From: a virus
Strand: one strand, 5' to 3'
IMG/VR virus record: IMGVR_UViG_3300037141_000279
Coordinates: 1-64,000 of that record
Length of the DNA stretch: 64,000 nt
The position numbers and the translations under genes are program-made. Numbering within the stretch: position 1 is the first letter of the stretch; every line of letters starts with the position of its first letter. The notes below the pieces were generated by a model. That model worked only from the letters and a program-made list of their open reading frames with translations. It was not told the DNA's origin and made no database searches. This document shows, in pieces, positions 1-64,000 of the stretch.

Positions 1-384
1 GTGATTCTCGTACGGAATGCGGGACCCCAGGCCAAGCATGTCGCACTTCAGCCGCAACGCCTGGACCATTGACGGCGTGATTTTTTTGTTGTTGATGGCG
101 CGGTTCAGTTGCACCATGAATTCTTCAATGGGTTCGGTTTGGAAGTGCCGATTCAGCGCCGCGACGATGCGAATATTCTGCATCAGCGAATACGACATCA
201 CGCGCGCGACCTCGCGGGTCTTGCACACGTAGGCAATGCGCGTGGCTTCCACCGCGTCGTAGTTTCCGTCTGAAAGTCCAAACTCGCAGTACGTCGCCAC
301 GAACAGTTTTTGTTTTTGCGTCAGAACCTGATACTCAGGTGTTGCCTGCAGGTCTTCCAACGACATTCGTTTTCGTTCGCTCAT
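1..384 (-). CDS. Terminase small subunit-like HTH protein (runs off window edge)
   Basis: Not in the ORF track. ATG at 384 is open to position 1: MSERKRMSLEDLQATPEYQVLTQKQKLFVATYCEFGLSDGNYDAVEATRIAY...; the LTxKQxxFxxxY...AxxAxxxAY pattern is typical of TerS N-terminal HTH. Abuts the groES stop. Confidence 0.55.
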   Translation of the reverse strand, partial: MSERKRMSLEDLQATPEYQVLTQKQKLFVATYCEFGLSDGNYDAVEATRIAYVCKTREVARVMSYSLMQNIRIVAALNRHFQTEPIEEFMVQLNRAINNKKITPSMVQALRLKCDMLGLGSRIPYENH

Positions 385-666
385 TTAATTGCTCTTTCTT
401 AGGTATAACTCAATCTGCCCTTCGGAGAGAAGGCGGAATTCAATGCCTTCAAACGCCACCGTCTTGCCTGCGTACGGACCATAGCAAATCACGTTCTCGA
501 CCTGAGTGCGCTTCGCATCGGGTCCGACGAATACCACCGTACCGAACACCATCTCTTGCTGGCGGACGTTGTCGGGTTGAATGATCCCGTCGATGATGGT
601 GTCGACGTGCGGGTTGTCCACGACAAGGATGTTGCTGCCTGCTGGTTCCAGAAAATTCTTAGACAT
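385..666 (-). CDS. groES: Co-chaperonin GroES (Cpn10)
   Basis: 93 aa from MSKNFLEPAGSNILV; GII-PD mobile loop, GTVVFVGP, YGPYAG, EFRLLSEGQI match the Cpn10 pattern; lies beside groEL. Confidence 0.85.
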   Translation of the reverse strand: MSKNFLEPAGSNILVVDNPHVDTIIDGIIQPDNVRQQEMVFGTVVFVGPDAKRTQVENVICYGPYAGKTVAFEGIEFRLLSEGQIELYLRKSN

Positions 667-865
667 TGGCGTCAAGCCTCCGTGGGTAAACTTGTGCTGC
701 CAGAATCTCGCGGGCATTGATATCGTCGATCACATCCGTCGGAATCGGACGCCGCGTGATGATTTGAAGTTCTTCGCCATTCGGCAGAGACAGGCTCCAA
801 AAATATACGGTGCCTCCCGCCTGTACACCTGCGATTGGGTTATTTACTGTTCCTAGTCTATCCAT
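659..865 (-). CDS. Hypothetical protein between groEL and groES
   Basis: 68 aa, overlaps both neighbours (translational coupling). Confidence 0.55.
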   Translation of the reverse strand: MDRLGTVNNPIAGVQAGGTVYFWSLSLPNGEELQIITRRPIPTDVIDDINAREILAAQVYPRRLDANV

Positions 866-2447
866 TGGTGTTTCTCTCCTGTGGGATTTCAGATACAGTC
901 GCGCCCATCGTGAGGATGCTGCAAGCGACCGCTGAAGCGTTTTTCAAAGCCTCAACAACAACCTTGACTGGATCGATGATGCCCGATGCAATCAGGTCTT
1001 CAAAATCTCCCGTCAGCGCGTTGTATCCGAGGTTCGGTGTCGCCATCAACTGAGTCACCAAATTATCGGCGTCAATCCCTGCGTTCTCTGCGATCTGACG
1101 TACGACCGCTTCGCACGCGGTGTGTACAACCATCATCCCATCAAATTCACCATGCAGCAGAGAGTGCTTCATCCCTGCGCGGGCATTAAATAGTGCGGTG
1201 CCGCCGCCCGCGACGATCCCTGATTCAACCGCAGCCTTTGCTGCCGACATCGCGTCGACCACGCGGTCTTTCTTCTCTTCCATCTCGGTGACAGTCACGC
1301 CGCCGACTTTGATGATGGTGACGCCGCCGAGCAGAGCCGCCAGCCGTTTCTGCAGAGGTGCACGCTCAGCGGGAGATACAGTCTCCATGCACTGTTTGAT
1401 ATGTTCAATCCGTCCGACCAGTTCAGCCTGATTGCCTTTGCCTTCGAGGATTTGGGTCTTGGCCATATTCGTGATGACCTTGCGGGCGCGTCCGAGATCG
1501 GTCAGTTTCACGTTCTCAATTTTCATGCCCAAATCTTCCGTGTACGCTTTGCCGCCAGTCAATGCCGCGATGTCCCGCATCACTTCTTTCTTGCGCTCGC
1601 CGTACGCTTCCATGCGCACCGCAATCAGCGGCAGCTTGAGGCTCATTTTGTTTTTGATGATGCAGGATAAGGCTTCAGCTTCGTACCCTCCCGCGATGAT
1701 AATCAGCGGAGTGCCTGTCTCATTCACTTGCTTCAACAACGGGACGACGGACTTTGCCGTGGCGATCACACCCTCCCACAACAGAATGCTGCAATCAAGC
1801 AATTCTGCCCGCATATCTTCAGGGTGTGTGATGAACGCTGGTGAGATCAAATTCGATTTGTCCAGTTCGAGCCCTGGAACAGAATGGACGTATGTATCTG
1901 CGGTCACCGACGGCTCGGCAGTTACGACACCTTCCTTGCCTGCCTTCTTGATTGCATCAGCGACGAGGCGACCAATTTCAATGTCACCATGTGCTGAGAC
2001 GGTTGCGACTTGGAAAATCTTCTCTTCGGTGACTTCTACCGCCATGGCCTGCAAACGCGTGATGATGGCTTCGGTGGCTTTGTGGATGCCGCGTTCCATC
2101 GCCATCGGGTTCGCACCCCTCTTGATCCTGGCAAACCCCTCGTGGATCATTTTGCGGGCAAGAACAGCAGTGCAGGTCGTGCCGTCGCCAACGCTGTTGT
2201 CGGTTTTCTGACATGCCTCGCGAATCAGATCGGCTCCGAGTTGTTCGGTGGTGTCGGACGGATTGACATAATTCGCCACAGTTACGCCGTCCCTGGTTAC
2301 TTTTGGCGTCTGCCCCATAGCACGCTGCCCCAGAATCACATTGCGTCCTCGGGGACCCTCAGTTAATGCGACGGCGTCGACTAGGAAGTCAATGCCGCGC
2401 AGAAGGGCTTCACGCGCTTCGTTTCCATACTGGGTTCGTTTGCTCAT
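858..2447 (-). CDS. groEL: Chaperonin GroEL (Cpn60)
   Basis: 529 aa with GPRGRNV, VTRDGVTVA, GDGTT, IKVGG, EKKDRVVDA, GIVAGGG, GIIDPVKV; no C-terminal GGM tail. Confidence 0.97.
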   Translation of the reverse strand: MSKRTQYGNEAREALLRGIDFLVDAVALTEGPRGRNVILGQRAMGQTPKVTRDGVTVANYVNPSDTTEQLGADLIREACQKTDNSVGDGTTCTAVLARKMIHEGFARIKRGANPMAMERGIHKATEAIITRLQAMAVEVTEEKIFQVATVSAHGDIEIGRLVADAIKKAGKEGVVTAEPSVTADTYVHSVPGLELDKSNLISPAFITHPEDMRAELLDCSILLWEGVIATAKSVVPLLKQVNETGTPLIIIAGGYEAEALSCIIKNKMSLKLPLIAVRMEAYGERKKEVMRDIAALTGGKAYTEDLGMKIENVKLTDLGRARKVITNMAKTQILEGKGNQAELVGRIEHIKQCMETVSPAERAPLQKRLAALLGGVTIIKVGGVTVTEMEEKKDRVVDAMSAAKAAVESGIVAGGGTALFNARAGMKHSLLHGEFDGMMVVHTACEAVVRQIAENAGIDADNLVTQLMATPNLGYNALTGDFEDLIASGIIDPVKVVVEALKNASAVACSILTMGATVSEIPQERNTNG

Positions 2448-2620
2448 TTCTTTTCGCTCCGTGGCTCCGTATCAGGGATCAAATAGGATTCAAAATGTTG
2501 CGTTCTGTGTTTGCGCCCACAGGCATCGCAGGTGTGAACCAGTGCGGTATTTGCGTGCTCAAAAACATACAGGTCATACACATGGTACTTCCCGCACTCA
2601 CAAACGAAACCCTTGCTCAT
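2444..2620 (-). CDS. Small zinc-ribbon protein (58 aa)
   Basis: MSKGFVCECGKYH...TCDACGRKH...; GGAGG SD upstream; stop overlaps the groEL ATG (ATGA). Confidence 0.6.
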   Translation of the reverse strand: MSKGFVCECGKYHVYDLYVFEHANTALVHTCDACGRKHRTQHFESYLIPDTEPRSEKK

Positions 2621-2632
2621 AGAGCCTCCGTG

Positions 2633-2932
2633 TTAGTTGACCTGCGGAGTGCGCAGCGATGCCAAATCAATGTTGTCCGCAGGCTCTTCTGGCGGCGGGA
2701 GCGGCGGGAGCAACAACTTCAACGCGGCGGCAGGCACGCACGTCACCGAGCAGGCGTCAATAGATAGCTGCTGCAACGCTCCGTCAATGACTGCCTTGCG
2801 CCTGATGGTGAACCACTCCTGCATCTCTGCGAGGGTGACAGCATTCTGATCGGCTCCGACCAGTTCCCATTCGTGCTTCTTTCCGCACGCGTCGCAGACC
2901 TGTTGCATTTTCTGACTGATGACTTCTTTCAT
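2633..2932 (-). CDS. Zinc-binding hypothetical protein
   Basis: From MKEVISQK; CDACGKKH and CSVTC motifs. Confidence 0.6.
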   Translation of the reverse strand: MKEVISQKMQQVCDACGKKHEWELVGADQNAVTLAEMQEWFTIRRKAVIDGALQQLSIDACSVTCVPAAALKLLLPPLPPPEEPADNIDLASLRTPQVN

Positions 2933-3240
2933 TTGAACATCTCCTGAAGCCCGTGAAGGGCGATTAGAAATCCGTTCTTGATCCGAAACCATCTGCCGAC
3001 TGGCGCAGGCGCATGCACGGGTGGTTTCAGTGGCAAATACGTCTCGCTCAATTCCTCTGTCCGCATAACTTCCCGACCCATGTCATTCACGTATACCACA
3101 ATTTGATGATACGCGCGGCATAGCGGGGTGTCGCGGTCTTGAATGAACACCGCCATCAAAAACGCACCCTGTGACATCACACCAGCAAAGCGATATCCTT
3201 CTGGTTGCTTCCACGATTGGTTCATGTCTTTCAACGTCAT
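2929..3240 (-). CDS. Hypothetical protein
   Basis: 103 aa, ATGA overlap with the next gene. Confidence 0.55.
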   Translation of the reverse strand: MTLKDMNQSWKQPEGYRFAGVMSQGAFLMAVFIQDRDTPLCRAYHQIVVYVNDMGREVMRTEELSETYLPLKPPVHAPAPVGRWFRIKNGFLIALHGLQEMFK

Positions 3241-3330
3241 CGCTTCACCTTACACGGCGGACCCGACTTATTTGCCAGATCAGCCAAAAGCAACAGAGCC
3301 ATTGTGTCGTCCACGCCCACCACGGATAAA

Positions 3331-4128
3331 TTAAATCGGGTCCTCGTCGTCGTCCTGGGGGCGTTGCGCTTTTGGGATTTCAGGGTGTTCAATCAGCTTG
3401 CCAAAATCCGCGCCCTTCAAATCCTTCTCGACGGTAGAGATGGGTTCAACCCACGCTGGCAGTATAACACCTTCGTTCCCTGCAATCAAGAGCCCAACAA
3501 TCTTTTTTGTCTTCAAGTCTACAACGCTGGAGCCTGATGCACCATGGGTTGCAAACTCTTGGACTCCGAAGAATCCAAGCATGTCTCCTGTCACCACGAC
3601 CGTAGTATTGACAATTCCTGGGCTGACGTACTTGGCTTGCCCTTCGGAGAAGTTGACATTCAGTGTCTTGCTGCCAATCTTCAAACTACCTTCGTCGCCG
3701 AGCGAGATCGTCGGGATGGGTTCTGTGGTCTTCAAATAGAAGACAGCGTAGTCAAGCAGCTGCAAATGCTTTTTGGCGTTCTCTTCTATGAAGATATCCA
3801 CGAAGCCGACCTTGATCAGTTCGATGGGGCGCGGCCCGTAGTCGATGTCGGACGCAATGAAAAACTTTAGGTCGTCAGGAAGCTGGGGATTCGCAGTCGT
3901 GCAGTGTCCTGCGCCGAGGAACAAATACCCTTCCTGAAACTTCTGGAACGCCGTAACCGTACACAAAAATTTGGGTGTGGGTCTCTCCCGATGCTCGCTT
4001 GTAGCATAGAGCGCATACGTCGCGGAGTAGACCTTTTTTTCAAATCCCTTGGGCGTGCGGATTGAGCCCGCCAGAGCGGGAAAAACAAACAGCAAACAGA
4101 GTAGAGCAGCGGTCAGCAGACGTTTCAT
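3331..4128 (-). CDS. Secreted trypsin-like (S1) serine protease
   Basis: Signal peptide (MKRLLTAALLCLLFVFPALA); catalytic triad motifs GAGHC, DYAV, GASGS. Confidence 0.8.
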   Translation of the reverse strand: MKRLLTAALLCLLFVFPALAGSIRTPKGFEKKVYSATYALYATSEHRERPTPKFLCTVTAFQKFQEGYLFLGAGHCTTANPQLPDDLKFFIASDIDYGPRPIELIKVGFVDIFIEENAKKHLQLLDYAVFYLKTTEPIPTISLGDEGSLKIGSKTLNVNFSEGQAKYVSPGIVNTTVVVTGDMLGFFGVQEFATHGASGSSVVDLKTKKIVGLLIAGNEGVILPAWVEPISTVEKDLKGADFGKLIEHPEIPKAQRPQDDDEDPI

Positions 4129-4403
4129 GACTTCTCCTCGGGCGGGTTTTTCCCGTCGCGAACCTGTCGCTGCTCGGCGACATCATCCTTCCATGAGTGT
4201 ACCACAAGCAGTCCCTGCACCGCAACCACAAATGCAGTGAACGACGTGAGGTCTTTTCCGTGCAACCATCCAGCCACTCCGACAACTGAAAAACAGATCG
4301 CGGCAAACGTACACCGCCCTTGAAAGATTCCGAAGAACGCACTGGCAGCCGCGCCTGTTGTCGCGCTCGTCAGTGCCGTTTTGAATTTAGTGCCCAGAGA
4401 CAT
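4125..4403 (-). CDS. Small membrane protein (holin-like)
   Basis: 92 aa, two to three hydrophobic segments and a charged C-terminus. Confidence 0.5.
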   Translation of the reverse strand: MSLGTKFKTALTSATTGAAASAFFGIFQGRCTFAAICFSVVGVAGWLHGKDLTSFTAFVVAVQGLLVVHSWKDDVAEQRQVRDGKNPPEEKS

Positions 4404-4671
4404 CTGCCGCTCCCGTTTTGATTTCTACTACGTTGTCTTGCCCGCGAACACAAATTCCAAAGTACGTGCGCTCCCATGGGCCTTCCCCATCTTTCGGCAG
4501 CGTGAACAGTTCGCGAATTGGTGTCTGATCGATCCTGATATCATGACAGTGCCAAAGAACGCGTTCACTGTCTCTGTTTGCGCATTGTTCCACTTCCCAC
4601 AACCGAGCCTCAATCACCTTCCCCGTAATCGGATTATATGCGCGCGGATTTAACCGAACAAGGTACTTCAC
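4387..4671 (-). CDS. Hypothetical protein
   Basis: 94 aa, coupled to both neighbours. Confidence 0.55.
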   Translation of the reverse strand: MKYLVRLNPRAYNPITGKVIEARLWEVEQCANRDSERVLWHCHDIRIDQTPIRELFTLPKDGEGPWERTYFGICVRGQDNVVEIKTGAADVSGH

Positions 4672-5099
4672 TTATGCCACCCTAAATAAATCGCCAGCCC
4701 CTCCGCACACTCCTGACTGTCTTTTAGTAATCCTATCGCTAAATTGCAGCCATGGCACAATTCGCCTCGAATTTCGTCTGTTTCATGGTCGTGGTCGGTA
4801 TGCCATCCTTGGGGTCCTGGGTCAGAGGTTCGGCAGCCAGGATTCGCACATCGGCGGCCTTGCTGTTCAATGCGTTTTAGTTTCTCTTCGTATGGTTCTC
4901 CATATTCATATTTATGATGGGCTTTTTGACTGATTGACTTAACCTTTTCAGGATTCTTCTTGCGCCAATCTTGCTCATATTCTTTTCGCATGTCCTTATA
5001 CGCCCGAGTTTGCGTATGTTGCGATATGACTTTTTTCCCGTGCGCGGACTCACGATACCGCTTCTGAGCCTCCAATTGTGTTGCTTTATCTTTATACAC
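4668..5099 (-). CDS. Endonuclease VII-like HNH nuclease
   Basis: CANPGC...HTDHDH...RGELCHGCNLAIG. Confidence 0.85.
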   Translation of the reverse strand: MYKDKATQLEAQKRYRESAHGKKVISQHTQTRAYKDMRKEYEQDWRKKNPEKVKSISQKAHHKYEYGEPYEEKLKRIEQQGRRCANPGCRTSDPGPQGWHTDHDHETDEIRGELCHGCNLAIGLLKDSQECAEGLAIYLGWHK

Positions 5100-5102
5100 G
5101 CG

Positions 5103-7898
5103 TCAATTCTCCGTTGGGTTCTGGGCTTTCGCCACAGCCTGATTGTGAATCAAGTTCTTCATGATCGCTTCGTTCATGCGCTTCTGCGCCCAGGGGATCA
5201 CGACTTCAAGCAGCACCTGCTCGGATGTCGCGTACGCAGGATCACTCGCTTCGGGCTCCATCAGCCAACCCTCAACACGAATATCCTTCCTAGTCAAAAT
5301 AACTGTGCCGTACTCTATGATCTTCACTGTCCGCCGCTCCTTACCTGCCGAATGCGCTTCTCCAAAGCTAGGATGCTGTCAGCCCAGACCGATGTCCAAC
5401 CGAAGTACCCATCCAAGTGGGCTTTGAAAGACCCCGCGTGTTCAGCGACGCGATAGATGCGAGTGCCTACTGACAAAAACAAAATGGGTTTTCGCATTTC
5501 TCCTCTTTTAGTTCGTCCAGCCACTTCTCAAGCGTCTCGACCAGAATTTCTCGCTCGTTGTAAACGTAGCTTGGAACAAACTCCACGTCTTCCTTCAACA
5601 CGACGAGGTCAATGTCGCGCCGCCTGCTGACGAAGAGTGGACCGTGCCACATGGTTACTTCTCCAACCCTGGCATGGCGTTCGGCGAAAAGATCACTTGT
5701 CCGACGGGAATCGCATCGACGAATACCCACTTAGTCGGCGACCCGCCAATCTTCGTAAGATGTGATCCCTTGAATGGCAGGGATGCAGCGCGAACCGTTT
5801 CTGGATTGATATATGCGTAGGGTGATGTGCTGGCTACGATGCGTTCATACTCTGCAGGAAAATCCAGCATCGGCGCTTGGCTGATGATGAATTCCAGTTG
5901 AACCCGCTTCTGAAGCCCTGTCATCCAGGTATCCAGCAGGATGTCGTAGCGAACGCCTATCGCATCCAGTTCATCCTGATTGTCCCACCAACGACGAATC
6001 GCAGTCCAGATGCTCATCCGAATGCTCCAGAGAACTTCGTCAGAAATCCTCGTATACTATGGAACGGAAAGTCATGTTCTGTAACCAAATTTCAGTACAG
6101 GGTCACGAGGGTTTTAACAATTTTTTTTTCGAATTTCGCCTCGATGCCAATCGCACTTCCCGAAGGAGGACTGCGAGCAATCAACACACCGCGCAGCTCT
6201 CCGCTTGACCTCTTCAGCCGCCATGCCGTGCTGATACCAACTTTCGGCCCAGCACTTTTGCTTCACGACATGACCTGCATCTTTCGAGACGGGGTTCATC
6301 GACCAATCTTGCACCGTCTCGCGTTCGTCTCGGGCAATATGGTGAGCCCAGTGCTTGCGCACGAACTTCCAGCCGACGCCGATGATCAAGCCGTCGAACA
6401 GCAGCATCAGGAAGATTTCAAACTCCCAGTGCGCGGCGTTGGCAAGCAGATCGCCGAATGTTTCCGTCACGATTGCACCTCGGGCGTTTCATATGCGTGC
6501 CAGCGAATTGCAGGGGAGAGAAAATGTTTGTCGCCGTCGCTGTCGAGGAACACCAGCGCACCACAATCCTCAACGGTGACGCCTTGAACATGAAGGTACA
6601 CCGTCTCATGGACATCTTCAATATACACCGTGATGTTCTTCTTGACCTTGGTTTTGCTCATCGGACTCCGTCTCTGCCGCAGCAGGCGCAACGATACGAT
6701 TCCATGGTGATCTCGTCACCATAGTATTCCATGTCAACGAAATGTGGGAAGTGCCCGCCAATCAGCCAGCAGACCAGTTCGATCAGCCAGCCGCCTCGGA
6801 CGGGCGTCCACACAATGTTATCGCGGATGTCGTTCCCGTTCATTCAGGCATCACCCGCACGGCAATGATATCGGCAGAGCGTTCGTTCATGACCGCAAGC
6901 TGGTACGCGATCTCTTTAGCTTTCAAGGATGGACTCCCTTCGGGGTGCTCGGACTGGCGCGGGGATTACGGGCGCGTGACCGTACAGCTTCTCGAACGCA
7001 TCTCGGTATCCGTCGGCTTGGACTTCCTGAACGACCTGGACGGGTCCGCGGCTGCCCGAGTCACGAACGCTGAAGTCTGCGTCGACCTTATGCCACTTCG
7101 CATTTTCTTCGTTGTAGATGACATGCTCTTTCATCTTGCCTCCTGGGGTTTTCGAATTTCTTCTACTGGTCAATCGTACACGAGTTTTTTCACCTTGTCA
7201 AGCCTATCTGGATAACGTCCAAAACCTTCGTCCAGCAGTGCAGGGTAGTTCACACGCTGCAGAGCCCAGGTCAACGCCTTCTTGTACTCGGCGATGACCG
7301 CGTCCAACGTCTCAATGACATCACGCTCTTGGACGTTCTTGCTGTGCTGGCGGATGTCCGCCATTTTTGCAGAGGTGAGAATCATAGCGCCCTCCAAAGT
7401 CTTCGCAGAACCCAGAATAGAAAACACAAGTCCGCAACCAGCAGAACAAAAAGGAAAGGCAGCAAGGATATCAACCAGTCGGTCATCGCGGCACCTCGGG
7501 GAGAGCCCCATGGCGGAGCAGTGGGTTCTGGAAGAGGGCGCGAATCACGCTGCCGTGCTGCGCAACCGAACCGATATCATTCCAACTGTTCAAGACCCAG
7601 CCCGTGATTATAAGGCCATTCAGGAATATCTCAAACTGTCGGTAGCTGGTGAACGTCCGAAATGCGTATGTCATTCTGGTCTCCGATAGTACCGCGCGTT
7701 GACCGCTCGGCGTATCATCTGAGCCTGAGCTCGCTGTTCGTCGGTGAGCACATGATGGCCGTTCGCCCAGCCGCGGCCACTCATCGTTACGACAGATTCA
7801 ACGTGGTCTTCCAGACCTCTGCCCAAAGGACTCAGCCACCTGGGTCCGATCTCCAGACCGCTGTTGTCCTTGTGCTCCCAAACGAACCACTCTCTCAT
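5103..7898 (-). other. Run of ~11 short, translationally coupled hypothetical phage genes (5103-5327, 5324-5497, 5467-5652, 5655-6017, 6114-6470, 6467-6661, 6658-6843, 6916-7134, 7170-7385, 7483-7674, 7671-7898)
   Basis: Consecutive minus-strand ORFs with overlapping start/stop codons and SD-like motifs; no recognisable family. Confidence 0.55.
6055..6073 (-). promoter_or_regulatory. Putative late promoter GACT-N8-CATAGTA
   Basis: GACTTTCCGTTCCATAGTA, intergenic upstream of the ORF starting at 6017; one of 11 copies. Confidence 0.6.
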
Positions 7899-8046
7899 GA
7901 CTGCACCCCTTTGACCAGTCGGCGAAGTTGCTCGACGGTCTTGATCCGCATCGGATGTGCCCCAGGAAGGTTCCCTGGGGTTTTGACTGCACACCATGGA
8001 CTCTACAGGACCCCTCCGAATTTGTCAAGGGAAATCGTAACAAAGT

Positions 8047-8457
8047 TTAACGAATCATCCCAGGCAGCGTGTACTGCACAATGCGGTGGTGAGCAAGCCG
8101 CCCTTTGCATTTGTTCGGATAGTGGCTGAGATAGATAATCGCAGATTGGAGTTCGTCAGGAGAGTCTTGGAACAGCCCCAAAGCTGTGTTGTGGTTGCTG
8201 CAAATGATGCCTCGGTCGAGCCCAGTCTTATGGCTGTGGTCGAGGCAAGGAGTATTGCCGCTATGCTTCGCCCCGATAGGGTCCATCTGATGTCCGCCGA
8301 TCAAACAGCGACCATGCTGAGCGTCATACCGCGCCTGAAATTCGGCAGGTGTCATCCCTCGACGTGGGCGGCGCAACTTCCTTTGGATTTCTCGTTCGGC
8401 CTCAGCCTTACGAAATTTTCTCAGATGTCCTATGATACTGATGGGCTGGCGACTCAT
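8047..8457 (-). CDS. Endonuclease VII-like HNH nuclease
   Basis: QHGRCLIG...CLDHSH...RGIICSNHNTALGLFQDS. Confidence 0.8.
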   Translation of the reverse strand: MSRQPISIIGHLRKFRKAEAEREIQRKLRRPRRGMTPAEFQARYDAQHGRCLIGGHQMDPIGAKHSGNTPCLDHSHKTGLDRGIICSNHNTALGLFQDSPDELQSAIIYLSHYPNKCKGRLAHHRIVQYTLPGMIR

Positions 8458-8608
8458 GGTGGATTTCTATCCCCCTGAAAACATAATACGATAGTTCGCG
8501 GGGATAGTCAAGCAAAAATTTTTTTTGGTGTAACAAACTTTCATTAAAGGTGTCAAGGCAGTGTAGCCAAGCCCAGCAGCAAGCCAGGACCTCTGGGGTT
8601 TTTCGCCC

Positions 8609-8624
8609 CGCAAGTGGAATGCCA
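8609..8624 (-). promoter_or_regulatory. Sigma54-like -24/-12 motif (leftward)
   Basis: TGGCAT-TCCAC-TTGCG vs consensus TGGCAC-N5-TTGC. Confidence 0.45.
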
Positions 8625-8762
8625 AAGGGACCCCTGCATTTTACTGGCCACACTTTGGCCATGTTCGTGCGTGCGCACATCGCTGTGGAAATGAATGCTA
8701 ACTTCTTTGTTATCAATTGAATGATGGGGTGTGTAGTGTGTCGCGAATGAGTGCGTGGCCTG

Positions 8763-8800
8763 CGCCGCTGCATCGCCGCTGCATCGCCGCTGCATCGCTG
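8763..8800. repeat. 11-bp tandem repeat (CGCCGCTGCAT) x3
   Basis: cgccgctgcat cgccgctgcat cgccgctgcat cgctg seen directly. Confidence 0.8.
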
Positions 8801-8937
8801 ATGATAACGCAGCACTTAGCACGCACACCTCGACTATGACAAAATCATGATTCCGCATAATCATCTACATAACAAAGGACTTATGATGCGCGCTGCGTAT
8901 GACCGTCGCACCCACCTGAGACCTGTTCACATCGCGA

Positions 8938-9076
8938 GTGATAAATTATGTCACAGTGACAAATTGTGTCACACCAGTGACAAATAATGTCACATGCTAA
9001 GTCGTTTGATATCATCACGAGTGACAAATTATGTCAATAGTGACAAATTACGTCACCAAGTGACATAAAATGGCGC
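8938..9076. repeat. Array of six 17-bp palindromic boxes GTGACA-N5-TGTCAC
   Basis: Copies at 8938, 8956, 8977, 9021, 9040 and 9060 (last one degenerate), arranged as two triplets around TAAGTCGTTTGATA. Confidence 0.85.
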
Positions 9077-9087
9077 AATTAAATGTT

Positions 9088-9103
9088 TGGCATCAAAATT
9101 GCG
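9088..9103 (+). promoter_or_regulatory. Sigma54-like -24/-12 motif (rightward)
   Basis: TGGCAT-CAAAA-TTGCG, immediately after the palindrome array. Confidence 0.45.
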
Positions 9104-9435
9104 GAACACCACACGCACCACGACAGTGTAATAACTACACGCTGTTCCTGGCTCCGCACAGGCGTGTGAGAATAAAACCACGACAACACTATACCGCACC
9201 ACACGGAATTCGCAGAAAGCGGGAACATCCGCACGTACGATACAGCGCCATGACGCTAGGAAGCCCACCACCGCATTATCTCGCCCTCCCTTACTCCAAG
9301 CATGTCTCTGCTCACTTAGTCTCTCTTGAAGCGTTCTACCTGTCTCTACGTGTGTTGTCTACCTGCGGTCAGGATAATCCCTTGAAGATCAATGCTTGAA
9401 GCGGGTCGGTAGCGTACGTGCACCACGCAATCAAA

Positions 9436-9939
9436 CTAACGCTGCCCCGCCTCTGCGCGGTAACGAAGCAACGGACGGTCAGCCATGTATACTCGCTCTG
9501 CGTCGGTCTGTCGGTCAGGGTATAATTCAAGGAAGCGCACCACAACGTGATTGCATGTCTGACAGACCAAACCTCGCACACATTCAGCACAGCCGCCCAT
9601 CAATCCAGTCTGCTTATGGTTATGTGAATTTGAGCATCTGTGACTGTGCTCAATCACAGGCGACTCTTTAAGGTTGGACGCGCGACTTTGAAATGGTGCA
9701 TGACAGAGTTTGCAGCACTCCACCTGCTCTTGCAGCATGCGGTTGTACTCTGCGGGCTCTACTCCATATTGCCACCGCCGTCTACTCTCTGCCCTGTAGA
9801 CGAGCAGCTTCGGTTTAGTTGAATCCGCAACCCTGCGATGATACCAATTGCGATGATATGCACGTAGCTCTTCTGGCGTATACGCCGCAATGTTTTGACT
9901 GTACGTACCGTTCGGTTTGCGTGGATGCAAAACACTCAT
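9436..9939 (-). CDS. Endonuclease VII-like HNH nuclease
   Basis: YGV...YNRMLQEQ..CCKLC...IEHSH...CVRGLVCQTCN. Confidence 0.8.
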   Translation of the reverse strand: MSVLHPRKPNGTYSQNIAAYTPEELRAYHRNWYHRRVADSTKPKLLVYRAESRRRWQYGVEPAEYNRMLQEQVECCKLCHAPFQSRASNLKESPVIEHSHRCSNSHNHKQTGLMGGCAECVRGLVCQTCNHVVVRFLELYPDRQTDAERVYMADRPLLRYRAEAGQR

Positions 9940-9959
9940 AAATACCTTTGTGCTCCTAC

Positions 9960-9978
9960 ACTTATGGTATGAAAAGTC
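9960..9978 (-). promoter_or_regulatory. Putative late promoter GACT-N8-CATAAGT
   Basis: GACTTTTCATACCATAAGT followed by GGAG SD. Confidence 0.65.
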
Positions 9979-10061
9979 TTAAACTTTTAGAGAGAAAAGC
10001 GCGCGCTTTCTCAAAGAGAAATGACCCTGACCCACCTGAAATGCGACACGCACGTTGCGCA

Positions 10062-11586
10062 CTACGGCTGGATGCCCATGTCTCGCAGCCATTGCTTATC
10101 TGCCTCGGTCATATGCTCATATCGCTCTATCGGTCTGAGCACACCGAACGCATCATACAGCGGACCCATCAGGCTCGTCATGTCGACAGTGAACCCAGCA
10201 TCATGCAGGCTTCTGATCATCGTGGGCTCAGCCAAGAACGCCCGCACGGTGTCCAGATATCGATCCAGTTGTTCATCCATCACCGCCACCTCCAGCCCGC
10301 CCCGTCGCAGGTCCAGACAACCAACTCGATGAACCCGATCACCAGCCCAGCCAATAGGAATCCACTCAAGATTGCCATCACGTGCTCCTCTCTACGCTTC
10401 TGCCTCTACTCAGTCGGTCAAGATTACCCTCGACATGCACAGGGTGCGCCCGCCTCTTTGCAATGATACCATGAAGCGAATATGGTGCAGCCCATCTGCA
10501 ATGCCGACCGCACGTTGCGCTCACCAACTGGCATAGTCTGTGATGTCGGTCTGACTCCCACGCGCATGCTTTGGACAGTCAACCACCACATTCTGTCCGA
10601 TGCCGCTGGCTCTGCTCGCATAGATGCGCACGCCACTCTGGCATTTCGCATGGTCTGCCGTGAATTGCGCCAGGAGCCGCGCCTCCCCTGCGTTGAGCGA
10701 GACACCGTGCCATGTGCCATCCGTCAGTGTGAACTTGCTCATCACAGCCTCCATCGCCGATAGATCAGCAACGCCACTGCGAAAATGAGAACCACGACAC
10801 GCACAGTCTGCATCACCTCAATAAACGTCATCGTCGTCCCCTGCATTCAGCACACCCCAGGCGGCCAGCCCAACACCCAGCAGCAATGCCAACGCTATCA
10901 CAAGCAACACGCCTTCAGCCATCACAGCCTCCCGCCATACTGATCAGTCCAACTCGTACGCTTGAGCCTCCACCGCCACCAGCGATTACGCTGGCGAGCC
11001 CACCAATATCCTAAACACATCACTGCCTCCCCTTTGCAAGCACTTGGATCACCTTCCAAGTCTTCAATCTGTTGTTTCAACTCTGTAGTCTCGGTGCACC
11101 ACGGACAAGTGGTCCCCCGATTCCCCCGATTCCCCTGGTACACCGCCACCGCATAAGCGCCGTGCTCTTCACAGACTTGTTGGATTTGCATTTGCTTCGA
11201 TCCTCAACTCGCTAGAATTGGCCATCGCATGATGACCAGCCAGAGGTCCGTCCTGCTCGGCCAGATGAATACGTTCTCTGTACGCGTCAGGACTCCCTGT
11301 GCAAATGCCATCGCTTCGGCAAGGCTTTGAAAGTACCGTGTGGTCACGCTCCACTGACTCATATCGCTTGTTCGTATCGTTTTCGTATTCATCGCTTGTC
11401 CGCCATTTCAGTCAGCACGCGCTTCATGTACACGACGGGGAATATCCACATCGCAGCCACCAGCACCCAGAAGTTAATGGGAGGCAGTGGATATGCAGCC
11501 ATGATGATCAAGATGCCCAAAACAATTTCAAGTGCCCACCACTTACGCCATGTCATGACTTTGCATCCATGTTGAGATGATAGCAC
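10062..11586 (-). other. Cluster of short hypothetical genes (10062-10289, 10521-10754, 10922-11191, 11204-11392, 11389-11586), some membrane-spanning
   Basis: Coupled minus-strand ORFs behind a TTGACA-17-TATCAT promoter at ~11577-11605. Confidence 0.5.
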
Positions 11587-11601
11587 CAGTGGTACTGGAT
11601 G

Positions 11602-12030
11602 TCAAGCATAAAATCGTTTCAACCATGTGATAAACTGTCCGTATGGTGTCGTTCCTTTTGCGTGGTTGCAGAGAAAACAACACGGCACCACGTTTGCCAA
11701 CGTGTACCCCAGATTAGTGTTCTTGCGATCAATCCCATTGTACACGAATCGTCCGCTCTTAAACTCGCTAATCGTTTGAGGCTGAACTCGGCAATAATGA
11801 CAAGGCGACGCTGTGATGAAATCGAATTGCTCTTCCGTCAGTTCCCACACCAGTCCCCGTGCTTTGGCGTTTATATGATATCGTCGCCACACAGCATTTC
11901 TCGCTGCGCGCCCGCGTGGATATTTTAACGGGCCTCTCCCATATGGGTTGCACTCTGTGCATCGCCCTGATTGAATAATCTGCCCGATGTGACAGTGACT
12001 GCAAATCTTGATATCTCGTCTGTACGCCAT
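11602..12030 (-). CDS. HNH homing endonuclease
   Basis: PCHYC...YNGIDRKN..LGYT..NVVPCCFLCNHAKG. Confidence 0.85.
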   Translation of the reverse strand: MAYRRDIKICSHCHIGQIIQSGRCTECNPYGRGPLKYPRGRAARNAVWRRYHINAKARGLVWELTEEQFDFITASPCHYCRVQPQTISEFKSGRFVYNGIDRKNTNLGYTLANVVPCCFLCNHAKGTTPYGQFITWLKRFYA

Positions 12031-12078
12031 GATGCTCTAAAGCATACACCCCACACCAGTTAGATGTCAAGGAAATAA

Positions 12079-12121
12079 GTACTAAAGTACTATTGCATGT
12101 TTTTGGTTCTGGGCGCAGAAT
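12079..12121 (+). promoter_or_regulatory. GTAC-N4-GTAC box plus sigma70 promoter
   Basis: GTACTAAAGTAC-TA-TTGCAT-17-CAGAAT. Confidence 0.75.
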
Positions 12122-12143
12122 GGTTGACATGGAGAACAACAAA

Positions 12144-13433
12144 ATGCAAATCCCAAAACAGACCATTGAATGGCTCGTGGCTCGCCTGCACTGCAGCGTG
12201 TCCGATGAAGATGTTGCGCGCGACATGCGCCGCCGTGTGCGCCAGAATCCAACCCTCACCGCATCCTTTGAAAAGCGTTGCGTCACGTACGCGCTGAAAT
12301 GTCACCACGAGAACCAGGGTCTCTATCGGCGCGTTGTATCGGGGAGGCTCTAATGCTACTGGCGGATGTCAAACTCGCTCTGAAAAACTGTGGCTATGTC
12401 TGCTTCTACTGGGGACACAACGGCGTCAAGGTATATTCCGAAAATGGTCGCACGCTGGGCGCAATGGACGGGCGATCATATCAAGGATTCCTGCGAACGG
12501 TGGCCCCCACGCTGCGCCGCACCGAGACAGGCAGCACGGAAGACCAGGACTTGATCATCTGCTGGAGGTCCTAACGAAATCGGTACTTTAGTACTATTGC
12601 CTGAATTGGGCGTCTACCCCCATAATGGTGGACATGGAGATCAACCAAATGACGAAATTACAGAAAGCGCAAACGGAAGTCAGCCTCTTGTGGGTTAAGA
12701 TGTGCGCCGAAGAAGGCGGCCCGACCGACAGCAAGTTCGTCGTGTTCACGTCCACCAACAAGTACTCGCTCAAGTACAACACGGCGGTCAAGAAATTCTT
12801 CCGCCTGAAGTCCAACGCCCGACCGACCAAAGATCGCACGGATTATATGGCGGCTGCGCGAAATGCGGGGGTGCGATAATGAAATCCAACGTCAGCTTCG
12901 ACATCACACGCACGACCAGCTTCCGCAACATGGAAGCGGACGCCACCTTGATCTATCACCTTGTGATGGCGGGCGCGGTACGCCAGCCAGATCGCCGCCA
13001 GGAGGCACGCAAATGCCAAACCGCTACCGCATAGAGAAACATTGGCGCGCTGGTAGGTTCGATTGGTGGGTGTATTTGGGTGACGATGCGGTAAGGGTAT
13101 TTCAACTCAAGAAATACGCTATCGCTTGGATTCTAGCGCAAGAAGCCCAAGAGGCGAAGTGATGCACGACATCCTCGACGCGGCAGGCACCATCATCGGG
13201 ATCGTCATCACTCTAATCTTGATGTTTGCAGAATGGGAGGCAAAATGAAACCCGCGACACGCGAATCAGAAATATGGCTTCGGTCTGCAGCACGATACGC
13301 ACGAAACAACGAACCCGTCGCGGCTGCACTCTCTCAGCACCTAGCCCAGATAGCCCAGGAGACTCGCGACGAATTCGAAGAAATCAGACAGATTGCCGAG
13401 GCGATGCACAAAGCCGCGCAATTAGCGAAGTAG
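12144..13433 (+). other. Rightward cluster of small (early-type) genes (12144-12353, 12353-12574, 12649-12879, 13013-13162, 13245-13433)
   Basis: Short ORFs with GGAG(G) SDs behind two GTAC-box promoters. Confidence 0.6.
12583..12626 (+). promoter_or_regulatory. GTAC-N4-GTAC box plus sigma70 promoter
   Basis: GTACTTTAGTAC-TA-TTGCCT-18-CATAAT. Confidence 0.7.
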
Positions 13434-13715
13434 TGCTCCCAGCTCGATTAAGGCATCCTGGTGCAAGTCGAGGCTGCTGCGCAGTGCCTTCGCCACTTCC
13501 AGGTCAACCTCGCCGCTTCTGAACGGTGCGCGAGGCATTTCGTTTCGCACCGATAGAATCTCTTCGCACAACTTGAATAGGCGCGCGGTCTGCGCGTCAG
13601 TCAGTTCGATCTTGCTCATGGTCGTACCCTCCGTGTGATTCGTCTCTACTCCCAAAATTTTAGTGAGCCGCTGACACCAGTAGCAGGTGCTCGGGTTGTG
13701 ATTGGCAATCATCAT
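13422..13715 (-). CDS. Hypothetical protein
   Basis: 97 aa ORF directly behind the late-type motif at 13714-13732. Confidence 0.5.
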   Translation of the reverse strand: MMIANHNPSTCYWCQRLTKILGVETNHTEGTTMSKIELTDAQTARLFKLCEEILSVRNEMPRAPFRSGEVDLEVAKALRSSLDLHQDALIELGALLR

Positions 13716-13732
13716 CTATGGCTCGCAAAGTC
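13714..13732 (-). promoter_or_regulatory. Putative late promoter GACT-N8-CATAGAT
   Basis: GACTTTGCGAGCCATAGAT. Confidence 0.6.
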
Positions 13733-13814
13733 TTAAATTTTTTGTGGCGGGGCGGCGCTGCAGTCGTGACCCTCTTTAATGGCTCCCGTGGCGTACCGAG
13801 CCAACCACGTCAAA

Positions 13815-14507
13815 CTAGAACTGGTCATTCTCCGATGCGCGCCTGCGGGGGAACTCCAGCATCACACCCACAACGAACCCGCCACCGATGCGCCTGTCCC
13901 GATTGCCGCACGTTTGCGGGCCGATACTGCCGTCGCAGTAGGGATTACCCTGAGCCCACACCTGCCCGAAGTAATTATCCTCGGACAAGCGAACACAAAA
14001 GGGTCCTGTGCACGCGATGCGTACCGTGAACGCGATGTCTCCGCCCTGCATATGGCTCGACTCCAGGCCGCTCGGCGTCACGCCGTTATTGAACTGCCTC
14101 AAATAGTCGAACGACAGTCGCGCAGGACTACCTGCAAGCACGCCACGATAGGTGAGCCCGCCGAAGGCGTAGTCCGCGTCCTTGGTCACCTTGGTGACGT
14201 TGTACGCCGAATCCTCAACGCGCCCGTTCAAGCCCCAGTGATTGGTGAGCCAGATATGCCCGCCGACAGACGCCAGATTCGCGCGACCGCCACCGAGGGC
14301 GACGTGTGATTCGACGGGCGAGAATGTGTCTTGCAAATCCAATTCGTAGTGCTTGAGAAATGGAATTTCGACGCGAGCCGTCACGCCCACACTGGAGTTA
14401 TCAAACGCGATCCCTCCCGAGGTGCCGAACAAGAACCGAGTCTGCGCATTTGCGCGCGTCGCGAACAGCGACACCAACAGTAAAGCGAATACGATGATAC
14501 GTTTCAT
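13815..14507 (-). CDS. Secreted, probably outer-membrane beta-barrel-like protein
   Basis: Signal peptide ending ANA-Q; amphipathic Gly/aromatic beta-strand pattern. Confidence 0.55.
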   Translation of the reverse strand: MKRIIVFALLLVSLFATRANAQTRFLFGTSGGIAFDNSSVGVTARVEIPFLKHYELDLQDTFSPVESHVALGGGRANLASVGGHIWLTNHWGLNGRVEDSAYNVTKVTKDADYAFGGLTYRGVLAGSPARLSFDYLRQFNNGVTPSGLESSHMQGGDIAFTVRIACTGPFCVRLSEDNYFGQVWAQGNPYCDGSIGPQTCGNRDRRIGGGFVVGVMLEFPRRRASENDQF

Positions 14508-14522
14508 GGTCCCTCCCAGGAC

Positions 14523-14777
14523 TTATTCGTTCAATAGTTCCGTGACGCCCGCCAGCCCTTGGTCGACATCGCTTTTGATCTCGATGGGTTGGTCTAATTT
14601 GATATGACGCACGAAGGGGGCAGTGCGCACTGTAGGCCCGAGCCCCATCGCCTTGCGCTTCTGTGCTTGTTCGCAGACAACCTCATGCATGCTGCGGCAT
14701 CGCCTGCAAATCAGCTTCGGGCAATGAGAACAGGACTCTCCCTCGAACGCGCCGCATCCATCACATTGTGAGTCCAT
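14523..14777 (-). CDS. Cys-rich zinc-finger protein
   Basis: CDGC, CSHC, CRRC, HEVVC (B-box-like). Confidence 0.6.
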   Translation of the reverse strand: MDSQCDGCGAFEGESCSHCPKLICRRCRSMHEVVCEQAQKRKAMGLGPTVRTAPFVRHIKLDQPIEIKSDVDQGLAGVTELLNE

Positions 14778-14789
14778 GATTTCCTCCGA

Positions 14790-14990
14790 TTAAAAACAGT
14801 TTAGTCTTCGTCCCGCCAGCTTCTGTATCTCAGCAGCCTCTTCTCTCAATAGTTCCTTTAGCCGCTGCTTGGCGTGACTTGCACAAAAACACCCGTACGA
14901 TGCGCTGCGGATATTGAACACTTCATGTGTTGCTTTTTTGTCGCACGCACCTGCACCGCAGGCGTGCTCGATGATCTTAGCGTATGCCAT
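14790..14990 (-). CDS. Small zinc-binding protein
   Basis: From MAYAKII; CGAGAC...FCASH; GGAGG SD. Confidence 0.5.
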   Translation of the reverse strand: MAYAKIIEHACGAGACDKKATHEVFNIRSASYGCFCASHAKQRLKELLREEAAEIQKLAGRRLNCF

Positions 14991-15209
14991 CGCTCCTCCG
15001 CATGCGCCGAGGCACAGTGAAACCAAAGAGCCGATCATCGATGTGCATGAACCGACCTGTCTTGACTGCAGTGAATAGATAGGCGGTCAGGAACAGAGCC
15101 GCCGCGAGGCCCCGCAGAATCGTTTGAATTAAGGTAACGTATCCCATGTGCGGAGTATCCCACCTTTAGTACTACGTGTCAAGCCTTATTTTCGTACTGT
15201 CCCAAATCA

Positions 15210-15252
15210 GTACCAAAGTACCATTGCGCTGCCGAAGCTGATTTGGTATTCT
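15210..15252 (+). promoter_or_regulatory. GTAC-N4-GTAC box plus sigma70 promoter
   Basis: GTACCAAAGTAC-CA-TTGCGC-17-TATTCT. Confidence 0.75.
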
Positions 15253-15615
15253 CGACGTGTAAAGAGGAGGCAACAGACATGAGTCACGATCACAAGATGA
15301 CGCGCATGGAGCGGCTATACTTCGGATTCACTTGTTCCGCGCAACCAAAAATGGAATTTCTATCGGGCGGGGACCTGAAGCGGTGCCCCATCTGCCGAGA
15401 GCCTAACCCCATGAAACAGGAGCCCAAGTAATGACGCCCATCATCCGACGACACATGCGGCCAGCAAAAGAGCAGGAGATAGATATATTCGCTCGGTGGT
15501 TTGGCGTGATTCTCCGCGACCTGCGAGACAACCACGACCTGCGTCTGAAGCAGCATTCTCACAAACGCAAAGCGTACGCGCACGAATCCCAAATCACCCA
15601 TGTGACGCACATCCG

Positions 15616-16014
15616 ATGAACTACATACTCAAACTCGGCGTGATGTTCGCCCTGGCGGCATCCGTATACGCTGCATCCGCAGACACCATTCTGGATAGAC
15701 CCGATGTGGTCAAGTCCATTGCGCAGGCTCGACATGATAGCTTCGGACCGCCGCACATCGAATACGCTCTTCTTGTCCGCAAGGATAGCGTTGACTTTGT
15801 GGCGGGCTCGGGCGACAATGTGCAATTCACATGGGACCCCACAATCATTACAGTCATCCACACCCACCCCGATGCGGGATTTGAACAGCCATCTCCGCAA
15901 GACCTGCAGATGGCGATCAAATTTCAACAACCGATGTACGTGGTTTCGCGCACAGAAATTTGGGTTGCACTTCCGACAGGAATAGTGTACTGTGCTTCCT
16001 GCCGACAGAAGTAG
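15616..16014 (+). CDS. Secreted JAB/MPN-like metalloenzyme
   Basis: Signal peptide MNYILKLGVMFALAASVYA; E...HTHP...PSPQD (JAMM motif). Confidence 0.65.
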   Translation: MNYILKLGVMFALAASVYAASADTILDRPDVVKSIAQARHDSFGPPHIEYALLVRKDSVDFVAGSGDNVQFTWDPTIITVIHTHPDAGFEQPSPQDLQMAIKFQQPMYVVSRTEIWVALPTGIVYCASCRQK

Positions 16015-16045
16015 TTCAGATTCAAAATCGCTTTTAGGAGGCTGT

Positions 16046-16636
16046 ATGAAAACGATTATTAAACTTGAAGTGGTCATCGGCTTGATTTTATTGCTGGCGT
16101 TTGCAGTTCCATCGTTTGGCGGACTGTACGCAAACATGGACGCCACCGAGCAGTTCCTGTTCGCCCGCCAGATGCCACATGCACCCGCGATGGCGTTCAC
16201 CTATTCAATCTTCCGCACCGCACCTCTGGAAGTCGCCAAGGTGTTCGGTCGCACACCAGGATGCGCTGACGCTGATGCGGACATGATTGAAGCCACCGCC
16301 CGCGCCGCCATTAAAGCTGGTCTTGACCCAGCCATCGCTGCCGCGACTGTAGGCGTGGAAAGTGGCTGTAACGCGTTCGCGGTATCCTCAAAAGGCGCAA
16401 TAGGATATTTTCAGGTGATGCCTCGCATTTGGAAAGATCGCTTCGACTTCGCAGGCACGGTGAACTTATTTAATCGGGATGATAATATGCGAACAGGCGC
16501 GAAAATTGAAGCGGACCTGATCGCACAGTATGGAATAGAAGGTGGTCTCAGGCACTATAACGGCATGGGCACAGGGTCCCCTGAATATGATGCTGGGTAC
16601 ACCAATAAAATCCTGGCGCTGGCAGGCAGAAAATGA
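16046..16636 (+). CDS. Lytic transglycosylase (SLT domain), secreted or anchored
   Basis: VESG...AVSSKGAIGYFQVMP...N...G...HYNG motifs; N-terminal hydrophobic helix. Confidence 0.9.
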   Translation: MKTIIKLEVVIGLILLLAFAVPSFGGLYANMDATEQFLFARQMPHAPAMAFTYSIFRTAPLEVAKVFGRTPGCADADADMIEATARAAIKAGLDPAIAAATVGVESGCNAFAVSSKGAIGYFQVMPRIWKDRFDFAGTVNLFNRDDNMRTGAKIEADLIAQYGIEGGLRHYNGMGTGSPEYDAGYTNKILALAGRK

Positions 16637-17274
16637 GCGAACGAGGGCGAGCGGCTGTCCAAGCGTATTGGGCAGCCACAGGCGTGGATGAGAAACGGCG
16701 TCGAATTGGGTTAATGAAGGCGGCCACTCGACGCAAGTATTGTCTCCCTGATGGTGCTCTTTTTGGTCGATGGACCATCAAAAACTACCACAGCGCGGCT
16801 GGATATACTTGCGTTTGCACGTGCGGCAATGAGGCAATCGTCCGTCGACGCCTTCTTGTCCTTGGTGAATCCCAAAGTTGCGGGTGCTTGGCTGCCGAAC
16901 AGCGACAATCTCGTGGTCGGGAGTCTGCATCAGAAGGAAATCTTCGAGCCTTATTTCGTTCTACCCAAATCAGAGCACGCCGTCAACACCATCCGTGGCG
17001 AATATCACTCAAGAAATTTCGGGCTTTAGTCTTTGAGCCCTGTCACTACTGCGGCGTCTTTGGAACAAATTATAAAAGGTCTGAACGCAAAGATAAGTTA
17101 GGGGCGTTTTATTACAACGGTTTGGACCGCGCAGACAGCACGCTAGGATATATTCCCACAAATGTGGTGCCTTGCTGCAAAGTATGCAACCGTGCCAAAT
17201 CTGATATGACGCGCAGCGATTTTCAGGCGTGGTTATCTCAATTAGTGGCGCACACAAATGGAGAAAAAGTCTAA
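16633..17274 (+). CDS. HNH homing endonuclease
   Basis: CVCTCG, SQSCGC, PCHYCG, YNGLDRADS..GY...NVVPCCKVCNRAK. Confidence 0.85.
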   Translation: MSERGRAAVQAYWAATGVDEKRRRIGLMKAATRRKYCLPDGALFGRWTIKNYHSAAGYTCVCTCGNEAIVRRRLLVLGESQSCGCLAAEQRQSRGRESASEGNLRALFRSTQIRARRQHHPWRISLKKFRALVFEPCHYCGVFGTNYKRSERKDKLGAFYYNGLDRADSTLGYIPTNVVPCCKVCNRAKSDMTRSDFQAWLSQLVAHTNGEKV

Positions 17275-17593
17275 TGAACATCGTGGTCTATGTCTGTCTG
17301 GTTTGCTTCCTGCCGCTCGCGACCGTAGTGATTGCGATCTGCAGCCCGAGGGACTCCCGATGACGCACTATTACACCAGCGGCACCACGACGCCATGGGA
17401 GCACGTCCCATCGTCCGATGCGACTGCTACGCATTTATACCTGGATGCATGGCAGGTGTGGACACGTTTGTTTGACGGTCTGCCCGTCTTCATCGTGTTG
17501 CCTCCGCTCCACACACCTGGGGAGGGGGACATCGGACACCATTCCCTTGCCTTTGCGCTCCGTGCCAAAGAGTTTAGTACTAGGCTAAAATAG

Positions 17594-17636
17594 GTACTTT
17601 CGTACCATTGCCTGCACCATATGCTTTTGGTATCCT
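17594..17636 (+). promoter_or_regulatory. GTAC-N4-GTAC box plus sigma70 promoter of the recombinase gene
   Basis: GTACTTTCGTAC-CA-TTGCCT-17-TATCCT. Confidence 0.75.
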
Positions 17637-17662
17637 TGTCGTGTTAGAGGAGGCACACCGAC

Positions 17663-18220
17663 ATGAACTACTTACCCGAATCCGACCTAGCAAAAGTCTT
17701 CCGCTCCGCGTACGAAGCTGAGACCGAGAAGAGCCACCTACATCACATGGCAATGCTGGTGATGTACTTCACGGGAACGCGCGTGTCACAGATGCTGAAC
17801 CTGAAGGGCGAAGATATTTTCCAGCGTGATGGTAAGTGGGTTGTTCGGGTCGGCGCGGCGAAACGCGGAAAAGTCGTCGTGCGCAACCTGCATATCTCTG
17901 ATGACCCGACCGTCGACATGACCCCGATGATCGCGCTCGCGGCCACCAAAGGATTGTCAAAACTCTTCGGCGGACTCAGCCGTCAATACTACAACGACGT
18001 TTTGGAAAAGTACTTCGTGGCGGCAGGCATCCACAGCAGCTATGCTCACTCACATGTGTTTCGGCACAGCGCCGCGATGACCATCTACAAAGCAACACAA
18101 CGAATCGGAGCAGTCAGCGAATTTTTGGGACACAAATCGCCGTCTTCGGCTTTCGTCTACTTGCAAGAAAATGACGGCATGTTCGCCCAGGACGCCATGG
18201 ACAATCTGGTGCTGGCGTGA
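17663..18220 (+). CDS. Minimal tyrosine recombinase (catalytic domain only)
   Basis: TGTRVS (R), K, HVFRHS, LGH, Y residues; only 185 aa. Confidence 0.9.
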   Translation: MNYLPESDLAKVFRSAYEAETEKSHLHHMAMLVMYFTGTRVSQMLNLKGEDIFQRDGKWVVRVGAAKRGKVVVRNLHISDDPTVDMTPMIALAATKGLSKLFGGLSRQYYNDVLEKYFVAAGIHSSYAHSHVFRHSAAMTIYKATQRIGAVSEFLGHKSPSSAFVYLQENDGMFAQDAMDNLVLA

Positions 18221-18242
18221 TAGAATCCTTTGGAGGTTTGAA

Positions 18243-18776
18243 ATGACAAAATTCAACATCGGCGATGTCGCGTGGCGTGCGCATGCAGGACTCGATCATA
18301 TCTGGATCACCTGCCCCGAGTGCCTCGGCAGCGGGCGGTTGCGTGTAATCCTCGGCGACGATTCCGAAGTCTCTATTGCGTGCGAGTGCTGCTCCCGCGG
18401 CTATGAAGGATCGCCAGGGAAGATGCAGACGTACGCGTACCGAAGCGCACCTGAACCTGTGATCATTACGGGCATCGAAACCAGCAAGCATGACGAGACC
18501 ATCCGCGTGGTATATAAAATAGGCTGCTGGGTTACCGAAGAAAAAGACATCTTCGCCACGCGCGACGAAGCGTTACTCCGCGCGGCCACTCTCGTCGCCG
18601 AGCATGAAGCCGAAGAAAAGAAACGCCTCGGCTACAAGGAAAAGCAGCACAAGACTTGGGCGTGGCATGTGCGCTATTACCGCAGTCTGATTCGCCACGC
18701 AAAGGAAGAGATCGCGCGGGCCGAGGCGAAGCTGGCGATGGCCCCGAAGAATGTGAAAGAAGCAGACAAACTCTAG
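18243..18776 (+). CDS. Hypothetical protein with CxxC zinc motifs
   Basis: From MTKFNIGD; CPECLGSG, CECC. Confidence 0.65.
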   Translation: MTKFNIGDVAWRAHAGLDHIWITCPECLGSGRLRVILGDDSEVSIACECCSRGYEGSPGKMQTYAYRSAPEPVIITGIETSKHDETIRVVYKIGCWVTEEKDIFATRDEALLRAATLVAEHEAEEKKRLGYKEKQHKTWAWHVRYYRSLIRHAKEEIARAEAKLAMAPKNVKEADKL

Positions 18777-18784
18777 GAGGCAAT

Positions 18785-19108
18785 ATGGCAACGATCACGA
18801 TTCGGATTGTCGACCACGACCAGCCTTATACTGTCCGCGAAATGCGGCGCAGGCTGGCGCAGGTGCTTTCAAAGTTGGACGGCGAGCAGACGGTGTCTTT
18901 CTCGTTCAGCGCGCGGATAGAGAACTACACGCCGCGGACGGTTTCAACACCGCGCGACATGACGCACCTCCGCGAGCCGTTCATTGACCTGGATGGAACG
19001 CGGACAGGAAGAATCAACACGATGCCTGCTGTCCTCGGCGCTCCATACGACCTGACTCGGGGCGGCCTGTTGGACTACGCAAAGAAGATGAAAGGACCCC
19101 GATGCTAA
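18785..19108 (+). CDS. Hypothetical protein
   Basis: GGAGG SD, MATITIRIVD. Confidence 0.55.
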   Translation: MATITIRIVDHDQPYTVREMRRRLAQVLSKLDGEQTVSFSFSARIENYTPRTVSTPRDMTHLREPFIDLDGTRTGRINTMPAVLGAPYDLTRGGLLDYAKKMKGPRC

Positions 19109-19323
19109 TGAGCGAACCTATCACACAAGCAGAAGTGGATGAAATCTCTGCGTATTGCGAGACGCACCCAAATTGCCGCGTTCAAATGCATGAAGATGGC
19201 TCGTGGTGTATCGCCCTCTCGTGGAGTCAGAAGTACCGAGGATGGATGCACCCGCGCAGTTTCTTAGACTTGATTCGCGAAGAGGAATCAACCGCGCCCG
19301 TCGACATTCTCAAGTCTACTTAA
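19102..19323 (+). CDS. Hypothetical protein
   Basis: 73 aa, coupled to the previous gene. Confidence 0.5.
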   Translation: MLMSEPITQAEVDEISAYCETHPNCRVQMHEDGSWCIALSWSQKYRGWMHPRSFLDLIREEESTAPVDILKST

Positions 19324-19546
19324 CCCGCTCAATGTGGAAATTGTCCTTGAGGAATTTGTGGTAGTGCTCTCCCTGGCTGGGCGCTGCCATAAATTCCTGG
19401 TAGTGCTCGGGCGAAACTCCGTGAACCGCATACTGATACCCATTCTGATACCGCACGGTCATCTTCCGCTCGTGTGAATCGTACTTCGCTCCGTCAATGT
19501 GACCACTGCTGATCGGCGTGAATCCATCAAATCTGTGTGCTGACAT
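19316..19546 (-). CDS. KTSC domain protein
   Basis: SSGHIDGAKYD....MTVRYQNGYQYAVHGVSPEHYQEFMAAPSQGEHYH matches the KTSC pattern. Confidence 0.85.
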   Translation of the reverse strand: MSAHRFDGFTPISSGHIDGAKYDSHERKMTVRYQNGYQYAVHGVSPEHYQEFMAAPSQGEHYHKFLKDNFHIERVK

Positions 19547-19562
19547 AAATCCTCCAGAAAGT

Positions 19563-19591
19563 AAAAGAGGGGAGCCTTTTGGGCTCCCCTC
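19563..19591 (-). terminator. Rho-independent terminator ending the tmRNA coding piece
   Basis: GAGGGGAGCC-CAAAA-GGCTCCCCTC-TTTT. Confidence 0.85.
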
Positions 19592-19985
19592 CTCGGCTGT
19601 TTAGGCCGCCATCGCATACTGCCGTGCAGGAACCACGACAGCGCGCTTGGCGAACATCACAACCTGTGCGAGTTTGTTTTTCGCATTTATGGTTTGATCT
19701 AGTTTTACGTCGTTGTCAGGACGGCACGAGCCCTCGGCCACTTGTCTCAAAGAGCGAAACCCAGTTCAGGCCCACCGTACCGCACACTTGTTAGATTCCT
19801 CAGACCTTTGGTCAGAGAAAACATCTTTGATGTGCGGCAGGGTGGACCTGGGCAGATTCGAACTGCCGTATCTCTGAGAAGCCACCGATTATTGACGTGC
19901 GTAATTTAAGGTCGCCGTCCTATTCGCGTGTGACGCAGACATGTGTCCACAGTTATTGACGCGTGTTAACTGCACGACCAGCTTT
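19563..19985 (-). ncRNA. ssrA: Circularly permuted (two-piece) tmRNA: acceptor piece ending 19841, intervening segment 19840-19774, coding piece 19773-19563; 5' boundary of acceptor piece uncertain (up to ~20201)
   Basis: T-arm GGCAG-TTCGAAT-CTGCC plus CAGGTCC-A-CC precedes the 5' end GGGCCTG (7-bp acceptor stem with G3.U70). P2 helix TCTTTGAGA/TCTCAGAGA, AAGT/GCTT, GCCGA/TCGGT. Resume context ATAAAT-GCG; tag frame 19684-19601 ends QYAMAA*. Confidence 0.92.
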
Positions 19986-19990
19986 CGGGG

Positions 19991-20201
19991 CGAAACGGCC
20001 CCAAGAAGGTTCCCGTTTGTCAAGTTATTACCCAACGTGCGGGGATGCTTGACGAGGTGACGGGACCCTTCTTGGAACCATTTCGACCTCCACCATTGAT
20101 TCATCAGTCTTAAACCTGATGTTAGAGGGTCGCTGAAGCCCGAAGTATATGGACAGAGAATGCGCGCTTATCTGTTTGCAACTTCGGGCTTAGTCGAACC
20201 C
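19991..20201 (-). ncRNA. Structured RNA leader with three long hairpins upstream of the tmRNA acceptor piece
   Basis: AAGCCCGAAGT/ACTTCGGGCTT, CATCAG/CTGATG and CGAAATGGTTCCAAGAAGGGTCCCGT/ACGGGAACCTTCTTGGGGCCGTTTCG pairings. Confidence 0.6.
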
Positions 20202-20207
20202 ACAGAC

Positions 20208-20236
20208 AGTCTAACAGCGAGTACTATTCTTGTCAA
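20208..20236 (-). promoter_or_regulatory. Sigma70 promoter for the ncRNA/tmRNA transcript
   Basis: TTGACA-17-TAGACT; +1 near 20201, at the foot of the first hairpin. Confidence 0.75.
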
Positions 20237-20350
20237 GAGTTTTGTGCAACAATTTTTCGCACTTGACGTAGGTCAGCCCCTTTTCCCTTAACTCCCGCAT
20301 ACGCTGAGTCGTCATGATATCAGTCTACCCCAGGTAGACCTAGAAGTCTA

Positions 20351-20393
20351 GTACGAAAGTACTATTGCTTGTTTTTCAGGATTCACGTAGAAT
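20351..20393 (+). promoter_or_regulatory. GTAC-N4-GTAC box plus sigma70 promoter
   Basis: GTACGAAAGTAC-TA-TTGCTT-17-TAGAAT. Confidence 0.8.
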
Positions 20394-20415
20394 GGTTGAC
20401 ATGGATGCAACACAA

Positions 20416-20925
20416 ATGAAGATGACACTCGCAGTAATCGTACTGGCTCTACTCTCGGCAGTTGGTGCTTCGGCTCATAAAGACAAACCTGTAACTCCTT
20501 GCACCGCATATTTCATGGTGGTTGAACAGGATGCCGCCACGGTCAATCTCGCCTTGACTGGACTTAATGGCCCTCAAGCAGATTGGTACAACAAACAGAA
20601 AAACATGAGTATCTGTTTTCTCAGCGCGGATGCATCAGGCAGGGGCAGGCGAGTGGTCGCCGACAAAGATGATTCGACCTTCAATTCGTATGTAGACTCG
20701 AAGGTTGGTTCCACACCCCTTTACATCATCGTTTGGGCAAATCAGCTTCTCTATAACCGTGCGGGGAACGCGTATTATGATGCCAGCGGGACCCTAAACC
20801 TTTGGGACACTAAGAAGCAAGATTTCGTTCCCGTTGGTCCAATCCACAACACAAATGCAACTATCTTTACTTCTTCGTCAGCATCTCTTCTTAAGGCAGG
20901 GATTGCAGAAATAGCACACCAGTAG
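20416..20925 (+). CDS. Secreted hypothetical protein
   Basis: Signal peptide MKMTLAVIVLALLSAVGASA. Confidence 0.65.
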   Translation: MKMTLAVIVLALLSAVGASAHKDKPVTPCTAYFMVVEQDAATVNLALTGLNGPQADWYNKQKNMSICFLSADASGRGRRVVADKDDSTFNSYVDSKVGSTPLYIIVWANQLLYNRAGNAYYDASGTLNLWDTKKQDFVPVGPIHNTNATIFTSSSASLLKAGIAEIAHQ

Positions 20926-20975
20926 TGCTCCCGCCCTTGGCTCCGCTTAGGAGCCTGGGTCGAGGTGCATTAAAA

Positions 20976-21323
20976 ATGAAAATCCTAGTCGTAGACGATA
21001 ACGTCGACATGGCAGAAGCCCTCGCCATGAATCTGGAGTACGCAGGACACACCGTCATCACCGCCCACGACGGCGCGGAGGGTCTCTTCAAATTTCGGGA
21101 GTCCCAATTCTCTAACACTCCGTTTGACGCCGTCGTATCCGATTGGCAGATGCCGAAGATGGACGGTATCGAGATGATTCAACAGATACGCAGAATGGCT
21201 CCACTCGTCAAAGTGGTGCTCGTGAGTGGAGGCGGTCCGCACGTCCCCGAAAGCATCCCGTTTCTCGCCAAGCCGTTCGGACGAGCGGAGTTGCTGGCTG
21301 CCTTGGGGGTTGAATCCAAATGA
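20976..21323 (+). CDS. Stand-alone response regulator receiver (CheY-like)
   Basis: KILVVDD, SDWQMPKMDG (phospho-Asp), SG, LAKPF. Confidence 0.92.
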   Translation: MKILVVDDNVDMAEALAMNLEYAGHTVITAHDGAEGLFKFRESQFSNTPFDAVVSDWQMPKMDGIEMIQQIRRMAPLVKVVLVSGGGPHVPESIPFLAKPFGRAELLAALGVESK

Positions 21324-21511
21324 TCGCGCGAATCCTATCGCGCCTGTTCCCGCCTCGCCTCCCTAGCCCACTCAAGGGATGGGAGGGTCCGCGCGGATCG
21401 TGGTTCAACGAGCAAGGCAGCGCGGGACCTGTTCGCCCAGGTCCTTACCGCGACGCCCTTGAACGCTACGACGCAGAGAACCACTTGCTTGCGCAACCCG
21501 TCAGAAAAGAC

Positions 21512-21540
21512 TTGACACTCCAATAGTACTTTGGTACTAT
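21512..21540 (+). promoter_or_regulatory. Sigma70 promoter with a GTAC-N4-GTAC box overlapping the spacer and -10
   Basis: TTGACA-17-TACTAT with GTACTTTGGTAC at 21526-21537; ATG lies 6 nt after -10 (leaderless). Confidence 0.75.
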
Positions 21541-21546
21541 GCATGC

Positions 21547-21849
21547 ATGACCCCTACGGCGGCGTACAAACGCATCAACAAACTAATTTGGTACGGGAGG
21601 CTTCCCGTTGCCGTCATAAAAGTTGTTCCTGACGCCACAATTCCCACCTGCTATGGAATCACATTCCATGATGACCTTGTTGTCCGCCCTGTGATTCTGT
21701 TGAATGCAACAGTAAACCGATGGGGGAAGACTCTCATCCATGAAATGCTGCATGTCGCAGAACCTCGGCTTCAGCACGGCAAAATCTTCGAGGGCTTTGT
21801 CGAACGATATTGGAATATCGCAAGAAAAAAGATCAAGGGGTTGAAATGA
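21547..21849 (+). CDS. SprT-like zinc metallopeptidase
   Basis: TLIHEMLH...HGKIF. Confidence 0.75.
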   Translation: MTPTAAYKRINKLIWYGRLPVAVIKVVPDATIPTCYGITFHDDLVVRPVILLNATVNRWGKTLIHEMLHVAEPRLQHGKIFEGFVERYWNIARKKIKGLK

Positions 21850-22313
21850 AAACGAAGTGCCAGAAGAAGGGGTGCGAACAACCCCACAAGGCCCATGGGT
21901 TATGCAATCGCCATTCTCAGCAGAGATACCGAACACTGTACCCAGAACGCAACAAAGATATCCAACGAAAGTGGCGACAAAACAATATAGAACAGGCGTC
22001 CGTGCGAGACCACCATCACTACATTTTTTCTGGGATCCTCCCATCTTATGTGGGTTTGCCGTTTTGTCCTGCATGGAACCCAAGATGTGGCGGGTCTTTC
22101 CTCGCAGGGGCTCAATGGATTATTGAAAATTTGGGACGCCGACCTAACAACCGCCACCATTTGCACATCGTAGACCGTCACCTTGGTTTTGTACCAAACA
22201 ATTTGGTGTGGGTTCCAAAAGAAAAACACGTTCAAGAAGAAATGCTAAATCGTCTGCTGCTTGAAAACCAAAATTTACGCACTGAAAACGAAAGACTGAG
22301 GCTCACTCAATGA
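21846..22313 (+). CDS. HNH-like homing endonuclease
   Basis: N-terminal CxxxGC...GLCNRH; LGRRP...LHIVDRHLGFVPNNLVW. Confidence 0.7.
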   Translation: MKTKCQKKGCEQPHKAHGLCNRHSQQRYRTLYPERNKDIQRKWRQNNIEQASVRDHHHYIFSGILPSYVGLPFCPAWNPRCGGSFLAGAQWIIENLGRRPNNRHHLHIVDRHLGFVPNNLVWVPKEKHVQEEMLNRLLLENQNLRTENERLRLTQ

Positions 22314-23671
22314 TCGGCAAATCTTGCGGATGGCGCACAAGTTCAGGAAGTCTCGGTCGCAGGAGTTACGGACACGGTCGATTCTTCAAAACTCGCACGA
22401 AGGACGAGGGCAGCGGAGGCGTCTTGTCATACATGGACTATGTGTCTAATGCCGCCAGTTGGGAGGCGTTTCAGCGTCACGAAGTTGATCCGCTTCTATC
22501 CGCTGAAACCCTCCCTGAAATCGGAAGCTTAATTGATTTCAAAGAATTCGCCACAGACTATCCAGATCGGCTGTTTCCGCTGCTAAACCAACTACGTCCT
22601 GAATTTCAAGAACTCTTCATCGAGTACTGGCTTCTGGGCAAATCGCAATCCTTCATCGCTCAATGTCACGGCTTTATTCAAACGCGGACATGGCAGAACC
22701 TTCGAATCATCGAACAGGCAATTGGTGCTCTCATTCTGCTGGGTCCTCGACCCACTGAAGCTACGCTGCGAACTGCTCTCGTCACCATGAACCTGGAAAT
22801 AACCCCGTACGGCAGCCTTGCGCACCTGATTCAACTATATGCATCCACGCAGAGCTACTCCTTCGTCGCTAAATCTGTCGGTGCGCCTATCTCCGCAATC
22901 CGCAAAATCTTTCGTCCTGCCATTGCGTTTCTTCTTGCGGCCAAAAGTGTACAGGCCGTCGCTGTCGGGTCATATTTGCGAAGTTTAATCCATCAGGCAT
23001 CGCTCAAGGGTGTGGGACTCAGCAAGCGGTGCATCGCGCGGACGAGGCGCGTCAAGACCTTGCGATTCAGTGCGCCGCCCACGGACACTTCGCCGCTGAT
23101 CTCGTTCGGCGCGGTTGCATCCCTGCGCGACACTCCGTGGTGCATGCTGGAAATTTCGTCGGAGCATCGCATGACGCAGATCGCACCTGGGCTCAAGGTT
23201 CAAGGGAAGAAAATCTTCGGCAAGCTGCCCGCACAGATATTCGCGCCCGTCAATGCCGAGGGTGAACTGACCTTCGGATATATCTTTGCCCGATGCGCAT
23301 CCGTGTCGCGGGTGCGATCCCTGACTCGTGTGCGCGGTATATCGGAAATGTCGGCTGTCTACAATGACGAAGGTGTCTTCAAGCATGCGGTGACGGTGCC
23401 CCACTCCGATGTCCTGGTCATGATGGAAGACCACGTTGCGCCACCAGTTCCTGATCTACGAGTGCATGACTTTGTGGAAATTCTGACAGGTCCTGCGGCG
23501 CGGTACTGCGGCGCGGTCACAAAGGTGAGTAACGGCGGCGAGGCGATATCTGTAGAAGTAAGGTTCCCAACGGGGCGGCACTTCATTGTGAAGGCGGATG
23601 CCAGTTGCGTCAAATGGTTAGGAAAAGTTCCCGAGGCTCGGCGGTCATTCTGGGGAGTGCGAACCGCTTAG
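22310..23671 (+). CDS. Transcription factor: two sigma70 region-4-like HTHs fused to a NusG-family NGN+KOW module
   Basis: HTH1 LNQLRPEFQELFIEYWLLGKSQSFIAQCHG; HTH2 QSYSFVAKSVGAPISAIRKIFRPAIAFL; NGN PWCMLEI...FGYIFAR...TRVRGI...VPHSDV; KOW DFVEILTGPAARYCGAVTKV...ISVEV. Confidence 0.8.
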   Translation: MIGKSCGWRTSSGSLGRRSYGHGRFFKTRTKDEGSGGVLSYMDYVSNAASWEAFQRHEVDPLLSAETLPEIGSLIDFKEFATDYPDRLFPLLNQLRPEFQELFIEYWLLGKSQSFIAQCHGFIQTRTWQNLRIIEQAIGALILLGPRPTEATLRTALVTMNLEITPYGSLAHLIQLYASTQSYSFVAKSVGAPISAIRKIFRPAIAFLLAAKSVQAVAVGSYLRSLIHQASLKGVGLSKRCIARTRRVKTLRFSAPPTDTSPLISFGAVASLRDTPWCMLEISSEHRMTQIAPGLKVQGKKIFGKLPAQIFAPVNAEGELTFGYIFARCASVSRVRSLTRVRGISEMSAVYNDEGVFKHAVTVPHSDVLVMMEDHVAPPVPDLRVHDFVEILTGPAARYCGAVTKVSNGGEAISVEVRFPTGRHFIVKADASCVKWLGKVPEARRSFWGVRTA

Positions 23672-23940
23672 ACAGGTGCGCCGTATTTGCGCGCAATCGC
23701 TTGAATCGTGATCAGCGCAGGACCAATCGTGTAGTGCAAAATATTATGGACGCGATCCCACTTGGCTTGAGACTCGCGCGCAGCTTTAATCTCCGCTATG
23801 TCCGCCTGCAGGTTGCTGATGACCGATGACGGTCCATCAAAAAGACGGTTCTCCAATGACGTGACTTGCTGAGCGGTAGCGGTGCCGACAGACTTGATGT
23901 CGCTCAGTTCATTGATTACTAGCGTTTCAAACTCGGTCAT
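23668..23940 (-). CDS. Coiled-coil protein with a C-terminal TM helix (holin/XhlA-like)
   Basis: From MTEFETL; coiled coil followed by a hydrophobic tail. Confidence 0.5.
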   Translation of the reverse strand: MTEFETLVINELSDIKSVGTATAQQVTSLENRLFDGPSSVISNLQADIAEIKAARESQAKWDRVHNILHYTIGPALITIQAIARKYGAPV

Positions 23941-23947
23941 AAATCCT

Positions 23948-24427
23948 CTAGGAACAACGGATATGCTGATAAAAATCCGCAATTTTTCGTAGTTCTTCTG
24001 CGGTTGCGTCACTTTTCAGTTCGTTAGCCCGCCAACTTACCACAATGACGTTTCCTCGCACATAACCCAAAGCGGGAATAATGCGGTCAAGAGATGGAGA
24101 CGCGTCGCTCTTGCCCGAGACTGACACAACCAATTTCAAACCAAGGACAGGACAAAACTCGGGAATCTGAATGTCATCCACACAGAGGTTGAAAGGAACA
24201 CCCTTTCGTTTTGCATTGCATTTTGCCCGAATTAAAAGGCGTCTCTCTGGGTTTGCCAACCCGTACGCCTTGCTGCGAGCCAAACTATACTCCCGATTTT
24301 CCCGATACTGCTTTTTTCCCGCAGTTAACACTTCTTCCTTGTGGTCCTGATACCGCTGTTTTCCACGAGCCGCATGTTCGTCTCGATGCTGTGAATACCA
24401 ATTCCGCTGATACTCTGGGGATGCCAT
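23948..24427 (-). CDS. HNH homing endonuclease
   Basis: IPEFCPVLG...SPSLDRIIPALGYVRGNVIVVSWRANELK. Confidence 0.88.
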   Translation of the reverse strand: MASPEYQRNWYSQHRDEHAARGKQRYQDHKEEVLTAGKKQYRENREYSLARSKAYGLANPERRLLIRAKCNAKRKGVPFNLCVDDIQIPEFCPVLGLKLVVSVSGKSDASPSLDRIIPALGYVRGNVIVVSWRANELKSDATAEELRKIADFYQHIRCS

Positions 24428-24430
24428 ATA

Positions 24431-24628
24431 TCACCCTGCTCCTATGCACATTTCGTGCAGGAAAAGTATATCAGATTCTGTCAGGAGCCACAAGTTCGGA
24501 TTATAGAGCGCCCCTTTGTGCCACGAATCAGCACAGAGACACGGATGAGTTGCCCCAGGACCAAACAGCGCGCCGTGAATGTCCTCATATTTCGAGAGGC
24601 AGACAGGGCAAATAGGCGACCTCTCCAT
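24431..24628 (-). CDS. Small Cys-rich protein
   Basis: CPVC, CLC..SWH; lies behind the late motif. Confidence 0.5.
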   Translation of the reverse strand: MERSPICPVCLSKYEDIHGALFGPGATHPCLCADSWHKGALYNPNLWLLTESDILFLHEMCIGAG

Positions 24629-24641
24629 AAAACAAGCCTCT

Positions 24642-24660
24642 ACTCATGGGATAAAAAGTC
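24642..24660 (-). promoter_or_regulatory. Putative late promoter GACT-N8-CATGAGT
   Basis: GACTTTTTATCCCATGAGT. Confidence 0.6.
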
Positions 24661-24682
24661 TTATTTCGTACCCCTCAAATCA

Positions 24683-24725
24683 GTACTTTGGTACTATTGC
24701 GCTTCCGATGGGCTCTGCGTAGAAT
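24683..24725 (+). promoter_or_regulatory. GTAC-N4-GTAC box plus sigma70 promoter
   Basis: GTACTTTGGTAC-TA-TTGCGC-17-TAGAAT. Confidence 0.8.
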
Positions 24726-24749
24726 GATTGACATGGAGGCAACACGACA

Positions 24750-24947
24750 ATGATGGCAGCAAATTATAAGACCAAGAAAGACTTGAAAGCCGCCGTTGGC
24801 CAGCGGCTACGGTATGAAGAAACTTCATTCTTCGGACCCGAGTACAGAGCGGATGGGTCGTTCTGTGTCGTCGGACCGTCACCCACACAACGCAAGTGGT
24901 TCGCGTCGGTCACCATGGTCAACGGACTCATTTCCAAAGTCAGCTAG
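24750..24947 (+). CDS. Small phage hypothetical protein
   Basis: GGAGG SD; YKTKKDLKAAVGQRLRYEETSFFGPEY. Confidence 0.7.
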   Translation: MMAANYKTKKDLKAAVGQRLRYEETSFFGPEYRADGSFCVVGPSPTQRKWFASVTMVNGLISKVS

Positions 24948-25236
24948 GATTGGATTCAAAAATCGCAACACCCGAGGAGAACACAGTGAAAAATATCAAA
25001 TTGACCTTGTCAACCACAGAGCGGCTATTGCTTGTCGCTGCGTTGATGAACTACGCAGGCAGCGACACCGATCACGACGCTTTTAGGGATAACACCGATC
25101 TCGCCGCCAAAATCATAGTCGGCGATCCAGCCGACGACGGACCCGAAGTCTCCATTCTCAACGTGAAGAAAAACACATGGGAATAATTCTGCTGTTAGTC
25201 ACCATATTCTTGGGCGTAAGGGCAGTGATGGAGTAC

Positions 25237-26745
25237 TTACTTCCCTAGTTCGTAGGCAGTTCCCGCCGCCGTTGTGAGTGCGGCGGGGGCGACATATTTG
25301 GCAACCGTTTTGTTGCGCGCCACATTGCGGGCCGCCTTCTGGGCTGCTGCGGAATGACCAATCAGGTCTTCTGCGCCGTCATCACCCACGGCTTGTTGCA
25401 GGCGTCCTTTGTTGTAGATTTTGTTCAGGCGATTCATCAAGGATTTTGAATTCACTTCTTCAGGGACATCTGTTGCGCCCTGCATACCTGGGCGCACTCC
25501 TGTCGTGCTCATGCGAATTTGATGATTGGTATCATAGATGGCTTGGGCTTGTTTGAAATCTCCCTTGGCTGCAGCCACTGTCTCCTTCGGTACACCTTTG
25601 GCTTCAGCTTCGTCCATTATTTGGTTCATCTGCATTTCCAAACGAGTCTTACGGACAAGTAATGCCTGCTCTTCGGCATCGCTCGTCACCGACCGCAAAT
25701 CCAAATTCACCGATTTGAGCGCCTGCTCCGTTCCAGAAAAACGATTGTCCGTCGCATCATCAACCAGTTTATATCTCCCTTTGGAACGGGCATAAATAGA
25801 ATCGCCGACCTCTTGGCCCATGTCTTGAACGGACGCAGCCGTTGGTTTTGCAACGCCTGCTTTATCCGCAACCTGATTCCACACATCTTGAATGCCTGAT
25901 TTCAATGCGGGCTGAATATCTGAGCCTGTAAATTTGCTCGTGACTGCGGTCACCGCTTTACGGAACGGGTTAGGCGGGAGGACATCAGCAACTTTACCAG
26001 CGGTTTTGCCAGCGACTTCTCCAACTGGTTTGGCTATCGCTTCGGTGGTCTTGCCAACCCAGCTTGGCTTCGGCGCAGTCTCCCCTGTCAATTTTGCATT
26101 GAGACGTTCCAGTGCGATGATGCTACCCATGTCGGTCAGAGCACCGATGTGGTCGCCACTCTCCCAGCGATCCGCGATGGAATTCACAACAGAACCGAGA
26201 ACAGGCACATGTGCCAGGATTTTATCAACGGCACCTGACATGGACATTCCGACACCTGCCCACTTGTGCTGGTTGTCGTATAAATCTTTCGCGGCGGCGA
26301 GTTCGTTGTCGCCTTTTGCATTCAGTTGATCAGCAGGCGCATCGAGCAAACGATGATAGGCCAGCGTTGCGGTTGACGGGTGCGCCGCTATGGACGAGTC
26401 CATGTGGTTCGGGTCCTTCGGATCAAGCGTGCCTCGGGAGATATTGTAATCGGCAATCTTTTTCGATATCTGGGCTTGTTCTTCCGGTGTGACTGAGTCT
26501 TTGAACGCATGGTACATGGATGAAACAGCCCCGACGGTGTCGCGCTTCGCGGCGGCAAGGAAGCCTGTGTCAGATGCGGGTGCCGCAGGCGGCACAGTAC
26601 CACTAACGAGCGTGGCACCAGGAGGTAATCCTGCTGCCGTAGATGGTTGCGCAGCCGATGTATCAGCCGCTGCTGCGTCCGCTGGTTGCGAAGGCAATGC
26701 GCCGCTGACCAACGTTGCGCCAGGAGGTAGACCGTTGTTAGCCAT
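25237..26745 (-). CDS. Putative internal virion (DNA ejection) protein
   Basis: 502 aa, Ala-rich and helical, LPPGATLVSG x2; last gene of the virion block. Confidence 0.6.
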   Translation of the reverse strand: MANNGLPPGATLVSGALPSQPADAAAADTSAAQPSTAAGLPPGATLVSGTVPPAAPASDTGFLAAAKRDTVGAVSSMYHAFKDSVTPEEQAQISKKIADYNISRGTLDPKDPNHMDSSIAAHPSTATLAYHRLLDAPADQLNAKGDNELAAAKDLYDNQHKWAGVGMSMSGAVDKILAHVPVLGSVVNSIADRWESGDHIGALTDMGSIIALERLNAKLTGETAPKPSWVGKTTEAIAKPVGEVAGKTAGKVADVLPPNPFRKAVTAVTSKFTGSDIQPALKSGIQDVWNQVADKAGVAKPTAASVQDMGQEVGDSIYARSKGRYKLVDDATDNRFSGTEQALKSVNLDLRSVTSDAEEQALLVRKTRLEMQMNQIMDEAEAKGVPKETVAAAKGDFKQAQAIYDTNHQIRMSTTGVRPGMQGATDVPEEVNSKSLMNRLNKIYNKGRLQQAVGDDGAEDLIGHSAAAQKAARNVARNKTVAKYVAPAALTTAAGTAYELGK

Positions 26746-26747
26746 AA

Positions 26748-28580
26748 TTATTTCTTCGTGTAGTTCTTCAAATCAGATGTGTCGCCGCTGCCGTTGTACG
26801 TGTAGTGGACGCCGTTAATGTCAATGACATGCCCGCCCGCTTGCGCTGCTTCGCCGCGAATCTTCGCACGAGCCGCAGCCGCTTCAGAACTGATAATCGG
26901 AACAGGCGACGCGATACTGGCCGCAGGGGCAGCCGTACTCCACTGCTGTTCGTATGCTTTCTGTTTGCCTTCCAGCAATCCGTCAATTTCTTTAAGGTTG
27001 GTGATCAATTTTCCAGTCGTCATGCCTGGAGTTGTGAAATCAAGTTTCGATTCCCAGTCCTTGACTTCGCCTTCCGAAATCTGACCAGCGGCATATGCTT
27101 TTGACAGTTCGGTCGAGACCGCAGTGCGGTCAATGTCTAAAGCGCGAACATCCTTGTCGCCGAAAAACCCTGTCACTTTGCCTGTGAGACCACCTGATGT
27201 TCCTGGCGCAGTGGCGTGGTCAAACATGCGCGCCAAGTGCGTTTCCACTGTGTTGAGGGCGTTGATGCCTTTTCCTTCAGGACCTCCTGTAAACTTTTTC
27301 CGTACTTCGAGGTATGAAGGATATTTTGTCGCATCGTAATCAGGATACGCATGGTTGAGCGCGCCCAGAATAGTTTGGGCCGCCGCACTTCGTGATCCAG
27401 CAGGCGGCGGTGCTTCACGACCCTCATGAATCGCTTTAATCGTCCCCGCCGTACCGACGGGCAAGGATGCAATGTACTCGTCGCCAGTTTTGGTTTCATC
27501 GCCAGGAATCTGCGCGCCTTTGGCGAGGTTCAACATCTCTTGCCGCATGCCGTTGACGATATCCCGATTCGCTTGGGTATTTTGCGCCGTTTCCGTCTGC
27601 TGCAAAATCTTATCCACACGATCCAAATCTTTGGGGGTGGAGTTAGCATCCATGGCGTAGCCCTGCGGCAATTCTGTCGCACCCTTGTTCGATGCTTGAT
27701 ACCGCTTGAGCATGATATCGTTCATCTTTGTCGCGCCAGCCTCGCCGAATGGCGCGGTCGCTTGCGCGGTAGCTTCTTTAATCTTTGCGTCGTTGACGCC
27801 TTCCTGACCCTTCAATTCCGCCTGCAATCGATTATTGAGTGTGATCAGAGTCCCTGGAGGCGTGCTCGGGTCATCGATAGCTTTTTTCAAAGCAACAAGG
27901 CTTGGATTATCCGCAGGCAGAAGTTGCTCAGCGATGCGATGATTCATCTGGGCATTCGCTTGGATTTGATTTGATGTTTTCGCGTCCGTCGGGCCGCCCT
28001 TCACGAGTTGATCGATTTGAGCAGGGTTCATGCCTGTGCCTGCAAACAAACTATACTTCGCACTGGCCGCCGATGTTTGTGCTTCTTGCGCCTTGAAGTG
28101 ACTCTCGTCAACTTGGTCTTTCACAGTCGCGCCGAGGATCATATTATTCAAATTCGTTTTGTTAATTTCGCCGTTCCACATGGTGTGCTGAATTTCTGCA
28201 CTCTTCTTCGCCGTCGCGGCAGCGTCAGCTTCATTCTTTTGCCGTTGCTGTTCGCCTTGAAATCTTTGAACTTCTTCAGCCCCTCCCTCTCGCCCGTGCG
28301 TCGCTATGCTCTTTGAAGCGGCCCCAAGTCCAACCGCCAAACCTTGGATCATATTTAAGAGGGCTGCATGTTTAGGTGGATTTGGTGTACCAACAGGCGT
28401 TCCGCCAGCGGGTGGCGGCGGCGCAACCTGCGGGTTAATCCCAGGGGCAGCGGGTGTCATATCGGGAGGCGCAACAGCAGGAGTCATTGCGGCATCAGGC
28501 GGGGCAGATTGTTCAGGCGCAGGCATAGGCCCGCTTGCCGATACCCCAGGTGCTGCGAGATTGCCAAGATCAAGTGCCAT
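26748..28580 (-). CDS. Putative internal virion (DNA ejection) protein
   Basis: 610 aa, Pro/Ala-rich N-terminus, helical; position follows the small Gly/Ala ejection-like genes. Confidence 0.6.
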   Translation of the reverse strand: MALDLGNLAAPGVSASGPMPAPEQSAPPDAAMTPAVAPPDMTPAAPGINPQVAPPPPAGGTPVGTPNPPKHAALLNMIQGLAVGLGAASKSIATHGREGGAEEVQRFQGEQQRQKNEADAAATAKKSAEIQHTMWNGEINKTNLNNMILGATVKDQVDESHFKAQEAQTSAASAKYSLFAGTGMNPAQIDQLVKGGPTDAKTSNQIQANAQMNHRIAEQLLPADNPSLVALKKAIDDPSTPPGTLITLNNRLQAELKGQEGVNDAKIKEATAQATAPFGEAGATKMNDIMLKRYQASNKGATELPQGYAMDANSTPKDLDRVDKILQQTETAQNTQANRDIVNGMRQEMLNLAKGAQIPGDETKTGDEYIASLPVGTAGTIKAIHEGREAPPPAGSRSAAAQTILGALNHAYPDYDATKYPSYLEVRKKFTGGPEGKGINALNTVETHLARMFDHATAPGTSGGLTGKVTGFFGDKDVRALDIDRTAVSTELSKAYAAGQISEGEVKDWESKLDFTTPGMTTGKLITNLKEIDGLLEGKQKAYEQQWSTAAPAASIASPVPIISSEAAAARAKIRGEAAQAGGHVIDINGVHYTYNGSGDTSDLKNYTKK

Positions 28581-28581
28581 T

Positions 28582-29130
28582 TTATTTCTCCAAATGATTC
28601 ACAATCTTTTTTGCGTGATCCTGAAACTCCGTGACGTTCATTGTTCGCTTCCACTCATTGCATCGTTGACAACATGGGACGCTGTTTTCAGGCGTATACC
28701 CTATCTGGTTGTCTTGACGATCAATACCCCCATAAATGAAGGGCTCTGCAAACCGACTTCTTGTTTTTTCTCTCCCAGCGCCGTTTCGTGGGGGTTGCCC
28801 ACAATAAAAACAATCTTGCTGCGTCAAAAGATCAAACTGTTCGTCCGACAGATGCCAATCATATCCCCGTTTTTGGGCTTTTTTCTTATACCGCGATAAA
28901 ATTTCATTCCTAACCGCTGTCGATCCTGGGAGCCGTCGCGTATGCCCGAGTTCTGTTCGGTTAGCGCAAACGCCACATTGCGTCAATCGATGAACATGAT
29001 ACGCAAGCACGAGGCGAATCAGGCCACAAGCACATTGACACCGCCAACTTGATCTTCCTGCAAGCGGCTTTACATACTCAAGAACAACCCAGCTTCCAAA
29101 TTTATCTCCAATTGCAATACGAGGTCTCAT
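28582..29130 (-). CDS. HNH homing endonuclease
   Basis: WRCQCACG, DCFYCG, GIDRQDN..GYTPENSVPCCQRCNEWK; own TTGACG/TATCCT promoter. Confidence 0.85.
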   Translation of the reverse strand: MRPRIAIGDKFGSWVVLEYVKPLAGRSSWRCQCACGLIRLVLAYHVHRLTQCGVCANRTELGHTRRLPGSTAVRNEILSRYKKKAQKRGYDWHLSDEQFDLLTQQDCFYCGQPPRNGAGREKTRSRFAEPFIYGGIDRQDNQIGYTPENSVPCCQRCNEWKRTMNVTEFQDHAKKIVNHLEK

Positions 29131-29221
29131 ATGGCTATCTCCTAACCGCATCAACAGGATAGCACGTTTGTCTCCTCTTCGTCAAGCCTAAAATCCACTA
29201 CCCGTCCCTGATAAGGTCCTT

Positions 29222-29935
29222 TTACGCCGCTGGCGGTGCTGCAGGTGTGCCTGCTGGGGCGGCAGGGGCTGCTGGAGCCGCTGACGCTTCTGGTGTGCCT
29301 TCTGATGTATCCCCGCCGCCTTGAGCCTCACCTTGAGCCTCTGGTGCGGATTCTTGGCCCTCTGGGGCCTCGTCGGCTTCAGGTGCGCGCAGTTGCGGAG
29401 CGTGTCCGCCATCTTTGGTTCCTGAGTGCGCCCGAGCCATGGCTTGCATGGGTTTGTACATGATCTGGGTGAGCATACCACCGAAATCAAACAGATTCAT
29501 TCCCGCGCCGTCTGCCTTCTTGACCAAATCCAATTGACTGTTCGCAGTCACGACATCTGGGTCATCTTTACCAATCAAAGACCCGAGGTTGTTCAAATGT
29601 TTTTGAGCGGCTTCAATTGAAGCCTTGGCGTGCTCGTTGTCTTTCGAGATGATAGTCTGCCGCAGTTTATCCGCAGGGTGACCAACGGTCTCCCCCTCTG
29701 CCGAATGCCATCCCTTGCCGCCTGCACGATGTGCGGACGTGATCATATTACCTGTCAGCCCGCCGTTCTGGTCTGCAGCCTGAGTAACCGCGTCGATATG
29801 ATCGGACATGGATTGACCTTCGACGTATGGTACTGTAAACGTGCGGCGCACTCCAGCTTCGTCAAACTGTTTCGCCAGTTTTTCGTTCAGCGCGCTGTAG
29901 CTATTTTGAATGCTAATTTTTTCGGCCATGAACAA
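29222..29935 (-). CDS. Virion-block hypothetical protein
   Basis: 237 aa with an Ala/Pro/Glu low-complexity tail. Confidence 0.6.
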   Translation of the reverse strand: MFMAEKISIQNSYSALNEKLAKQFDEAGVRRTFTVPYVEGQSMSDHIDAVTQAADQNGGLTGNMITSAHRAGGKGWHSAEGETVGHPADKLRQTIISKDNEHAKASIEAAQKHLNNLGSLIGKDDPDVVTANSQLDLVKKADGAGMNLFDFGGMLTQIMYKPMQAMARAHSGTKDGGHAPQLRAPEADEAPEGQESAPEAQGEAQGGGDTSEGTPEASAAPAAPAAPAGTPAAPPAA

Positions 29936-29939
29936 TCCT

Positions 29940-30560
29940 TTACTTCGGCATGAATCCAGCGGCCGCCTTCCCTAATCCAGCAATCCCGCCCAGAACACCA
30001 GAAAGTTCGTTCCACCCTTGTTCCTTCGCTTGCAAAACGCCGCCGCCTGCGCTCACTCCCGCGCTGGACGCGCCGAGTGATCCGCTGATGTCTTGACCTG
30101 CTGCGCCACCGTAGTCTGCCCCCACTTGCTGCAGCCCGCTAAGTGATTTCCACATATTTTCTTGTTTTAGGGCTTCATCTTGCGATCCGAGTTGAGCCGT
30201 TTCGCTCGATTTTTCCTGGGCTGCCTGCGAAGCGATTTGTCCAACTACTGCGCCAGTGCCGCCGCCGCCGACATCCGCCGCGCCGTGCGTCCCACCAAAT
30301 GCCGCAGCCGCGCCGATGGCTTGCTTGGCCGCGCGCGAGGTATTTTCGTTGATCGAAGTCGTGGCCAGATGCAGTTGCTGCGGCGTATATCCCATCGGAT
30401 TCGCCGCCTGATACGCCATCCGCGCATTCAGGTTACCCAGAATCTGGCTCTGATTGGCCATAGACGACGTATACGCCGCCGTCAGGTTAGTGTTCGCCTT
30501 CAGGTTCGCATCTTGCAATGCCTGATCGTCTGCTGCGACTTGTCCGCCACTGCTGCACAT
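29940..30560 (-). CDS. Putative small ejection protein (Gly/Ala/Gln-rich, P22 gp7-like position)
   Basis: Starts MCSSGG, follows the GNAT gene, Gly/Ala-rich. Confidence 0.6.
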   Translation of the reverse strand: MCSSGGQVAADDQALQDANLKANTNLTAAYTSSMANQSQILGNLNARMAYQAANPMGYTPQQLHLATTSINENTSRAAKQAIGAAAAFGGTHGAADVGGGGTGAVVGQIASQAAQEKSSETAQLGSQDEALKQENMWKSLSGLQQVGADYGGAAGQDISGSLGASSAGVSAGGGVLQAKEQGWNELSGVLGGIAGLGKAAAGFMPK

Positions 30561-30564
30561 TTGC

Positions 30565-31008
30565 TTATGCCTCTACTGGTTCTGCTGCTGGTTCCATCGC
30601 TTTGTTGATATCAAAACGAAATAGATTGCGGTCATCCTTCTCAAAACCTAAATGCAAGGCAACCTGCCCCATTGCATATGAATCTCGCGAGAGAGTTGTA
30701 ATCTCACGCACACCAAATTGAACTGCAAAAGCTGTAGCAAAATCCAGCAATCCCTGCATTGCTTTCAGTTTCTCTGATGCACGAGCATCTGGCGAAAACG
30801 CTAAGTGGGCCAAATGCATCTGAGCGTATAAAGGCGCAAAAGCTACAGGTTTGCCATCACAACACGCCACCAAGAATATACAGGTAGGATTATTTCCCTT
30901 GATAGTGCGCTGCACATCCCCTAAATCAATCTGTGGGTTGTTCTGCACCCACTCGGCAAATACAGGAGCGTCCGATGCATTCGCCCCCCGATATGTCCAT
31001 TCACTCAT
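30565..31008 (-). CDS. GNAT-fold acetyltransferase-like protein
   Basis: YRGANASD...LVACCDGKPVAF...LHLGFE; typical position before ejection genes. Confidence 0.65.
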   Translation of the reverse strand: MSEWTYRGANASDAPVFAEWVQNNPQIDLGDVQRTIKGNNPTCIFLVACCDGKPVAFAPLYAQMHLAHLAFSPDARASEKLKAMQGLLDFATAFAVQFGVREITTLSRDSYAMGQVALHLGFEKDDRNLFRFDINKAMEPAAEPVEA

Positions 31009-31012
31009 TCAG

Positions 31013-31546
31013 CTATCCCCAGGCAATGGTTTTAAGAACTCGTGTATCCCATGCTTTTTTACGATTCTCGCCAGATATAAACTTCGCCCGATGCGTCGCG
31101 GCGAGCGGTTGCCCCATCTTACTTGCGCTAATCCGCGCACATCTCTCTGGCGTATGCGAACCTCGAATTTTTCCTGCGTTTGCAAACCGCAGTTTTTTCT
31201 TTACCTCGGATGAAACGACATGACCTGTCGCATTTTTATTACGACGAGCCGCGTCCCCCATTCGCTTACGAGACGCAGGGGAGAGCGCAATTGGTATTTC
31301 GCCTCCCGCCGTCACATTATGAAGGCATCCAGTTCCGATATCTAGTCGCCCCCAATTACGAATTAGTTCCATTTCAGTGTTCAATGCGTCTTGTTCCGAC
31401 GCTCGTACGAGAATCAAAATACGAGACTTATCTCTTGGTGGTCTCAGGTTTCGGCGATGCAATACAAATGCTCGCTTTCCTGACCCCTTCCCCACGTAAT
31501 ACGGGGTGCCATCCTTCCGAAGCCACAGATAAGAATAGAATTCCAT
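31013..31546 (-). CDS. GIY-YIG homing endonuclease with NUMOD3-like repeats
   Basis: FYSYLW...PYYVGKG...R...E...NVTAGG. Confidence 0.85.
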   Translation of the reverse strand: MEFYSYLWLRKDGTPYYVGKGSGKRAFVLHRRNLRPPRDKSRILILVRASEQDALNTEMELIRNWGRLDIGTGCLHNVTAGGEIPIALSPASRKRMGDAARRNKNATGHVVSSEVKKKLRFANAGKIRGSHTPERCARISASKMGQPLAATHRAKFISGENRKKAWDTRVLKTIAWG

Positions 31547-31551
31547 GCTCT

Positions 31552-31570
31552 ACTTATACCACGAAAAGTC
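31552..31570 (-). promoter_or_regulatory. Putative late promoter variant GACT-N8-TATAAGT
   Basis: GACTTTTCGTGGTATAAGT, 5 nt before the ATG. Confidence 0.55.
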
Positions 31571-31575
31571 TTAAT

Positions 31576-32142
31576 TTACACCAGTCGGACATGATGCGAT
31601 GGGCTGCTTAGAACGTCCGTCTCTCCCCAATTTCCAAAACTTGTTACGTGCAAAGTGTGCGGCGCTGTGTGCACAGGCACCGTAAAACGAAGCGGTGATT
31701 GCGCGCCGCCTGCCACCAGGACAGGCTGAGCCTGCCCCGCGCGACGCAAATACACGTTCGCCCCCGCAAAATATGGGTCCCCTGCAGGATGCCGAAACTG
31801 AACGGTAACCGTCTTCTGTCCATTGACCGCCTTCTGCGTCACAACCCGCACCCCCGAAACATTCTGAGGTGTCGTGCGCGGCGGAACAACAGATGTGCTC
31901 GGCTGTGTAGTCGGCAGCACAATCGGCGTCTGGGGCTTCGCTGACCCCTTGGTCTGTTGAATTTTATTCTCTGTATTTTGCTTTGCTGGCCAAATAATTT
32001 GCGTCGCAGGGATCGACCCAGGATGCGGTGTGATCTGCGTGACGATTTGAGACAACCATGTGCCTGATTTGTTCATCGCCTTAGTCCTGACTTTCCTTGA
32101 ACGCGATGGCCTTGATTGTGTTAGGAGCATTTTCAGGTTCAA
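31576..32142 (-). CDS. Tail-associated protein with a C-terminal FN3-like domain
   Basis: PQNVSGV...YFAGANVY...HVTSFGNWGET; probable start MNKSG. Confidence 0.55.
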   Translation of the reverse strand: MNLKMLLTQSRPSRSRKVRTKAMNKSGTWLSQIVTQITPHPGSIPATQIIWPAKQNTENKIQQTKGSAKPQTPIVLPTTQPSTSVVPPRTTPQNVSGVRVVTQKAVNGQKTVTVQFRHPAGDPYFAGANVYLRRAGQAQPVLVAGGAQSPLRFTVPVHTAPHTLHVTSFGNWGETDVLSSPSHHVRLV

Positions 32143-35100
32143 ATTGAATACGAACTTGCAAATGATGGATGTACTGGCTCATATCGAAACTGTTCACCAT
32201 ATTTATGGGCCAGCGCAACGCCAACAGAGATTTCGACGGATGATTTTGGCCGACAGGGGGCTCTTGCAATACTTCAGGCAGTTGAACGAACCCAACCCCT
32301 TGAGTGTCATTGACTTCATTCGGCAACAGCCAAATATTCGGCTGCGATGATCCGCCATTCTGAAGTGTGCCGACGGCATTGAAATACCCGACCACATGCT
32401 GCAGAGCAATCAGAGGTGCACCCAACTGAGACAACGTGATGCTGCCGATGACGACATTGCAAAGCGAATACGGTGTTCCATTATTCGCGCCATACACGCC
32501 GCAATCTCCCCAAGAGTTTGTGTCACGAGCGTAGAGATAATTCCCTGGGTTTTGATAGGTGACCGTCACCTGCACTTCAGCGATATCGACGTTAGGTGTC
32601 CCGCTCAGCCCCGTAAATGTGCTCGTGATGTCGAAGCCCAGCGCACCCGCGTTGAACGCAGTCGGGCTACCCCATGTCATCCCCCATGTATCAAGCACGC
32701 CGCCAAACGTGACAGTGGTGTTGGCGAGACCCAACGAAAATGTGTGAGATGTGGACCCCATGCCCGCACCCGTCGGTTTAATGGTCAGCGTCAAATCTCC
32801 GCTAATCTCAGACTGCTTCCCGATCACGGTGACCTGAACCCCTTGCACTACAGCAGTGAGCGGAATCAAGGTCAACGGAGTCGTGCCAAACGGATATGCC
32901 GCGCGTAAAGTTTGCGATGTGCCTGCCGCCGCAAATGTCGCTACCGCATATAATGCAGGATTTCCTGCAGTGATGTTGTTCGGATTCACCCAAGCCGCGC
33001 CTGTCCCAACGCTTGTCCCCGACAATGGATTCGCGGGGCCGAGAGTCGAGGTGATGCCACCTGTCGGTGACGCCAGCATGAGGCTGTTAAATCCAACCGA
33101 CGTTTCAACTGAACGCAACGCACCCGCGCCGCATGCAGGAAACGCAGGAACGCTCCATGCGGGGACATTGCTTCCATACCGCAGCACTTGGTCGACGCCG
33201 TTGCTGACGAACGTGCCCACATCAAGTCCGTTGCGATGTGTGGTCGCGTAGGTCTTGATGGCAGTGAAGTTTGTCGTCAGATAATCGGAGATATGTTCGC
33301 CGATCTCTAGTTTTTGCGTGCCAACCAATTCAAAATATTGTCGCTGCGTCGTGAACAAACCAACGATTGATCCGTCGCGGAATATCGCGTTCGGGTTCGA
33401 GATTCCAAAGTTGCTCAAGAAATCTGTGGGATAGAAACTGATCGTCTCAGGTCCGCCCAGGATCGCGTTGACGCGGTCGGCCAAGAAAACCATCAGTCCG
33501 ACGCCGTCTGCGGTCGGCTCGATGCCGAGTACAGGTCCAGCAAATTGAAAGCGATTGCCTGGAGGCCACGCTTGTTCAGGACGCCCGTTTGTGCAATCAG
33601 GCCCCGCGTTGAAATAAACATAGTTTCCGTTCACCATCCACAATCGCCCACCCCAGTATGCGAGAATCGTGCCTGCGTTGTAGATGGAGATGGATTTGAA
33701 CAGAGAAGACCCTGGCCCTCCTGGCGGGGGATCGTTCTGGTGGTACAGCGGCGCAACCAGAAGAATATCCAGGTCGGCATCAATCACAAAATCGTCATAG
33801 GTCCAGACAACACCCGCGCCTGGGTTCGTCACCGCACCGTCGAACAGATATGTGCCACCGCCATCACTCGTGCGATAGATTTCAACCGCATTGAACGTCG
33901 CTGTGCCTGTTTCCACTGTCTGAACATAGTTCGCATTTTCAAAATAAATATGAAACCATGTGTTCTGAGTCCCCACAGGCTGGTCTACAGCGATGACCTG
34001 GAATTGCTGGCCATTCAGGAATGTCGCACCCGTCATCCCAGCCAAGGTGACCCAAAGCCCGTCTTGAAAATTATTGCTGGCTGTAATCGTCACCACGTTC
34101 GCTGTGATACTCACCGCGGTAATGGTGGCGATAGAGTTACAAAGAGGTGAGCCTGTCCCGACCCCTGTGATGGTCGCCATCAAAGGAATTGCTACCCCTG
34201 AATCCAAAGCCAGCGAGACCGCGCCGAGCGTTGTCACGGCTGTCCAATTACCGTTAGCATTCACCGTCCCGATATCACCAGTGGGTCCGTATGCCACATG
34301 TGCCACAAAACCCGTTGACTCAAACTGGGTCGTAGACAAACCTGTTGCGCTAACTGTGACCGTCAACCCGTTGAGCCATGTCGCGGTTCCAACGCCGCTA
34401 AACGTCACCGTCTGCCCCGCCACCAAATTGTTGATCGCTTGGATAATCAATACTGCGCCGCCCGTCACTTCGACAGAGGTCAGCGGAAAGATTGAGGATG
34501 GCACGGCGGACGTGACCGTGAACGAAAGGTTATTCACCGAGGTGCCTGTCGTCAAACCTCGGACAGTGAAAACATTCCCTATCGCGAAGTTGTTTGATCC
34601 GTAGAACGTAACAATGTTTGGCGTTCCCGCCACGATTTTGAAACTCGTAATCGATCCGTTCAGAGGTCCGAGGATCGCGCCTGTGTTCGGTGAGAACGGG
34701 CTCGCCGTGGTCAAGTGATCGTAGATCGTACGATAAGCATAAACGTACTCATATCCAGTGAACGCAAGACCTGTGCCTTGCCCGAGGTTTGTCCAAGTAT
34801 ACGACCCATCAACAGTCAGGCCGCCGTCTGTCGTGTTCCAAACTGGAGGAATGACGCCAGTCACCAACGGTGTCGTTGTCAGCGCCCAGTACGGAACGAT
34901 GAGCGAAGAGCCTGTCGCCGCGTAGGCTGCGGATGGTGTGATTCCTGTGTTGCCCGCGACCAGAGAAATCCAATACTGTCCGCCAAAAGAGACCACTTCG
35001 CCGACAGCGTACGGGGTAGCCACGTCCCATGCAGGAACTGGGTTCGCAATATATGTGCTGAGTTGCAAATTTCCGTTCGGGTCCAAGATCACTACAGGTG

Positions 35101-36993
35101 TCGGATATCCTGTGACGGGATACCATGTCTGAATGTTTCCGTAATTTGTCCAGGTCAGCCCGCCATCCACCACGTTGTTGCCGACGTTCGTCGGCCACAC
35201 AGGTTCGTTCGCGCCCGTGATTCCAGGTCCGCTTTGACCACTTGCCAATGTGTAATATATCGTAACCGTCGGCTGGTTCGGGAAATCAAAACCAACTTCA
35301 GGAACCACCGACCCACCAACGATGGAGGAGATGAGTGCCGAGATAGCGACACCGAAACCAGATGGTCCGTTTGCATTAAGCTGCGCCGCTGTCGGTGTTA
35401 TTCCCCAGATGCCCGCGACGTTTGTAGGTCCACCATACGTTGCGAATGTGTATCCAGCCTGTGACCAGACAGTTGACGCAGCCACATCTGATCCTGATAC
35501 CGAGCCGCCGATCACCAGTTTCACCGAGTGGTCTTGAACTGCGCCGAGCCCCACGTTCCACTGCGGGATCGTCACTTCGATTCCCACGACGGTCGCGCCA
35601 GTAGGAACAGCGTTGTTGAAACTCTGCAAGAATAAATATGGCGTCCACCCTGTCGCGAGCGTGGTGAGCGGAAACACAACCGTAAGCCCGACCGCTTCGC
35701 CTGAACCCGAGAAACTCCATGTCGGACTGGCTGAAGTCACCGCACCATAATATGCATTGGCTAATGTATCAGTGCCGAGCGCGGTGATTGATGCGCCTGG
35801 GGTATATCCAGCGGGCGCGGACCCTGCAAACGATCCAACAAGAAACGACGTGCTGAACACAAGTTGTGTGCCGCTAAATGCTACCGTGCCTGTATCGAAT
35901 GATGTGGGGTGAACCACAAAATTGCTTGCGCTGGTTGTCGCGGTGGCGCTGATGCCTGAAAACTCATGCGCGGTGATCTCAAACGCTGGATTACTGAGCA
36001 CGACCGAAATGGTCGGCACCCCGCCGACAGTCACAGGCGTAGTCCAAACCCATTCAGTCGAATAATAATTATTTCCACCACCGCCAGCGTAGACGCCTGT
36101 ATGCATTGCCTGCTGAGAGTAGACGTTCCCCAAATCATCGGTCACTGAGATGGCAGACGGAATGACGTTGGTCGTCAGTATACCAAACGTAATTACAAGG
36201 ACGTTGCCGACGGTCACCGCAGAGGGAAGAGTGATCGTCCCTGTTGTGGATGCGGTGGCTGATGCGTTTTGTTGAATGTGGCTATATCCTTCTTGGACTG
36301 CGTACCCACCATGAATTGGATCGTAAGTCCAGGTAAGCGCAAGACTCCCACCCAAAGCCAATGTGCTCGCGGCAGTTGGAAATTCAAACGCACCGTTCGG
36401 AATCAAAATCGCGGTGACCGTCTCCACATTTCCATTGGTATCGAGAATACTGTCGCCGAGACTAAATGTCGTGAACGGCTGCCAAAAACCCAGACCATTC
36501 ACAGTCGGCGTGATCGTCGGAGCCGCAAGACCCCAAATTGACAGATTGGTTCCATCCCACGCATATAAATCTGCAGGAGCCCCGTCTGAATAATACGTCA
36601 TATTGCCGATGGTGTTGATGTACCCCTGGGCAATGGTCGTCTTGGGGATGATGGTCGTAAGCGAGGTATCCGTAAAGGTCGCCAAGCGGTGGTTTGTGTC
36701 CACGAAGGCAGAGACCTGCCCGTTCAAATTTCGCGATGAGTAAAACTGATTGACGATTTCCGAATCCGCCATCGGGATCGGACAGAAAATAGAGAAGCCA
36801 GGGCGGCGCTGCCATTCATAAAGGTCAGTGTCTTCCATGTTCGCGCCGTCAATCACAGGATCGTGAAACGACACCACGTTGATGCCGATGTTTTTGAACG
36901 GGGCAAAAAGCTGACTTCTATGTGTGTAAAAACCGCTTAAAGAAAGAACTCAATTGCAAGTGCGGGATCACTTTGCGATAATTTTCTAGCCAT
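32081..36993 (-). CDS. Large tail/nozzle (DNA stabilisation-like) protein with inserted carbohydrate-binding-like repeats; apparent frameshift at ~36940
   Basis: 1598-aa frame is open upstream to ~36950; a likely ATG at 36993 is out of frame. Beta-rich, with repeated DG.xTWTN.G motifs and AWDVATPYAVGEVV (CBM5/12-like). Confidence 0.7.
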
Positions 36994-37655
36994 TGTGTTC
37001 TTTCTCCTTTCGGGCTCGGCGAGCCGCTTCTCTTACTTTCGACGCCACTGATTTTTTCGCACAGGTTTCTTCCGAATCCTTGAACCCCGTGCGGGCGGCA
37101 GATTGTTTATTTCTCGTCTCTAAGGTGACCACATGATTTTGCAATCTCGCGGAGATAGCGGCACACTCTTCAGAAGATTTTACGCGCCCGCGATTCGCCG
37201 CCGCCGTTTTCTCAATAGCGGGCGGACTGCTTGCACCCTTTTCGAGATTGCCCATTCCGCACCAAAGCCACACGACCTTCAGGAGAAAATTCACGTTTGC
37301 GGGTAGATGCCCGTGCAGTTCGTTCAGATGTCCACAGACTTCCGCCTGCTTGGATGTTATATCCATGCGGCTGCTTGGTCTGCAGCAAAATAATCCAAAC
37401 TTTTTCAAGATTGTCAAGTTCCTGGGCTGACTGAGCCACGGACAAGGTCTGGTGTTCGAACGACTCCGCACCATATTTGCGAATGGCTTTTGCAATCAAT
37501 GCGCCATATCCAGGGTGATGTGGAAGGCGCGCCGCCGTCAGGTGCTTGCCCCAACGTCGTGACACACCCACAGTCGTCTGCCCCACATACCCCTTGTCCG
37601 AGGCAGTGTTCCAATGCAGATAGATTTCTCCACGAAATGGCGCAGCAGCATTCAT
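36986..37655 (-). pseudogene. GIY-YIG/NUMOD3 homing endonuclease split by a frameshift near 37225
   Basis: GEIY..KGYVGQT...GYNIQAGG in frame 37655-37212; NUMOD3-like repeats (GRVKSSEECAAIS, GFKDSEETCAKKS) continue in the +1 frame to 36986. Confidence 0.7.
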
Positions 37656-37681
37656 AATGTGAGCGAGGCGTTTAGCCCTCT

Positions 37682-37700
37682 ATCTATGGTTTGGGAAGTC
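37682..37700 (-). promoter_or_regulatory. Putative late promoter GACT-N8-CATAGAT
   Basis: GACTTCCCAAACCATAGAT. Confidence 0.65.
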
Positions 37701-37714
37701 TTATTTTGAGTTTG

Positions 37715-40399
37715 TTAGAAGCCCGCAACCGCAGGATACGAGCCCCGCGACCACGCGAGTGCAGGAGCCGTGATCGTGCTATTTAAGGCCCCTCCTGAAG
37801 TCGTCCCCGTGCCGCCACCAGGAGCCGCTGCGTTGGTAAACATCAAGTCACGTACTACTGCCGCATCCCCTGATATCCTGATTCCAGGGGTCACCGCGTT
37901 AGATGTGACAGCTACAGCGTACCACCCTGGAACCATGTTCACGGTCACAGGGCCGCCAGCCAGCGGGATTTTCATATCAGTTGCGTTTGTGGGGCAGATG
38001 GTAGTCCCTGGCAGTGCTCCTGTGTGGCAAACCAGCGGCACGTTTGCCGCGCCGTTTAGACACCCTGGACCATAAATGCCGATGTCGTAAAGATTTGAGG
38101 TATTGTCTGACAAGGTACCTTCATGGTAGGTTATATATGATAAAACAGAAACAAAATATGGGAGGTAAAAAGAATAAAGGAACGTGGCGTTTTGCGTGAG
38201 CCCTAGTATGACGTTTGCACTTGAAGTTGACGCCCCAGTGCTGAACGCAGTGGCTCCTGCTGGAAAAAGCGCCGTCGCCAACACGACCGCACCAGTTCCT
38301 GTCACGCCATTTGAGAGATCAGACGCAGCCAACGTCGCGTCCACATAGTCCGTCCCGTTGCCTCGCAGCACATGCCCTGCTGGCGCTGCGCCACCGATCT
38401 GAAACCCTACAGATGTGTTGATCACCCCTGTCACAGACAGCGGCGCGGGCATAGTTATTAAAGTTGCCCCAGGCGTGCCTGCGTGCGCGAAGACGAGCGT
38501 TGCAGTCGGGTTTGTGCCTGCCCCTATCACATCACTAAGAGACCAACTGTCGTAGGCGGACGCAGCGCCGTTCCAATATTGTCCGGTGATCGCTAGATAC
38601 CCAGAACTTTGATTCAAGATGTTGGTCGCGGGGGTTGTCGCTTGAATCGTAATATCCGTAGATGCGAACAACGCAGATGAAGATGTGATATTGCCCGCGT
38701 TAAGCGTTCCGACGAAATTAAATCCACCACCACCACCATACCCAGCATTCGTGAATGTCGTCACCATGCCTGGGTTTGTGCCTGCCGAGACCGTTCGCGT
38801 AATCGTGAACGAAGCATCTGCGCTCGCAGCGCCATTCCAATAAGTCGCCCCGAGTTTGAAAATAGGCGAAGACTGGTTTGCCCCGCTCGTCGCAGCGATC
38901 TTCAAATCAAGCGAGGTATTTCCGACGAAATTTACTTTTCCGCCTGCTGCGTATATGGCATAGTTGTTCGCGCCTGTCCCGAAGTCCTCGATGTACAAAC
39001 CGTAATTGTTCGTGGCGATGCTGTTCGCCTCCGAATAGAACCCATAAAGATTCGTGATAGTCGGAGTCGCTAGGTTATTTGCAAAAGTCAGCGCCTTAAA
39101 AGCGATGGCATTTGTAATGGTCGGAATGCCGACGGTTCCCAAAGTTGATTCTGTCTGACCCCCAGCACGCACTCCGATAAGGTTAGTTATTGAAGTACCC
39201 GCATCGTGCGAAACCCCAACCGCAAAGTGTCCGCCTACTGCGGTATCGGCATGGCTCCCATCCCAAACGGTCGCCTGAACCACAATACCCAATAGGGCGG
39301 CATTGGATGGAATATCGCCAGTCAAATTGCAATGGTCGTAAAGATCAACGTCAAAAAATCCGGCAGAAACAAAAGAATTTGGGTCTGTGACGCTTCGTAA
39401 ACCTGCAGATGCACGAATTCCGACAGTATCGACAACGCTTCCCGTGACATTAGATACAAGGTTCCAACACGCGATAGCCGCGCCAGGGCCATTCTGCGCG
39501 ATGACCTGAAACGCCGGAAGGTCTGTCGTGTCTGCCGTTCTGCTAGGGCTTATCTCGGTGATCTCATTTCTTGCTGTGACACCATATGTGAGAACATTTG
39601 TAACCCAATAAGGATCGATGCTAGAGTTTGGGTCTCCGAAATGCGTACTCGGTGTAATGATTGAAGGACTGGCAACTGTAACTAGCCCAGTGATTTTATT
39701 GTACGTGAATCCCGCGTTGCCGCCGAATGCACCACTGTCGTTGAATTGCACATCTGTGTTCAATCCGCCTGGAGTCGCTGGCGGAACAAGACCTGTGATA
39801 TCCGCTGCGTTAATCGCACGAAACGTCGGCAACGCATCTGATCCACCCGAGCCAGGACCTGCCAAAAAGAAATGAGGATGTTGAGGAAGCAGAGTCGGTG
39901 TCAGCGTTCCAATAGCTGTGACAGGCGCACTCGCTGTCGCGGTGAACAGCACGCCATCCCCTGTAAACGAAACAGAGGTGACCCCCGCAATAAAAGTAGT
40001 CGGGTAAAAAATGATGTTCCCGCCCGTCGTCGCATACGGCACCATCTGCCCGATGTCCACCGTTGTGCCCGTGGCTTCAGGGAACTGCCACCACATTGGA
40101 GATTTGTTGATGCGCGCGCCATTTTGGTCATAGAACGTGACCAAATAATATGTGCCCAATCCGTTCACATTCTGAGGATTCAATTCTGCGTTGCTGTAAA
40201 TTTGGGCAATGGGGTCAGGAGCGTTCGGCAGAATGTCGCCGTTTGCATCAAATTGAAAATACACCTCTAACTCTGCGGGCACAATTCCGTACGGAGCCGC
40301 GATGATCGTCGCATCAACATTGAGTTGAAACGAGATCGACCCGTTCGGCACCGCCAAACTTGAGATGTTCTGTATATGCCCGTTCACTAAAGTGATCAT
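37715..40399 (-). CDS. Tail fibre / receptor-binding protein
   Basis: From MITLVNG (~894 aa); Gly/Thr/Ala-rich fibre motifs (GVTSVS, PGG.NTDVQFND.GAFGG). Confidence 0.75.
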   Translation of the reverse strand: MITLVNGHIQNISSLAVPNGSISFQLNVDATIIAAPYGIVPAELEVYFQFDANGDILPNAPDPIAQIYSNAELNPQNVNGLGTYYLVTFYDQNGARINKSPMWWQFPEATGTTVDIGQMVPYATTGGNIIFYPTTFIAGVTSVSFTGDGVLFTATASAPVTAIGTLTPTLLPQHPHFFLAGPGSGGSDALPTFRAINAADITGLVPPATPGGLNTDVQFNDSGAFGGNAGFTYNKITGLVTVASPSIITPSTHFGDPNSSIDPYWVTNVLTYGVTARNEITEISPSRTADTTDLPAFQVIAQNGPGAAIACWNLVSNVTGSVVDTVGIRASAGLRSVTDPNSFVSAGFFDVDLYDHCNLTGDIPSNAALLGIVVQATVWDGSHADTAVGGHFAVGVSHDAGTSITNLIGVRAGGQTESTLGTVGIPTITNAIAFKALTFANNLATPTITNLYGFYSEANSIATNNYGLYIEDFGTGANNYAIYAAGGKVNFVGNTSLDLKIAATSGANQSSPIFKLGATYWNGAASADASFTITRTVSAGTNPGMVTTFTNAGYGGGGGFNFVGTLNAGNITSSSALFASTDITIQATTPATNILNQSSGYLAITGQYWNGAASAYDSWSLSDVIGAGTNPTATLVFAHAGTPGATLITMPAPLSVTGVINTSVGFQIGGAAPAGHVLRGNGTDYVDATLAASDLSNGVTGTGAVVLATALFPAGATAFSTGASTSSANVILGLTQNATFLYSFYLPYFVSVLSYITYHEGTLSDNTSNLYDIGIYGPGCLNGAANVPLVCHTGALPGTTICPTNATDMKIPLAGGPVTVNMVPGWYAVAVTSNAVTPGIRISGDAAVVRDLMFTNAAAPGGGTGTTSGGALNSTITAPALAWSRGSYPAVAGF

Positions 40400-40407
40400 G
40401 ATTCCTC

Positions 40408-40767
40408 TTATGGCACAAACGGCGTCATCTGTCCGATATCTACTGTGGACCCTGCGACCTGGGAGAACTTCCACAGAAGGGGTGACTTATGAAGCCGAGC
40501 ACCATTTTGGTCGTAAACCACCACCAAATAATACGTCCCCAACCCATTGGCACTTTGCGGATTCAATTCCGCATTGCTGTAAATCTGGGCGGGTTGGATC
40601 AAACTCCCCACACCATCAAACTGAAACGTGACCTCTTGCTGCGCTGGAATCTGTCCATATGGCGCTGCGACGACACGCGCATCCTTGTTCAACTGAAAGC
40701 TGATGCTCCCGTTCGGTTGAAATATACTGCACGGGTTTTGGATGTTCCCATTGATCAGCGTAATCAC
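40408..40767 (-). CDS. Stand-alone paralogue of the tail-fibre N-terminal domain
   Basis: Shares PNGSISFQLN, AAPYG, QIYSNAELNPQ, GLGTYYLV, YDQNGAR, TVDIGQM with the fibre N-terminus. Confidence 0.8.
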   Translation of the reverse strand: MITLINGNIQNPCSIFQPNGSISFQLNKDARVVAAPYGQIPAQQEVTFQFDGVGSLIQPAQIYSNAELNPQSANGLGTYYLVVVYDQNGARLHKSPLLWKFSQVAGSTVDIGQMTPFVP

Positions 40768-40776
40768 ACGGCACCT

Positions 40777-40795
40777 ATCTATGGAACCAAAAGTC
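40777..40795 (-). promoter_or_regulatory. Putative late promoter embedded in the 3' end of a GIY-YIG gene
   Basis: GACTTTTGGTTCCATAGAT; the TAG in the motif is the endonuclease stop codon. Confidence 0.65.
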
Positions 40796-41501
40796 TTATC
40801 TTGGCTTGTCGTGCTTTTTGCGATGCCGACATTTTCGCTTTCGTTTCCTCAGATGCAGGCTTGCGATGAGCATCTGCATTCTTGCGTTTCGATTCTTCGG
40901 AGTGCTGTCGACCAAAAAAGGGATTAGCTTCGCCGACCATCGTGCCTTGGCGAATCTCACTCGCCCGCCTGCGCTGTTCTACAGATTTCTTTTTCCCCAA
41001 ATTCGCTTGCCGCAGTTTTTCAATATGGTCCGCCGATGGATGAAATTGCGGTCCCAATTCCTGACGCATCGCCAACCATTTCGCTGACTGTTTCTTTCCT
41101 TTCATCCCCGCTTGACCGCCCGCGTCATAATATGCTTGCAGGCTTTCACTTCGTTTGCGCCGAGTCTCCTCCGACTGCGGACCTGTGTTCCCTTCGCCGC
41201 CACGACAAATGTTGTATCCCACTTCTGGGTGCTGAGTATTCAACGCTTTAATCAGCCACCGCTCCCAATAGTCGCACTCTTCTCTCGTCTGCAAGTCCGA
41301 AATCAGAGGATGAATACTCCACGCTTCTTTCGAGTGCAGCCGCATGGATGCGAACAAATGCGAGTTACCACCTCGTCCTTGTTTTGCGTCAGATAGTTTC
41401 GTCTGCAAATATTTCTGCAGAGTCTGCCCCTTATGCTGCCCAATGTAAATCTTCAGTGTTTCCGAATTAACGATTGCGTAGATGAACATGATACCCTCCA
41501 C
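40779..41501 (-). CDS. GIY-YIG homing endonuclease with NUMOD3 repeats
   Basis: FIYAI...IYIGQ...GYNICRGGEG...SEETRRKRS, NPFFGRQHSEES. Confidence 0.9.
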   Translation of the reverse strand: MEGIMFIYAIVNSETLKIYIGQHKGQTLQKYLQTKLSDAKQGRGGNSHLFASMRLHSKEAWSIHPLISDLQTREECDYWERWLIKALNTQHPEVGYNICRGGEGNTGPQSEETRRKRSESLQAYYDAGGQAGMKGKKQSAKWLAMRQELGPQFHPSADHIEKLRQANLGKKKSVEQRRRASEIRQGTMVGEANPFFGRQHSEESKRKNADAHRKPASEETKAKMSASQKARQAKIRLLVP

Positions 41502-41520
41502 ACTTATGGTATCATAAGTC
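41502..41520 (-). promoter_or_regulatory. Putative late promoter GACT-N8-CATAAGT
   Basis: GACTTATGATACCATAAGT followed by GGAGG. Confidence 0.65.
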
Positions 41521-41533
41521 TACTTTCCTGTCA

Positions 41534-42934
41534 TTACATCATGAGAGACCGCAGCGGAGTCAACCCTTGTACTGAATCCTCCCTGTCTTCGCTCGCTAAT
41601 GCCGCCATCAAAGCCATTTGGGCTGATTGGGCTTGCGCCTGAGTTTCTGATGCGGTTATTCCGTAGGCAAAACGATGACCCTGCCAAAGCAACATTTCAA
41701 ACAGCACGTAAGACAGATCATCAGGCCATTGAAAAACCGATTGAGGGCTCGTGAACTTCGGCGACTTCGCCTGATACACGACGTTGAATGCGAATGGATA
41801 TGTGCTGACAGGCTGCGACAACCGAAACTTCACTACACCGTTGCCGTAATCAATTTCGCAAGACAGGTTGACCGCGTCTCCTGTCGATTGGTATTCAGGT
41901 GCGAGCCGATGCACAGCGTCAATCGGAGTCACGGGCAGAGGAAAACTCGGGTTGTTGATATCCACAAGGGCTGCCGATTCCACCCACGCCAAATTCCAAA
42001 TTCCTGGTGCACCTGATGCTGCCGCGTGGATCGTCCCACTGTCCGCGCCATTCGTGATGACTACCCCTGTCGGTGTTGTGAACGTCACCGTTGTGGATGT
42101 CGCCGAAAGCAGTGTCACAGTTTTCCCGATCAATCCAGGGTTAATCGCCACGCTCGCGAATGTCATGATGTCGCCCGCCGTCAAGGCGTTTGAAACCTGA
42201 ACTGTCGTCACGCCGCCCGTCGCCGAGATATTCGTGATCGCACCCGACTGCCCTGGCGTCCCCTGCAGCACGATGTGAAAATTATCAGGGATCGCGATCA
42301 AGGTGTAGCTGTCGGTCCACTGGCTGGTCTGAGTCAGTTGATTGTACGTGAACGTGCTGTTGAACGCGGGATTGACGACACCCGCAATAAGAATTTGTGA
42401 AGTGCCGATGTTCCCCACCTGAAACGGATGAGGATCAAGAAATTGAACAGTAAAAGTGCCAGCAACAGGATCAAATACGATACCCGCTGTTTGCCAGTTC
42501 CCTGAAGGACCATAGGAGTTACCCCCATTGAACGGACCGTAGACCACTTTCGCGGCTCCGTTCTGGTACGTCCCTGGGTTCAGGTCAATGCCCGCGCCGC
42601 CTGCTGGCAGTTGTCCGCCAGGAAGCACGCTGTTGATCAGAGCGAAGCAGGACGCACCTGCATGATGAAAATCTTGGAAGCCCATTTGCGTAACAAAAAA
42701 ATGAGGGTTTACTGCAGGGTTGTTGGAACCCATCTGGACCCGATTCCACTTCCATGGCATACGCCTCGTCAAAAGCATCTGTTGCACATTTTCCGAAAGA
42801 CGCGCCATCGGTTGCATATTGATTCCACCAACCGCGAAAAAATTCTGCAATTTTGTATGAATTTTTAGAGCATCAGCCATGGCCTGCATCGTGGTCGTCA
42901 TGTTGACGTTCGGAACCAAATTAAAATTTGCCAT
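41534..42934 (-). CDS. Putative head-tail adaptor with inserted beta-domains
   Basis: Helical termini (PWKWNR; VYQAK.P...WPDD) flank a beta-rich insert; precedes the fibre and tail genes. Confidence 0.55.
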   Translation of the reverse strand: MANFNLVPNVNMTTTMQAMADALKIHTKLQNFFAVGGINMQPMARLSENVQQMLLTRRMPWKWNRVQMGSNNPAVNPHFFVTQMGFQDFHHAGASCFALINSVLPGGQLPAGGAGIDLNPGTYQNGAAKVVYGPFNGGNSYGPSGNWQTAGIVFDPVAGTFTVQFLDPHPFQVGNIGTSQILIAGVVNPAFNSTFTYNQLTQTSQWTDSYTLIAIPDNFHIVLQGTPGQSGAITNISATGGVTTVQVSNALTAGDIMTFASVAINPGLIGKTVTLLSATSTTVTFTTPTGVVITNGADSGTIHAAASGAPGIWNLAWVESAALVDINNPSFPLPVTPIDAVHRLAPEYQSTGDAVNLSCEIDYGNGVVKFRLSQPVSTYPFAFNVVYQAKSPKFTSPQSVFQWPDDLSYVLFEMLLWQGHRFAYGITASETQAQAQSAQMALMAALASEDREDSVQGLTPLRSLMM

Positions 42935-43505
42935 ATCTATCCTCGTGTGCTTTTCTGCGTGCTGCCGACCACGGCTGCCCTCGTTTAGTGGCTGCCATTT
43001 TTTCTACCGACTCCGCTGACATTTTTCGTCCTGTCGCAGAGATACGCAAATTGTTCTTATGCTCTTCCGAAAACTGTAAGCCTTTGCTCCAAGGTACCTG
43101 CCCTTGACTGGAGTGGCGCATTTTTCGTTTCGTTTCGTCCGAATGATGTCGACCTGTCATCCCAAGGGTTTTAGGGTGACCCGACAGCGCCAAACTTATT
43201 TTCTGCTTGGCGGATTCAGAGTGCTGCATCCCTGAAACTCCATCACCACCAGCAGTCAGGTTCCGCAGACAACCTGTGCCTTTATCTTTGCGTCCAAAAA
43301 ATTCAATCAGTGCGACTTCAGACTCAAACGCATCCGCTTCACTATCTTGCGGGAAAATCACAATCCGAGCACTATTTTTTGGAGGATGAATGCGGACATG
43401 AGAAACAAACGCCCGCCGTCCTGTCCCCTTCCCCGCATAATACGGGGTGCCGTCTTCCCGAAGCCAAAGATAAGCGTAAAATCCCATGCCCACATTATAC
43501 CACAA
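42921..43505 (-). CDS. GIY-YIG homing endonuclease with NUMOD3 repeats
   Basis: FYAYLWLREDGTPYYAGKG...NLTAGGDG..HSESAKQKIS; paralogue of 31013-31546; TGnTATAAT then ATG at 43487 (leaderless). Confidence 0.88.
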   Translation of the reverse strand: MWYNVGMGFYAYLWLREDGTPYYAGKGTGRRAFVSHVRIHPPKNSARIVIFPQDSEADAFESEVALIEFFGRKDKGTGCLRNLTAGGDGVSGMQHSESAKQKISLALSGHPKTLGMTGRHHSDETKRKMRHSSQGQVPWSKGLQFSEEHKNNLRISATGRKMSAESVEKMAATKRGQPWSAARRKAHEDRYGKF

Positions 43506-43519
43506 AACCCTAAAATGAC

Positions 43520-43560
43520 GAAAGCCGCCCCGTCAGTGATGACGAGACGGCTTCGCCTGT
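43520..43560 (-). terminator. Probable intrinsic terminator or hairpin
   Basis: GGCGAAGCCGTCTCGTCA-TCAC-TGACGGGGCGGCTTTCGTC-ATTTT. Confidence 0.5.
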
Positions 43561-43633
43561 TCGGAGCATCCAACGAGTTTTTAAGGGTTCGTGTGAGCAG
43601 CACGCCCCATCTCAATTGGAAGATCGGTGATGC

Positions 43634-43948
43634 TTAGATTTTCTTTAATTCGGCTTCGACAAAAGCGACGGCCTTGCCCGCTTCGACTTCGGCTTCGGCC
43701 AACAGCTTCTTGGCTTCGGCTTCCGCCTTCGCCACTTCGGCCTTCAACTTCCCCAGCAGGTGATAGCCAGCCTGGATCGCGCCGTCAACAGCGTTGACAT
43801 TCGCGATGGCTTGCTCTTTCTGCTTGATGAAGTTACCAATTTCTTGCTCAATCAACTGAATCGCCGTCAGGGCTTTCTTCGGGGCCGCAACGGGTGTTTC
43901 CACTACGGGTAGTGCCTGTTGTGAATCGCTCATTTCTATTTCCTCCAA
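43634..43948 (-). CDS. Coiled-coil protein
   Basis: Ala/Glu/Lys heptad pattern. Confidence 0.65.
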   Translation of the reverse strand: MEEIEMSDSQQALPVVETPVAAPKKALTAIQLIEQEIGNFIKQKEQAIANVNAVDGAIQAGYHLLGKLKAEVAKAEAEAKKLLAEAEVEAGKAVAFVEAELKKI

Positions 43949-44036
43949 ACGTAGAGTTTACTTCTGGTACAAAATCGGAGCGGGGGTCATTACGCCCAAC
44001 GGGCGCTCAAAGAATGACCCCGTAGCTCAGAACTTT

Positions 44037-44900
44037 TTACTGATACAGCGGGATGTGGTACGTCGCGCCGTTCACGGACACCACCAAGTACGACGTGGTG
44101 ATTGTGCCGAGCCCAGCACCTGAGTGCTGGAAGAAATGCTGTCCGCCTGCCGCCAAATCCGTCACGTCGAACAAGTTCGTGGCGTTGGCTGTGGCCTGGA
44201 ACAACGAGTTGATAACCGCAGCCGTTGTGTTGGTGACGGTAATCGCGTTGATGTGTGTCGAAGCGGCGATGATGGCTGCCGATGCGGTTGCGCCCATGTC
44301 GATCCACAAACCTTGCAGCGGAGACGTTACAGCAACAGCAGCGGACAGGTCAAGTTGACCCTGCAGAGCTGCCGAGTACTCGCCGTTCGTGGTGGCGAGA
44401 GTGCCGCGCACGATGATCTTGCCCTGCACGCCGTACAGGTAACCCTTGATGATGCTGGTTGCAACAGTCACCGTCGGATCAACGCCCGCAGTGCCTGTTC
44501 CGGCAGTAGCGCCCGTGTAAGTGCCACCAATCGTGATCGCGCCGCGCACCGAAGCGATGCTGGCAGCCGCCGCGTTCGTCGGAGCCCCGAGAGGAAATGG
44601 GTTCGTCTGAATCGAGACGCCCGTTTCATGAGGATAGTTGAACAAAATTTCAGAGTCGATGGGGCGAATGTTCCCAGGAACAAACGCTGCGCCGAAAGCC
44701 GTGTATGCGCCAACACTGAACGGCACATTGGGATGAGACCCAGGAGTGCTGTTAGGTCCAACAACAGAAGCCACGCCGTTTTCGCCGCCTTCATGCGCGA
44801 AGGATGACACGTTTCCGCGTTCGTACAGTACTGCGTCGCGAACATGCAGAGGACGAAAGTTCGCATTGGAATAAATCTGGTTCTGGGTTCCTGTTGACAT
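44037..44900 (-). CDS. Putative virion structural (head fibre/decoration) protein
   Basis: 287 aa Ala/Gly/Thr-rich, ends YLVVSVNGATYHIPLY. Confidence 0.6.
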   Translation of the reverse strand: MSTGTQNQIYSNANFRPLHVRDAVLYERGNVSSFAHEGGENGVASVVGPNSTPGSHPNVPFSVGAYTAFGAAFVPGNIRPIDSEILFNYPHETGVSIQTNPFPLGAPTNAAAASIASVRGAITIGGTYTGATAGTGTAGVDPTVTVATSIIKGYLYGVQGKIIVRGTLATTNGEYSAALQGQLDLSAAVAVTSPLQGLWIDMGATASAAIIAASTHINAITVTNTTAAVINSLFQATANATNLFDVTDLAAGGQHFFQHSGAGLGTITTSYLVVSVNGATYHIPLYQ

Positions 44901-44915
44901 TGCCGTAACCGCCTT

Positions 44916-46127
44916 TTATAGTAAGAACCAATCGTATTCTTGAGCCACGGGGGTTGCAGCCACCAGTGACGAGTTTGCGTACCGCACGCGAATGATCGCG
45001 GCGCGCCCTTGCGAAGTCCATGTGACGCTGCCGTCGATGGTTGTTGCGCCCTTCGCGAAATTGAAAGCCTTGATCCCGATGAAGGTCGAGGCAGTGGTTC
45101 CTGCCACGGTCGCCTTGTAGAGATATCCGTTCAAAACGATGTACGCGGCGGGAGTATAGTCCGCCACAACAGCCTGCGATGTTCCTGGGTACACAGGAGC
45201 GTTGCAATCGCATCCGTCGATGGTGATTCCTGGTGTTTCGGTCACGCCATTCGGTCGGGCAAATTGAACTGACTTCTGAGCCTTCCACTGCGCGCCTGTG
45301 TTCGGAACCACGACGACGTAATCTGCCGTGCCATTTGCGGGCACGATAGGGAGCGGGTTCTGAATGCCAGCAACCAACCCGCCGAGTGGGTTTGTGATGA
45401 CCATTGCCGCTGCGATTGTGACCGCACCGTTGCCGCTGCCGACTGCCAGCGCGCGTCCGACGAGAGTGCCGCCACCCAAAGTGATCGAGGTGACTGCCAA
45501 AATTGTTCCGACCATGTTCGATGTCGCCACCGAGGTGAACGAGGAACCAACCAGCCAGATGACAGTGGTGTTGGCCGCAGTTGCGCCGCCTGAGAACGTG
45601 ACGGACTGACCTGACGCCAAATTGATTGTCGAGGAGCCCTTGAAAATATATACACCTGGGCCATTCAAAACAAGCCCAGCAGAGCAGGTGGCCGCGCCGA
45701 AGGAATAATTCCCTGGCACGACGATGTTGGAACCAGTGAACGCGGTAGATAAATCCAGCGCGCCGCCCAAAGATGTGAAACTCAAAGCCGCATACGCCGT
45801 ATACGCAGCAAGGCCATCGATGCGAGCCTGAGCCGCACCAGCGTTGTCAATGACGTACGGAGGGATGATTTGACCAGCGCCACCGTCAGACTGAAAGATT
45901 CCTGTGATGGACGCAGTCGGGAACGATCCGACGTTGCCGCCGTTAATCGTGGACGAGCCTGTGTTGGTCACGCCGCTGTATGCCAGAAGAGCATACTTGC
46001 CCGCCGCGCCAAGGGCTGCGGGGGATGCGGGGAGAGTGCCGAAGTCGGCGGGGTTCACTTGGAAATATGCCCCAGGCACGTTGGTGCCGCGATAGCTTGA
46101 CGTGTAACCTTTAGACGATGTGGTCAT
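44916..46127 (-). CDS. Structural-block protein containing a DUF3494 ice-binding-like beta-solenoid domain
   Basis: YALLAYSGVTNTGSSTINGGNVG, AAQARID..AAY, PGNY, GVYIFK, GGATAAN.VIWLVGSS, GTILA.TSITL...GRALA; no signal peptide. Confidence 0.85.
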   Translation of the reverse strand: MTTSSKGYTSSYRGTNVPGAYFQVNPADFGTLPASPAALGAAGKYALLAYSGVTNTGSSTINGGNVGSFPTASITGIFQSDGGAGQIIPPYVIDNAGAAQARIDGLAAYTAYAALSFTSLGGALDLSTAFTGSNIVVPGNYSFGAATCSAGLVLNGPGVYIFKGSSTINLASGQSVTFSGGATAANTTVIWLVGSSFTSVATSNMVGTILAVTSITLGGGTLVGRALAVGSGNGAVTIAAAMVITNPLGGLVAGIQNPLPIVPANGTADYVVVVPNTGAQWKAQKSVQFARPNGVTETPGITIDGCDCNAPVYPGTSQAVVADYTPAAYIVLNGYLYKATVAGTTASTFIGIKAFNFAKGATTIDGSVTWTSQGRAAIIRVRYANSSLVAATPVAQEYDWFLL

Positions 46128-46185
46128 GATATTTTTCCTCTAACCATCGGGAACCGATGGGACGCCCGCAAATTTGCTGGGCTTC

Positions 46186-46204
46186 ACTTATGGTTTGGAA
46201 AGTC
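46186..46204 (-). promoter_or_regulatory. Putative late promoter of the DUF3494 gene
   Basis: GACTTTCCAAACCATAAGT, followed by two 5'-UTR hairpins (46144-46182). Confidence 0.65.
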
Positions 46205-46387
46205 AACTTTCTGTTCGGGCCAGTATCCATACATCAGCGCAAACGCTCGGCATGAATAACAAACACCGATGAACTTTTCTTTCTCGGCCTTCAATTCCTT
46301 CTTGCAGTGAGGACAGGTTTTCATAAAATGAAAAACCCCCAGGTGCATCTTGCTCCTGGGGGTCGTCAATGTCAAGTTTTTTTTCGT

Positions 46388-46900
46388 TTAGGCCACAGAT
46401 TCAAGCTGCAGCACGATTCGGTAGTCCTTGTGCGCCTCGACCAAGTACGCCTTGCCGCGAGGATTCTTGTCGTCCATGACACCGATGCGCCATTCGCGCG
46501 GGTGAATCCAGTCATGACAGACCACGCAAATGCCGCGCGGCTGATGATCGGGCTGGTTATGCACGAGATTGATGGAACTGCGCCCGTTCTTGTCCTGGTG
46601 CGGGCACGCGGCGCGCCGTGCGGCGGTGATGCGCGCGATCTCGGCTTCGTCCTGCTTAGATTTCAGGGATTCGCGATCTTCACGCAGGATGCGCGCAAGA
46701 AATTTCGGGTCCGCATCTACGCGGGTTGCTTCACGAAACTTCTCAGGCGTAAACGCCATATCTTTGAAAGCAGGCATGAGACCTGCCAGCAATGCGCCGA
46801 CGGCGTCTTGGACGGCTTTGGCTGTGGTGGTATTGATGATTGCCAGGGCTTCTGGCGATAGTGCACTGCTTCTGTTATTGTCGTGCTCGTTTCCTGCCAT
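46388..46900 (-). CDS. Hypothetical protein with CxH/CxxC zinc motif
   Basis: From MAGNEHD; CPHQD...GICVVCH. Confidence 0.65.
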   Translation of the reverse strand: MAGNEHDNNRSSALSPEALAIINTTTAKAVQDAVGALLAGLMPAFKDMAFTPEKFREATRVDADPKFLARILREDRESLKSKQDEAEIARITAARRAACPHQDKNGRSSINLVHNQPDHQPRGICVVCHDWIHPREWRIGVMDDKNPRGKAYLVEAHKDYRIVLQLESVA

Positions 46901-46940
46901 GATGATGCTCCTCTGAATGCTTGCGTGCTGGATGCCCTTC

Positions 46941-46959
46941 ACTCATGGTTTGATTAGTC
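46941..46959 (-). promoter_or_regulatory. Putative late promoter GACT-N8-CATGAGT
   Basis: GACTAATCAAACCATGAGT. Confidence 0.6.
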
Positions 46960-46976
46960 AGTTTTGTAACAAGATT

Positions 46977-47648
46977 TCAGCAGTCTCCGATGACGTTCGC
47001 CAGATTCCGATGCACGATCCCGTCGCCGCCGTAGCGGAAATCCGCAGTGATTTCGCACCATCGCTGCTCGTTCCACGAATCGTTCGGTTCGCCGAAGTTC
47101 GCGACCACTTGATCCCAGGTCAGCGCACCCTTCATCAGACAGTAAACCAAGACTGTCCGCCAGCCGCGCCGTTCTTCGGTCGGCAGATCGCGGTCATCCA
47201 CGAACGCGTAACTAAACTCTGTGAGCCAGTCCTTCGGCAGACCTGTCAGAAATTGAATGCGCCCGAGCGCGGTTGCGTATAGTCCCCAATCCTCGGGAAA
47301 ATTATACTGGGACTGCACTGCGATATGCGGGTTCAGTTGCTGCAGGCGGTAGATCAAATCTGACGAGTGCATCACCACACCCTTGCGCCGCGAAAAATCC
47401 TTGAACCAAGAATGATCGGATTGGCGGTACATGGTGAGCATCGGCTCAACTTTTTCGGCGATATATCGTTCGCGTGCTTCTTCCCATGGCTCAAAGTCAC
47501 TTGGCTTGGATGTCCGAATGCGCTCCCAGTTTTTCTGAGCGAAGTGTTCCGCCGAAAATAGATCGAGCGGCATCACGCCCCCTTGATCTGCTGAATTAGA
47601 TGCACCCAATTGTTGATCGCCTGAGATTGTTCCCGACCTGCCCCGCAA
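46977..47648 (-). CDS. Hypothetical phage protein
   Basis: 223 aa; RRGWRTVL...FGEP. Confidence 0.65.
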   Translation of the reverse strand: MRGRSGTISGDQQLGASNSADQGGVMPLDLFSAEHFAQKNWERIRTSKPSDFEPWEEARERYIAEKVEPMLTMYRQSDHSWFKDFSRRKGVVMHSSDLIYRLQQLNPHIAVQSQYNFPEDWGLYATALGRIQFLTGLPKDWLTEFSYAFVDDRDLPTEERRGWRTVLVYCLMKGALTWDQVVANFGEPNDSWNEQRWCEITADFRYGGDGIVHRNLANVIGDC

Positions 47649-47834
47649 CTACACGGTATAGATGGAGCAATCTTCGGGCATCCCATTTTATGCCCGAGCA
47701 CCCGCACCAATTCACTGCCCACTACAATCAGTGTTTCTTCACGAGCGGTCATTTACGGAACCTCCAGATGGTGTACCAGCGATGAACAAACCCCGCGACG
47801 ATCATCACAATAAGATAAGCCACGACCCACTTTT

Positions 47835-48387
47835 TCACCATTTGACACTCGCTTCAGCAAGAAATTTTTCATCATCTGGCGTCAATCTAAATATGGTAGA
47901 GGATTTCACGAGCGGGGCGGGGTGGGATGGTTTAGAAGTAGCCACGTCGTCGTAATTCGCGGACAAGGTAATACCATTCTCCGTCCAACTTGCGCAATCC
48001 ATCGGATGATGGACGGTGTTGTGGGTGTTGACGCGACCAGCAAGACCAAGGAGAGTCTCGCCGTGCAGAAAGATGCCGCAGTGCGTGCAATAGTATCTAT
48101 GGTTTGAGGCTGCCATTATCGCGCTGCTCCGCGCAAACAAAAACGACGTAGGATTTTCGTACTTCACTGCTTTTCAAACATTCAAAACATGTGGTCTCGT
48201 CATGGTCAGAGACTCGGGTCCCCAGTGGATACAAATGGGTCATGATGTGACCTCTCTCGCACTTAAAGGTGAACCTCCATCGCGTCGCTGCCATGGCTCC
48301 ACCTCCTGGTCCCAGAAAAAGTATGTCGGCGTATTTCTTGATTGGCCCCAATTCAATGATGAGCCTTGGCGCGCCGACCTCGCACAA
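47835..48387 (-). other. Two small zinc-binding hypothetical genes (47835-48167, 48097-48387)
   Basis: CTHC..H..HH; CERGH..CFEC. Confidence 0.5.
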
Positions 48388-48396
48388 ATTTGTCCT

Positions 48397-49005
48397 TCAA
48401 TGTTGTTTCAAAAGTCTTATTCTAATTTTCTGTTTTGTCTTTTCAGACACAGCATGCCCCATCAAAGCGGCGCTGATTTTTCGTTTTGTCTCTTCCGAAC
48501 GCTTAGTGCCTGTCAGCCTAACCTTCATTCCCCATCTCGTCGCATCAGAGTGTTTTCGCCCCACGCCAGCCTTGCTAATTTTCTCTCTGGTTTCAGGAGA
48601 CGCTTTCTTTCCTTTTCGGTTATGATTACCTAAAGCGGAAATTCGCATTTTTTCTCGGGCGGCAAGAGTCATCTTTTTTCCTTTATTCCACGGGACGCCC
48701 GTATGCCCTTCGCCACCCCGACAAATGTTGTAACCAACTTCGGGATTCTGGGTATTCAACGATTTAATCAGCAATCGTTCCCAGTAGTCGCAGTCTTCTT
48801 TAGTCTGCAAGTCCGAAAACAGTGGATAAATACTCCACACACCGTGAGGATGAATTCTCATAGATGCGTAAAGATGCGACCGAGTTGAAATCCCTCTCTT
48901 CGCTTCGTACATCTTCTGCTGCAAGTACTGCCGCAGGTTGGTGCCTTTGTGCTGCCCAACATAAATCTTTAGAGTCTCGCTGTTGACAATCACATAGACG
49001 AACAT
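48397..49005 (-). CDS. GIY-YIG homing endonuclease with NUMOD3 repeats
   Basis: FVYVIVNSETLKIYVGQHKG; close paralogue of 40779-41501. Confidence 0.9.
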   Translation of the reverse strand: MFVYVIVNSETLKIYVGQHKGTNLRQYLQQKMYEAKRGISTRSHLYASMRIHPHGVWSIYPLFSDLQTKEDCDYWERLLIKSLNTQNPEVGYNICRGGEGHTGVPWNKGKKMTLAAREKMRISALGNHNRKGKKASPETREKISKAGVGRKHSDATRWGMKVRLTGTKRSEETKRKISAALMGHAVSEKTKQKIRIRLLKQH

Positions 49006-49018
49006 GATTTATTCTCCC

Positions 49019-49037
49019 ACTTATGGAGAGAAAAGTC
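49019..49037 (-). promoter_or_regulatory. Putative late promoter GACT-N8-CATAAGT
   Basis: GACTTTTCTCTCCATAAGT followed by GGGAG. Confidence 0.65.
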
Positions 49038-49050
49038 AACTTTTAAGTCA

Positions 49051-49533
49051 CTACGAATTTATTCGGTTCAACCACCCTTTCAAAAACTCTCGATTGGTAG
49101 GAGTCGCGTTTGCAATATTCAATGCGTGGGCTCGCAAATGAGTTCGATACTGTTCAAGAAAATTTGCCGACGTTCCATCCATTGCGTTCGTCGCCAGCAA
49201 CGACTGTGCGTCAAATACCTTCGTCCAGAAAGAAGGCGCAAAATTCAACGCGCGCTGCAAAAGGTATGCCGCCTCCCCAATCCCGAAGAGAACTCCCATA
49301 TCGAAAAGTTTGGTCGCCACGGCTTGCGAAGCGATTTGCGCGTACAAGGGTTTCCAGTAATGTTCGCGATAATAATTCGTCGCCTCAATGACAGACAACA
49401 TGGCGATGTCCGCCCCGGGCATGTCCGCATGCGTGATCCCGTATTTGGTCTCTCCGCCTGAGTCATTTGGGTTGTTGACGTATCCTCCCTCGTACTGCAG
49501 GGTGATTGCAACCGCTAGGTTAAAATCTGCCAT
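49051..49533 (-). CDS. Endolysin, glycoside hydrolase family 108
   Basis: EGGYVNNPNDSGGETKYGIT ... FLKGWLNRI. Confidence 0.92.
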   Translation of the reverse strand: MADFNLAVAITLQYEGGYVNNPNDSGGETKYGITHADMPGADIAMLSVIEATNYYREHYWKPLYAQIASQAVATKLFDMGVLFGIGEAAYLLQRALNFAPSFWTKVFDAQSLLATNAMDGTSANFLEQYRTHLRAHALNIANATPTNREFLKGWLNRINS

Positions 49534-49551
49534 TTCAATTCTCCCAAACTA

Positions 49552-49581
49552 ATAGTACCAAAGTACCAGTTGCGCTGTCAA
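49552..49581 (-). promoter_or_regulatory. Sigma70 promoter of the endolysin with a GTAC-N4-GTAC box overlapping -10
   Basis: TTGACA-18-TACTAT; box GTACCAAAGTAC at 49555-49566. Confidence 0.7.
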
Positions 49582-49604
49582 GACTTTTCTGATATTCTTT
49601 CTGC

Positions 49605-51112
49605 ATGTCCGAATCTTCATACAAAGAAGCCGCCGAAAAAGGATGGACTCAGCCGCATGTTTGCGAAATCTGCGGCGCGGAATGGGAGTGCATGTACTCA
49701 TTCTGCTGGGAGCCGTTCACCACAACCTGCGCTGCGTGCAAGTGCGGCCCCCTAGTCTGCGGCTTCAAAGAACCGTTCAGTCTTACTTGAGCCTGTTCTT
49801 TTTTCGGTACTCCCGCACCGTAGCCACATAATGGTCCGCACATCTCTTAGTCGGAAAATGCGCGACGTAGTCCACCATCTGCGCGCACCATTCTTCCCCA
49901 TGATACGCAGTGATGTCTTCCCAAATCTCATACAGTGCGTGCGGCATTAAGACCCTCCAGTCGGACAGTGATAACCAGATTGCCGCCCATGCGCTCGACC
50001 GAATAGTAGTTGGCGAGGTTGAGTGCAACCGTGCCCATCTTTGCACGCAGGTCTTTCTCGAATTGATTCACTGCGTCGGTGATAACTCTCTCTTTCAAGT
50101 TCGTCACATGTTTGGCGATATCAGCGTGAAAATCCCGCATTAGACGATCTTCAAACGTGCCTTGGGGCACTGCGACTACTGGTATCATCGGCTGTTCCAA
50201 TTCTCGCGCACAAACGACACCACCCAGACTGCGACGCCAACCATCAGAATTGAGAACCCGATCTTCATAATCAAATCACCAGTCGTTTCCATATTTCCTC
50301 CCGTCGATTATTCCTGAGACGACATTTCCTGTTCCATTGCTGCCGTTCGACCTTGATTGCGAGCATGTTGAACCATCGTCTTCCCTGCTTCGGCATCCAC
50401 ACCATGCATCGCACGATATCCTGCGAACGTGAACACAAAGCGCGCCGTGCGCCCTTGGGGAGCCAGTTCAACGTATTTGAATTCCCACCAGGGATAAAGT
50501 TCATCCAGGCGCGTGGCCGTCTGCATTAGGATATCATCGATGCCGTCGGGGTTGAACCCCTGCTTTGGTCCCGCGTGCTGAACGAAAGTTTTCGTTGGAA
50601 AGATCGCATCGGGATACACGATCTTGACCGTCACCTTGCGGAACAATCGGTTCCCAGCTTTATCTTTCATCATTGAAAACATCCTCCACTGTTTGGATGA
50701 TGATGGTCTCATCCTGTATCTGGGCGATCTGTTCAAACGTCACTTCACCTGATGGGTACCGCTGGCAGAACACACAATCTTCTGCCCGAGCCTTGCCGTG
50801 CTGGCATGGGTCGCACTCGCAGTGATCGCACATACACGCGTCGCAGGTGATGCAGACGCCTACAATGTGTCGGCAGAAATCGCAGTCAGGGTCTCTCATG
50901 TTAAACCTTTTCGGCCAGAGCAGCACCCAACTTCACTTGCAGGGCGTCATACTGCGCCAACAGAAAACGCTGGTCGCCTGGGGTGACGGCGAGGTTCGCG
51001 CCGAGGTTCCCACGGATCGCCTTGAAAATTTCTTCCAGCGTGCGTGTCTCTTTTACTACACGCTGGCTGTTCTTGACCGCGCGGGCTGCCTGTTCGCTAA
51101 CTGAGTGAGCCA
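49605..51112. other. Small hypothetical genes (49605-49790 +; 49783-49946, 49928-50200, 50308-50673, 50660-50898, 50901-51112 -), several Cys-rich
   Basis: Coupled ORFs; 50660-50898 contains CDFC..CITCDACMCDHCECDPC..CVFC. Confidence 0.5.
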
Positions 51113-51233
51113 TATATTCTCCTAGCAGATTGAATTTTAAGGAAGCGACGGATTGTCTGCTCACAACCCGTCGCCATATCGCTGTCAGATTGCATCTTGC
51201 CAGAATCTCAACCCAATGTCAAGTCTTTTCTTT

Positions 51234-51658
51234 GGGAATTATATAGTTGACTACCTTGATCCAACGTTCCGCAACGCAACCAAGGATATTTCTCTAAGGG
51301 ACTCCCCTGCATTGTGTTCGCAAAAATTGTGGCGACTCACAATCCATTCGGCCCACTCTTCTACAGAGGGGTTTCCAACCAAAGTCTTCCGTAACTCATC
51401 GGTCGGCATTCCATCAATCAGATAACGAACCATTTCTTCGGCTTGCGTAGCGTCGAACAAATTAGTCCCTACGGGTTCGTGCTTCATCGGATAAGCCGTA
51501 TGCTCGTTGAAGTTTGGTTTGAAGCTAATTCCTGCATCGGGGTTGAAGTTTTCAGGTAGCCTCCATTCAAGGAAACGATCTACCATGTACTTAATTTGTT
51601 CATCGTTCATCTGGCATATCTCCTTTATTTTCATGTGGGAGTTATCTATATAATTCCC
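51234..51658. mobile_element. Non-autonomous insertion cassette (MIC-like, IS1595 family ISNwi-type ends), copy 1
   Basis: 22-bp imperfect TIRs GGGAATTATATAGTTGACTACC / GGGAGTTATCTATATAATTCCC; 8-bp direct repeat TTTTCTTT on both flanks; no transposase. Confidence 0.85.
51251..51610 (-). CDS. Passenger gene of cassette 1 (hypothetical)
   Basis: MNDEQIKYMVDRFLEWRLPENFNPD...; fills the cassette, stop lies in the TIR. Confidence 0.7.
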   Translation of the reverse strand: MNDEQIKYMVDRFLEWRLPENFNPDAGISFKPNFNEHTAYPMKHEPVGTNLFDATQAEEMVRYLIDGMPTDELRKTLVGNPSVEEWAEWIVSRHNFCEHNAGESLREISLVALRNVGSR

Positions 51659-51665
51659 TTTTCTT

Positions 51666-52001
51666 TTATGGTGTTGGAATAATCGCAGAGACTTCATTCG
51701 AAAATGCAGACTCTGCCGTGCTGTTTACGGCAGTCACTACGTAGAAGTAAGTCACCCCTGCGATATCATTTTTGTCTGCAAATGAAGTCGCAGTCGATGA
51801 GCCGATCTTGGTGTATGGGCCGCCGTGGGTTCCCGAAACATACACGTTGTAGGAGGTGGCACCTGTCGATGCAGTCCAGGTAAGCGTGACCACATGACCC
51901 ACCACCACCACATAGGTTTTTGATGCTTTATCCTGTGCCCTCGCGCCGACAGCCGAAGCCATCAGCGCGAGAGCCAGGACGAATGTGCGAAGCCACTTCA
52001 C
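51666..52001 (-). CDS. Secreted fibronectin type III domain protein
   Basis: Signal peptide; VTLTWTAS.GATSYNVY...YFYVVTAVN...ES.FSNEV. Confidence 0.85.
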   Translation of the reverse strand: MKWLRTFVLALALMASAVGARAQDKASKTYVVVVGHVVTLTWTASTGATSYNVYVSGTHGGPYTKIGSSTATSFADKNDIAGVTYFYVVTAVNSTAESAFSNEVSAIIPTP

Positions 52002-52666
52002 GAACGATTGCCTCTCACGAAGAGAGAAGCAACTTCAATTCGTGCCTTGATTTCCATCTTGACGATGTTTGTCGCAGAATCAGTGACTGTAATCGTAAAC
52101 GTGAACGACCCCGCCGCCGCTGGTGTACCAGAGATCACACCTGTGGAAGACAACGTGAGGCCTGTCGGCAACGATCCGGTAGTGACTGCGAACGTATATG
52201 GAGTCACACCGCCTGTGGCAACAAGGCTTGTCGTGTAGTTCACGCCAATATTAGCCGCGGGCAGAGATGAAGTTGAAACGGAAAGCGTTGGAATCACAGT
52301 CACAGTGTACGCCTGTGAAGCAGCGACCGTAGGCGTTTCTGCGTCTGCAACGTGAATTGTGAATGTGCCGGAACCTGCAGTCGTCGGTGTACCTGAAATC
52401 ACACCAGTGCTTGCCGCAAGCGTGAGTCCCGCAGGAAGGGTGCCTGCCGCCACAGAAAACGTATAAGGTGCAAGTCCACCAGCGGCGCTGACTGTAGTTT
52501 GATAAACAAGACCAACCATCCCACCAGGAATACTTGTCGGTGTGATTACCACCGCACCTGCGTTGACGGTCAGCGTGAGTGATTTGGTTGCTTTATCCTG
52601 AGCCCGAGACAGCCCAGGAAGAAACAACATGAACACCAATGCAAAAAGAATCTTACGAATTCTCAT
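51998..52666 (-). CDS. Secreted protein with two putative Ig (He_PIG) domains
   Basis: Signal peptide; GG.xPYTF.V..G.LP.GLTL...TGVISGTP x2. Confidence 0.88.
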   Translation of the reverse strand: MRIRKILFALVFMLFLPGLSRAQDKATKSLTLTVNAGAVVITPTSIPGGMVGLVYQTTVSAAGGLAPYTFSVAAGTLPAGLTLAASTGVISGTPTTAGSGTFTIHVADAETPTVAASQAYTVTVIPTLSVSTSSLPAANIGVNYTTSLVATGGVTPYTFAVTTGSLPTGLTLSSTGVISGTPAAAGSFTFTITVTDSATNIVKMEIKARIEVASLFVRGNRS

Positions 52667-53000
52667 CTGTCTTTCCTCCTATTTGAATGTCAGCCGAGGA
52701 CGCAGCCGAGTCGATTACTTGAATTGTAAAACTAAACGAGCCCGAACTACTTGGAATGCCTGAGACCACACCAGAAGAACTCAAGGTGAGACCAGCCGGA
52801 AGACCTCCAATCACAACACTCCATATGTATGGTGCCGTCCCTCCAGTCGCCGTGAATTGTTGAGCGTACACCTCTCCAACTGTTGCGGCTGGAAGATTAA
52901 CAGTGATCGTCAACACTGGCGGGGGTGGCGCAGGCGTTGGTGACGTACACCCCGCCAGCATCACCACAAACAACAGAGCCAACAGATAAACAAATCGCAT
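52653..53000 (-). CDS. Lipoprotein with a putative Ig (He_PIG) domain
   Basis: LAGC lipobox; GGTAPY.W....GLPAGLTLSSSGVVSGIP; promoter TTGACA-17-TAGAGT at 53021-53049. Confidence 0.85.
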   Translation of the reverse strand: MRFVYLLALLFVVMLAGCTSPTPAPPPPVLTITVNLPAATVGEVYAQQFTATGGTAPYIWSVVIGGLPAGLTLSSSGVVSGIPSSSGSFSFTIQVIDSAASSADIQIGGKTDENS

Positions 53001-53060
53001 TGATATCTCCCTCGCCCAACACTCTAATCTGCGTTCAACTCAATGTCAAGGATTTTTTTT

Positions 53061-53525
53061 GGGAATTATATAGTTAACTCCCTCGCTCTTAGGCCAGCGT
53101 GAAGTCAACATAGTATTCTTTGCCTTGCTCGAATTGAGCTAAAGCTGCGTCGTTGAGTACATTTAAGTTGAGGTTTCCGCCCGGAGTAGATGCGAAGAAT
53201 TTCTTATTCTCCTCGCTGCCGGAGTAAACCGGATACAAGTACACTGTTTTGTTCTTTTCATCCTTGAAACTGCATACCATTTTTGCTCGAACTGACATTT
53301 GGTGCTCCTTTTGCAAGGCCATTCGTGCGGCCTCGACAAGCTTAACGAGCGCATCAGAACGCTCCCTAATCTCTTCTGCTGTGGGATCATCATGGCGAGG
53401 CCCGAGACGAATATGCTCGATGCAATCACAACGCCTGTCTATAACCTGACCGTCGCCAACCCATTTATTTTCATCATTGAGGACTTTCATCGCTTCTCCT
53501 TAAGGGAGTTAACTATATAATTCCC
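53061..53525. mobile_element. Non-autonomous insertion cassette (MIC-like, IS1595 family ISNwi-type ends), copy 2
   Basis: Perfect 22-bp TIRs GGGAATTATATAGTTAACTCCC; 8-bp T8 direct repeat on both flanks; different passenger from copy 1. Confidence 0.88.
53089..53490 (-). CDS. Passenger gene(s) of cassette 2 (hypothetical; C-terminal MSVRAK... module)
   Basis: 133 aa ORF filling the cassette; AAGGAG SD just inside the TIR. Confidence 0.65.
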   Translation of the reverse strand: MKVLNDENKWVGDGQVIDRRCDCIEHIRLGPRHDDPTAEEIRERSDALVKLVEAARMALQKEHQMSVRAKMVCSFKDEKNKTVYLYPVYSGSEENKKFFASTPGGNLNLNVLNDAALAQFEQGKEYYVDFTLA

Positions 53526-53943
53526 TTTTTTTTTCATATTTCTCAAACCAGAACACTATCGGAATTTTTACCTCAACAACCAAACCAAATCTCTCTGCGT
53601 GCCGAAAAGCAGAATAGTTTCGCCGACATACGTCTACCCGCCTCTGCATCTGCTGTCGCCATGATTCAAGCGGAGATGCATGTTTGTCTATATTGCACGC
53701 TCGACAAGATGGAAAGAGATTGTCTAACCTATCGTTCTCTGGTCGCTCGAAGCCCGCCACCGAGCCAGGATGTCTCAAAAGCCATTCCGCAGTCTTCCAC
53801 CACTCCCGATGGACAGGATCAACATGGTCTGCGTGCCACCCTTTTTCGGGAAGTTCACAACCACAATATGCACACTTCCCTCCAAACTTCAAACGTAAAA
53901 CAGAGCGTTGTGTTTTATTTAATGTCATTTCTTTTTTGACCAA
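53509..53943 (-). CDS. HNH endonuclease
   Basis: KFGGKCAYCG...WHADHVDP...NLFPSCRACNIDK; stop lies inside the cassette TIR. Confidence 0.9.
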   Translation of the reverse strand: MVKKEMTLNKTQRSVLRLKFGGKCAYCGCELPEKGWHADHVDPVHREWWKTAEWLLRHPGSVAGFERPENDRLDNLFPSCRACNIDKHASPLESWRQQMQRRVDVCRRNYSAFRHAERFGLVVEVKIPIVFWFEKYEKKRELYS

Positions 53944-54269
53944 TGTGGCGTGCGGTCACTGTGCGCATCCTGGTGGCACTTCGGGCAGATGAAGACCGAA
54001 TTATCCAGCGAGATTTCGCCACCCTTGCCGCGGTGCTTCTGTTCGTGCATGTGTCCTGACTTTTCAGTCACTGGCGTGGCGCACAACTCACATTCACCTT
54101 TACATCGGAGCCAAAGTTGATGCCTTATATCTGCGACGACAGGCGCATAAAACGCTTGGGTGATATCCTTGCCTGATGCTTGTGCGAATGCCTGTGCTGA
54201 TTTTCGATTTTTGAAAATACGAATCGCATGCTCTGTTTTGTTTATCTCTATCCAAACAAGTTTTCTCAT
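53925..54269 (-). CDS. HNH endonuclease
   Basis: CELC...HMHEQKHRGKGG...NSVFICPKCH. Confidence 0.8.
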   Translation of the reverse strand: MRKLVWIEINKTEHAIRIFKNRKSAQAFAQASGKDITQAFYAPVVADIRHQLWLRCKGECELCATPVTEKSGHMHEQKHRGKGGEISLDNSVFICPKCHQDAHSDRTPHWSKKK

Positions 54270-54715
54270 TTATATTTCTCCAAATAATCGGCGCAGGCAC
54301 GCAAACGCTCCACTGATTCTTTGGCGTTTCCAATGGTAAAATTGCACGGATGGCATAAAATTCCACGAATCTGCTTCGTGGTGTGGTTGTGGTCCACACA
54401 CCAAGGGTTAATCATTTTGCGTTTTTTAGGATAATACCCAACTTTAGAACTTCTGCATGATGCGCACTTACGCCCCTGCTTTTCAAACTTGATTGCTTTT
54501 TCTTCTGCTGTGATGCCGTAGGTTCTTTTTACTCTGGACCTGCTTGCAGTTAACGCGTGCTGTTTCTTATGACTTCGTCCCCACAATTTAGAACGAAGCC
54601 GACCGCAAGAAAGACAGTACGAATCAACTTTTCCTTTTCGTGTGATTTGACGAGGCTTCCGATGACATCTGCAACAGAGGCCTTTCGGCTTTACCCATGT
54701 CTTATTCTTCTGCAC
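54266..54715 (-). CDS. Endonuclease VII-like HNH nuclease
   Basis: YGIT...QGRKCASC...CVDHNH..KQIRGILCHPCN..IG. Confidence 0.88.
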   Translation of the reverse strand: MQKNKTWVKPKGLCCRCHRKPRQITRKGKVDSYCLSCGRLRSKLWGRSHKKQHALTASRSRVKRTYGITAEEKAIKFEKQGRKCASCRSSKVGYYPKKRKMINPWCVDHNHTTKQIRGILCHPCNFTIGNAKESVERLRACADYLEKYK

Positions 54716-55328
54716 TATGCGCCCCCAAAAACTCCATAGCCCATTTTAGCACAACATCCTTCCTTTGCATAGACGCAGAAATAGTTTTTTTCGTCGCGGG
54801 CTCGCAGTGTTCAGCCGCTTTGATTGCATCTTCAATCGTCGCGCGGTCTTCAGGCGAGACGTAGAAAGAAAAATCTAAGTCCATCCAATCCCCCGACTCT
54901 TCAGGCATTTTGAGGGTAGTAGCTATCAGTTTGTGAAGGTCTTTAACTGTGATTTTTGAGTCAAGAGCCGCCTCAAATAGCGTTTGAGGTAAAACGATGG
55001 CATAGTCCTTGGCTTGCCTCAACTTCATCGCCTTTGATATACCCATAACCTCTAATTGGGCGAGAGTAAACGTGTCACTTAAATCCCTAACTGTCAAGAA
55101 GTACCGATGAAGGACTGCCGCTGATTTCTTCGACACCATCGCAACCTCCCGCAGATAGTCGCGAAAGGTATCATGGTTGATTCGCCAATATTGCATCTCG
55201 GAAACCTCAAGCAGCAACCACCCCAAAGTTGCGTACCCACGCTCGCACTCATCTTCAGCTTCTGAGAGACCACACGCTTGGTTATTCACACGACCCAAGA
55301 CGTACTCACCTGTTCTTGGTTCTTCCAT
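54702..55328 (-). CDS. Hypothetical protein
   Basis: From MEEPRTG; LGWLL...YW...TFRDYL pattern. Confidence 0.65.
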   Translation of the reverse strand: MEEPRTGEYVLGRVNNQACGLSEAEDECERGYATLGWLLLEVSEMQYWRINHDTFRDYLREVAMVSKKSAAVLHRYFLTVRDLSDTFTLAQLEVMGISKAMKLRQAKDYAIVLPQTLFEAALDSKITVKDLHKLIATTLKMPEESGDWMDLDFSFYVSPEDRATIEDAIKAAEHCEPATKKTISASMQRKDVVLKWAMEFLGAHSAEE

Positions 55329-55329
55329 A

Positions 55330-56985
55330 TTAGGCTCCACACTCCCCACCTTTTGAAAGTTCACAGGCGTTACCTGCCTCTTCAAATACCTCACCCACAT
55401 GTTTCAACGCTTCTGACAGCGGAGCGGCGTTCAGCGGCTGCCCGTCCCGAGCCCCGTCTGGGTACACAGTGATGCCGCGCATCTTCGGAAGATATTTCAA
55501 AAGCATCTTACCGAACGACTGCACGGTGTTTTCGTTGTTCAGCTTAGAACCCCAAGCGGGCAGATTTATTGTGCTGGATATTGAATGATCAACATATTGC
55601 TGAACCCACGCCTGAAATGCTGTGCGGCGTTCCACATCTTCAGCTAAGGAATAGGCATCTTCAATCAAGTCCAGGGACACACCAGAGTCTAGCAGTCGTT
55701 TCGCAGTCGGGTCAACCACAAACTGATATTGCCAATTTGACCCCTTCAGATATCGCCGTTTGTATGCGGCGCAGAAAATCGGTTCAATTCCAGTTGTGGT
55801 TTCCGCGATGATGCCGATAGTCCCGACAGGAGCAATCGCGCGGGTCTTGACGGGTTGAGACAAATCCCATTTGTCCGCGTACGGTTTCACCAGCACGCCC
55901 GACTGCGCGTAGACCTGCAGATATTTCTCCAACTCTTCGTCTGCGCCGTACCTCTTACCGTGTACCAGCAACCATTCGTGAATCCCCATCAGGCCGAGAC
56001 CCAGGCGGCGGTTCTTGCTGCGGACTTGGTCAACTTTCGGAAATGGGACATTTGAATAAACCGTACCTGCGAGCAGGAATGCCGCACCCAGTTCGGTCAC
56101 TTCTTGCATTTCACCCAACGATTCAATACGGGCTAGATTGATGGAGCCCAAGTTACACACGTCGTTGTCATCCGCCGATGTGACTTCCGTGCATGCGTTG
56201 CGGAGTGTTTCCTTGGAGTTCTTGCCGCAGTCAATTGAAAACCCAGGCTCCCCTGTCTGCAGCATGTGTCGTAAGGCGGACCAATACACCATCTGAGCCA
56301 GAGAGTGTTTTGTGTGTTTCTCGTCGAAATATGCTTCAAAAAATTCATCATTGATTTGAACGCTGATGTTCGTCCCGTCCATCGTCGCTGGGAAGTTGTA
56401 ATCTTTCGCTTTCAACGCGCGAACTTCAGGGCTCCAGTTTTTGAGTGTGATGAATTTCATGATGTCGGGATGATCCCAACGAAGCCCCGCCCAAATAGCA
56501 GAGCGGCGGCTACCACCTTGCATGATGTATCGCCCTGCCTCGTTGACCATCTGCATCAGAGCGAGAGGTCCTGTGGAGAATCCACCTGTTTTCCGAATCA
56601 ACCGACCTTCGGCGCGTACCTCACTATAGTCGCTGCCTATTCCACCGCCCGTCATCAAACTGAGTGTAGCCTTCTGCATCAGTTCAGACCAACCCTCGCG
56701 AGAGTCTTCCGCGCGGAACAGGAAGCAATTATTCACTTGGTGGTACAACCGACCTGTCGCCGCCAGATATCGTCCGCCAGGGATAAACTTTCGCCGAGCA
56801 ATCAATTGCTGCAATCTCTCGGTGGTTCCTTTTCCAGCATGGACGGCGCGCATCACATGCTTCGGAACACGGTATGCAATGTTATGCCACTGTTCAGGCA
56901 TTCCATTTTCTAACGTATGGCTGTACTTCTGCAGCATGATAGTCTCTGCAAACTTACTCAATTCAACCTTCGGTAGTTCAATCAT
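55330..56985 (-). CDS. nrdJ: Ribonucleotide reductase, class II (adenosylcobalamin-dependent), compact phage type
   Basis: PGGRYL, NNC, GGGIG, GGSRRSA, NACTE, CNLGSIN, RRLGLG, IAPVGT, GIEP, SISSTIN; no beta subunit gene nearby. Confidence 0.9.
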   Translation of the reverse strand: MIELPKVELSKFAETIMLQKYSHTLENGMPEQWHNIAYRVPKHVMRAVHAGKGTTERLQQLIARRKFIPGGRYLAATGRLYHQVNNCFLFRAEDSREGWSELMQKATLSLMTGGGIGSDYSEVRAEGRLIRKTGGFSTGPLALMQMVNEAGRYIMQGGSRRSAIWAGLRWDHPDIMKFITLKNWSPEVRALKAKDYNFPATMDGTNISVQINDEFFEAYFDEKHTKHSLAQMVYWSALRHMLQTGEPGFSIDCGKNSKETLRNACTEVTSADDNDVCNLGSINLARIESLGEMQEVTELGAAFLLAGTVYSNVPFPKVDQVRSKNRRLGLGLMGIHEWLLVHGKRYGADEELEKYLQVYAQSGVLVKPYADKWDLSQPVKTRAIAPVGTIGIIAETTTGIEPIFCAAYKRRYLKGSNWQYQFVVDPTAKRLLDSGVSLDLIEDAYSLAEDVERRTAFQAWVQQYVDHSISSTINLPAWGSKLNNENTVQSFGKMLLKYLPKMRGITVYPDGARDGQPLNAAPLSEALKHVGEVFEEAGNACELSKGGECGA

Positions 56986-57263
56986 CAGTTCACCTTTGGC
57001 CGATAGTTGCTCGGCGCGATACCTGGATTCTTTTTCTTGGTCGGCTTCTCGTCGTCTTTCTCGTCGTCAATGGAAGTGAAGATGGTGCCGACGGTCTGCC
57101 GTTTCGATTGCGCGGCACCTGAGGATGCAGGACGCACACAGGGCCAGCAGGCAGATTGCCACTCCCCCTTCGCGTCTTTCTTGGCGTACCCTGCTTCTGC
57201 TTTTCCGCAGAAGCCACACTTGCCGCGGGCTTCAGGGAACGTGTAGTCTGTCGCCTTCACCAT
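56985..57263 (-). CDS. Small zinc-finger protein
   Basis: CGFC...CWPC. Confidence 0.6.
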   Translation of the reverse strand: MVKATDYTFPEARGKCGFCGKAEAGYAKKDAKGEWQSACWPCVRPASSGAAQSKRQTVGTIFTSIDDEKDDEKPTKKKNPGIAPSNYRPKVN

Positions 57264-57598
57264 AAAGTTGCCTCCTGTCGTCTCCAGTTCAGGTATCCGG
57301 CGATGATGTCGCCGTGACAGAATTCAGGACGACACCAACAACCGAGAATCTCATTATCGTCGATTGTGATGTCAGCCATGTGGCGCAATTTCCACTGCTC
57401 AGGATCATACCAGTACGCGGCGAATTTTGCAATCACTTCCGCGCGCGTGCCGTCTTTCCCGATGTGGAATGGGTTGTGAAATGGTGACGTCGGGATGCCG
57501 CCATACTCGCGCCCGATGTAAAGGGTGCACGTTAGTTTCGTGTTCAGGGTGATCTTCACCACTTTAACGGGCACTGGATGCTCGCCTTCTGCGGGCAA
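57257..57598 (-). CDS. DUF4326-like protein
   Basis: YIGR...SPFHNPF.IGKDGTRAEVIAKF...LGCWCRPEFCHGDII. Confidence 0.8.
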   Translation of the reverse strand: MPAEGEHPVPVKVVKITLNTKLTCTLYIGREYGGIPTSPFHNPFHIGKDGTRAEVIAKFAAYWYDPEQWKLRHMADITIDDNEILGCWCRPEFCHGDIIAGYLNWRRQEATLW

Positions 57599-58064
57599 GA
57601 ATAACCGCGCTCGCTCCGCTGCCGCCGTTCGCGAAAAACGTCCGCATGGCTGTTTTCAATTCTCGTTCTGTCAACCCATCGGCGAATTCGGTGAGTGCCG
57701 CTTTGATTTCATCGCCAGGATAAAGATTCAGCAGTTCGGCGACCGAGGTTGCCGACGGCAAAGTTCCCGTCAACTCATAAGTGAGCGAAGCCAACTCACC
57801 AACGACTGGGTTCTTCAAATCAAGCGGCGCGGGAATTTCACCAGCTTTGCCGAGCCGCGAATCCACCACTTTTAGGTATTCTGAGATAGGGTATCGAGGC
57901 GTCTCAGCCAGCGCGGTGCACCATTCATCGAAATCCCGCGCGACGGCGGCAGCCCCATACGCTTCAGCAAGGAGCCCCAAACGGCTTTTCAGTTCAGGAT
58001 ACACCCCTCGGGTGTTCTTCAGCACCCGCGCGGCGATCCTGGGTAGTTCTTTCATCAGGTTCAT
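57564..58064 (-). CDS. Hypothetical protein
   Basis: 166 aa, helical, downstream of the putative ori. Confidence 0.6.
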   Translation of the reverse strand: MNLMKELPRIAARVLKNTRGVYPELKSRLGLLAEAYGAAAVARDFDEWCTALAETPRYPISEYLKVVDSRLGKAGEIPAPLDLKNPVVGELASLTYELTGTLPSATSVAELLNLYPGDEIKAALTEFADGLTERELKTAMRTFFANGGSGASAVILARRRRASSAR

Positions 58065-58084
58065 TGTTTGATCCTCTCGCAGTC

Positions 58085-58285
58085 AAATACATTTGGACAT
58101 TTGGACAAAGACGGTAACCCCTTGATAATAAGAGAAATGAACGTGTCCAGAAGTCTATCCAGAAGTGTTTGGGACTTCTGGTTACGTGACCAAATGTCCA
58201 AATGTCCAGAAGTGGTTAAAAGACTTTTGGTCATAGATATATATAATAGAATCATATACATACAAACTTGTCCAAATGTATTGTA
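58085..58285. repeat. Putative replication origin: TGTCCA/TGGACA iterons plus AT-rich stretch
   Basis: ATTTGGACATTTGGACA, inverted TGTCCAAATGTCCAGAAG, TCCAGAAGT repeats, TAGATATATATAATAAG; directly downstream of the primase-helicase. Confidence 0.6.
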
Positions 58286-58295
58286 ACTTTCGCAG

Positions 58296-60200
58296 CTAGG
58301 AGACATCATCAACACCCTCATAGTGAAGTAAAGGCGAACGCTCCCCATCCATTTCTACCTTCTCTGCCCCAACTTCGTGCATCTCAGGGAGAGACCACAT
58401 CACGCAAGACACAGTTCGATCTTTGTTGTTCGGCGGTTTTGTGCTTGTGGCAGGAACAATAATTGATTGAATCTCCGATTTGATGGGGATTGCATCCGCC
58501 GCGCGATTCAACGTGCTCCGACTGATGCGTGCTAACGCCTCCGCGCGCGCATAAACCACCTTACTCTCTTTCGGGCCAGATTGAAGTTCCTTCTCCAGCC
58601 ACTCAATGGCTTTTTGTTGGGCGATGTTGGGTCGCCCCATCTGTTTTTGTTCAGGCTCAGGTTCTTCCGTGGCTTGGACAGGCACCAAACGCCCGCCCTC
58701 GAACTGAAGAGTGAATTTCTCGGCAGGAGCGTTGCGTGGAAGTATGGTTAAGACCCTCTGGGGGGCTGTGCCGTCGTCATCCTCGGAGAATTCGAGTACA
58801 CAGACCGTTTCACAGTTCCGACCCCATGCTTCGCTTCCTGACAGCTTATCCCGCTTGGCGGCGTAATCCTCTCCCCGCTTGGTTTTGGGTGCGCCGACAC
58901 TACACACCAAAGCGATGTGGAAGTGAGCGGCGGTCTCTTGTAGTTGGCGCATGAACGGCGACACGACAGACTTCTTGTTGGCATCATCAAGAAGCATGTC
59001 CAGCCCCTCGATGAAGATGACGTTTGGGGTTGGGTTCATCTTTTCAATTTCATTGATAATCCCCTGCACAGCGTCCGTCCCGAAAGCAAGCGGAAGCGGA
59101 GTCGTAGGGATATCTGTCGGAAGGAGGTTCAACCTTCGCATTGTGCGTGTAAACGCGTTCCTGCCTCGGTCGTAAGCCAGGACTTGAAACGTGTATTTAT
59201 GGGTACTGTGTTCGAGCACAGGATATCCTTGCTTTTGTTTATGCAGCATTTCAAAAATCCAGGTTGTCTTTCCTGTGCCGCTTGCCCCGCCGATCAGGCT
59301 GATGTCACCGAGTGGAAACCACCCATCCTCTTGTCCATTCGCAGGCGCAACCACATAATCACCATCAGGGTCAGGCAAAGCAGGAGTGTGAAATTCAATA
59401 GACTCAGAGACGAACACAGGTTTGCCCGTGCGTTCTGTGTCTATCGCCGCTTTGATGGTACGCTGGCGATAATCGGCACGATCCCGCCATTTATCCCGCT
59501 GCCCAAGAGCCGAGAACCCGAAAAACTTCTCCATCTTCGCAGGATCGTTTTGCGTGAGTCGTGCCAATTCACGCATCAGGGCGTAGTCGGCACTGGAATC
59601 ATCCCCCTCGAATGTGGACGTATCTCCCAACCACAGCAGCTTGAATTTTTTATCTTTATTTTTGGTGATCAGCATGTACGGGAGGGTCATATCGGCGATG
59701 GGGTTCACATCATGGCCGATGACTTTTTCCCCTGTCATTGTGAAATATCTGCCGCCCTCTCGACCGTGGTAGATTTCAATGCCGACGTGACCTTGAGATA
59801 GTTTGCGCCCGCCCTCGGGGAGAACGTCACACTCCACAAAAGCGTGCAGACCTCGCCCACTGGGAGAAGTTTCGGTGTACGGACTGCCGAGAAGGTTCAA
59901 AATCGATAAGGCGTATGGGTCGATGATGCCTTTGTTCGTGATGGCGCTGTCAAAATCAATTCCCACAAGGTTGGTGCCGCCGAGTTCAAATCCAACGCCG
60001 TTGTAATCCCCACCTTTTAGGACATCGGCAGCATCCATCGCCTGTTCAAAAGTAGTCCAGGTGTTGGGGTCGTCCGCCTTCGCCATGGCTCCTGTCTTTG
60101 CATTGAATGGGACCTTGGTTTCCTTGCCATCTCGAACAAGTGCTTTCCAGCACACCCAGTTCGGGCGTTGTTTGAGCACATCAGGAATATCATTCAGCAC
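58296..60200 (-). CDS. Primase-polymerase fused to a RecA-like (AAA_25) helicase
   Basis: NWVCWK..KVPF, GIDFD, YTETSPSGRGLH, IEIY..GRYFTMTG; Walker A GASGTGKT. Confidence 0.9.
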   Translation of the reverse strand: MLNDIPDVLKQRPNWVCWKALVRDGKETKVPFNAKTGAMAKADDPNTWTTFEQAMDAADVLKGGDYNGVGFELGGTNLVGIDFDSAITNKGIIDPYALSILNLLGSPYTETSPSGRGLHAFVECDVLPEGGRKLSQGHVGIEIYHGREGGRYFTMTGEKVIGHDVNPIADMTLPYMLITKNKDKKFKLLWLGDTSTFEGDDSSADYALMRELARLTQNDPAKMEKFFGFSALGQRDKWRDRADYRQRTIKAAIDTERTGKPVFVSESIEFHTPALPDPDGDYVVAPANGQEDGWFPLGDISLIGGASGTGKTTWIFEMLHKQKQGYPVLEHSTHKYTFQVLAYDRGRNAFTRTMRRLNLLPTDIPTTPLPLAFGTDAVQGIINEIEKMNPTPNVIFIEGLDMLLDDANKKSVVSPFMRQLQETAAHFHIALVCSVGAPKTKRGEDYAAKRDKLSGSEAWGRNCETVCVLEFSEDDDGTAPQRVLTILPRNAPAEKFTLQFEGGRLVPVQATEEPEPEQKQMGRPNIAQQKAIEWLEKELQSGPKESKVVYARAEALARISRSTLNRAADAIPIKSEIQSIIVPATSTKPPNNKDRTVSCVMWSLPEMHEVGAEKVEMDGERSPLLHYEGVDDVS

Positions 60201-60208
60201 GAGAGCCT

Positions 60209-60586
60209 CTATTCAAAAAGAATGGTGTTGATTCCTAAATCTGCGCACGCTCGCAAGAAACCTTTTTGTTCTGGTTCGACGATAGACGCTAGTGCGTAGG
60301 TCTCACTCTCGCTTAGTTGGCGCATCGTATGGGTGTTGGCGGGCATAGCGTTAATACTGAGTGCACCTTTACCCCCATTGCACTCTCTACAGGCTGTGAT
60401 GTAGTTGCTGAGAGAGTCAGGACCACCGTTCGCCTGCGAAACCATGTGGTCACACTCCAGCGACACCTCTGGCGGTTTTCTGCCGCAGTATTGACAGGTG
60501 AAATTATCCCGCTGAAGGGTCAGAAAGCGGTCTCGTGGTCTGATACACATAAATGATATTCTACTCCGATTCCTTGCCAAAGTCAA
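60209..60586 (-). CDS. HNH endonuclease
   Basis: RDNFTCQYCG...LECDHM...GG.D..SNYITACRECNGGK. Confidence 0.9.
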   Translation of the reverse strand: MTLARNRSRISFMCIRPRDRFLTLQRDNFTCQYCGRKPPEVSLECDHMVSQANGGPDSLSNYITACRECNGGKGALSINAMPANTHTMRQLSESETYALASIVEPEQKGFLRACADLGINTILFE

Positions 60587-61736
60587 ATTCGTCCAGTTGT
60601 TTTCTCTCTAACAGCATGTCCCGCAGTTCAGGCTTGTTCGCGCAGATGCCTCGCATGCTGCAATTTTCACATTTATTGTTGGGCCAGCGCACGCCTGATT
60701 GCATGGGCCAGAATTCCTTTTCATTCGCCGCCGCGATGTTGATCACGTCGCGCTTGATGGACCGCCCGATATCCTCGGCGCTGTCGGGAGTGATGACGGC
60801 GCTCTTGAATTGCACGCGCTGCTTGGTGAGTGTGTTCGCCAGCACATGTTTGCCGTGAAGTGAGATGTACTCCGTTTTTGCCGCCTCCACCGCTTTACTT
60901 TTGCCGACGAACAACGTGTTCATTTCCTCTTCGACCTTGGGGTCTGCTGTGACCCAGATGCCGAAATCATCTTTCGCCATGACAGTCACAGCAGTTCCAG
61001 GCAGAAGCCCTGCGTACGGCTCCAGCATTGTCGCGGCATCTCCCTTGGAAATCTCGCGACCCATTTTGCGGAACCACAGGAACGCGACGTTCGGGTAAGA
61101 CTTCACCCAGGAGTAGCTGCGAAGCTGCGGGTCCATCACAGTCAACTCGGGTACATCCTTGCCCGACGTTTTGATGTCGATAATGAGCGGTTGACCGCCA
61201 GGGACGACAGAACTTGAAGTTGGTTTCGTTTCAGCAATCAAGTCGATATACGACGTGAATTCAATCCCTGCCAACTTTGTGCCTGGGAAAACTTCAAAGT
61301 CGGTTTGGACTTGAAAATCCTGCGGGTTGTTCACGACGTACGGAAATGTCGGGTAGAGAATGGCGTATAGCTTGATCAGTTCCTGCCCTGTGCGGTTCAA
61401 GCTATCCCAGTCACGGTCGGTTTTGGAATATTGGTAGCGAATGATTTTCGGCTGACCCTCTGCGGGCTCCACATCCTTGTGCTCGGCCCACAGGCGGACG
61501 AATTCGGCGACAGCGCCCGCGACATCAAGACGGCGCTGGTGATAGAACGTGATGCCCTTCTCCAGCGCGATGCCGAAATGTGTGGACGACCGCTGCACTT
61601 TCTCGGCCCAACCCTGCACGCGCTCAAGGTAATATTTCCTCGCACAATAATTGAAAGAATCGGACCCGCTGTAGGAATGGCGGGTGACGAAAAATCCCTT
61701 ACTGTTGATGTAAAGATGTGGCTTCATTGTGCTCAT
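60561..61736 (-). CDS. PD-(D/E)XK exonuclease (RecB/Cas4-like)
   Basis: HSYSG..F..CARKYYL, IDLI, IIDIKT, QLRSY, C-terminal CENC....C. Confidence 0.85.
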   Translation of the reverse strand: MSTMKPHLYINSKGFFVTRHSYSGSDSFNYCARKYYLERVQGWAEKVQRSSTHFGIALEKGITFYHQRRLDVAGAVAEFVRLWAEHKDVEPAEGQPKIIRYQYSKTDRDWDSLNRTGQELIKLYAILYPTFPYVVNNPQDFQVQTDFEVFPGTKLAGIEFTSYIDLIAETKPTSSSVVPGGQPLIIDIKTSGKDVPELTVMDPQLRSYSWVKSYPNVAFLWFRKMGREISKGDAATMLEPYAGLLPGTAVTVMAKDDFGIWVTADPKVEEEMNTLFVGKSKAVEAAKTEYISLHGKHVLANTLTKQRVQFKSAVITPDSAEDIGRSIKRDVINIAAANEKEFWPMQSGVRWPNNKCENCSMRGICANKPELRDMLLERKQLDEFDFGKESE

Positions 61737-62317
61737 TTTACCCCTCGCTGAACCAAAGAATCAATGCCTCGTTGAATGAATGTGGAAAAGTCACACAATG
61801 CTTGATAGTATACCATCAAAACCTGCTGTATTTCATTTTGGTCCCAGGTAGGGTCCTCTTTTGCCGCCAACAGTAACTCCATCTTCCCTTGCACAAATTT
61901 GAGCCTCTCTTTCGCCATGCTCAAGCATCGGGTGTCGCCCACATTCAGCGGGGTCAGGGAGATTTCCAAAGATGGAGCTTCGGTATTTTCATACCCCTCT
62001 GGGTTGAACGGGGTGTCTGGATTGTCGGAACTTGATGGAGTTGGGGTGATAATCCCTACCGACTCTTTGTATCTATCTATCCAGTAATAAGCGGTTTTGG
62101 GAGGAATCCCCACTTTATGCCACATTGCATAAAGTCCAGGCTCTCCTCGACGGTTCCCTTGTTTCTTCAATGTTTGCTGCCAATCAAAATTCACGCGGCC
62201 AAAAGCCAGCCCATGTTTGTCCGTGGATTGATATGCCAGCCATGCCGCTTGGATTTGCTGTTCGGCGAGAGTTTGGTCAGTATCCTGCATGTTTGGAATT
62301 TCGGCAAGGTGTGTCAA
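61733..62317 (-). CDS. Hypothetical protein
   Basis: Probable start MQDTDQ; GIPPKTAYYWI HTH-like segment. Confidence 0.55.
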   Translation of the reverse strand: MTHLAEIPNMQDTDQTLAEQQIQAAWLAYQSTDKHGLAFGRVNFDWQQTLKKQGNRRGEPGLYAMWHKVGIPPKTAYYWIDRYKESVGIITPTPSSSDNPDTPFNPEGYENTEAPSLEISLTPLNVGDTRCLSMAKERLKFVQGKMELLLAAKEDPTWDQNEIQQVLMVYYQALCDFSTFIQRGIDSLVQRGVK

Positions 62318-63191
62318 AGTAAGGTAGCCCCCTCTCTAAGTCTTTCACGTAGGCGATCTTGCCTGATTCCTTTTTCATGACGGCAGACCCATCTGCCAAG
62401 GCAGCGTGAAGTTTTTGAGCGATACCGATTCGCTCCGTAGGGATTTTCGGCACCCAAACCCATCGGGTTCCGTGGCGGTGTTTCTCTTCCCGAAGGATTT
62501 TTTTGTCTTCGGGGACCTGATTCCAAAAATCAGGCTCGGAATGGTAGTTGTTGTATTGGTCTAAATTGCGAATGGGATACCGCCGCCCGTTCCACCAAAT
62601 CGCTTTTGTTTTCAGAACCTCTTTGACTTTATGAAACCCAGTGGCTCGATATATCAAACCTGTGTGTTTTCCGTCAGGATGGTCGGCACGTACTTCGTTC
62701 GGGTCGGCGTAGCTGAGGACCCGCTGGATTCCCTCTTGTCGGAGAAGTCGAAACATCACACTAAGCACTCGACTCTCGCTGTTTTTAGGGGCGGCGTCAA
62801 GAAGCACTAATCTCCGCAATTCAACAAGGCGCAGATTCCCATTACCGTTGTATTTACGTAGAGTTTGAGTCTGACCTGGAATTCCAAAAATCGCCGCCCC
62901 AAGCATTCGACCTGTCTGTTTATTAACCACCCGATAAGTATGCGTCGGAGTCATACCTTTGGCTGAGTGAGTGTAATGGTGCGCCACAACAAAAGCCGCA
63001 GCTTCTCGGGCAGAGCACGGCTCGACACAGAATTCTGGAAGTTTTTGTTGACTACCTCCGCTATGGTGTTTGTGAAAATGTTTTTTCCGTTGGTTGTTGG
63101 ACGGAAACACAAGACTGCAAACCTCACAAATATGGAGCGGAGGAGGCGGAATCGAACCGCCGTCCACGATAGGACTCGTGTGCTCTGCCAT
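62277..63191 (-). CDS. mom: Mom-family (GNAT-fold) DNA-modification protein with an N-terminal C2H2 zinc finger
   Basis: FVVAHHY, GAAIFG.P, ELRRLVL...PKNSES..LS, VLSYADP...HTGLIYRATGF; CEVC-X12-HFHKHH. Confidence 0.8.
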   Translation of the reverse strand: MAEHTSPIVDGGSIPPPPLHICEVCSLVFPSNNQRKKHFHKHHSGGSQQKLPEFCVEPCSAREAAAFVVAHHYTHSAKGMTPTHTYRVVNKQTGRMLGAAIFGIPGQTQTLRKYNGNGNLRLVELRRLVLLDAAPKNSESRVLSVMFRLLRQEGIQRVLSYADPNEVRADHPDGKHTGLIYRATGFHKVKEVLKTKAIWWNGRRYPIRNLDQYNNYHSEPDFWNQVPEDKKILREEKHRHGTRWVWVPKIPTERIGIAQKLHAALADGSAVMKKESGKIAYVKDLERGLPYFDTPCRNSKHAGY

Positions 63192-63205
63192 TAAACTACC
63201 TCCGC
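63133..63205 (-). tRNA. tRNA-like element (aberrant 6-nt anticodon loop GTCCTA) overlapping the SD and start codon of the mom-like gene
   Basis: GCGGAGG/CCTCCGC-T-CCA acceptor, D-arm GTTT-AATGGCA-GAGC, stem CACGA/TCGTG, T-arm GGCGG-TTCGATT-CCGCC. Confidence 0.75.
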
Positions 63206-63212
63206 ACTACCT

Positions 63213-63241
63213 ACTTTATCAAACCGATGCAGGGATGTCAA
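63213..63241 (-). promoter_or_regulatory. Sigma70 promoter initiating at the 5' end of the tRNA-like element
   Basis: TTGACA-17-TAAAGT-7nt-G(63205). Confidence 0.75.
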
Positions 63242-63881
63242 CTGAAATCGACATCCCTTCCCGAAAATCTTCAACGAAGCGTTCGGGGACTCGGGCAAAA
63301 ATGGAATCAAGGTCCTGAACCTTCCCGAGTTTGAATTTTAACTCGTCGAGCAAGAAATCCAGAACGAATTCCCGAGCCTGCATGCTGACTTTGTCAGAAT
63401 TATCATGGTAAACCGTGCTTACCACCTGGGTTGCGTCGAGGAGTTGGTTCCCCATCCCGTGGTTATCCGCTACGACGGAGAAGGATCGTCCTTGGGTGGC
63501 GTCGGTGCTCACGGTCAAGGTCTCGCCGACCTCATAGTCCACGTGGTGTGCGTCGAGCAGGTTTTTGGTATCATCGAATGATTTGGGTGGGGTGGAGACA
63601 TGGAACTTTGCTTCATGTGACGCCAGCCATCCCGCGATGCGGTATGCGATAGGGCTTTGGCGAATCACATTAACGCTGGATTGATACTTCTCTTCTCGGG
63701 TGAGTTTCGGGGCGGGAGCAGGGGATAGCGCCAGTAGGTTCCACGCACCCTCAAAGCCGTCTTTGAGTAAGCGTAATCGAACCCAAAAAGGTTCCGCAGG
63801 AAGGGTGTCTATAACTTGAGCCTTGCCTTCTCCTCTTACTTTAACCCAGGCTCCAACTTTCAAATCATCTTTGCTCATCAT
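63219..63881 (-). CDS. Hypothetical protein (N-terminal SH3/KOW-like segment)
   Basis: 220 aa, AAGGAG SD. Confidence 0.65.
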   Translation of the reverse strand: MMSKDDLKVGAWVKVRGEGKAQVIDTLPAEPFWVRLRLLKDGFEGAWNLLALSPAPAPKLTREEKYQSSVNVIRQSPIAYRIAGWLASHEAKFHVSTPPKSFDDTKNLLDAHHVDYEVGETLTVSTDATQGRSFSVVADNHGMGNQLLDATQVVSTVYHDNSDKVSMQAREFVLDFLLDELKFKLGKVQDLDSIFARVPERFVEDFREGMSISVDIPASV

Positions 63882-63905
63882 GTCAGTCTCCTTGACTACA
63901 CCCCA

Positions 63906-63948
63906 ATGCTACCAGATAGGCTTCGGACCGTCAATAGTACTTTCGTAC
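63906..63948 (-). promoter_or_regulatory. GTAC-N4-GTAC box plus sigma70 promoter
   Basis: GTACGAAAGTAC-TA-TTGACG-17-TAGCAT. Confidence 0.78.
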
Positions 63949-64000
63949 TGGTCCATCCACTCTTGGAAAATGGCGGAACTGGTGATAGGGTGAAATTGAG

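Follow-up and report, generated by a model that had tools for sequence, protein, structure and literature searches.

The open reading frame at positions 22310-23671 of the virus record IMGVR_UViG_3300037141_000279 raises the question of what a NusG-type module does behind sigma-factor-like helix-turn-helix (HTH) domains in one phage protein. The window, the whole stretch of DNA analysed, comprised 64,000 nucleotides (Table 1). A sequence-only reading had proposed two sigma4-like HTHs fused to a complete NusG, which would bind a promoter motif and load onto RNA polymerase (RNAP). The coordinates held exactly, with a plus-strand ORF of 453 aa. More than 150 homologues of the 453-aa protein were found at 49-74% identity, the majority on phage contigs of about 97 kb, and the AF2 model of the fusion protein had a pLDDT of 85.6. 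The start ATG at 22310 shares bases with the stop codon of the ORF before it (ATGA), and GAGG precedes it by 6-7 nt. Some gene callers choose the internal ATG at 22433, which gives a 412-aa form. The first 41 residues are basic (SCGWR...LGRRSYG) and were kept in about half of the homologues in the alignment. Because of this conservation in many homologues, the start at 22310 was favoured. Some family members had already been named 'NusG' by automatic pipelines (JGI names). Phage Tunturi_3 (97.6 kb, comparable in size and GC) was rejected as a relative because the fusion gene is absent.

Table 1. Position of the fusion gene, its domains and nearby regulatory elements in the window.
Feature	Position	Strand	Basis or context
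Sigma70-type promoter (TTGACA-17-TACTAT with TG)	21512..21540	+	Heads operon SprT-like / 167-aa ORF / fusion gene
Fusion gene: sigma4-type HTH module + NGN + KOW	22310..23671	+	ORF, homologues, AF2 model
N-terminal extension, 41 aa, basic	22310..22432	+	Homologue conservation; GAGG before ATG
HTH1, sigma-70 region-4 fold (ORF residues 83-145)	22556..22744	+	VIA-align, SigF r4 profile, Atlas clusters
HTH2, generic helix-turn-helix (ORF residues 158-230)	22781..22999	+	Generic HTH matches
Connector, tail of the N-module	23000..23119	+	Ordered in full model, not in N-module-only model
NGN domain (NusG N-terminal domain fold)	23120..23446	+	VIA-align, Foldseek
KOW domain, predicted beta-barrel	23465..23632	+	Profile matches, AF2 model
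Late-type motif GACTTT-N6-CCATRRRT, copy nearest the fusion gene, candidate target	24642..24660	-	Conserved in related phages
Remaining motif copies in the window	Ends at 6073, 9978, 13732, 31570, 37700, 40795, 41520, 46204, 46959, 49037		

The NusG-like traits noticed by eye, a tryptophan opening the NGN domain, FGYIFAR, VRGI and the KOW stretch FVEILTGPAARYCGAV, proved to be real, with Foldseek, VIA-align and profile searches in agreement. In Foldseek, the C-terminal half matched NusG, Spt5 and RfaH with a probability of 1.0 and E-values of 1e-5 to 1e-4 over about 170 columns. The NGN domain (residues 230-338 of the 412-aa form) was aligned by VIA-align to Aquifex NusG with a Z score of 8.4 (rmsd 3.0, 97 aligned); scores for E. 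coli NusG, RfaH, the Spt5 NGN and plasmid PrfaH were 7.9, 7.7, 7.6 and 6.6, respectively. Searches of PDB sequences with the family profile recovered Aquifex NusG (E 3.7e-7), Spt5 KOWs (2.5e-6) and E. coli NusG (8e-5). The KOW domain had profile matches to NusG, Spt5 and L24 KOW, and Pfam KOW matches were present in relatives. Its beta strands lie at 347-395 in the AF2 model, which gives a beta-barrel with a pLDDT of about 90; as a single prediction, this remains compatible with fold switching. The KOW of RfaH, in contrast, forms an autoinhibitory alpha-hairpin. Curated NusG models (Pfam PF02357; NCBIfam NusG) were not passed by the fusion protein, which had no Pfam match at E<=10 and none in PHROGs. 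Relatives reached 16-17 bits against a NusG cut-off of 22.2, and a weak match to TIGR01956 at 373-434 scored 12 bits where 150 are required. Within the module, an NGN fold comes first and a KOW second. This is the arrangement of the NusG/Spt5 family, of which the module is a very divergent branch. Its NGN may bind the beta-prime clamp helices and beta gate loop of RNAP.

The failure to pass any curated NusG model and the weak KOW matches to ribosomal L24/L26 also fit a role outside transcription, in which the KOW/NGN-like module would act on ribosomes or RNA like L24/L26, or its likeness to NusG would be merely structural. This is very improbable, as NGN followed by KOW matched NusG, RfaH and Spt5 over the full stretch of columns given above, and the partner domain is a sigma4-type transcription domain.

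This partner domain, HTH1, was compared with sigma factors by VIA-align. The entire domain (57-65 residues) matched 24 region-4 structures with Z scores of 8-10 and rmsd values of 1.1-2.5 Å, including SigD4, SigF, BldN, SigL, SigR, sigma32 and sigmaE-r4/DNA. A profile alignment to SigF region 4 gave an E-value of 0.05, and the nearest Atlas clusters were all Sigma70_r4. The domain-by-domain structural comparison was thus favourable to the sequence-only reading for both NGN/KOW and HTH1. Its second sigma4-like HTH fared less well. HTH2 (residues 117-189 of the 412-aa form) reached Z scores of about 5 against the HTHs of resolvase, LysR, GerE and PerR, and stand-alone relatives showed weak Sigma70_r4/Phage_antitermQ matches at the equivalent position. 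A sigma4-like type is plausible for HTH2, whereas HTH1 clearly has this fold. The connector had pLDDT values of 72-89 in the full model and 40-66 in a model of the N-module only. It is predicted to pack on the NGN and to be ordered only with the NGN present. Its sequence corresponds to LGxFRI..DPxF..F..RA, the tail that stand-alone N-module proteins conserve at their C-terminus.

Two known protein classes come close to the N-module. Among 49 members of the N-module family, 12 matched phrog_79, 'anti-termination protein Q-like' (best E 2e-5), and a few matched sigma-factor PHROGs. One relative scored above the Pfam Phage_antitermQ cut-off (26.9 bits against 26); the fusion protein itself had no match to the Q antiterminator models (PF06530 and phrog_79). 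Sigma-70 region 2 was found neither in the fusion protein nor in the phage genome, according to Sigma70_r2. The sigma4 domain is preceded by no more than some 40 modelled residues, made up of one helix and a disordered stretch. Because region 2 is absent, the fusion protein should not be classed with the sigma factors. The complete phage genome also had no Pfam matches to Sigma70_r4 or single-subunit RNAP. PF00940, searched for a phage RNAP as possible owner of the late motif, gave no match; since control genomes likewise gave none, this result is weak. The ten largest ORFs had no RNAP Pfam match, and no DxDGD-type motif was present in large ORFs of unknown function.

In other phages, the two modules occur as separate genes. 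A profile search separated stand-alone N-modules of about 245 aa from proteins starting with the NusG-like module. Both were present in Tunturi_5, a cultured phage of Tunturiibacter psychrotolerans, as gp346 (N-module) and gp25 (NusG-like, 29% identical to the module of the fusion). gp25 carries the automatic label 'transcription antiterminator'. Among GenBank phages, each module was found in the Tunturi_5 record only, and a tblastn search of these phages with the N-module gave no match. Exactly one full-length N-module was present in 14 of 35 IMG/VR records with a stand-alone NusG-like gene (E 1e-84 to 6e-112); the records of this set without an N-module were all at most 78% complete. All four IMG/VR jumbo-phage records that were at least 90% complete and carried a stand-alone NusG-like gene had one N-module. 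On some fragments, the N-module gene lies 1.2-1.7 kb upstream of the NusG-like gene on the same strand. One of these, L051, has an N-module ORF at 8104-8802, 1.2 kb upstream of a NusG-like ORF at 9995-11173 on the same strand, and its gene order equals the module order of the fusion. A single viral fragment with the N-module only was recovered (L035, 16.7 kb, 37% complete), and it carried no NusG-like gene. Related-locus searches with the single queries P0164, P0145 (metagenomes) and P0152 gave no matches. For stand-alone NusG-like proteins, the idea that their C-terminal extensions represent a permuted N-module was rejected, as hhalign gave only a generic HTH turn. Because the separate genes co-occur, sometimes as neighbours, the modules would be expected to act together. 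The gene distribution argues for a functional pair, separate in jumbo phages and fused here. The pairing of a NusG-like gene with an N-module gene is new and hitherto undescribed.

The fusion gene is probably expressed early, from the sigma70-type promoter that heads its operon. A different element, GACTTT-N6-CCATAAGT, was present in 16-17 copies in the phage genome, all on the minus strand. These copies are located in virion blocks, including the portal operon, and none is in the replication block at 50-82 kb. Four related genomes contained 4-14 one-strand copies, compared with 0-1 for a reversed control pattern, and in the most diverged relative TAT stands in place of CAT. Gene and motif co-occurred within the fused clade; Tunturi_5, which has both modules, had only chance-level matches to the exact motif. 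As the co-occurrence is confined to one phage clade, the link is explicable by shared ancestry. Another uncharacterised ORF could be the motif reader. The recognition helices were nearly invariant among the relatives compared against the motif variants CCAT, CTAT and TCAT, so no claim on helix/motif co-variation is possible.

The virion block had been read as a single operon of more than 20 kb, which the motif positions contradict. Copies at 49037, 46959, 46204, 41520, 40795, 37700, 31570 and 24660 split the block every 1-7 kb into many short units. Many copies have a Shine-Dalgarno sequence or a start codon 0-13 nt downstream, and for this reason the transcript must start inside the motif. 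The late motif must consequently be a core promoter or initiation element, not a loading site placed upstream. It does not have the geometry of sigma70 promoters, and the start site falls within it. Only one candidate for a strong intrinsic terminator was found in 24-44 kb, at 43554-43521, with a promoter-like site after it. Long-range antitermination is not obviously needed, because the motif recurs every 1-7 kb and includes the transcription start.

An initiation element of this kind, the excellent sigma4 fold of HTH1 and the absence of a recognisable phage sigma factor are consistent with a protein that substitutes for sigma. NGN would take the place of sigma region 2 at the clamp helices, a site that both are established to share, and perhaps read the non-template strand as RfaH reads ops, with the sigma4-type HTH on the beta flap. 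Host core RNAP would be sent to compact late promoters without a -35 element, and the protein may stay as an elongation factor. T4 offers a parallel in gp55 (sigma2-like) and gp33 (flap binder), a two-part clamp-helix/flap system such as may exist here. The late promoters are likewise compact and without -35, and two separate genes are found in jumbo phages. The clamp-helix binder here would, however, be NGN instead of sigma2, with no known link to a sliding clamp. Such a sigma surrogate is unlikely. Promoter melting is known for no NusG-family protein, the motif boxes, about 12 bp apart, do not fit the distance between sigma2 and sigma4 on RNAP, and the second HTH is left without explanation. 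That the sigma4-type module and NGN would serve as a sigma-like initiation factor at late promoters and then as an elongation factor on RNAP was considered quite unlikely. Jumbo phages have been described to encode 'minimal' sigma factors with a single HTH (PMC7824862).

The absence of the late motif from Tunturi_5 also accords with a general takeover of host transcription, in which NGN-KOW would compete with host NusG on all elongation complexes while something else reads the motif. It could, for example, block Rho/NusG silencing of phage DNA or uncouple host transcription, and the sigma4-like module would bind a protein (beta flap, host sigma or an anti-sigma-like partner) and no specific DNA motif. 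HTH-free stand-alone viral NusG-domain proteins do exist (Atlas clusters of 164-184 aa; P0152, P0170), and flap-binding phage mimics of sigma4 without DNA binding are known, such as T4 gp33 (cited in PMC7824862). We consider this explanation doubtful. Two consecutive HTHs and Q-like/sigma4 matches that align the recognition-helix region point to DNA binding. The NusG-like relative P0168 carries another HTH domain (HTH_38/GerE) at its C-terminus, and relatives of this kind suggest that this type of NusG has been joined to DNA-binding domains repeatedly.

The reading preferred here, to which we assign an even chance, is that the fusion is a phage member of the NusG/Spt5 family with its own DNA-reading module, loaded onto RNAP at late motifs. 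Host RNAP would make the protein early from the sigma70-type promoter. The HTH module would then read an element in the phage DNA, for which the strand-specific motif at the starts of the virion units is the likeliest candidate, and NGN would dock on the clamp helices, the site of sigma region 2 and host NusG. RNAP starting at motif sites would be activated, loaded with the phage NusG in place of host NusG, or both, and would thereby become resistant to pausing, Rho/NusG silencing and termination. Overall, the protein would represent a specialised NusG paralogue recruited via double-stranded DNA by a Q-like/sigma4-like loader.

The NGN+KOW core is shared with RfaH, LoaP, UpxY, TaA and plasmid ActX/PrfaH. 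These paralogues belong to horizontally acquired DNA, which encodes them or which they serve, and are expected to displace housekeeping NusG on some transcription units, as is the fusion protein. They are recruited via NGN itself, at ops in the non-template strand, or via leader RNA, and to our knowledge none has an extra DNA-binding domain. The fusion differs by a double-HTH module of about 230 aa in front and by being phage-encoded. The lambdoid Q proteins (Q-lambda, Q82/933W) resemble the N-module through the weak matches of its relatives. In these antiterminators, an HTH reads a DNA element at the late promoter and the protein then travels with RNAP. They form a nozzle at the RNA exit channel and contain neither NGN nor KOW. 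Unlike them, the fusion protein has NGN+KOW and no Q-family match, so that any homology is putative. Tunturi_5 gp25, viral NusG/KOW clusters in the Atlas and a 'NusG-like' protein of an H. pylori prophage share the NusG-like module and are predicted by annotation only. They are stand-alone or C-terminally extended, and none is fused to a sigma4-type module. A precedent for an added NusG domain is domain II of Thermotoga maritima NusG, an insertion that stabilises RNAP binding (PMC7819879), whereas the extra module of the fusion is of the HTH DNA-reading type. The literature searched, which included a review of NusG from 2021 and a paper on the comparative genomics of jumbo phages, is silent on a sigma4-NusG fusion, in line with the earlier statement that no characterised fusion of this kind was known.

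NusG/Spt5 is, as far as we know, the sole transcription factor conserved across all life. A NusG with a DNA-reading module of the sigma region-4 type would constitute a third recruitment route beside ops DNA and leader RNA, and would join the logic of lambda Q, promoter loading via DNA, to a NusG-type elongation module. In its two-gene form, the system is a pair of soil jumbo-phage genes that had so far gone unnoticed. With the pair present in the cultured phage-host system Tunturi_5/Tunturiibacter, the idea is directly testable. As NGN and sigma region 2 compete for one site on RNAP, the protein may show a merging of initiation and elongation control, and if it acts as both sigma surrogate and elongation factor, the lineages of initiation and elongation factors would meet in it as a natural hybrid. 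Acidobacteriota are a major soil phylum that has been little studied, and the locus offers a lead on how their phages time late genes when they encode neither a sigma factor nor a polymerase.

The window covers the first 64 kb of a virus record that comprised 96,295 bp and was ~97% complete. The fusion gene was the final gene of a short operon with a near-consensus, early-type promoter at its head (Table). A search of 5.8 billion proteins returned 152 homologues of its product; this is a genuine gene under selection and no assembly artefact. The best 120 of the 152 showed 49-74% identity across 85-100% of the length, and many homologues were carried on contigs of 93-107 kb. Conservation of the first 41 residues in many homologues makes position 22310 the likelier start. 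This Arg-rich basic extension (SCGWR..LGRRSYG) was predicted to be disordered and could bind nucleic acids in the manner of arginine-rich motifs. Just upstream of the operon, a lone response-regulator receiver domain without an output domain was encoded (Pfam Response_reg, E 2.6e-17). Both ORFs flanking the fusion gene were Cys/His-rich and without Pfam match. By eye, the two have in common a repeated N-terminal pattern of basic 'Q(R/K)YR' type and C-terminal motifs resembling HNH, and they may be homing-endonuclease-like genes.

Coordinates of the fusion gene, its surroundings, and related features
Feature	Sequence	Position	Strand	Details
Receiver-domain ORF	window	20925-21323	+	
Sigma70-type promoter	window	21512-21540		TTGACA-17-TACTAT, TG upstream
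SprT-like ORF	window	starts 21547	+	first of the operon's three genes
167-aa ORF (flanking)	window	21810-22313	+	stop overlaps fusion-gene ATG
Basic extension	window	22310-22432		
Fusion gene	window	22310-23671	+	453 aa; GAGG 6-7 nt ahead of ATG
Flanking ORF	window	23948-24427	-	
Motif before paralogous gene	window	41501	-	
Terminator-like hairpin	window	43554-43521	-	15-bp stem and T tract, inside minus-strand virion block
Motif before paralogous gene	window	49005	-	
Motif before paralogous gene	genome	93098	-	
N-module ORF	viral locus L051	8104-8802		
NusG-like ORF	viral locus L051	9995-11173		same strand as N-module ORF; gene order as in fusion
Tunturi_5 gp346	L010 (PP885688.1)	4754-5488 (301753-302487)		

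Pfam, PHROGs and NCBIfam yielded no usable match when the fusion protein was scanned directly, and the single hint in family scans was a 12-bit match to a NusG model across the KOW region. An AlphaFold2 model with 40 family members as input reached a mean pLDDT of 85.6. Residue numbers refer to the 412-aa form (ORF numbering, +41). Domain-by-domain structural comparison bore out the complete NusG proposed by the sequence-only reading. In Foldseek searches of the PDB, the NusG-like half matched NusG, RfaH and Spt5 chains with probability 1.0 over ~170 columns (E 1e-5 to 1e-4). An independent all-against-all search delimited the NGN domain to residues 230-338, with Z-scores of 8.4 for Aquifex NusG, 7.9 for E. 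coli NusG, 7.7 for RfaH and 7.6 for archaeal Spt5. KOW was modelled as a beta-barrel, and a wider C-module family profile hit Aquifex NusG in its linker and KOW (E 3.7e-7), as well as E. coli NusG (8e-5). The protein thus has the NGN-then-KOW order that structurally defines the NusG family; it passed none of the curated NusG-family sequence models. Next to these structural matches, a role outside transcription appears very improbable.

Both N-terminal domains matched HTH structures, but only the first of the two sigma4-like HTHs proposed earlier proved sigma-like. In a separate model restricted to the N-terminal 233 residues (pLDDT 85.1), HTH1 (residues 42-104) matched 24 sigma-factor region-4 structures with Z 8-10 and rmsd 1.1-2.5 Å over 57-65 residues, the whole domain. 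The language-model clusters nearest to it all belonged to Sigma70_r4 families, many of which are viral. HTH2 (residues 117-189) matched generic HTH domains only (Z ~5). The connector (residues ~205-230) was modelled at pLDDT 72-89 with NGN and at 40-66 without it, suggesting that the N-module tail packs on NGN. Since sigma region 4 is present and region 2 absent, the protein does not qualify as a sigma factor.

With the family profile as query, an exhaustive HMMER search of 1.8 billion representatives yielded a handful of full-length fused proteins, ~100 stand-alone proteins of ~245 aa matching the N-module only, and ~50 proteins of 190-755 aa with the NusG-like module first and variable C-terminal extensions. 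Stand-alone N-modules matched Sigma70_r4 and Q-antiterminator families weakly; one passed the PF06530 cut-off and 12 of 49 N-module proteins matched phrog_79. Of the 37 IMG/VR viral loci with the stand-alone NusG-like gene, most lay on contigs of 140-463 kb. A single full-length N-module gene was present in each of 14 of the 35 searchable records (E 1e-84 to 6e-112), including all four that were at least 90% complete. Every one of the 35 without it was a fragment, at most 78% complete. In three small fragments, the N-module lay 1.2-1.7 kb upstream of the NusG-like gene on the same strand. Judged from gene content, this co-occurrence, occasional adjacency and fusion is the classic signature of two proteins working as one unit. 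Intein/LAGLIDADG-type insertions were seen in the homologues P0207 (755 aa) and P0242 (591 aa), one NusG-like and one N-module. Insertions of this kind are usually found in genes that are essential and conserved.

The two-box element of the sequence-only reading was confirmed and extended to GACTTT-N6-CCAT-RRRT, preceded by an A/T-rich stretch. Its 16-17 copies in the phage genome were all intergenic and on the minus strand. They were confined to virion-type blocks at 6-49 kb and 82-95 kb, including upstream of the operon of the SU10-type portal; the 50-82 kb block (primase, ribonucleotide reductase, helicase and ERF genes) held none. In four related genomes, 4-14 copies were counted, every one on the opposite strand to the fusion gene; a control with the pattern reversed gave 0-1. 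Across relatives, box 2 drifted and box 1 was constant. G004 (IMGVR_UViG_3300050821_008688, loci L028-L032), the most diverged relative of the fused clade at 57% protein identity, had ~8 one-strand copies of AAGACTTT-N5-TCTAT-ARGT, with box 2 changed from CAT to TAT. Genome G001 showed T/A-CATA(A/G)AT.

Many of the copies were followed within 0-13 nt by a Shine-Dalgarno sequence or start codon. On this sequence evidence, the transcript must begin inside the motif, which must be a core promoter or initiation element. The boxes lay ~12 bp apart, centre to centre, a spacing that would fit a pair of HTH domains in neighbouring major grooves and is unlike that of sigma2-sigma4. A sigma surrogate with NGN in place of region 2 would accord with HTH1 and an initiation element, and is unlikely given this spacing. 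Three motif copies each preceded a paralogous small gene starting MF(V/I)Y(V/A)IV..ETLK, apparently a repeated late gene family with its own promoters. Motif copies split the virion block every 1-7 kb, which contradicts the single operon of >20 kb envisaged earlier. The hairpin was the one strong intrinsic terminator candidate in 24-44 kb, which also speaks against the earlier antitermination picture. A sigma70-like promoter match (TCGTCA-16-TATAAT with TG) directly followed it.

Both modules were present in Tunturi_5, a cultured jumbo phage of Tunturiibacter (Acidobacteriota), and each was unique to this record among 50,697 GenBank phage records. Its gp25, annotated as 'transcription antiterminator', showed 29% identity to the C-module. 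The N-module profile matched gp346 end to end (E 4e-101); its GenBank label 'exonuclease' is probably wrong. Neither protein is discussed in the Tunturi_5 paper. Despite both modules, Tunturi_5 lacked the late-type motif, and co-occurrence of gene and motif was confined to one clade; both points speak against the earlier specific picture. Tunturi_5 had two abundant intergenic motif classes of its own across the genome (L012-L027): GATAATC/GATATTC-N~20-TGGGTATTA (~40 copies, before genes) and the hairpin CCAAAGTCATCTTTGG (~30 copies, conserved loop, covarying stem extensions), with GGTTTGTAGGTTG ~11 nt past the hairpin, just upstream of start codons. These look like terminator/promoter or protein-binding hairpin units. 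A takeover factor, acting as a non-specific NusG competitor or anti-Rho, would accord with the missing motif in Tunturi_5 and is conceivable though doubtful; two consecutive HTH domains point to DNA binding.

In the complete phage genome, nothing matched Pfam Sigma70_r2, Pfam Sigma70_r4 or the family of single-subunit RNAPs, and none of its ten largest ORFs belonged to an RNAP family, so the phage probably relies on host RNAP. Most likely, the fusion protein is a NusG paralogue that is made early and tethered to DNA. The element read by its HTH module would be a phage DNA sequence, most likely GACTTT-N6-CCAT-RRRT, and docking of NGN on the clamp helices of RNAP would switch late transcription on or make it processive. 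Of this picture, the analysis established the domain folds, the module pairing, the early promoter and how the motif is distributed and conserved; binding to RNAP, DNA specificity and the transcriptional effect are inferred. It most resembles the specialised NusG proteins RfaH, LoaP and UpxY combined with a promoter-loaded regulator of the Q type; compared with Q antiterminators, it had no PHROG or Pfam match and its relatives matched weakly. In agreement with the earlier claim of novelty, literature searches turned up no account of NusG joined to an HTH or sigma4 module, nor any study of phage NusG beyond annotation. Thermotoga domain II is the sole added NusG domain mentioned in a review (PMC7819879), a jumbo-phage survey (PMC7824862) covers minimal sigma factors and gp33 and not NusG or KOW, and in one prophage paper a gene is called 'NusG-like' from annotation alone. 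Automatic pipelines already label some family members NusG. The most useful new result is that the two modules pair up across jumbo phages, with a cultured phage-host system in which this can be tested.

Follow-up and report, generated by a model that had tools for sequence, protein, structure and literature searches.

Why should a phage carry a domain with an ice-binding-protein fold, and why within one of its late proteins rather than as a gene of its own? Among microbial ice-binding folds, DUF3494 is the most widespread, and a sequence-only reading of the DNA analyzed here had placed a domain of this type in a protein of the structural block. The window, that is, the whole 64,000-nucleotide stretch that was analyzed, covers the first 64 kb of a phage record of 96,295 bp (CheckV completeness 97%), which belongs to a lineage of uncultured peat phages of ~100 kb. 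Its gene content includes a GH108 endolysin, several GIY-YIG homing endonucleases, RNR, RecA, a primase-polymerase, Mom, GroEL, and a tmRNA. The public sequencing runs that contain DNA of this phage are peat metagenomes, with no RNA run listed among them; permafrost and soil runs with a small share were excluded from the habitat evidence. This peat habitat is compatible with freezing, yet it is not evidence of freezing. When 50,697 GenBank phage records were searched by tblastn, neither the whole protein nor the phage terminase (at 1e-10) had any match, and the solenoid (at E 10) gave only chance matches to a mycobacteriophage helicase. The gene of interest is a minus-strand ORF of 403 aa; the interval first singled out, 44916-46204, comprises this ORF and ~80 nt of upstream leader. 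The protein is organized as follows:

44916..46127, minus strand: 403-aa CDS; DUF3494 solenoid inserted in the core-A carrier
46035..46127, minus strand: carrier N-terminal peptide, aa 1-31 (SSKGYTSS.RG..PGAY...DFG; 22 homologues, model)
aa 32-36 and aa 248-252, minus strand: linkers flanking the solenoid
45387..46019, minus strand: inserted DUF3494/IBP-1 beta-solenoid, aa 37-247 (PF11999 at 80 bits; 6EIO; model)
45399-45986, minus strand: Pfam envelope of the solenoid, aa 48-243 (PF11999)
aa 95-113, minus strand: bracing helix of the solenoid (AlphaFold2 model)
44919..45371, minus strand: carrier C-terminal all-beta domain, aa 253-403, from GIQNPLP (homologues; insertion-free model)
45000..45197, minus strand: carrier sub-domain with DGSVTWT, about aa 311-376 (likeness to tailspike/tail-fibre and CBM5/12-type modules, suggestive only)

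The sequence-only reading had described a full DUF3494-like solenoid and proposed a Pfam search as a check. That search confirmed both the assignment and the completeness of the domain: PF11999 (Ice_binding/DUF3494) matches aa 48-243 with an E-value of 2.3e-22 and a score of 80.1 bits (cut-off 28.7), and the match spans positions 2-207 of the 208 in the profile. A six-frame search of the genome (82.8 bits) identified this domain as the sole copy. By sequence, the closest solved relative is 6EIO (E 7e-13). An AlphaFold2 (AF2) model of the 403-aa protein, computed from 22 full-length homologues, contains the discontinuous beta-solenoid and its long bracing alpha-helix at aa 95-113, with pLDDT values of 85-92 over aa 40-245. 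Foldseek returned 31 matches to this model below E 0.001, all of them solved DUF3494 ice-binding proteins (E 1e-10 to 9e-7; target-normalized TM 0.62-0.79; sequence identity 20-31%), after which the next match had an E-value of 0.1; in the viral structure library BFVD, the DUF3494 matches were limited to three Hyperionvirus proteins. Charged residues (D+E+K+R) make up 3.7% of the solenoid, A+G+S+T 54%, and S+T 21.8%, and a near-chargeless, A/G/S/T-rich make-up is typical of the ice-binding protein family. The absence of a signal peptide was also verified, as the N-terminus is polar and the earliest hydrophobic run is the first solenoid strand. Like EfcIBP (6EIO), the Candidatus Cryosericum odellii IBP (9LHN), ColAFP (3WP9), and AnpIBP (7BWX/7BWY), the phage domain is a PF11999 helix-braced beta-solenoid. 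However, these single-domain proteins are free, whereas the phage solenoid, whose activity is putative, lies inside a larger protein, with a 31-aa peptide on one side and a 150-aa domain on the other.

The sequences on either side of the solenoid had been taken for non-IBP termini, and they indeed constitute a separate carrier family. Eight positions of the N-terminal peptide are invariant in the 22 homologues; in the model, this peptide has low pLDDT at aa 1-15 and forms a beta-strand at aa 21-23. When the C-terminal 159 aa were searched against 1.8 billion representatives, only 41 clusters emerged, many of them 175-193 aa long and stand-alone. In such stand-alone homologues, the N-terminal peptide (SKGY.SS.RG...PGA....DFG) is joined directly to GIQ..LP..PA, a junction found at about aa 253-254 of the 403-aa protein. 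Because they lack the insert, the 403-aa protein can be described as core-A (aa 1-31 and 253-403) with ~220 aa spliced in, and because its flanks are part of this carrier family and not ice-binding protein sequence, the domain is literally inserted. Other core-A relatives (282-330 aa) contain an unrelated insert of ~130 aa at the identical point, and in one relative (P0127) an SGNH/GDSL esterase is fused ahead of the carrier. The insertion-free carrier was modeled as an all-beta protein (pLDDT 87.8, pTM 0.82) in which the N-terminal peptide supplies one strand; the solenoid (aa ~32-252) sits in a loop of this small carrier. According to the canonical description of the DUF3494 fold, the last coil ends beside the first (PMC11645318), and both chain ends of the phage solenoid should accordingly lie close together. 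Such neighboring ends would allow the fold to occupy a loop without disturbing the host protein.

The carrier itself has few known relatives. Foldseek gave no match below E 0.3 for the insertion-free model, the ESM Atlas nothing usable for the carrier, and PDB sequence and profile searches no match for either core-A or n287, a second carrier family represented by the adjacent 287-aa protein. For the latter, the ESM Atlas provided a 0.80 lead to Phage_cement_2, which was not used as evidence. PHROGs contained no family for the 403-aa protein, its 287-aa neighbor, or ten other solenoid carriers. At the level of the sub-domain, structural comparison retrieved the RBD of the Pam1 tailspike (7eea; Z 6.9, rmsd 2.0, 55 aa), the Carin-1 tail fibres (8ck1; Z 5.8), and chitin-binding modules of CBM5/12 type (4tx8 and 4ny2; Z 3.5-3.6), and the best structural match of the whole carrier domain reached only Z 4.6. 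The modeled resemblance of the sub-domain to tailspike/tail-fibre and CBM5/12-type modules is thus suggestive. Its DGSVTWT motif had also been reported as repeated in the tail protein. This claim did not hold: the 1598-aa protein has one DGGLTWT (35150-35167), which is at chance level, about two occurrences of so loose a pattern being expected in six frames of 64 kb, and we reject the repeat because no further copy appeared when the genome was searched with a profile of the sub-domain.

Most database relatives share only aa 37-247 with the 403-aa protein (50-69% identity) and have unrelated flanks. By scanning IMG/VR, we found 139 stretches that encode relatives, several contigs having two to four copies, and the solenoid is common to contigs of 28-223 kb at 45-69% identity. 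The 79 loci retrieved gave 81 solenoid ORFs of 237-2070 aa in which the position of the domain varies, and all ten of the carriers checked scored above the PF11999 cut-off. In single-linkage clustering by flank similarity, which is approximate, 172 distinct solenoid proteins were distributed into 34 clusters, 12 of them with at least two members. The nearest relatives of the solenoid are other phage-borne solenoids and not cellular ones. Only two of the 81 ORFs have an obvious signal peptide, as judged by a crude hydrophobicity heuristic and inspection. Cellular DUF3494 proteins typically have a signal peptide (PMC11645318), whereas the 403-aa protein has none and 79 of the 81 phage ORFs are without one, which argues that the phage solenoid is not secreted.

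A sister phage (L004/L092; 98 kb), whose adaptor-like protein is 80% identical, has a 69%-identical solenoid in a loop of an n287 homologue. This homologue (P0024) aligns with the 287-aa protein over aa 3-205 (59% identity) and aa 442-506 (41%), the solenoid being located at 226-426. Since sister phages have the module in a different neighboring protein or not at all, it behaves as an optional, swappable module. Trees of the solenoid alone lead to the same picture: core-A solenoids occur in at least four places, and the group of the window sits with solenoids from n287 and other carriers. An AU test rejected a single clade for the core-A solenoids (dlnL 145.5, p 0.007), which are therefore polyphyletic. 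Within clades, identities for solenoid versus carrier are 84 versus 80%, 67 versus 67%, and 84 versus 86%; between clades, the middle coils of the solenoid share 22-28% identity and the carrier 66-73%. Middle coils that diverged while the carrier was kept indicate cassette replacement, not drift.

The gene appears to be expressed late, together with its downstream neighbor, as suggested by the following elements:

46186..46204, minus strand: late-promoter-like motif GACTT-N6-CCATAAGT, exact copy
46144..46185, minus strand: 5' leader folding into two hairpins; in the second, the 7-bp stem is perfect (CCATCGG/CCGATGG)
46136-46140, minus strand: RBS GAGGA, unpaired
44037..44900, minus strand: 287-aa gene (n287 family), second carrier family, 16 nt downstream of the 403-aa ORF
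43967..44031, minus strand: terminator-like hairpin and U-run, end of the two-gene unit

The late-type promoter and the 5' hairpins had both been noticed from the sequence, and both were recovered. On the coding strand of the 96-kb genome, the motif has six exact copies, where ~0.003 would be expected by chance, and 15 with at most two mismatches; nearly all lie directly upstream of start codons. The sites include head genes (82141, 84885, 88508) and the tail block (31552, 37682), and some copies precede genes adjoining those of the portal and the major head protein. The copy at 46186-46204 overlaps the final codons of an upstream 63-aa ORF, which is zinc-ribbon-like. The leader folds with an MFE of -21.2 kcal/mol (z -2.39), only 4 of 200 shuffles folding as well, and leaves the RBS unpaired. 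For the terminator-like hairpin (-29.9 kcal/mol, z -4.16), none of 200 shuffles did so. The 16-nt gap between the two genes and the hairpin that closes them indicate that the core-A and n287 genes form one late unit.

Downstream of this unit are two genes that serve to define the neighborhood:

41534..42934, minus strand: adaptor-like protein, 466 aa, synteny anchor (SU10_adaptor, E 0.0015, below cut-off)
37715..40474, minus strand: fibre-like protein, 919 aa (N-terminus conserved and C-terminus variable in relatives)

The adaptor-like protein is 68-80% identical in relatives, and PDB searches gave weak matches only. In the 919-aa protein, the N-terminal ~140-200 aa are kept in relatives while the C-terminal parts are unrelated and differ in length. 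Neither this protein nor the 1598-aa protein has annotated relatives, and PDB sequence and profile searches with both were empty. We discarded a 1105-aa protein (L028) as a homologue of the 919-aa protein, as the two share only a segment of ~100 aa at QFNDSG.FGG (E 2e-7). The Pam1 tailspike (7EEA) and the Carin-1 fibres (8CK1) combine a conserved N-terminal anchor with exchangeable distal modules, a pattern that the 919-aa protein shows as well. With the carrier, on the other hand, they align only over the 55-aa sub-domain (Z 5.8-6.9) and have no sequence homology. Another phage (L086) joins this fibre-type N-terminus to an n287-like module (45% identity, E 2e-34) located behind it.

Ten syntenic phages keep the same gene order, namely endolysin ... 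p223, p184, a variable slot, p104, the adaptor-like gene and the fibre-like gene. The slot is occupied as follows:

Window phage: core-A with solenoid, and n287
L085: core-A with solenoid
L091: core-A with solenoid, and plain core-A
L092: plain n287, and n287 with solenoid
L084 and L089: core-A with other insert
L093: plain core-A
L090, L094, and L088: n287 only

A slot solenoid is thus present in four of the ten phages and absent from the slot in six of the nine relatives in which the slot is visible. Its absence from most of them indicates that it is dispensable there. One of the phages (L091) encodes another solenoid within a protein of 1696 aa. The slot adjoins, on the upstream side, the adaptor-like and fibre-like genes, and both carriers and inserts swap among the ten phages, so that exchangeable modules stand beside tail-type genes, a context of the fibre or receptor-binding type. 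The 403-aa gene had been called the first gene of the virion block, which is correct in part. It does open the variable slot upstream of the adaptor-like and fibre-like genes; however, the conserved upstream gene p184 has a late motif of its own, and the large terminase (88.5-90.5 kb), the SU10-type portal (85.7-88.0 kb), and the major head protein (82.2-83.2 kb) are encoded elsewhere, at 82-90 kb.

That a DUF3494 solenoid is inserted in a late, signal-less protein is a point on which the domain itself, the carrier homologues, and the late motif agree. The explanation that we favor, and which we consider somewhat better than an even bet, places core-A and n287 at the periphery of the particle, as proteins associated with the tail, and has the solenoid displayed on them as an optional adhesion cassette. 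The 403-aa product would then be a late-expressed peripheral particle protein, with the tail, close to the adaptor and fibre proteins, as its most probable site of attachment. Core-A is composed of a peptide of ~30 aa and a domain of ~150 aa, and one of its surface loops would have received a complete solenoid from a phage-borne pool of exchangeable cassettes that move between unrelated carriers. The solenoid would provide the virion with an accessory adhesion face, rather than acting as a secreted protein that protects the host. That the protein is on the particle, at the tail, and adhesive may be proposed from the gene position, the late motif, and the shuffling of modules among fibre-like proteins, which support particle display indirectly, as do the near-absence of signal peptides in the phage ORFs and the co-occurrence, in one case (P0064), of a solenoid with the tailspike domain K1-lyase_C. 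The two-gene unit with n287, the L086 fusion, the esterase of P0127, and the likeness of the carrier sub-domain to tailspike and fibre parts point the same way. Against a place on the virion count the distance of ~36 kb to the head genes, the sub-threshold Pfam match behind the adaptor call, the want of annotated relatives for the 919-aa and 1598-aa proteins, and the low whole-domain score of the carrier, which has no PHROG family.

What such a face would bind is a separate matter, candidate ligands being ice, a polysaccharide of the host or of the matrix, or some other surface. The displayed solenoid may bind ice, thus guarding virions from recrystallization or keeping them on ice surfaces and in brine veins together with their hosts in seasonally frozen peat, a reading that we find doubtful. 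It is favored by the fact that all significant structural matches are experimentally studied ice-binding proteins, by a composition low in D+E+K+R (3.7%) and high in A+G+S+T (54%), and by the origin of the phage DNA in peat metagenomes. In addition, the solenoid evolves no faster than the carrier within clades, as would be the case for an unchanging ligand, and its occurrence in many unrelated carriers and phages fits a target that is independent of the host. Functional ice-binding DUF3494 proteins have a flat b face with an outward row of Thr/Ser (PMC11645318). Against the ice reading, the family includes substrate-binding or adhesive members from temperate settings besides the ice-binding ones (PMC12337378). 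Moreover, the solenoid shares only 20-31% identity with proven ice-binding proteins, the module is missing from the slot in six of nine close relatives, and peat need not be frozen. If the reading were right, phages of seasonally frozen peat would carry genuine ice-binding modules on the virion, as cassettes from a phage-specific pool hopping among the loops of tail proteins, and their particles would be the first ice-gripping virions known.

A second reading makes the 403-aa protein the primary host-receptor-binding protein, with the solenoid as specificity determinant for a host polysaccharide, in the manner of tailspike beta-helices. Indeed, the swapping of two carrier families and several inserts between p184 and p104 in syntenic phages is classic behavior for a host-range module, the carrier sub-domain resembles receptor-binding parts of tailspikes and fibres, and the esterase fusion and K1-lyase_C co-occurrence suggest polysaccharide-directed fibres. 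However, the solenoid is located in an internal loop and not at a distal tip, relatives do without it, and its divergence is not accelerated with respect to the carrier. In addition, it is 45-69% identical across contigs of 28-223 kb, from phages unlikely to share one receptor. We regard this reading as unlikely. Finally, a role as an auxiliary metabolic gene (AMG), in which a host-derived ice-binding protein would be made during infection to cryoprotect the host and would not enter the particle, has a precedent in three PF11999 genes of Arctic viral contigs annotated as cryoprotective AMGs (PMC11515562), but it is highly improbable here, fitting poorly with a domain that is not a free gene but is inserted in a phage-specific carrier next to tail-type genes, has no export signal, is preceded by a late motif common to head and tail genes, and has phage-borne solenoids, not cellular ones, as closest kin.

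The displayed cassette that we favor differs from the viral PF11999 proteins known so far. Those of Arctic surface-microlayer vOTUs (PMC11515562) and of Hyperionvirus (BFVD) belong to the same Pfam family and are encoded by viral DNA; they are, however, described as stand-alone genes of benefit to the host, whereas the solenoid is here a carrier-hopping cassette in late proteins beside tail genes. In the literature that we searched, no DUF3494 domain was described within phage structural proteins, and viral PF11999 was reported only as an AMG. A functional parallel may be found in the accessory domains, Ig-like and other, of phage structural proteins. T4 Hoc and the Ig-like domains of phage tails and capsids are optional, shuffled, non-essential virion modules, credited with weak adhesion to an abundant substrate. 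They are beta-sandwiches, whereas the phage cassette is a loop-inserted beta-solenoid, and the functional likeness is one that we infer. The new elements of this work are the exact insertion site and the homologues that lack the insert, the movement of the solenoid, in sister phages, between carriers that are unrelated yet encoded by adjacent genes, the formal test by which one common origin of the core-A solenoids was rejected, and the map of the variable slot.

These data indicate that DUF3494 is, in this phage and also on many other viral contigs, a loop-insertable, exchangeable module, carried here by late proteins encoded next to the tail genes. The question of its ligand can be put to a direct test, since the solenoid (211 aa) is compact, expressible, and assayable, and the insertion site, the insertion-free homologues, and carrier-hopping offer clean constructs and natural controls. 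If the ligand is not ice, these phages would offer a large natural collection of DUF3494 domains under selection for something else, which would help to separate ice binders from adhesins within the family. If the solenoid does bind ice, the virions would be cold-adapted, with consequences for how viruses survive and infect in frozen soils and for the cycling of carbon in peat and permafrost.

The solenoid, the ice-binding-fold domain (DUF3494/PF11999) of the 403-aa protein, is also found near head genes, since in a 105-kb relative (IMG/VR locus L005) two tandem genes, whose products both start straight at the solenoid, lie about 5 kb upstream of those for the terminase and an SU10-type portal:
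L005:7944-8996, plus strand, 350-aa protein
L005:9002-9928, plus strand, 308-aa protein

Some viral contigs carry more than one solenoid. Four separate solenoid-bearing loci (L012, L033, L045 and L078) belong to a single jumbo-size IMG/VR contig of 223,506 bp, on which one 837-aa protein (L012:4526-7039) contains two PF11999 domains. In a sister phage (L091, 28.5-kb contig), the domain occurs both in the gene of core-A, the small all-beta carrier hosting it in a loop, and in a larger protein:
L091:11520-16610, plus strand, 1696-aa protein with a second solenoid at aa 1320-1530
A plain core-A paralogue (L091:5037-5585) stands immediately 3' of the solenoid-bearing core-A gene.

In the window, the solenoid gene is directly preceded by a small ORF:
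46184-46375, minus strand, 63-aa ORF with two CxxC pairs (CPHC...CYSC)
These pairs suggest a zinc-ribbon-like product, and its final codons contain the late-promoter-like motif of the solenoid gene. The late block is interspersed with four GIY-YIG/NUMOD3-type homing-endonuclease genes, several of them directly preceded by copies of this motif, the copy at 41501/41502 being legible on either strand:
31013-31546, minus strand
40779-41501, minus strand
42921-43505, minus strand
48397-49005, minus strand

Another gene of the window was compared with loci L084, L085, L086, L089, L091 and L092:
37715-40474, minus strand, 919-aa protein
Its N-terminal 140-200 aa or so are kept in these relatives, after which the C-terminal parts, 428-996 aa long, are unrelated; in the L086 homologue, the distal part is a module like n287, the family of the 287-aa protein encoded next to the solenoid gene. 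This layout matches that of a fibre or spike in which exchangeable distal modules follow an anchor.

Core-A also hosts another insert. About 130 aa long, with the motif ITW(I/V)TAEG.S.PS and no match in Pfam, it takes the solenoid's place in the loop in the homologues P0123, P0126, P0129, P0131, P0132, P0137 and P0140. In P0127 (558 aa), the carrier is preceded by a fused SGNH/GDSL esterase domain, which hints that the core-A family may act on acetylated surface polysaccharides.

Follow-up and report, generated by a model that had tools for sequence, protein, structure and literature searches.

The window, i.e. the whole 64,000-nt stretch analysed (positions 1 to 64,000 of the IMG/VR virus record IMGVR_UViG_3300037141_000279), carries an operon for Ig-like proteins flanked by two short elements, designated cassettes A and B, with an HNH endonuclease gene adjoining cassette B (Table 1). 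The 22-nt end of these elements, GGGAATTATATAGTTAACTCCC, occurs in four copies in the window with 0-2 mismatches, versus none in shuffled sequence. The search of the full genome for this end, as advised by the first-pass annotation, was performed over all 96,295 bp and detected no copy beyond those four, all of which belong to cassettes A and B, and a scan of positions 51000-54400 for degenerate extra ends with up to 7 mismatches yielded none either. The arms are complementary at 23/23 positions in cassette B and 19/22 in cassette A, and both 8-bp target duplications are perfect. All four ends begin with GGGAATTAT, as do ~190 ends at other loci, and their outer bases fit ggnnatTAT, which we take to be the ISfinder consensus for ends of the ISNwi1 group. 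Each cassette possesses a single ORF without a transposase domain, and no transposase gene was found in the window or in the rest of the genome; G+C contents of 44.5% and 46% were determined for cassettes A and B, respectively, versus 52.6% for the genome. The four end copies and the two perfect duplications thus bear out the architecture noticed in the first pass, namely two transposase-less cassettes with 22-bp inverted ends and 8-bp duplications.

Table 1. Features of the cassette region (window coordinates; TSD, target-site duplication)
Feature	Coordinates	Strand	Description
Promoter P_A	51194..51222	-	TTGACA-17-CAAGAT; serves gene 50901-51113; -35 box 3 nt past cassette A TSD
Cassette A TSD, P_A side	51226..51233	.	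TTTTCTTT; identical to 51659-51666 including the C
Cassette A	51234..51658	-	425 bp; transposase-less IS1595-type mobile insertion cassette; ends 51234-51255 (+) and 51637-51658 (-)
Cargo A	51251..51610	-	119 aa; AAGGAG ahead; no family match
Cassette A TSD, side of the third Ig gene stop codon	51659..51666	.	TTTTCTTT
Ig operon	51666..53000	-	Three genes for secreted or lipoprotein Ig-like proteins (He_PIG, fn3); between the cassettes, outside both elements
Promoter P_B	53021..53049	-	TTGACA-17-TAGAGT; serves the Ig operon; -35 box 3 nt past cassette B TSD
Cassette B TSD, P_B side	53053..53060	.	TTTTTTTT
Cassette B	53061..53525	-	465 bp; transposase-less IS1595-type mobile insertion cassette; perfect ends 53061-53082 (+) and 53504-53525 (-)
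Cargo B	53089..53490	-	133 aa; AAGGAG ahead; C-terminal 70 aa match phrog_6978
HNH endonuclease gene	53509..53943	-	Last five codons and stop supplied by cassette B TSD and end
Cassette B TSD, within the HNH gene 3' end	53526..53533	.	TTTTTTTT

The two cargo genes were found, as had been described from the sequence, to be co-oriented with the operon, since they and every neighbouring gene lie on the minus strand, and to be unrelated to each other when the 119-aa and 133-aa proteins were compared. The stop codon of cargo A (51251-53) falls within the left end of its cassette. More than 740 homologues of cargo A were detected, the full-length ones with 84-97% identity, and its first ~70 aa constitute a widespread small phage domain, while the C-terminal 70 aa of cargo B match phrog_6978 as well as viral proteins of ~75 aa that form a large cluster. 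Searches of Pfam, PHROGs, PADLOC and a protein atlas with both cargoes returned only ‘unknown phage protein’. A truncated copy of cassette A, alike in leader and cargo, is present in another phage contig (L337), and a 483-bp cassette at L118:412-894, a viral contig, has inserted into a different target, CAATGAAA, with a cargo 60% identical to cargo B.

Each of the two cassettes stands upstream of a TTGACA box at a distance of exactly 3 nt, and P_A and P_B are identical at 22/26 nt (A-tract, 3 nt, TTGACATTGRGTTGA), such that they form a direct repeat around the Ig operon. The region shows no more promoter-like or terminator-like matches than shuffled sequence does. At the other border of cassette B, the HNH stop codon (53509-53511) falls within the right end of the element; if the cassette were absent, the HNH frame would extend as far as a TAG within the -10 box of P_B. 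The HNH gene is itself mobile, and 208 relatives of it were found; its best relative, L122, offered no informative empty site and only one weak, lone end-like 22-mer with 5 mismatches.

Beyond this genome, the same ends are present in contig stretches of viral (more than 117) and bacterial (more than 120) origin. Among 115 paired elements, 88 are flanked by perfect 8-bp duplications, versus 0.96 expected under shuffled pairing, and these duplications are varied in sequence with 80-82% A+T. A transposase between such ends, for which the first-pass annotation had called, was identified in 35 elements from other viral and bacterial contigs, comprising most of those >1.3 kb; it is an IS1595 transposase of 303-375 aa with the domains DDE_Tnp_IS1595 (PF12762, E 1e-38 to 1e-45) and Zn_ribbon_IS1595 (PF12760, E 1e-10 to 1e-11). 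One such transposase is the ORF at L007:680-1600, and the full-length copy in L306 has ends identical to those of cassette B. Residues D135, D205, E269 and R273 are conserved in 35/35 transposases and E241 and K248 in 33/35, and no R is conserved at +7; this DDEK plus ER4 catalytic signature is presumably that of the ISNwi1 group. Many full-length copies carry extra genes, and 26 distinct viral elements of 250-1025 bp consist of the parent ends around non-transposase genes only. The recognisable cargo across the family is mostly DNA-modification enzymes, and cargo orientation matches that of the flanks in 13 of 17 informative cassettes, a crude majority only. The proposal that cassettes A and B are non-autonomous IS1595-family derivatives, i.e. 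mobile insertion cassettes (MICs), is therefore supported, because the same ends flank the IS1595 transposase in the full-length copies. Outside these contigs, the closest transposases in a plasmid collection have at most 44% identity, and an IS1595-like transposase occurs in only 5 of 50,697 deposited phage records, none with more than 36% identity. The transposase genes are also crossed by a long open frame on the antisense strand, which was considered as a means of sustaining translation across the element and thereby avoiding polarity; orientation relative to the flanking genes showed no bias, so this idea is unsupported.

The partial dyad symmetry within each 22-mer end (GGGAnTTAnnTAnnTAAnTCCC) would also suit sites of a site-specific recombinase or invertase, or operators of a dimeric regulator. 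However, only four copies exist in the genome, which make up two inverted pairs, and the flank of each pair is duplicated; no recombinase gene was found nearby, and the family-wide target duplications and transposases favour transposition, so that we consider such an origin scarcely credible.

Two syntenic relatives, G001 and G002 (96-98 kb, 97-98% complete), have no such ends anywhere and, ahead of the orthologous gene, display the empty sites AAGAAAA-CCC-TTGACA and CAAAAA-CAC-TTGACA. The promoter and leader at these sites are orthologues of P_A, with which they have a spacer motif and a leader hairpin in common, and G001 retains a single AAGAAAA at the place orthologous to the cassette A duplication, 3 nt before the -35 box; with ~65% DNA identity, these are orthologous sites rather than exact pre-insertion alleles. 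At the same promoter, L068 carries an 842-bp cassette (duplication GACAAAAA) and L047 one of 315 bp (duplication CTAAATAG), each 3 nt before TTGACA. Hence, at one orthologous promoter, three related phages hold three different cargoes and two relatives hold none, bearing out the earlier suggestion that the cassettes are a route for accessory genes into the phage. The first-pass annotation had stated that the lack of empty sites in related phages, or of any transposase with these ends, would speak against it; since empty sites in two syntenic relatives (as orthologous sites) and transposases were both found, neither objection holds. No deposited phage matched the 4-kb region by megablast, the 142-aa neighbouring protein retrieved no relatives, and no closer empty or filled allele was detected in viral contigs with the exact pattern of the A-tract plus the P_A/P_B core; nor did any single phage population yield filled alongside empty alleles. 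A shorter core pattern hit 120 stretches in metagenome contigs, which we regard as chance matches because none resembles the window.

The 3-nt spacing recurs across the family. Of 164 flanks, 6 show an exact TTGACA at offset 11, counted from the element end, and 10 show it with one mismatch, against a background of ~1 per offset, which agrees with the initial view that the A/T tract beside a -35 box serves as the target; most of the 88 duplication-flanked sites adjoin no promoter. This preference also bears on the suggestion that the outer ends, at 51234 and 53525, could mobilise the Ig operon, namely that a 2.3-kb block of cassette A, Ig operon and cassette B moved as one composite transposon. 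Those outer ends are correctly inverted, and the DNA gained in comparison with G001 and G002 ends right at the cassette A target; in both relatives the Ig operon lies not here but ~28 kb away, upstream of the tmRNA gene, and the operon has therefore changed place. However, each cassette has its own perfect duplication (both flanks TTTTCTTT in A, both TTTTTTTT in B) and the outer flanks differ, TTTTCTTT versus TTTTTTTT, whereas the opposite pattern is predicted for a composite move, i.e. a single duplication around the whole unit with inner flanks unrelated to the outer ones. Moreover, the extra DNA takes in the HNH gene, which is missing from G001 and G002 and lies outside the supposed unit, and both borders of the promoter-bounded operon would have been struck because the family prefers promoter-proximal A-tracts. 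The composite reading is improbable in our judgement, and we reject it because of the duplication pattern.

Promoter-stem-loop cassettes of T4-type phages have been proposed to shuffle genes by homologous recombination, and the repeats here (quasi-palindromic stem-loop, A-tract and promoter) could similarly be regulatory modules that exchange genes in this way. Each end is indeed a partial palindrome that, with its T-run, resembles a terminator on the plus strand, and the 22/26-nt direct repeat of P_A and P_B around the Ig operon may be a recombination scar. The ends, however, recur at 88 sites with different 8-bp duplications, mostly away from promoters, and full-length copies hold an IS1595 transposase between them. 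As the origin of the cassettes such recombination is highly improbable, though it may account for the move of the Ig operon.

Taken together, we estimate with a probability of roughly 0.9 that cassettes A and B each arrived by an independent insertion, with IS1595-family ends that enclose an ordinary gene and not a transposase gene. For such insertions, a DDE transposase with a zinc ribbon would act in trans, supplied from a host chromosome or co-infecting phage that carries a full-length copy; it would bind the 22-bp ends and insert the cassette into an A+T-rich 8-bp target, which would thereby be duplicated. In this phage of 52.6% G+C, such octamers sit at the promoter-proximal UP element position, which would explain why both cassettes lie upstream of a -35 box at a spacing of exactly 3 nt. 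Because the duplication would restore the A-tract beside that box, the promoter downstream is expected to remain intact, and each cargo, with its own Shine-Dalgarno sequence and in the same direction as the surrounding operons, is probably expressed via read-through transcription.

A bolder reading, to which we would give somewhat less than even odds, is that the IS1595 subfamily with ends GGGAATTATATAG... is a phage-adapted one-gene shuttle, which favours insertion at the proximal UP element, exactly 3 nt ahead of sigma-70 -35 boxes, spares operons through its A-tract-restoring duplication, and spreads counter-defence genes together with many unknown small genes between unrelated phages and hosts. 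The counter-defence genes would be orphan DNA methyltransferases and Mom-like and other DNA-modification enzymes, and cargoes A and B, if this is true, would count among the candidate genes for new functions in anti-defence or host takeover. Because the identifiable cargo is mostly DNA-modification enzymes, the unknown cargoes, including A and B, could form a shortlist for anti-defence screens. The fixed distance to the -35 box gives a simple testable prediction on target choice.

Transposons are rare in deposited phage genomes, yet this end marks more than 100 elements in uncultured phages, and a literature search of incomplete coverage found no paper on IS1595 cassettes in phages. The window offers a worked example of gene gain by transposition, with empty and filled sites at one promoter, and points to a testable route for acquiring accessory genes one at a time that is distinct from homologous or illegitimate recombination.

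Cassettes A and B belong to a known kind of transposon, here the IS1595 family with varied single genes in uncultured phages. They resemble the ISNwi1-like group of that family in their GGnnATTAT ends and 8-bp A+T-rich target duplications, and their full-length relatives do so in a ~305-aa transposase with a zinc ribbon, DDE_Tnp_IS1595 and the residues D, D, E, K(+7) plus E-R(+4); unlike IS1595 insertion sequences, both cassettes are devoid of any transposase. As far as the account in PMC3129680 goes, the ISNwi1-like group includes passenger-carrying ‘transporter IS’ (Siguier, Gagnevin and Chandler 2009, cited in PMC3129680), and MICs are represented by, e.g. MIC231 from IS231 of Bacillus cereus (De Palmenaer et al. 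2004, cited in PMC3129680). Like MICs, the cassettes consist of parent IS ends around non-transposase genes that differ between cassettes, and in both, mobilisation in trans by the parent enzyme is presumed because a transposase is lacking. Unlike MIC231, however, the parent family is IS1595 and not IS4, and unlike MICs, the carrier is a phage and not a chromosome or plasmid; compared with MICs, the cassettes here are also very compact, with one gene and a 6-48 nt spacer on each side, and prefer the position 3 nt upstream of -35 boxes. In mycobacteriophages, the ultra-small (~440 bp) elements MPME1 and MPME2 also have short inverted ends and one small ORF and occupy varying sites in related phages, with the same ORF in every copy and no 8-bp duplication. 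The present cassettes differ from these MPMEs in that their cargoes are unrelated and their parent is a recognised DDE transposon.

The genes of the 48–57 kb region of the window are all carried on the minus strand, and the cassettes and their neighbours are listed below in transcription order. The 22-nt end GGGAATTATATAGTTAACTCCC was found in four copies with 0–2 mismatches (chance expectation: none), arranged as two inverted pairs that delimit cassettes A and B, and no fifth copy was detected in the entire 96,295-bp phage genome. Perfect 8-bp direct repeats border both pairs, reading TTTTCTTT at cassette A and TTTTTTTT at cassette B on the plus strand. Both cassettes are very compact, consisting of one end, 13–26 nt containing AAGGAG, a single ORF, 0–6 nt and the other end; the left end of cassette A contains the stop codon of cargo A, and the cargo A and cargo B proteins are unrelated to each other. 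The HNH gene upstream of cassette B owes its final five codons and its stop to that cassette's duplication and right end; with cassette B removed, the HNH frame would extend into the −10 box of P_B, the promoter of the Ig operon. The cassettes have a G+C content of 44.5–46% versus 52.6% of the genome, and an IS1595 transposase was found neither in the window nor in the remainder of the phage genome. In addition, on the plus strand, antisense to every local gene, the right cassette end and the T-rich duplication beside it score in both cassettes as an intrinsic terminator; this may be incidental or may block antisense transcription.

Features of the cassette region, with counterparts in syntenic relatives and loci on other contigs
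Feature	Window position	Strand	Relatives or other loci
HNH-like gene (114-aa product), first transcribed	53925-54269	-	
HNH endonuclease gene, second	53509-53943	-	
Cassette B, third	53525-53061	-	
P_B, then three secreted or lipoprotein Ig-like genes (Ig operon)	53000-51666	-	G001 58163-59509; G002 66318-67596
Cassette A	51658-51234	-	
P_A and its gene, last	51113-50901	-	
Further homing-type nuclease gene	48397-49005		
Further homing-type nuclease gene	54266-54715		
Terminator-like right end, cassette A	51637-51668	+	
Terminator-like right end, cassette B	53502-53535	+	
P_A leader hairpin	~51135-51175	-	G001 ~30310-30345; G002 ~38700-38735; L068 ~6420-6455
Two genes at the relatives' Ig-operon site	20365-21323	+	
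Open-antisense loci, viral			L007, L011, L030, L039, L045, L048, L063, L070, L105, L113, L115
Open-antisense loci, bacterial			L220, L241, L244, L263, L270, L277, L290, L292

An exact-pattern scan of viral contigs and bacterial genome contigs, the counts of which are lower bounds, detected the 22-nt end in at least 117 viral contig stretches and at least 120 bacterial genome contig stretches, the latter, among the matches listed, from many phyla and mostly from soil, peat and freshwater MAGs. By pairing neighbouring ends in inverted orientation, 115 elements of 56–3459 bp were defined among the matches listed, and 88 of these, like both cassettes of the window, carried a perfect 8-bp duplication, as compared with 0.96 under shuffled pairing. 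Among these listed matches, no two duplications are alike, their A+T content is 80–82%, and positions 1 and 8 lean weakly towards a palindromic C...G; an ORF of 303–375 aa occurs in 35 elements, i.e. nearly all those longer than 1.3 kb, and matches DDE_Tnp_IS1595 plus Zn_ribbon_IS1595 (Pfam, E 1e-38 to 1e-45). The cognate transposase that the first-pass annotation had proposed searching for was found inside elements of other contigs, together with A+T-rich 8-bp duplications of the kind to which that annotation had pointed. The 35 transposases among the matches listed are 52–100% identical to the reference copy and conserve D135, D205, E241, K248 and E269-R273; in the ISfinder scheme, the ISNwi1 group within the IS1595 family is recognised by this DDEK+ER4 signature in combination with ggnnatTAT ends and an 8-bp duplication. 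Twenty-six distinct transposase-less viral elements of 250–1025 bp with one main ORF (among the matches listed) are built like cassettes A and B. Judged from sequence, the two cassettes show all the testable hallmarks of a mobile insertion cassette derived from IS1595.

Two syntenic relatives reached via the Ig protein, G001 and G002 (96.7 and 98.2 kb), each have homologues of ~175 ORFs of the window genome, and contain not one copy of the end. In both, the homologue of the 114-aa gene is followed by ~115 bp and then by the homologue of the gene behind P_A, with the intergenic sequence reading ...CACG AAGAAAA CCC TTGACA... in G001 and ...CGCAAAAA CAC TTGACA... in G002, and with a promoter spacer and leader hairpin matching those of P_A. 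This is an orthologous empty site, at which the octamer found on both sides of cassette A occurs once; empty sites of this kind in related phages were what the first-pass annotation had proposed looking for. The end scan also led to two more relatives that carry other cassettes at the same promoter as cassette A: one of 842 bp, its cargo 266 aa long and its duplication GACAAAAA (L068), and one of 315 bp with the duplication CTAAATAG (L047), each exactly 3 nt ahead of TTGACA. One promoter thus stands empty in two of five related phages and has received an independent insertion, each with its own cargo, in the other three. The leader hairpin downstream of P_A, with a GAGCA-containing loop, is kept in all relatives despite differing stem sequences; it is a candidate for a conserved RNA element with a regulatory role.

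Insertion in an A/T tract next to a −35 box, noticed earlier at cassettes A and B, recurs across the family. In six of 164 element flanks, the window's own two included, an exact TTGACA begins at offset 11, which places it 3 nt beyond the duplication, and in one more it begins at offset 10; with one mismatch allowed, 10 flanks were counted at offset 11 versus ~1 at any other offset, and the reversed hexamer gave no peak over the same flanks. The −46 to −39 stretch of a promoter is the proximal UP subsite, typically an A-tract, and the duplicated octamer falls at this position, so that a preference for A+T-rich octamers would steer insertion there in a 52.6% G+C genome. The duplication would leave an identical A-tract beside the −35 box.

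Both cassette lineages were traced to other contigs. A 483-bp cassette on another viral contig (L118:412-894) has the duplication CAATGAAA, and its cargo shares 60% identity with cargo B. L337 (2440-2790) contains a left end with a 4-bp TATA insertion, the same leader as cassette A and, at 95% identity, codons 1–79 of cargo A, joined directly to AAGAAAA-GTG-CTTGACA; it is a decayed copy of cassette A whose right half is gone exactly up to the duplication beside the −35 box, showing a route by which a cassette can turn into a fixed gene. Cargo A looks captured from the phage gene stock, because its conserved 70-aa N-terminal domain also sits within ordinary phage genes lacking the ends (L338, L339). 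Both cargo families consist of small proteins widespread among phages, with no function assigned by homology. Some homologues of the ~70-aa domains of cargo A or cargo B were also seen fused to a C-terminal crAss001_48-related domain, PF21825 (P0048, P0189, P0232), so the unrelated domains have a fusion partner in common.

Compared with G001 and G002, the window carries ~2.7 kb of extra DNA here, made up of the two cassettes, the HNH gene and the Ig operon with its promoter P_B. No more than 6.5 kb from the cassettes are four homing-type nuclease genes, one for a homing endonuclease, two of the HNH type and one that is endonuclease VII-like, and with the HNH gene next to cassette B absent from both relatives, the region is a hot spot for mobile DNA. 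In the relatives the Ig operon adjoins the tmRNA gene on its upstream side, ~30 kb from its place in the window phage, and other genes occupy the equivalent window site; hence the operon was relocated. The products of these two genes are a protein of 186 aa that starts like a signal peptide and one of 132 aa resembling, by eye, a response-regulator receiver domain. The first-pass annotation had suggested that the outer ends might mobilise the operon with both cassettes as a composite transposon, for which they are correctly oriented; however, the inner flank of each cassette equals its own outer flank, the outer flanks of the two cassettes differ, and the HNH gene, itself part of the extra DNA, sits outside the supposed unit, all of which argues against that suggestion. 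P_A and P_B have 22 of 26 nt in common (A-tract, 3 nt, TTGACATTGRGTTGA), a motif with no other occurrence in the three genomes, and this direct repeat brackets the Ig operon. It may be the scar of recombination at the promoters, which suggests that the operon may have been relocated by such recombination.

Elements of at most 1450 bp yielded 44 main ORFs (among the matches listed), which fell into 33 sequence clusters, one of them made up of transposases or their fragments. Scanning 33 cargo ORFs against family libraries identified DNA methyltransferases (N6/N4 and C5), a Mom-like protein, a PAPS-reductase-like protein and a nucleoside deoxyribosyltransferase, and the rest matched no recognised family there. 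By a crude test, 13 of the 17 viral cassettes that were informative have their cargo co-oriented with the flanking genes on either side. End positions 14–16 are ATG in most copies and serve as the start codon of cargo genes (L021:1728-2420, L012:6285-6962), with the Pfam match beginning at residue 6 in a C5 methyltransferase and residue 13 in a Mom-like cargo, and of the transposase itself in two bacterial copies (L241, L277); the four ends in the window read TTA, TTG or ATA there, and cargo A and B start further in.

Many of the transposase genes also showed an open antisense frame. Codon-aligned, it is stop-free over the last ~306 codons in 21 of 35 genes, with 6–21 stops in their remaining antisense frames and 1–7 stops per gene expected from flanking genes. 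In viral copies it runs from the ATG at end positions 14–16 to or through the other end (396–752 codons). The products have no Pfam match and are conserved only where overlapping the transposase.

Mobile insertion cassettes, in which the ends of a parent IS surround a non-transposase gene, and passenger-carrying IS are established concepts (PMC3129680). Literature searches retrieved no paper on the phage setting, promoter distance or cargo breadth of IS1595 cassettes. The elements are of a known kind, and less familiar are their phage setting, fixed distance to promoters and breadth of cargo; to such IS1595-derived phage cassettes the window adds an empty/filled allele series and a promoter-distance statistic.

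Follow-up and report, generated by a model that had tools for sequence, protein, structure and literature searches.

Non-canonical tRNA-Gly look-alikes that travel with phage Mom genes: candidate private glycine carriers, one of which contains the start of the mom message

The window analysed here, a 64,000-nt stretch (positions 1 to 64,000 of the viral record IMGVR_UViG_3300037141_000279), carries near its end a mom-like gene on the minus strand, the first codons of which lie inside a tRNA-shaped RNA. The features of the gene and its leader are the following.

63213..63241, minus strand: predicted sigma-70-type promoter (TTGACA at 63241-63236, 17-nt spacer, TG-n-TAAAGT, -10 hexamer at 63218-63213)
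63133..63205, minus strand: tRNA-Gly-like element, 73 nt (ARAGORN, folding, covariance model R1, family alignment and covariation)
63199..63203, minus strand: GGAGG, an SD-like sequence and at the same time nt 3-7 of the 5' acceptor strand, 7-nt spacer to the ATG
63189..63191, minus strand: ATG in the D loop (element nt 15-17), codon 1 of the 304-aa ORF
63170..63175, minus strand: 6-nt 'anticodon' loop GUCCUA with the conserved CC
63144..63161, minus strand: T arm with 5 nt on its 5' side and 6 nt on its 3' side
62277..63191, minus strand: Mom-family ORF, 304 aa from the D-loop ATG (PF25680)
63108..63110, minus strand: GTG at codon 28 as alternative start, GAGG lying 11 nt before it, 277-aa product (gene-caller version P0001)
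63066..63128, minus strand: C2H2-like motif C-x2-C-x12-H-x3-H, residues 22-42 (alignment)
62484-63032, minus strand: Mom domain, residues 54-236 (Pfam PF25680)
61733..62317, minus strand: downstream ORF with a probable ATG at 62290 and a 14-nt overlap with the mom stop

The product of the ORF is Mom, as judged by Pfam, profile search and predicted fold, which agree with one another. Its PF25680 score is 79.1 bits (E 4.8e-22; the family cut-off is 27.1), and a six-frame search of the 96-kb record (79.7 bits) returned this ORF as the sole Mom match. A profile search was needed to reach Mom of phage Mu (PDB 8bv8, E 2e-4); the only match of a single-sequence phmmer search of PDB was spurious, a His-tagged sigma factor. 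The AF2 model has a mean pLDDT of 79, rising to about 90 from residue 49 onward and over the domain. Foldseek places 8bv8_A at the top of its PDB matches (E 1.5e-9, TM 0.57 by target length), followed by other GNATs. Mu Mom is thus assigned by all three approaches to the same enzyme family, and equivalents of its essential residues are present: in the 8bv8 profile alignment, R127 aligns with Mu R111 and is invariant among homologues, and S140 aligns with Mu S124 (Ala in the crystal), the position being Ser or Thr in 24 of 24 alignment rows. Mu residues are numbered from the M107-S124 stretch given in the paper on that enzyme.

Upstream, the element overlaps the first 19 codons of mom, and the ORF reads MAEHTSPIVDGGSIPPPPL across the tRNA body. 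The 73 nt are composed of an acceptor stem GCGGAGG/CCUCCGC, a D arm with GG, a 5-bp stem capped by the 6-nt loop GUCCUA, a T arm GGCGG-UUCGAUU-CCGCC with one extra base, a discriminator U and an encoded CCA. ARAGORN reports c[63133,63205] as tRNA-???, 73 nt, with a two-base 'anticodon' (cc) in the loop GUCCUA, a UCCA end and an extra U that separates the T stem from the 3' acceptor strand. The isolated element folds as a cloverleaf of -29.4 kcal/mol, compared to a shuffle mean of -21.8 (sd 3.2, z -2.3), with 5 of 200 shuffles folding as well. No Rfam family reaches its gathering score at this site; the only match at a permissive threshold is a 19-bit partial tmRNA over the T arm. A canonical elongator tRNA-Gly has a 7-nt loop with U33, NCC and a purine at 37, and a regular T stem stacked directly on the acceptor; the element departs from this by its 6-nt loop and by the extra base where T stem and acceptor meet. 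It occurs once in the record, and the same phage encodes a separate, normal tRNA-Gly(UCC) at 79676-79749. ARAGORN also finds other tRNA genes with encoded CCA in this phage, and a tmRNA gene is present in the record.

The promoter has 10 of 12 consensus matches and an upstream TG, and its -10 hexamer ends (63213) 7 nt before G1 of the element (63205), so that transcription is predicted to start at or adjoining G1. A promoter of equal score is found at 0.3% of random locus positions. The same geometry recurs in the related loci L025, L023, L047, L002 and L003, whose -10 hexamers end 6-7 nt before nt 1 (9-11 of 12 matches, null frequency ≤0.007 each), and L121 likewise has a promoter at the start of its element; a promoter at nt 1 is predicted in six independent loci. 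An ATG equivalent to the D-loop ATG, preceded at 6-8 nt by an SD-like acceptor strand, is present in L025, L023, L047, L038, L041, L036 and L126. A first-pass annotation of this DNA, made from the letters, had already described these parts, namely a cloverleaf with CCA whose nt 1 lies at about the promoter +1, a D-loop ATG preceded by an SD within the acceptor stem, a loop of 6 nt and an extra base, all of which are confirmed. Its placement of the translational start at the D-loop ATG is borne out in L025, L038 and L047, which lack a 32-aa insert of the window protein and in which that ATG or a start farther upstream is the sole canonical start before the Mom domain. For the window itself the GTG, 23 nt past the CCA of the element, is also a possible start of mom.

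Is the cloverleaf more than a chance fold? In 20 related elements, 97.4% of the cells pair, compared to 74% in shuffles, and 17 of 21 pairs have changed on both sides. The covariation score is 0.598, versus 0.17 for shuffled alignments (reached by 0 of 500) and 0.09-0.15 with slid partners; the alignment was fitted to the structure of the model, so that this structure is somewhat favoured. These results confirm that the cloverleaf of the window is real, conserved and covarying, and they answer the question whether homologues with a GGSxP N-terminus keep it with covariation: they do.

Conservation is not evenly spread. Three acceptor pairs, G1-C72, C2-G71 and G3-C70, and the discriminator U73 do not vary in any of the 20 aligned elements, whereas pairs 4-7 of the acceptor stem covary freely; the window carries GCGGAGG/CCUCCGC followed by U. 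A GCG start is found in 106 of 110 motif-found elements, and although our first regular expression demanded GCG, the model-only members L014, L019 and L022 and the motif set did not. The CC of the middle loop is kept in 20 of 20 aligned relatives and in 99 of 102 motif-found elements. Thus the tRNA-Gly identity set (G1-C72, C2-G71, G3-C70, U73 and loop CC) is conserved family-wide, mostly without a loop of the decoding type: the middle loops mostly measure 3-6 nt and have lost their decoding features. The extra base in the T stem is a hallmark of the family (consensus CCG-A-CC). Relatives have CCG-A-CC, CCG-A-UC or CC-A-GCC on the 3' strand, and the window has CCGCC plus U opposite GGCGG. ARAGORN recognises only 6 of 20 elements in one set and 18 of 122 in another, mostly with an undetermined anticodon.

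We then asked how closely the RNA is tied to Mom. In homologous loci fetched by protein, an element adjoins the Mom gene in 25 of 48 (21 distinct elements), always on the strand of mom. For the proteins most similar to that of the window (P0002, P0004, P0008, P0012, P0014 and others), overlap with the tRNA is suggested by their N-terminal peptides. In the reverse direction, the RNA motif GGCGG-N7-CCGACC-N4-CGCTCCA alone retrieved 120 viral loci, and a Mom match lies within 1.5 kb in 100 of these, in every case on the same strand. The unbulged version of the motif, used as control, has Mom nearby in 4 of 95 loci (Fisher p 4e-35), and none of the 28 canonical tRNA-Gly genes among the control loci has Mom nearby. 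About 17% of the motif loci and about half of the protein-fetched loci lack a partner in the contig DNA examined, for which contig ends are partly responsible. A motif modelled on the window, GGCGG-N7-CCGCC-N5-CGCTCCA, was dropped as unspecific, since 17 of its 18 viral matches are not ARAGORN tRNAs and Mom is near one. A single-protein locus search of viral contigs, an alignment-based locus search of genome contigs and a blastn search of phage records each gave no match.

With respect to position, 97 of the 100 motif-found elements with Mom lie 3' of mom. Elements upstream of a separate SD and start codon are found in L003, L031, L026 and L121, and those of L042, L045 and L040 lie entirely within the ORF. 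Strand and position relative to mom are fixed across proteins that are 27-68% identical. We also considered L024 as a decayed, still-translated embedded copy and rejected it, its DNA similarity score of 24 being within the shuffle range (mean 18, max 36). An A/U-rich stretch often follows the CCA of family elements.

That Mom uses the glycine of a charged tRNA on DNA was shown only recently. The study of the Mu enzyme (Silva et al., Nat Commun 2026, PMC13219725; bioRxiv 10.1101/2023.03.24.534169; PDB 8bv8) reports that Mom transfers glycine from Gly-tRNAGly to N6 of dA, that it accepts all three E. coli tRNAGly isoacceptors and rejects Gly-tRNAAla, and that it probably reads the acceptor end (PMC13219725). 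Mu relies on the ordinary isoacceptors of its host and has no tRNA gene beside mom, whereas the window phage brings an element of its own; no mention of phage-borne tRNA-like genes beside Mom homologues was found in PMC13219725 or bioRxiv 10.1101/2023.03.24.534169. A Mom-linked tRNA-Gly-like RNA was first seen by McMurdie et al. (BMC Genomics 2011, PMC3146451), who described a tRNA-Gly-like 'pseudo-tRNA' within the first 150 bp of a mom homologue in the ssrA islands of Dehalococcoides. By description its arrangement matches that in the window: a conserved tRNA-Gly-like locus of about 76 bp is embedded at the 5' end of the gene for a Mom homologue some 270 aa long. That pseudo-tRNA belongs to integrated bacterial islands, was given no function, and predates knowledge of the co-substrate of Mom.

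Another precedent for the chemistry comes from staphylococci, which keep non-proteogenic tRNAGly for Fem transferases (Rietmeyer et al., NAR 2021, PMC7826273). NP1-NP3 of S. aureus and S. epidermidis are donors for FmhB, FemA and FemB: extra tRNAGly that can be charged by GlyRS, escape EF-Tu and the ribosome, and feed an aminoacyl-transferase of the GNAT fold. By analogy, Mom-linked elements may share this logic while differing in lineage. The deviations are not the same: NP1-NP3 are altered in T-stem base pairs and have a UGC T loop, whereas Mom-linked elements have a bulged T stem and short loops. NP1-NP3 serve peptidoglycan as acceptor, are bacterial chromosomal genes and do not overlap the ORF of their transferase, whereas the acceptor of Mom is DNA. 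The affinity of EF-Tu is set by the first three T-stem pairs (PMC7826273), and the bulge of the family falls within these pairs. Indirectly, the window element can be likened to a non-proteogenic tRNAGly through its retained identity nucleotides and the position of the bulge among those three pairs.

What could such an RNA be for? A Gly identity set that is kept, mostly in the absence of a decoding-type loop, and the published finding that Mom uses Gly-tRNAGly are together best explained by a private glycine carrier. The best explanation of the family is that non-canonical tRNA-Gly look-alikes travelling with Mom-family genes are widespread in phages, and we favour, with a fair amount of doubt, the view that the window element is one of them, a private non-ribosomal carrier of glycine for the adjacent Mom. 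According to this proposal, the RNA would be transcribed from its own promoter, beginning at G1, and freed by a cut after the CCA. Glycyl-tRNA synthetase of the host would charge it, no class II aaRS core having been found in the record, and the odd anticodon loop and the bulged T stem would keep it off EF-Tu and the ribosome. The adjacent Mom would then take the glycyl group to hypermodify N6 of adenine in the phage DNA. The mom message begins with this RNA in the window phage and in close relatives of it, an arrangement that should hold down the synthesis of Mom.

Several observations speak against a private carrier. Mu Mom works with ordinary host tRNAGly, so that a carrier of this kind is not strictly needed. 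GlyRS may find C35 and C36 poorly placed in a 6-nt loop. Release of the RNA removes the start codon of mom, or in other arrangements cuts the ORF, which makes for a costly design unless the partition is itself useful. The loci without a partner, partly contig ends, also count here. Should the proposal be correct, these elements would join the staphylococcal cell-wall tRNAs as the second natural example of tRNAs reserved for chemistry outside the ribosome; among viruses, and for the modification of DNA, they would be the first. They would provide a sequence marker for locating Mom-type hypermodification systems, account for hundreds of 'pseudo-tRNA' calls on viral contigs, and offer natural tRNA variants in which charging is separated from decoding. 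The window arrangement is a testable case, a tRNA containing the RBS and start codon of the enzyme that it would serve.

In the window the acceptor strand doubles as the SD and the D loop holds the start codon, so that the same transcript can end up as carrier RNA or as translatable mRNA. Because the element holds the RBS and start codon of mom, the making of the tRNA and the translation of Mom probably compete in this phage. Two repeats within the coding region bear on this competition.

63051..63061, minus strand: exact repeat of element nt 1-11 (GCGGAGGUAGU), in frame and 144 nt farther downstream (direct repeat D1)
63009..63018, minus strand: 10-nt exact complement of D-arm nt 17-26, in the mom coding region (inverted repeat I1)

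The copy at 63051-63061 pairs with transcript nt 63-70 in the MFE structures at 160, 200 and 260 nt and is thereby predicted to act as a decoy that captures the 3' acceptor strand; the complement at 63009-63018 is paired in those at 200 and 260 nt. The predicted alternative fold breaks the cloverleaf with a ddG of 9.6 kcal/mol at 200 nt, a value reached by 0 of 200 shuffles. It leaves nt 1-16 free at 200 nt but not at 260 nt, where the SD is paired again, and it was not seen in the six other loci of the same arrangement. For window transcripts of at least 160 nt the thermodynamic prediction favours the non-tRNA fold, which also counts against the carrier: the tRNA would have to form and be cut co-transcriptionally. 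Together, the decoy and the D-arm complement are predicted to pull long transcripts from the tRNA fold into the mRNA fold. One could imagine that the cloverleaf forms first and hides the SD, and that decoy and D-arm complement then strip off the 3' acceptor strand, exposing SD and AUG. That the leader is such a bistable RNA, splitting one transcript between a glycine-carrier look-alike and the mRNA of the Mom that consumes it, is a tentative suggestion from these models and a rather doubtful one; if true, a race between folding and processing would determine how much carrier is made per enzyme and how much of a toxic enzyme is produced.

Might the element instead be a purely cis-acting tRNA mimic, never released or charged? 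Structured 5' leaders that hide or abut the RBS of a gene for a tRNA-handling or toxic product are known from E. coli thrS and from Mu, where translation of mom is controlled by a hairpin that is opened by the Com protein. The window leader would likewise work as a translational operator by hiding the SD, and its opening or closing would depend on a factor that recognises the tRNA-Gly shape (Mom, GlyRS or a nuclease). An SD in the acceptor stem and an ATG in the D loop, at a spacing of 6-8 nt in at least seven loci, are in keeping with this, as are the promoter +1 at nt 1 and the alternative fold of the window, which frees nt 1-16. Folding predictions leave the SD stretch largely base-paired in 7 of 7 loci of this arrangement (P(unpaired) 0.01-0.42); in the window the mean for nt 3-8 is 0.17 for the element alone, 0.42 at 160 nt and 0.02 at 260 nt, and the AUG is 0.43-0.81 unpaired. 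The thrS leader and the com-mom hairpin are partial tRNA mimics with a defined protein effector, whereas the window leader is a complete cloverleaf with a CCA end, and most of its relatives are outside a leader position. A mere hairpin lock needs neither the GlyRS identity set nor the CCA end, and the restriction of the alternative fold to the window and the re-pairing of the SD at 260 nt argue in the same direction. Because 97 of 100 elements are 3' of mom, where no RBS is hidden, and several 5' ones precede a separate SD and start, the lock is a minority arrangement, and we consider a solely cis-acting role unlikely. The lock of the RBS that the first-pass annotation had proposed is thus partly upheld, as a predicted property of seven loci; it does not extend to the family as a conserved feature, nor does it explain the tRNA shape, the family being tied to Mom also where a lock is impossible. 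The release by anticodon-nuclease cleavage that the annotation also suggested finds no support in these results.

A tRNA shape could also be a handle for processing or stability: RNase P or 3' tRNA-processing enzymes, once recruited by it, would define or protect the ends of the mom mRNA, and the excised RNA would have no role. Elements sit exactly at the 5' or 3' ends of the mom ORF, often with A/U-rich sequence after the CCA. We regard this as improbable: it leaves the invariant Gly identity nucleotides and the conserved CC loop unexplained, a promoter at nt 1 makes 5' processing unnecessary, and in overlapping arrangements the cuts would destroy the ORF. In the tufB operon of E. coli, tRNAs and an mRNA arise from one transcript, but there the SD and start codon of the next gene lie outside the tRNAs, whereas the window element includes them.

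Less probable still is a tRNA-Gly that decodes, whether in the ordinary way or in a special one such as doublet-reading frameshifting, or a pseudogene in decay that overlaps the ORF by chance, even though the phage has other tRNA genes with encoded CCA and ARAGORN finds the element. The 6-nt loop, the extra T-stem base and the lack of an Rfam gathering score at the site are at odds with decoding, as is the lack of Mom linkage of the canonical tRNA-Gly genes, and oddities that are conserved with covariation across distant phages are not those of a decaying gene. A frameshift fusing mom to the downstream ORF was rejected, as the junction needs +1 and doublet reading gives -1, the wrong direction, and a plain ATG/TGA overlap is present. 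An integration-site remnant, be it a phage attP site or a piece of a host tRNA left at the end of a prophage, is scarcely credible and was rejected: phages often integrate into tRNA genes and the record has a tmRNA gene, but the element is whole rather than a 3' fragment, is present as a single copy with its own promoter and phage genes on both sides, and keeps its place and strand beside mom across the divergent proteins.

Two minor features of the window gene may be added. The C2H2-like motif sits within the 32-aa insert, which is confined to this phage in the homologue alignment and gives weak zf-met and zf-C2H2_4 matches (E 0.02-0.03, below cut-off); with pLDDT <50 for residues 1-46, the AF2 model lends the motif no structural support. 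The downstream ORF is homologous to the C-terminal half of Mom fusion proteins of 418-454 aa in relatives, with 39% identity to P0014 (E 7e-38).

The window covers nt 1-64,000 of a 96.3-kb IMG/VR virus record (estimated completeness 97%). On its minus strand, at 63205-63133, ARAGORN reports a tRNA of 73 nt whose type it leaves undetermined; no Rfam family reaches its own gathering threshold at the element. Folded in isolation, the element forms a cloverleaf of -29.4 kcal/mol (z = -2.3 against shuffles). Its parts and the adjoining signals are as follows.

(-), ending 7 nt before element G1: promoter-like site TTGACA-17-TG-n-TAAAGT, from a sequence scan
(-), acceptor stem: GCGGAGG/CCUCCGC, 7 bp, perfect
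(-), element nt 3-7: GGAGG (SD)
(-), D arm: contains GG
(-), element nt 15-17: ATG of a 304-aa ORF, the remainder of the tRNA being translated through
(-), middle hairpin: 5-bp stem and 6-nt loop GUCCUA
(-), T arm: GGCGG-UUCGAUU-CCGCC, then one extra U
(-), 3' end: discriminator U and encoded CCA

The ARAGORN call, the fold, the promoter scan and the ORF reading bear out in full the anatomy that the first-pass annotation had described for this leader.

The ORF carries the only Mom gene of the record, with a Pfam Mom match over residues 54-236 (79 bits, cut-off 27). A profile built from 24 homologues retrieves phage Mu Mom (PDB 8bv8), which is also the top structural match (E 1.5e-9) of an AF2 model that is confident from residue 49 on and lacks confidence for residues 1-46. 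By alignment, in the numbering published for Mu Mom, the essential Mu R111 corresponds to the invariant R127 of the window protein, and Mu S124 to S140, which is Ser or Thr in every row. Translation may start at ATG 63191 or at GTG 63110, the latter being the gene caller's choice for its 277-aa protein P0001, 23 nt past the CCA. A 32-aa insert, which in the homologue alignment occurs in this phage only, lies between the peptide coded by the tRNA and the Mom domain. It bears a C2H2-like pattern, CEVC-x12-H-x3-H (63066-63128, minus strand), which would be translated only from a start inside the tRNA; Pfam gives the pattern sub-threshold matches only, and AF2 gives the region no confidence.

Is the element a peculiarity of this phage? 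Homologues 45-68% identical start with peptides of the type M-[AV]-E-[QH]...GGS[IN]PxP-SLQ, which read as a translated D loop, T arm and UCCA end. Among 48 loci fetched via the homologue alignment (21 viral, 27 metagenomic), 25 have a related element adjoining mom (21 distinct sequences), always on the strand of mom; most are missed by standard tRNA finding. Across 20 elements in a model-based alignment, itself fitted to the model, 97.4% of paired cells are complementary (74% when shuffled), 17 of 21 pairs show changes on both sides, and the covariation score is 0.598, as against 0.17 for shuffled alignments and about 0.1 with slid partners. Acceptor pairs 1-3 and U73 are fixed throughout and pairs 4-7 covary freely; our first regular expression demanded GCG and CCA, yet elements found by the model only have the same acceptor. 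The middle loop always has CC in this alignment, and one extra base in the 3' strand of the T stem recurs across the related elements.

More divergent forms occur as well. A 103-nt variant (L002:919-1021, also L028 and L029), not caught by the covariance model, keeps the acceptor stem and UCCA end, has additional UUCG-capped hairpins in place of the D and anticodon arms, and has a strong promoter at nt 1. Three distant loci (L014:3081-3156, L019:845-912, L022:983-1059) have Mom-linked elements without an encoded CCA, other bases following the discriminator U. These would depend on a CCA-adding enzyme, and ARAGORN assigns two of the three to tRNA-Gly (GCC and CCC).

The placement of the element relative to the mom ORF follows four arrangements (ARRANGEMENTS).

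Arrangement I, SD and ATG within the element: window, L025, L023, L047, L038, L041, L036, L126
Arrangement II, separate SD and start 7-21 nt past the CCA: L003, L031, L026, L121
Arrangement III, entire element within the ORF, start upstream: L042, L045, L040, L152 and others
Arrangement IV, element at or over the mom 3' end: the majority of loci

No canonical start was found between element and Mom domain in L025, L038 and L047. Promoters with the -10 hexamer ending 6-7 nt ahead of nt 1 are present in the window, L025, L023, L047, L002 and L003 (null frequency of each at most 0.007), and L121 has one too. The metagenomic locus L036 encodes two Mom-family paralogues; the first (60-755) has a tRNA-like element with a D-loop ATG at its 5' end, the second (1507-2151) has none.

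We also queried IMG/VR with the RNA motif alone (GGCGG-N7-CCGACC-N4-CGCTCCA), which occurs at 120 or more loci. Among the matches listed, Mom lies within 1.5 kb at 100 of 120, always on the same strand and in 97 cases 5' of the element. A control motif without the extra base has Mom this close at 4 of 95 loci (Fisher p 4e-35); its canonical tRNA-Gly genes have Mom nearby at 0 of 28, and the elements at the five control loci with a Mom match anywhere (four within 1.5 kb) are again non-canonical. In the motif set, again among the matches listed, 106 of 110 elements start with GCG, 99 of 102 middle loops have CC, these loops are mostly 3-6 nt long, and ARAGORN detects 18 of 122.

What might such an RNA do for Mom? 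The features conserved family-wide (G1-C72, C2-G71, G3-C70, U73, C35, C36) are those that we take to be the tRNA-Gly identity set of bacterial GlyRS. Decoding features have been lost. Mu Mom moves glycine from Gly-tRNAGly onto adenine N6 of double-stranded DNA, accepting all three E. coli isoacceptors and rejecting Gly-tRNAAla, the acceptor end probably being what is read (Silva et al., PMC13219725; preprint 2023). EF-Tu affinity is set by the first three T-stem pairs (PMC7826273), among which the family's extra base falls. The phage also owns a normal tRNA-Gly(UCC), in a cluster of four canonical, CCA-encoding genes beyond the window (Thr(UGU), Gly(UCC), Met(CAU), Ala(UGC); G000:C1:79557-80487 of the same record, minus strand), and no aaRS core was found in the record. 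Taken together, these points suggest that the element is most likely a private, non-ribosomal glycine carrier for Mom, which would be expressed, processed, charged and used as such. It would then resemble the staphylococcal non-proteogenic tRNAGly, a tRNA-Gly kept for non-ribosomal use.

The first-pass annotation had instead proposed that the cloverleaf locks the mom ribosome-binding site. For arrangement I, structure prediction has the SD stretch largely paired and the AUG largely open, so tRNA folding and translation start should be mutually exclusive, and a cut after the CCA would remove the mom start codon. For this lineage a lock is therefore plausible; it does not explain the family, since the majority of its members lie outside leaders. 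An elaboration, that the window leader is a bistable RNA, we consider unlikely. The 5' acceptor strand recurs 144 nt downstream as an exact, in-frame copy of 11 nt, and the coding region contains 10 nt complementary to the D arm. In thermodynamic prediction, which takes no account of tRNA tertiary structure or of folding kinetics, the minimum-free-energy fold at 160, 200 and 260 nt pairs the 3' acceptor strand with this copy rather than with its proper 5' partner. The 200-nt fold frees nt 1-16 and is better by 9.6 kcal/mol than any fold keeping the acceptor stem, a gap that none of 200 shuffled versions of the downstream sequence attains (mean 0.8, sd 1.5). In the 260-nt transcript the SD is again predicted to pair, and six related loci lack such a predicted fold.

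A comparable arrangement has been described in Dehalococcoides genomic islands, where a mom homologue has a tRNA-Gly-like locus, reported without a function, embedded in its first 150 bp (PMC3146451), at the 5' end as in the window. The Mom papers make no mention of phage-borne tRNA-like genes, and our full-text searches found no paper linking the two.

Elsewhere in the record, a permuted two-piece tmRNA gene lies at 19601-19900 (-) (Rfam RF04321, 63.4 bits; ARAGORN span 19510-19932), with the predicted tag AKNKLAQVVMFAKRAVVVPARQYAMAA; it may belong to the phage, or to host flank making up the left part of the record. Next to mom, a 194-aa ORF (61733-62317, minus strand) with a weak HTH match is homologous to the C-terminal half of Mom fusion proteins of 418-454 aa (P0005, P0007, P0014, P0015; 39% identity, E 7e-38). 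In the window it is a separate gene, its ATG (62290) overlapping the mom stop by 14 nt. Directly downstream of this pair, a PD-(D/E)XK nuclease-family ORF (60561-61736, minus strand; PF12705, E 5e-9) could serve the modification gene as a restriction-like partner.
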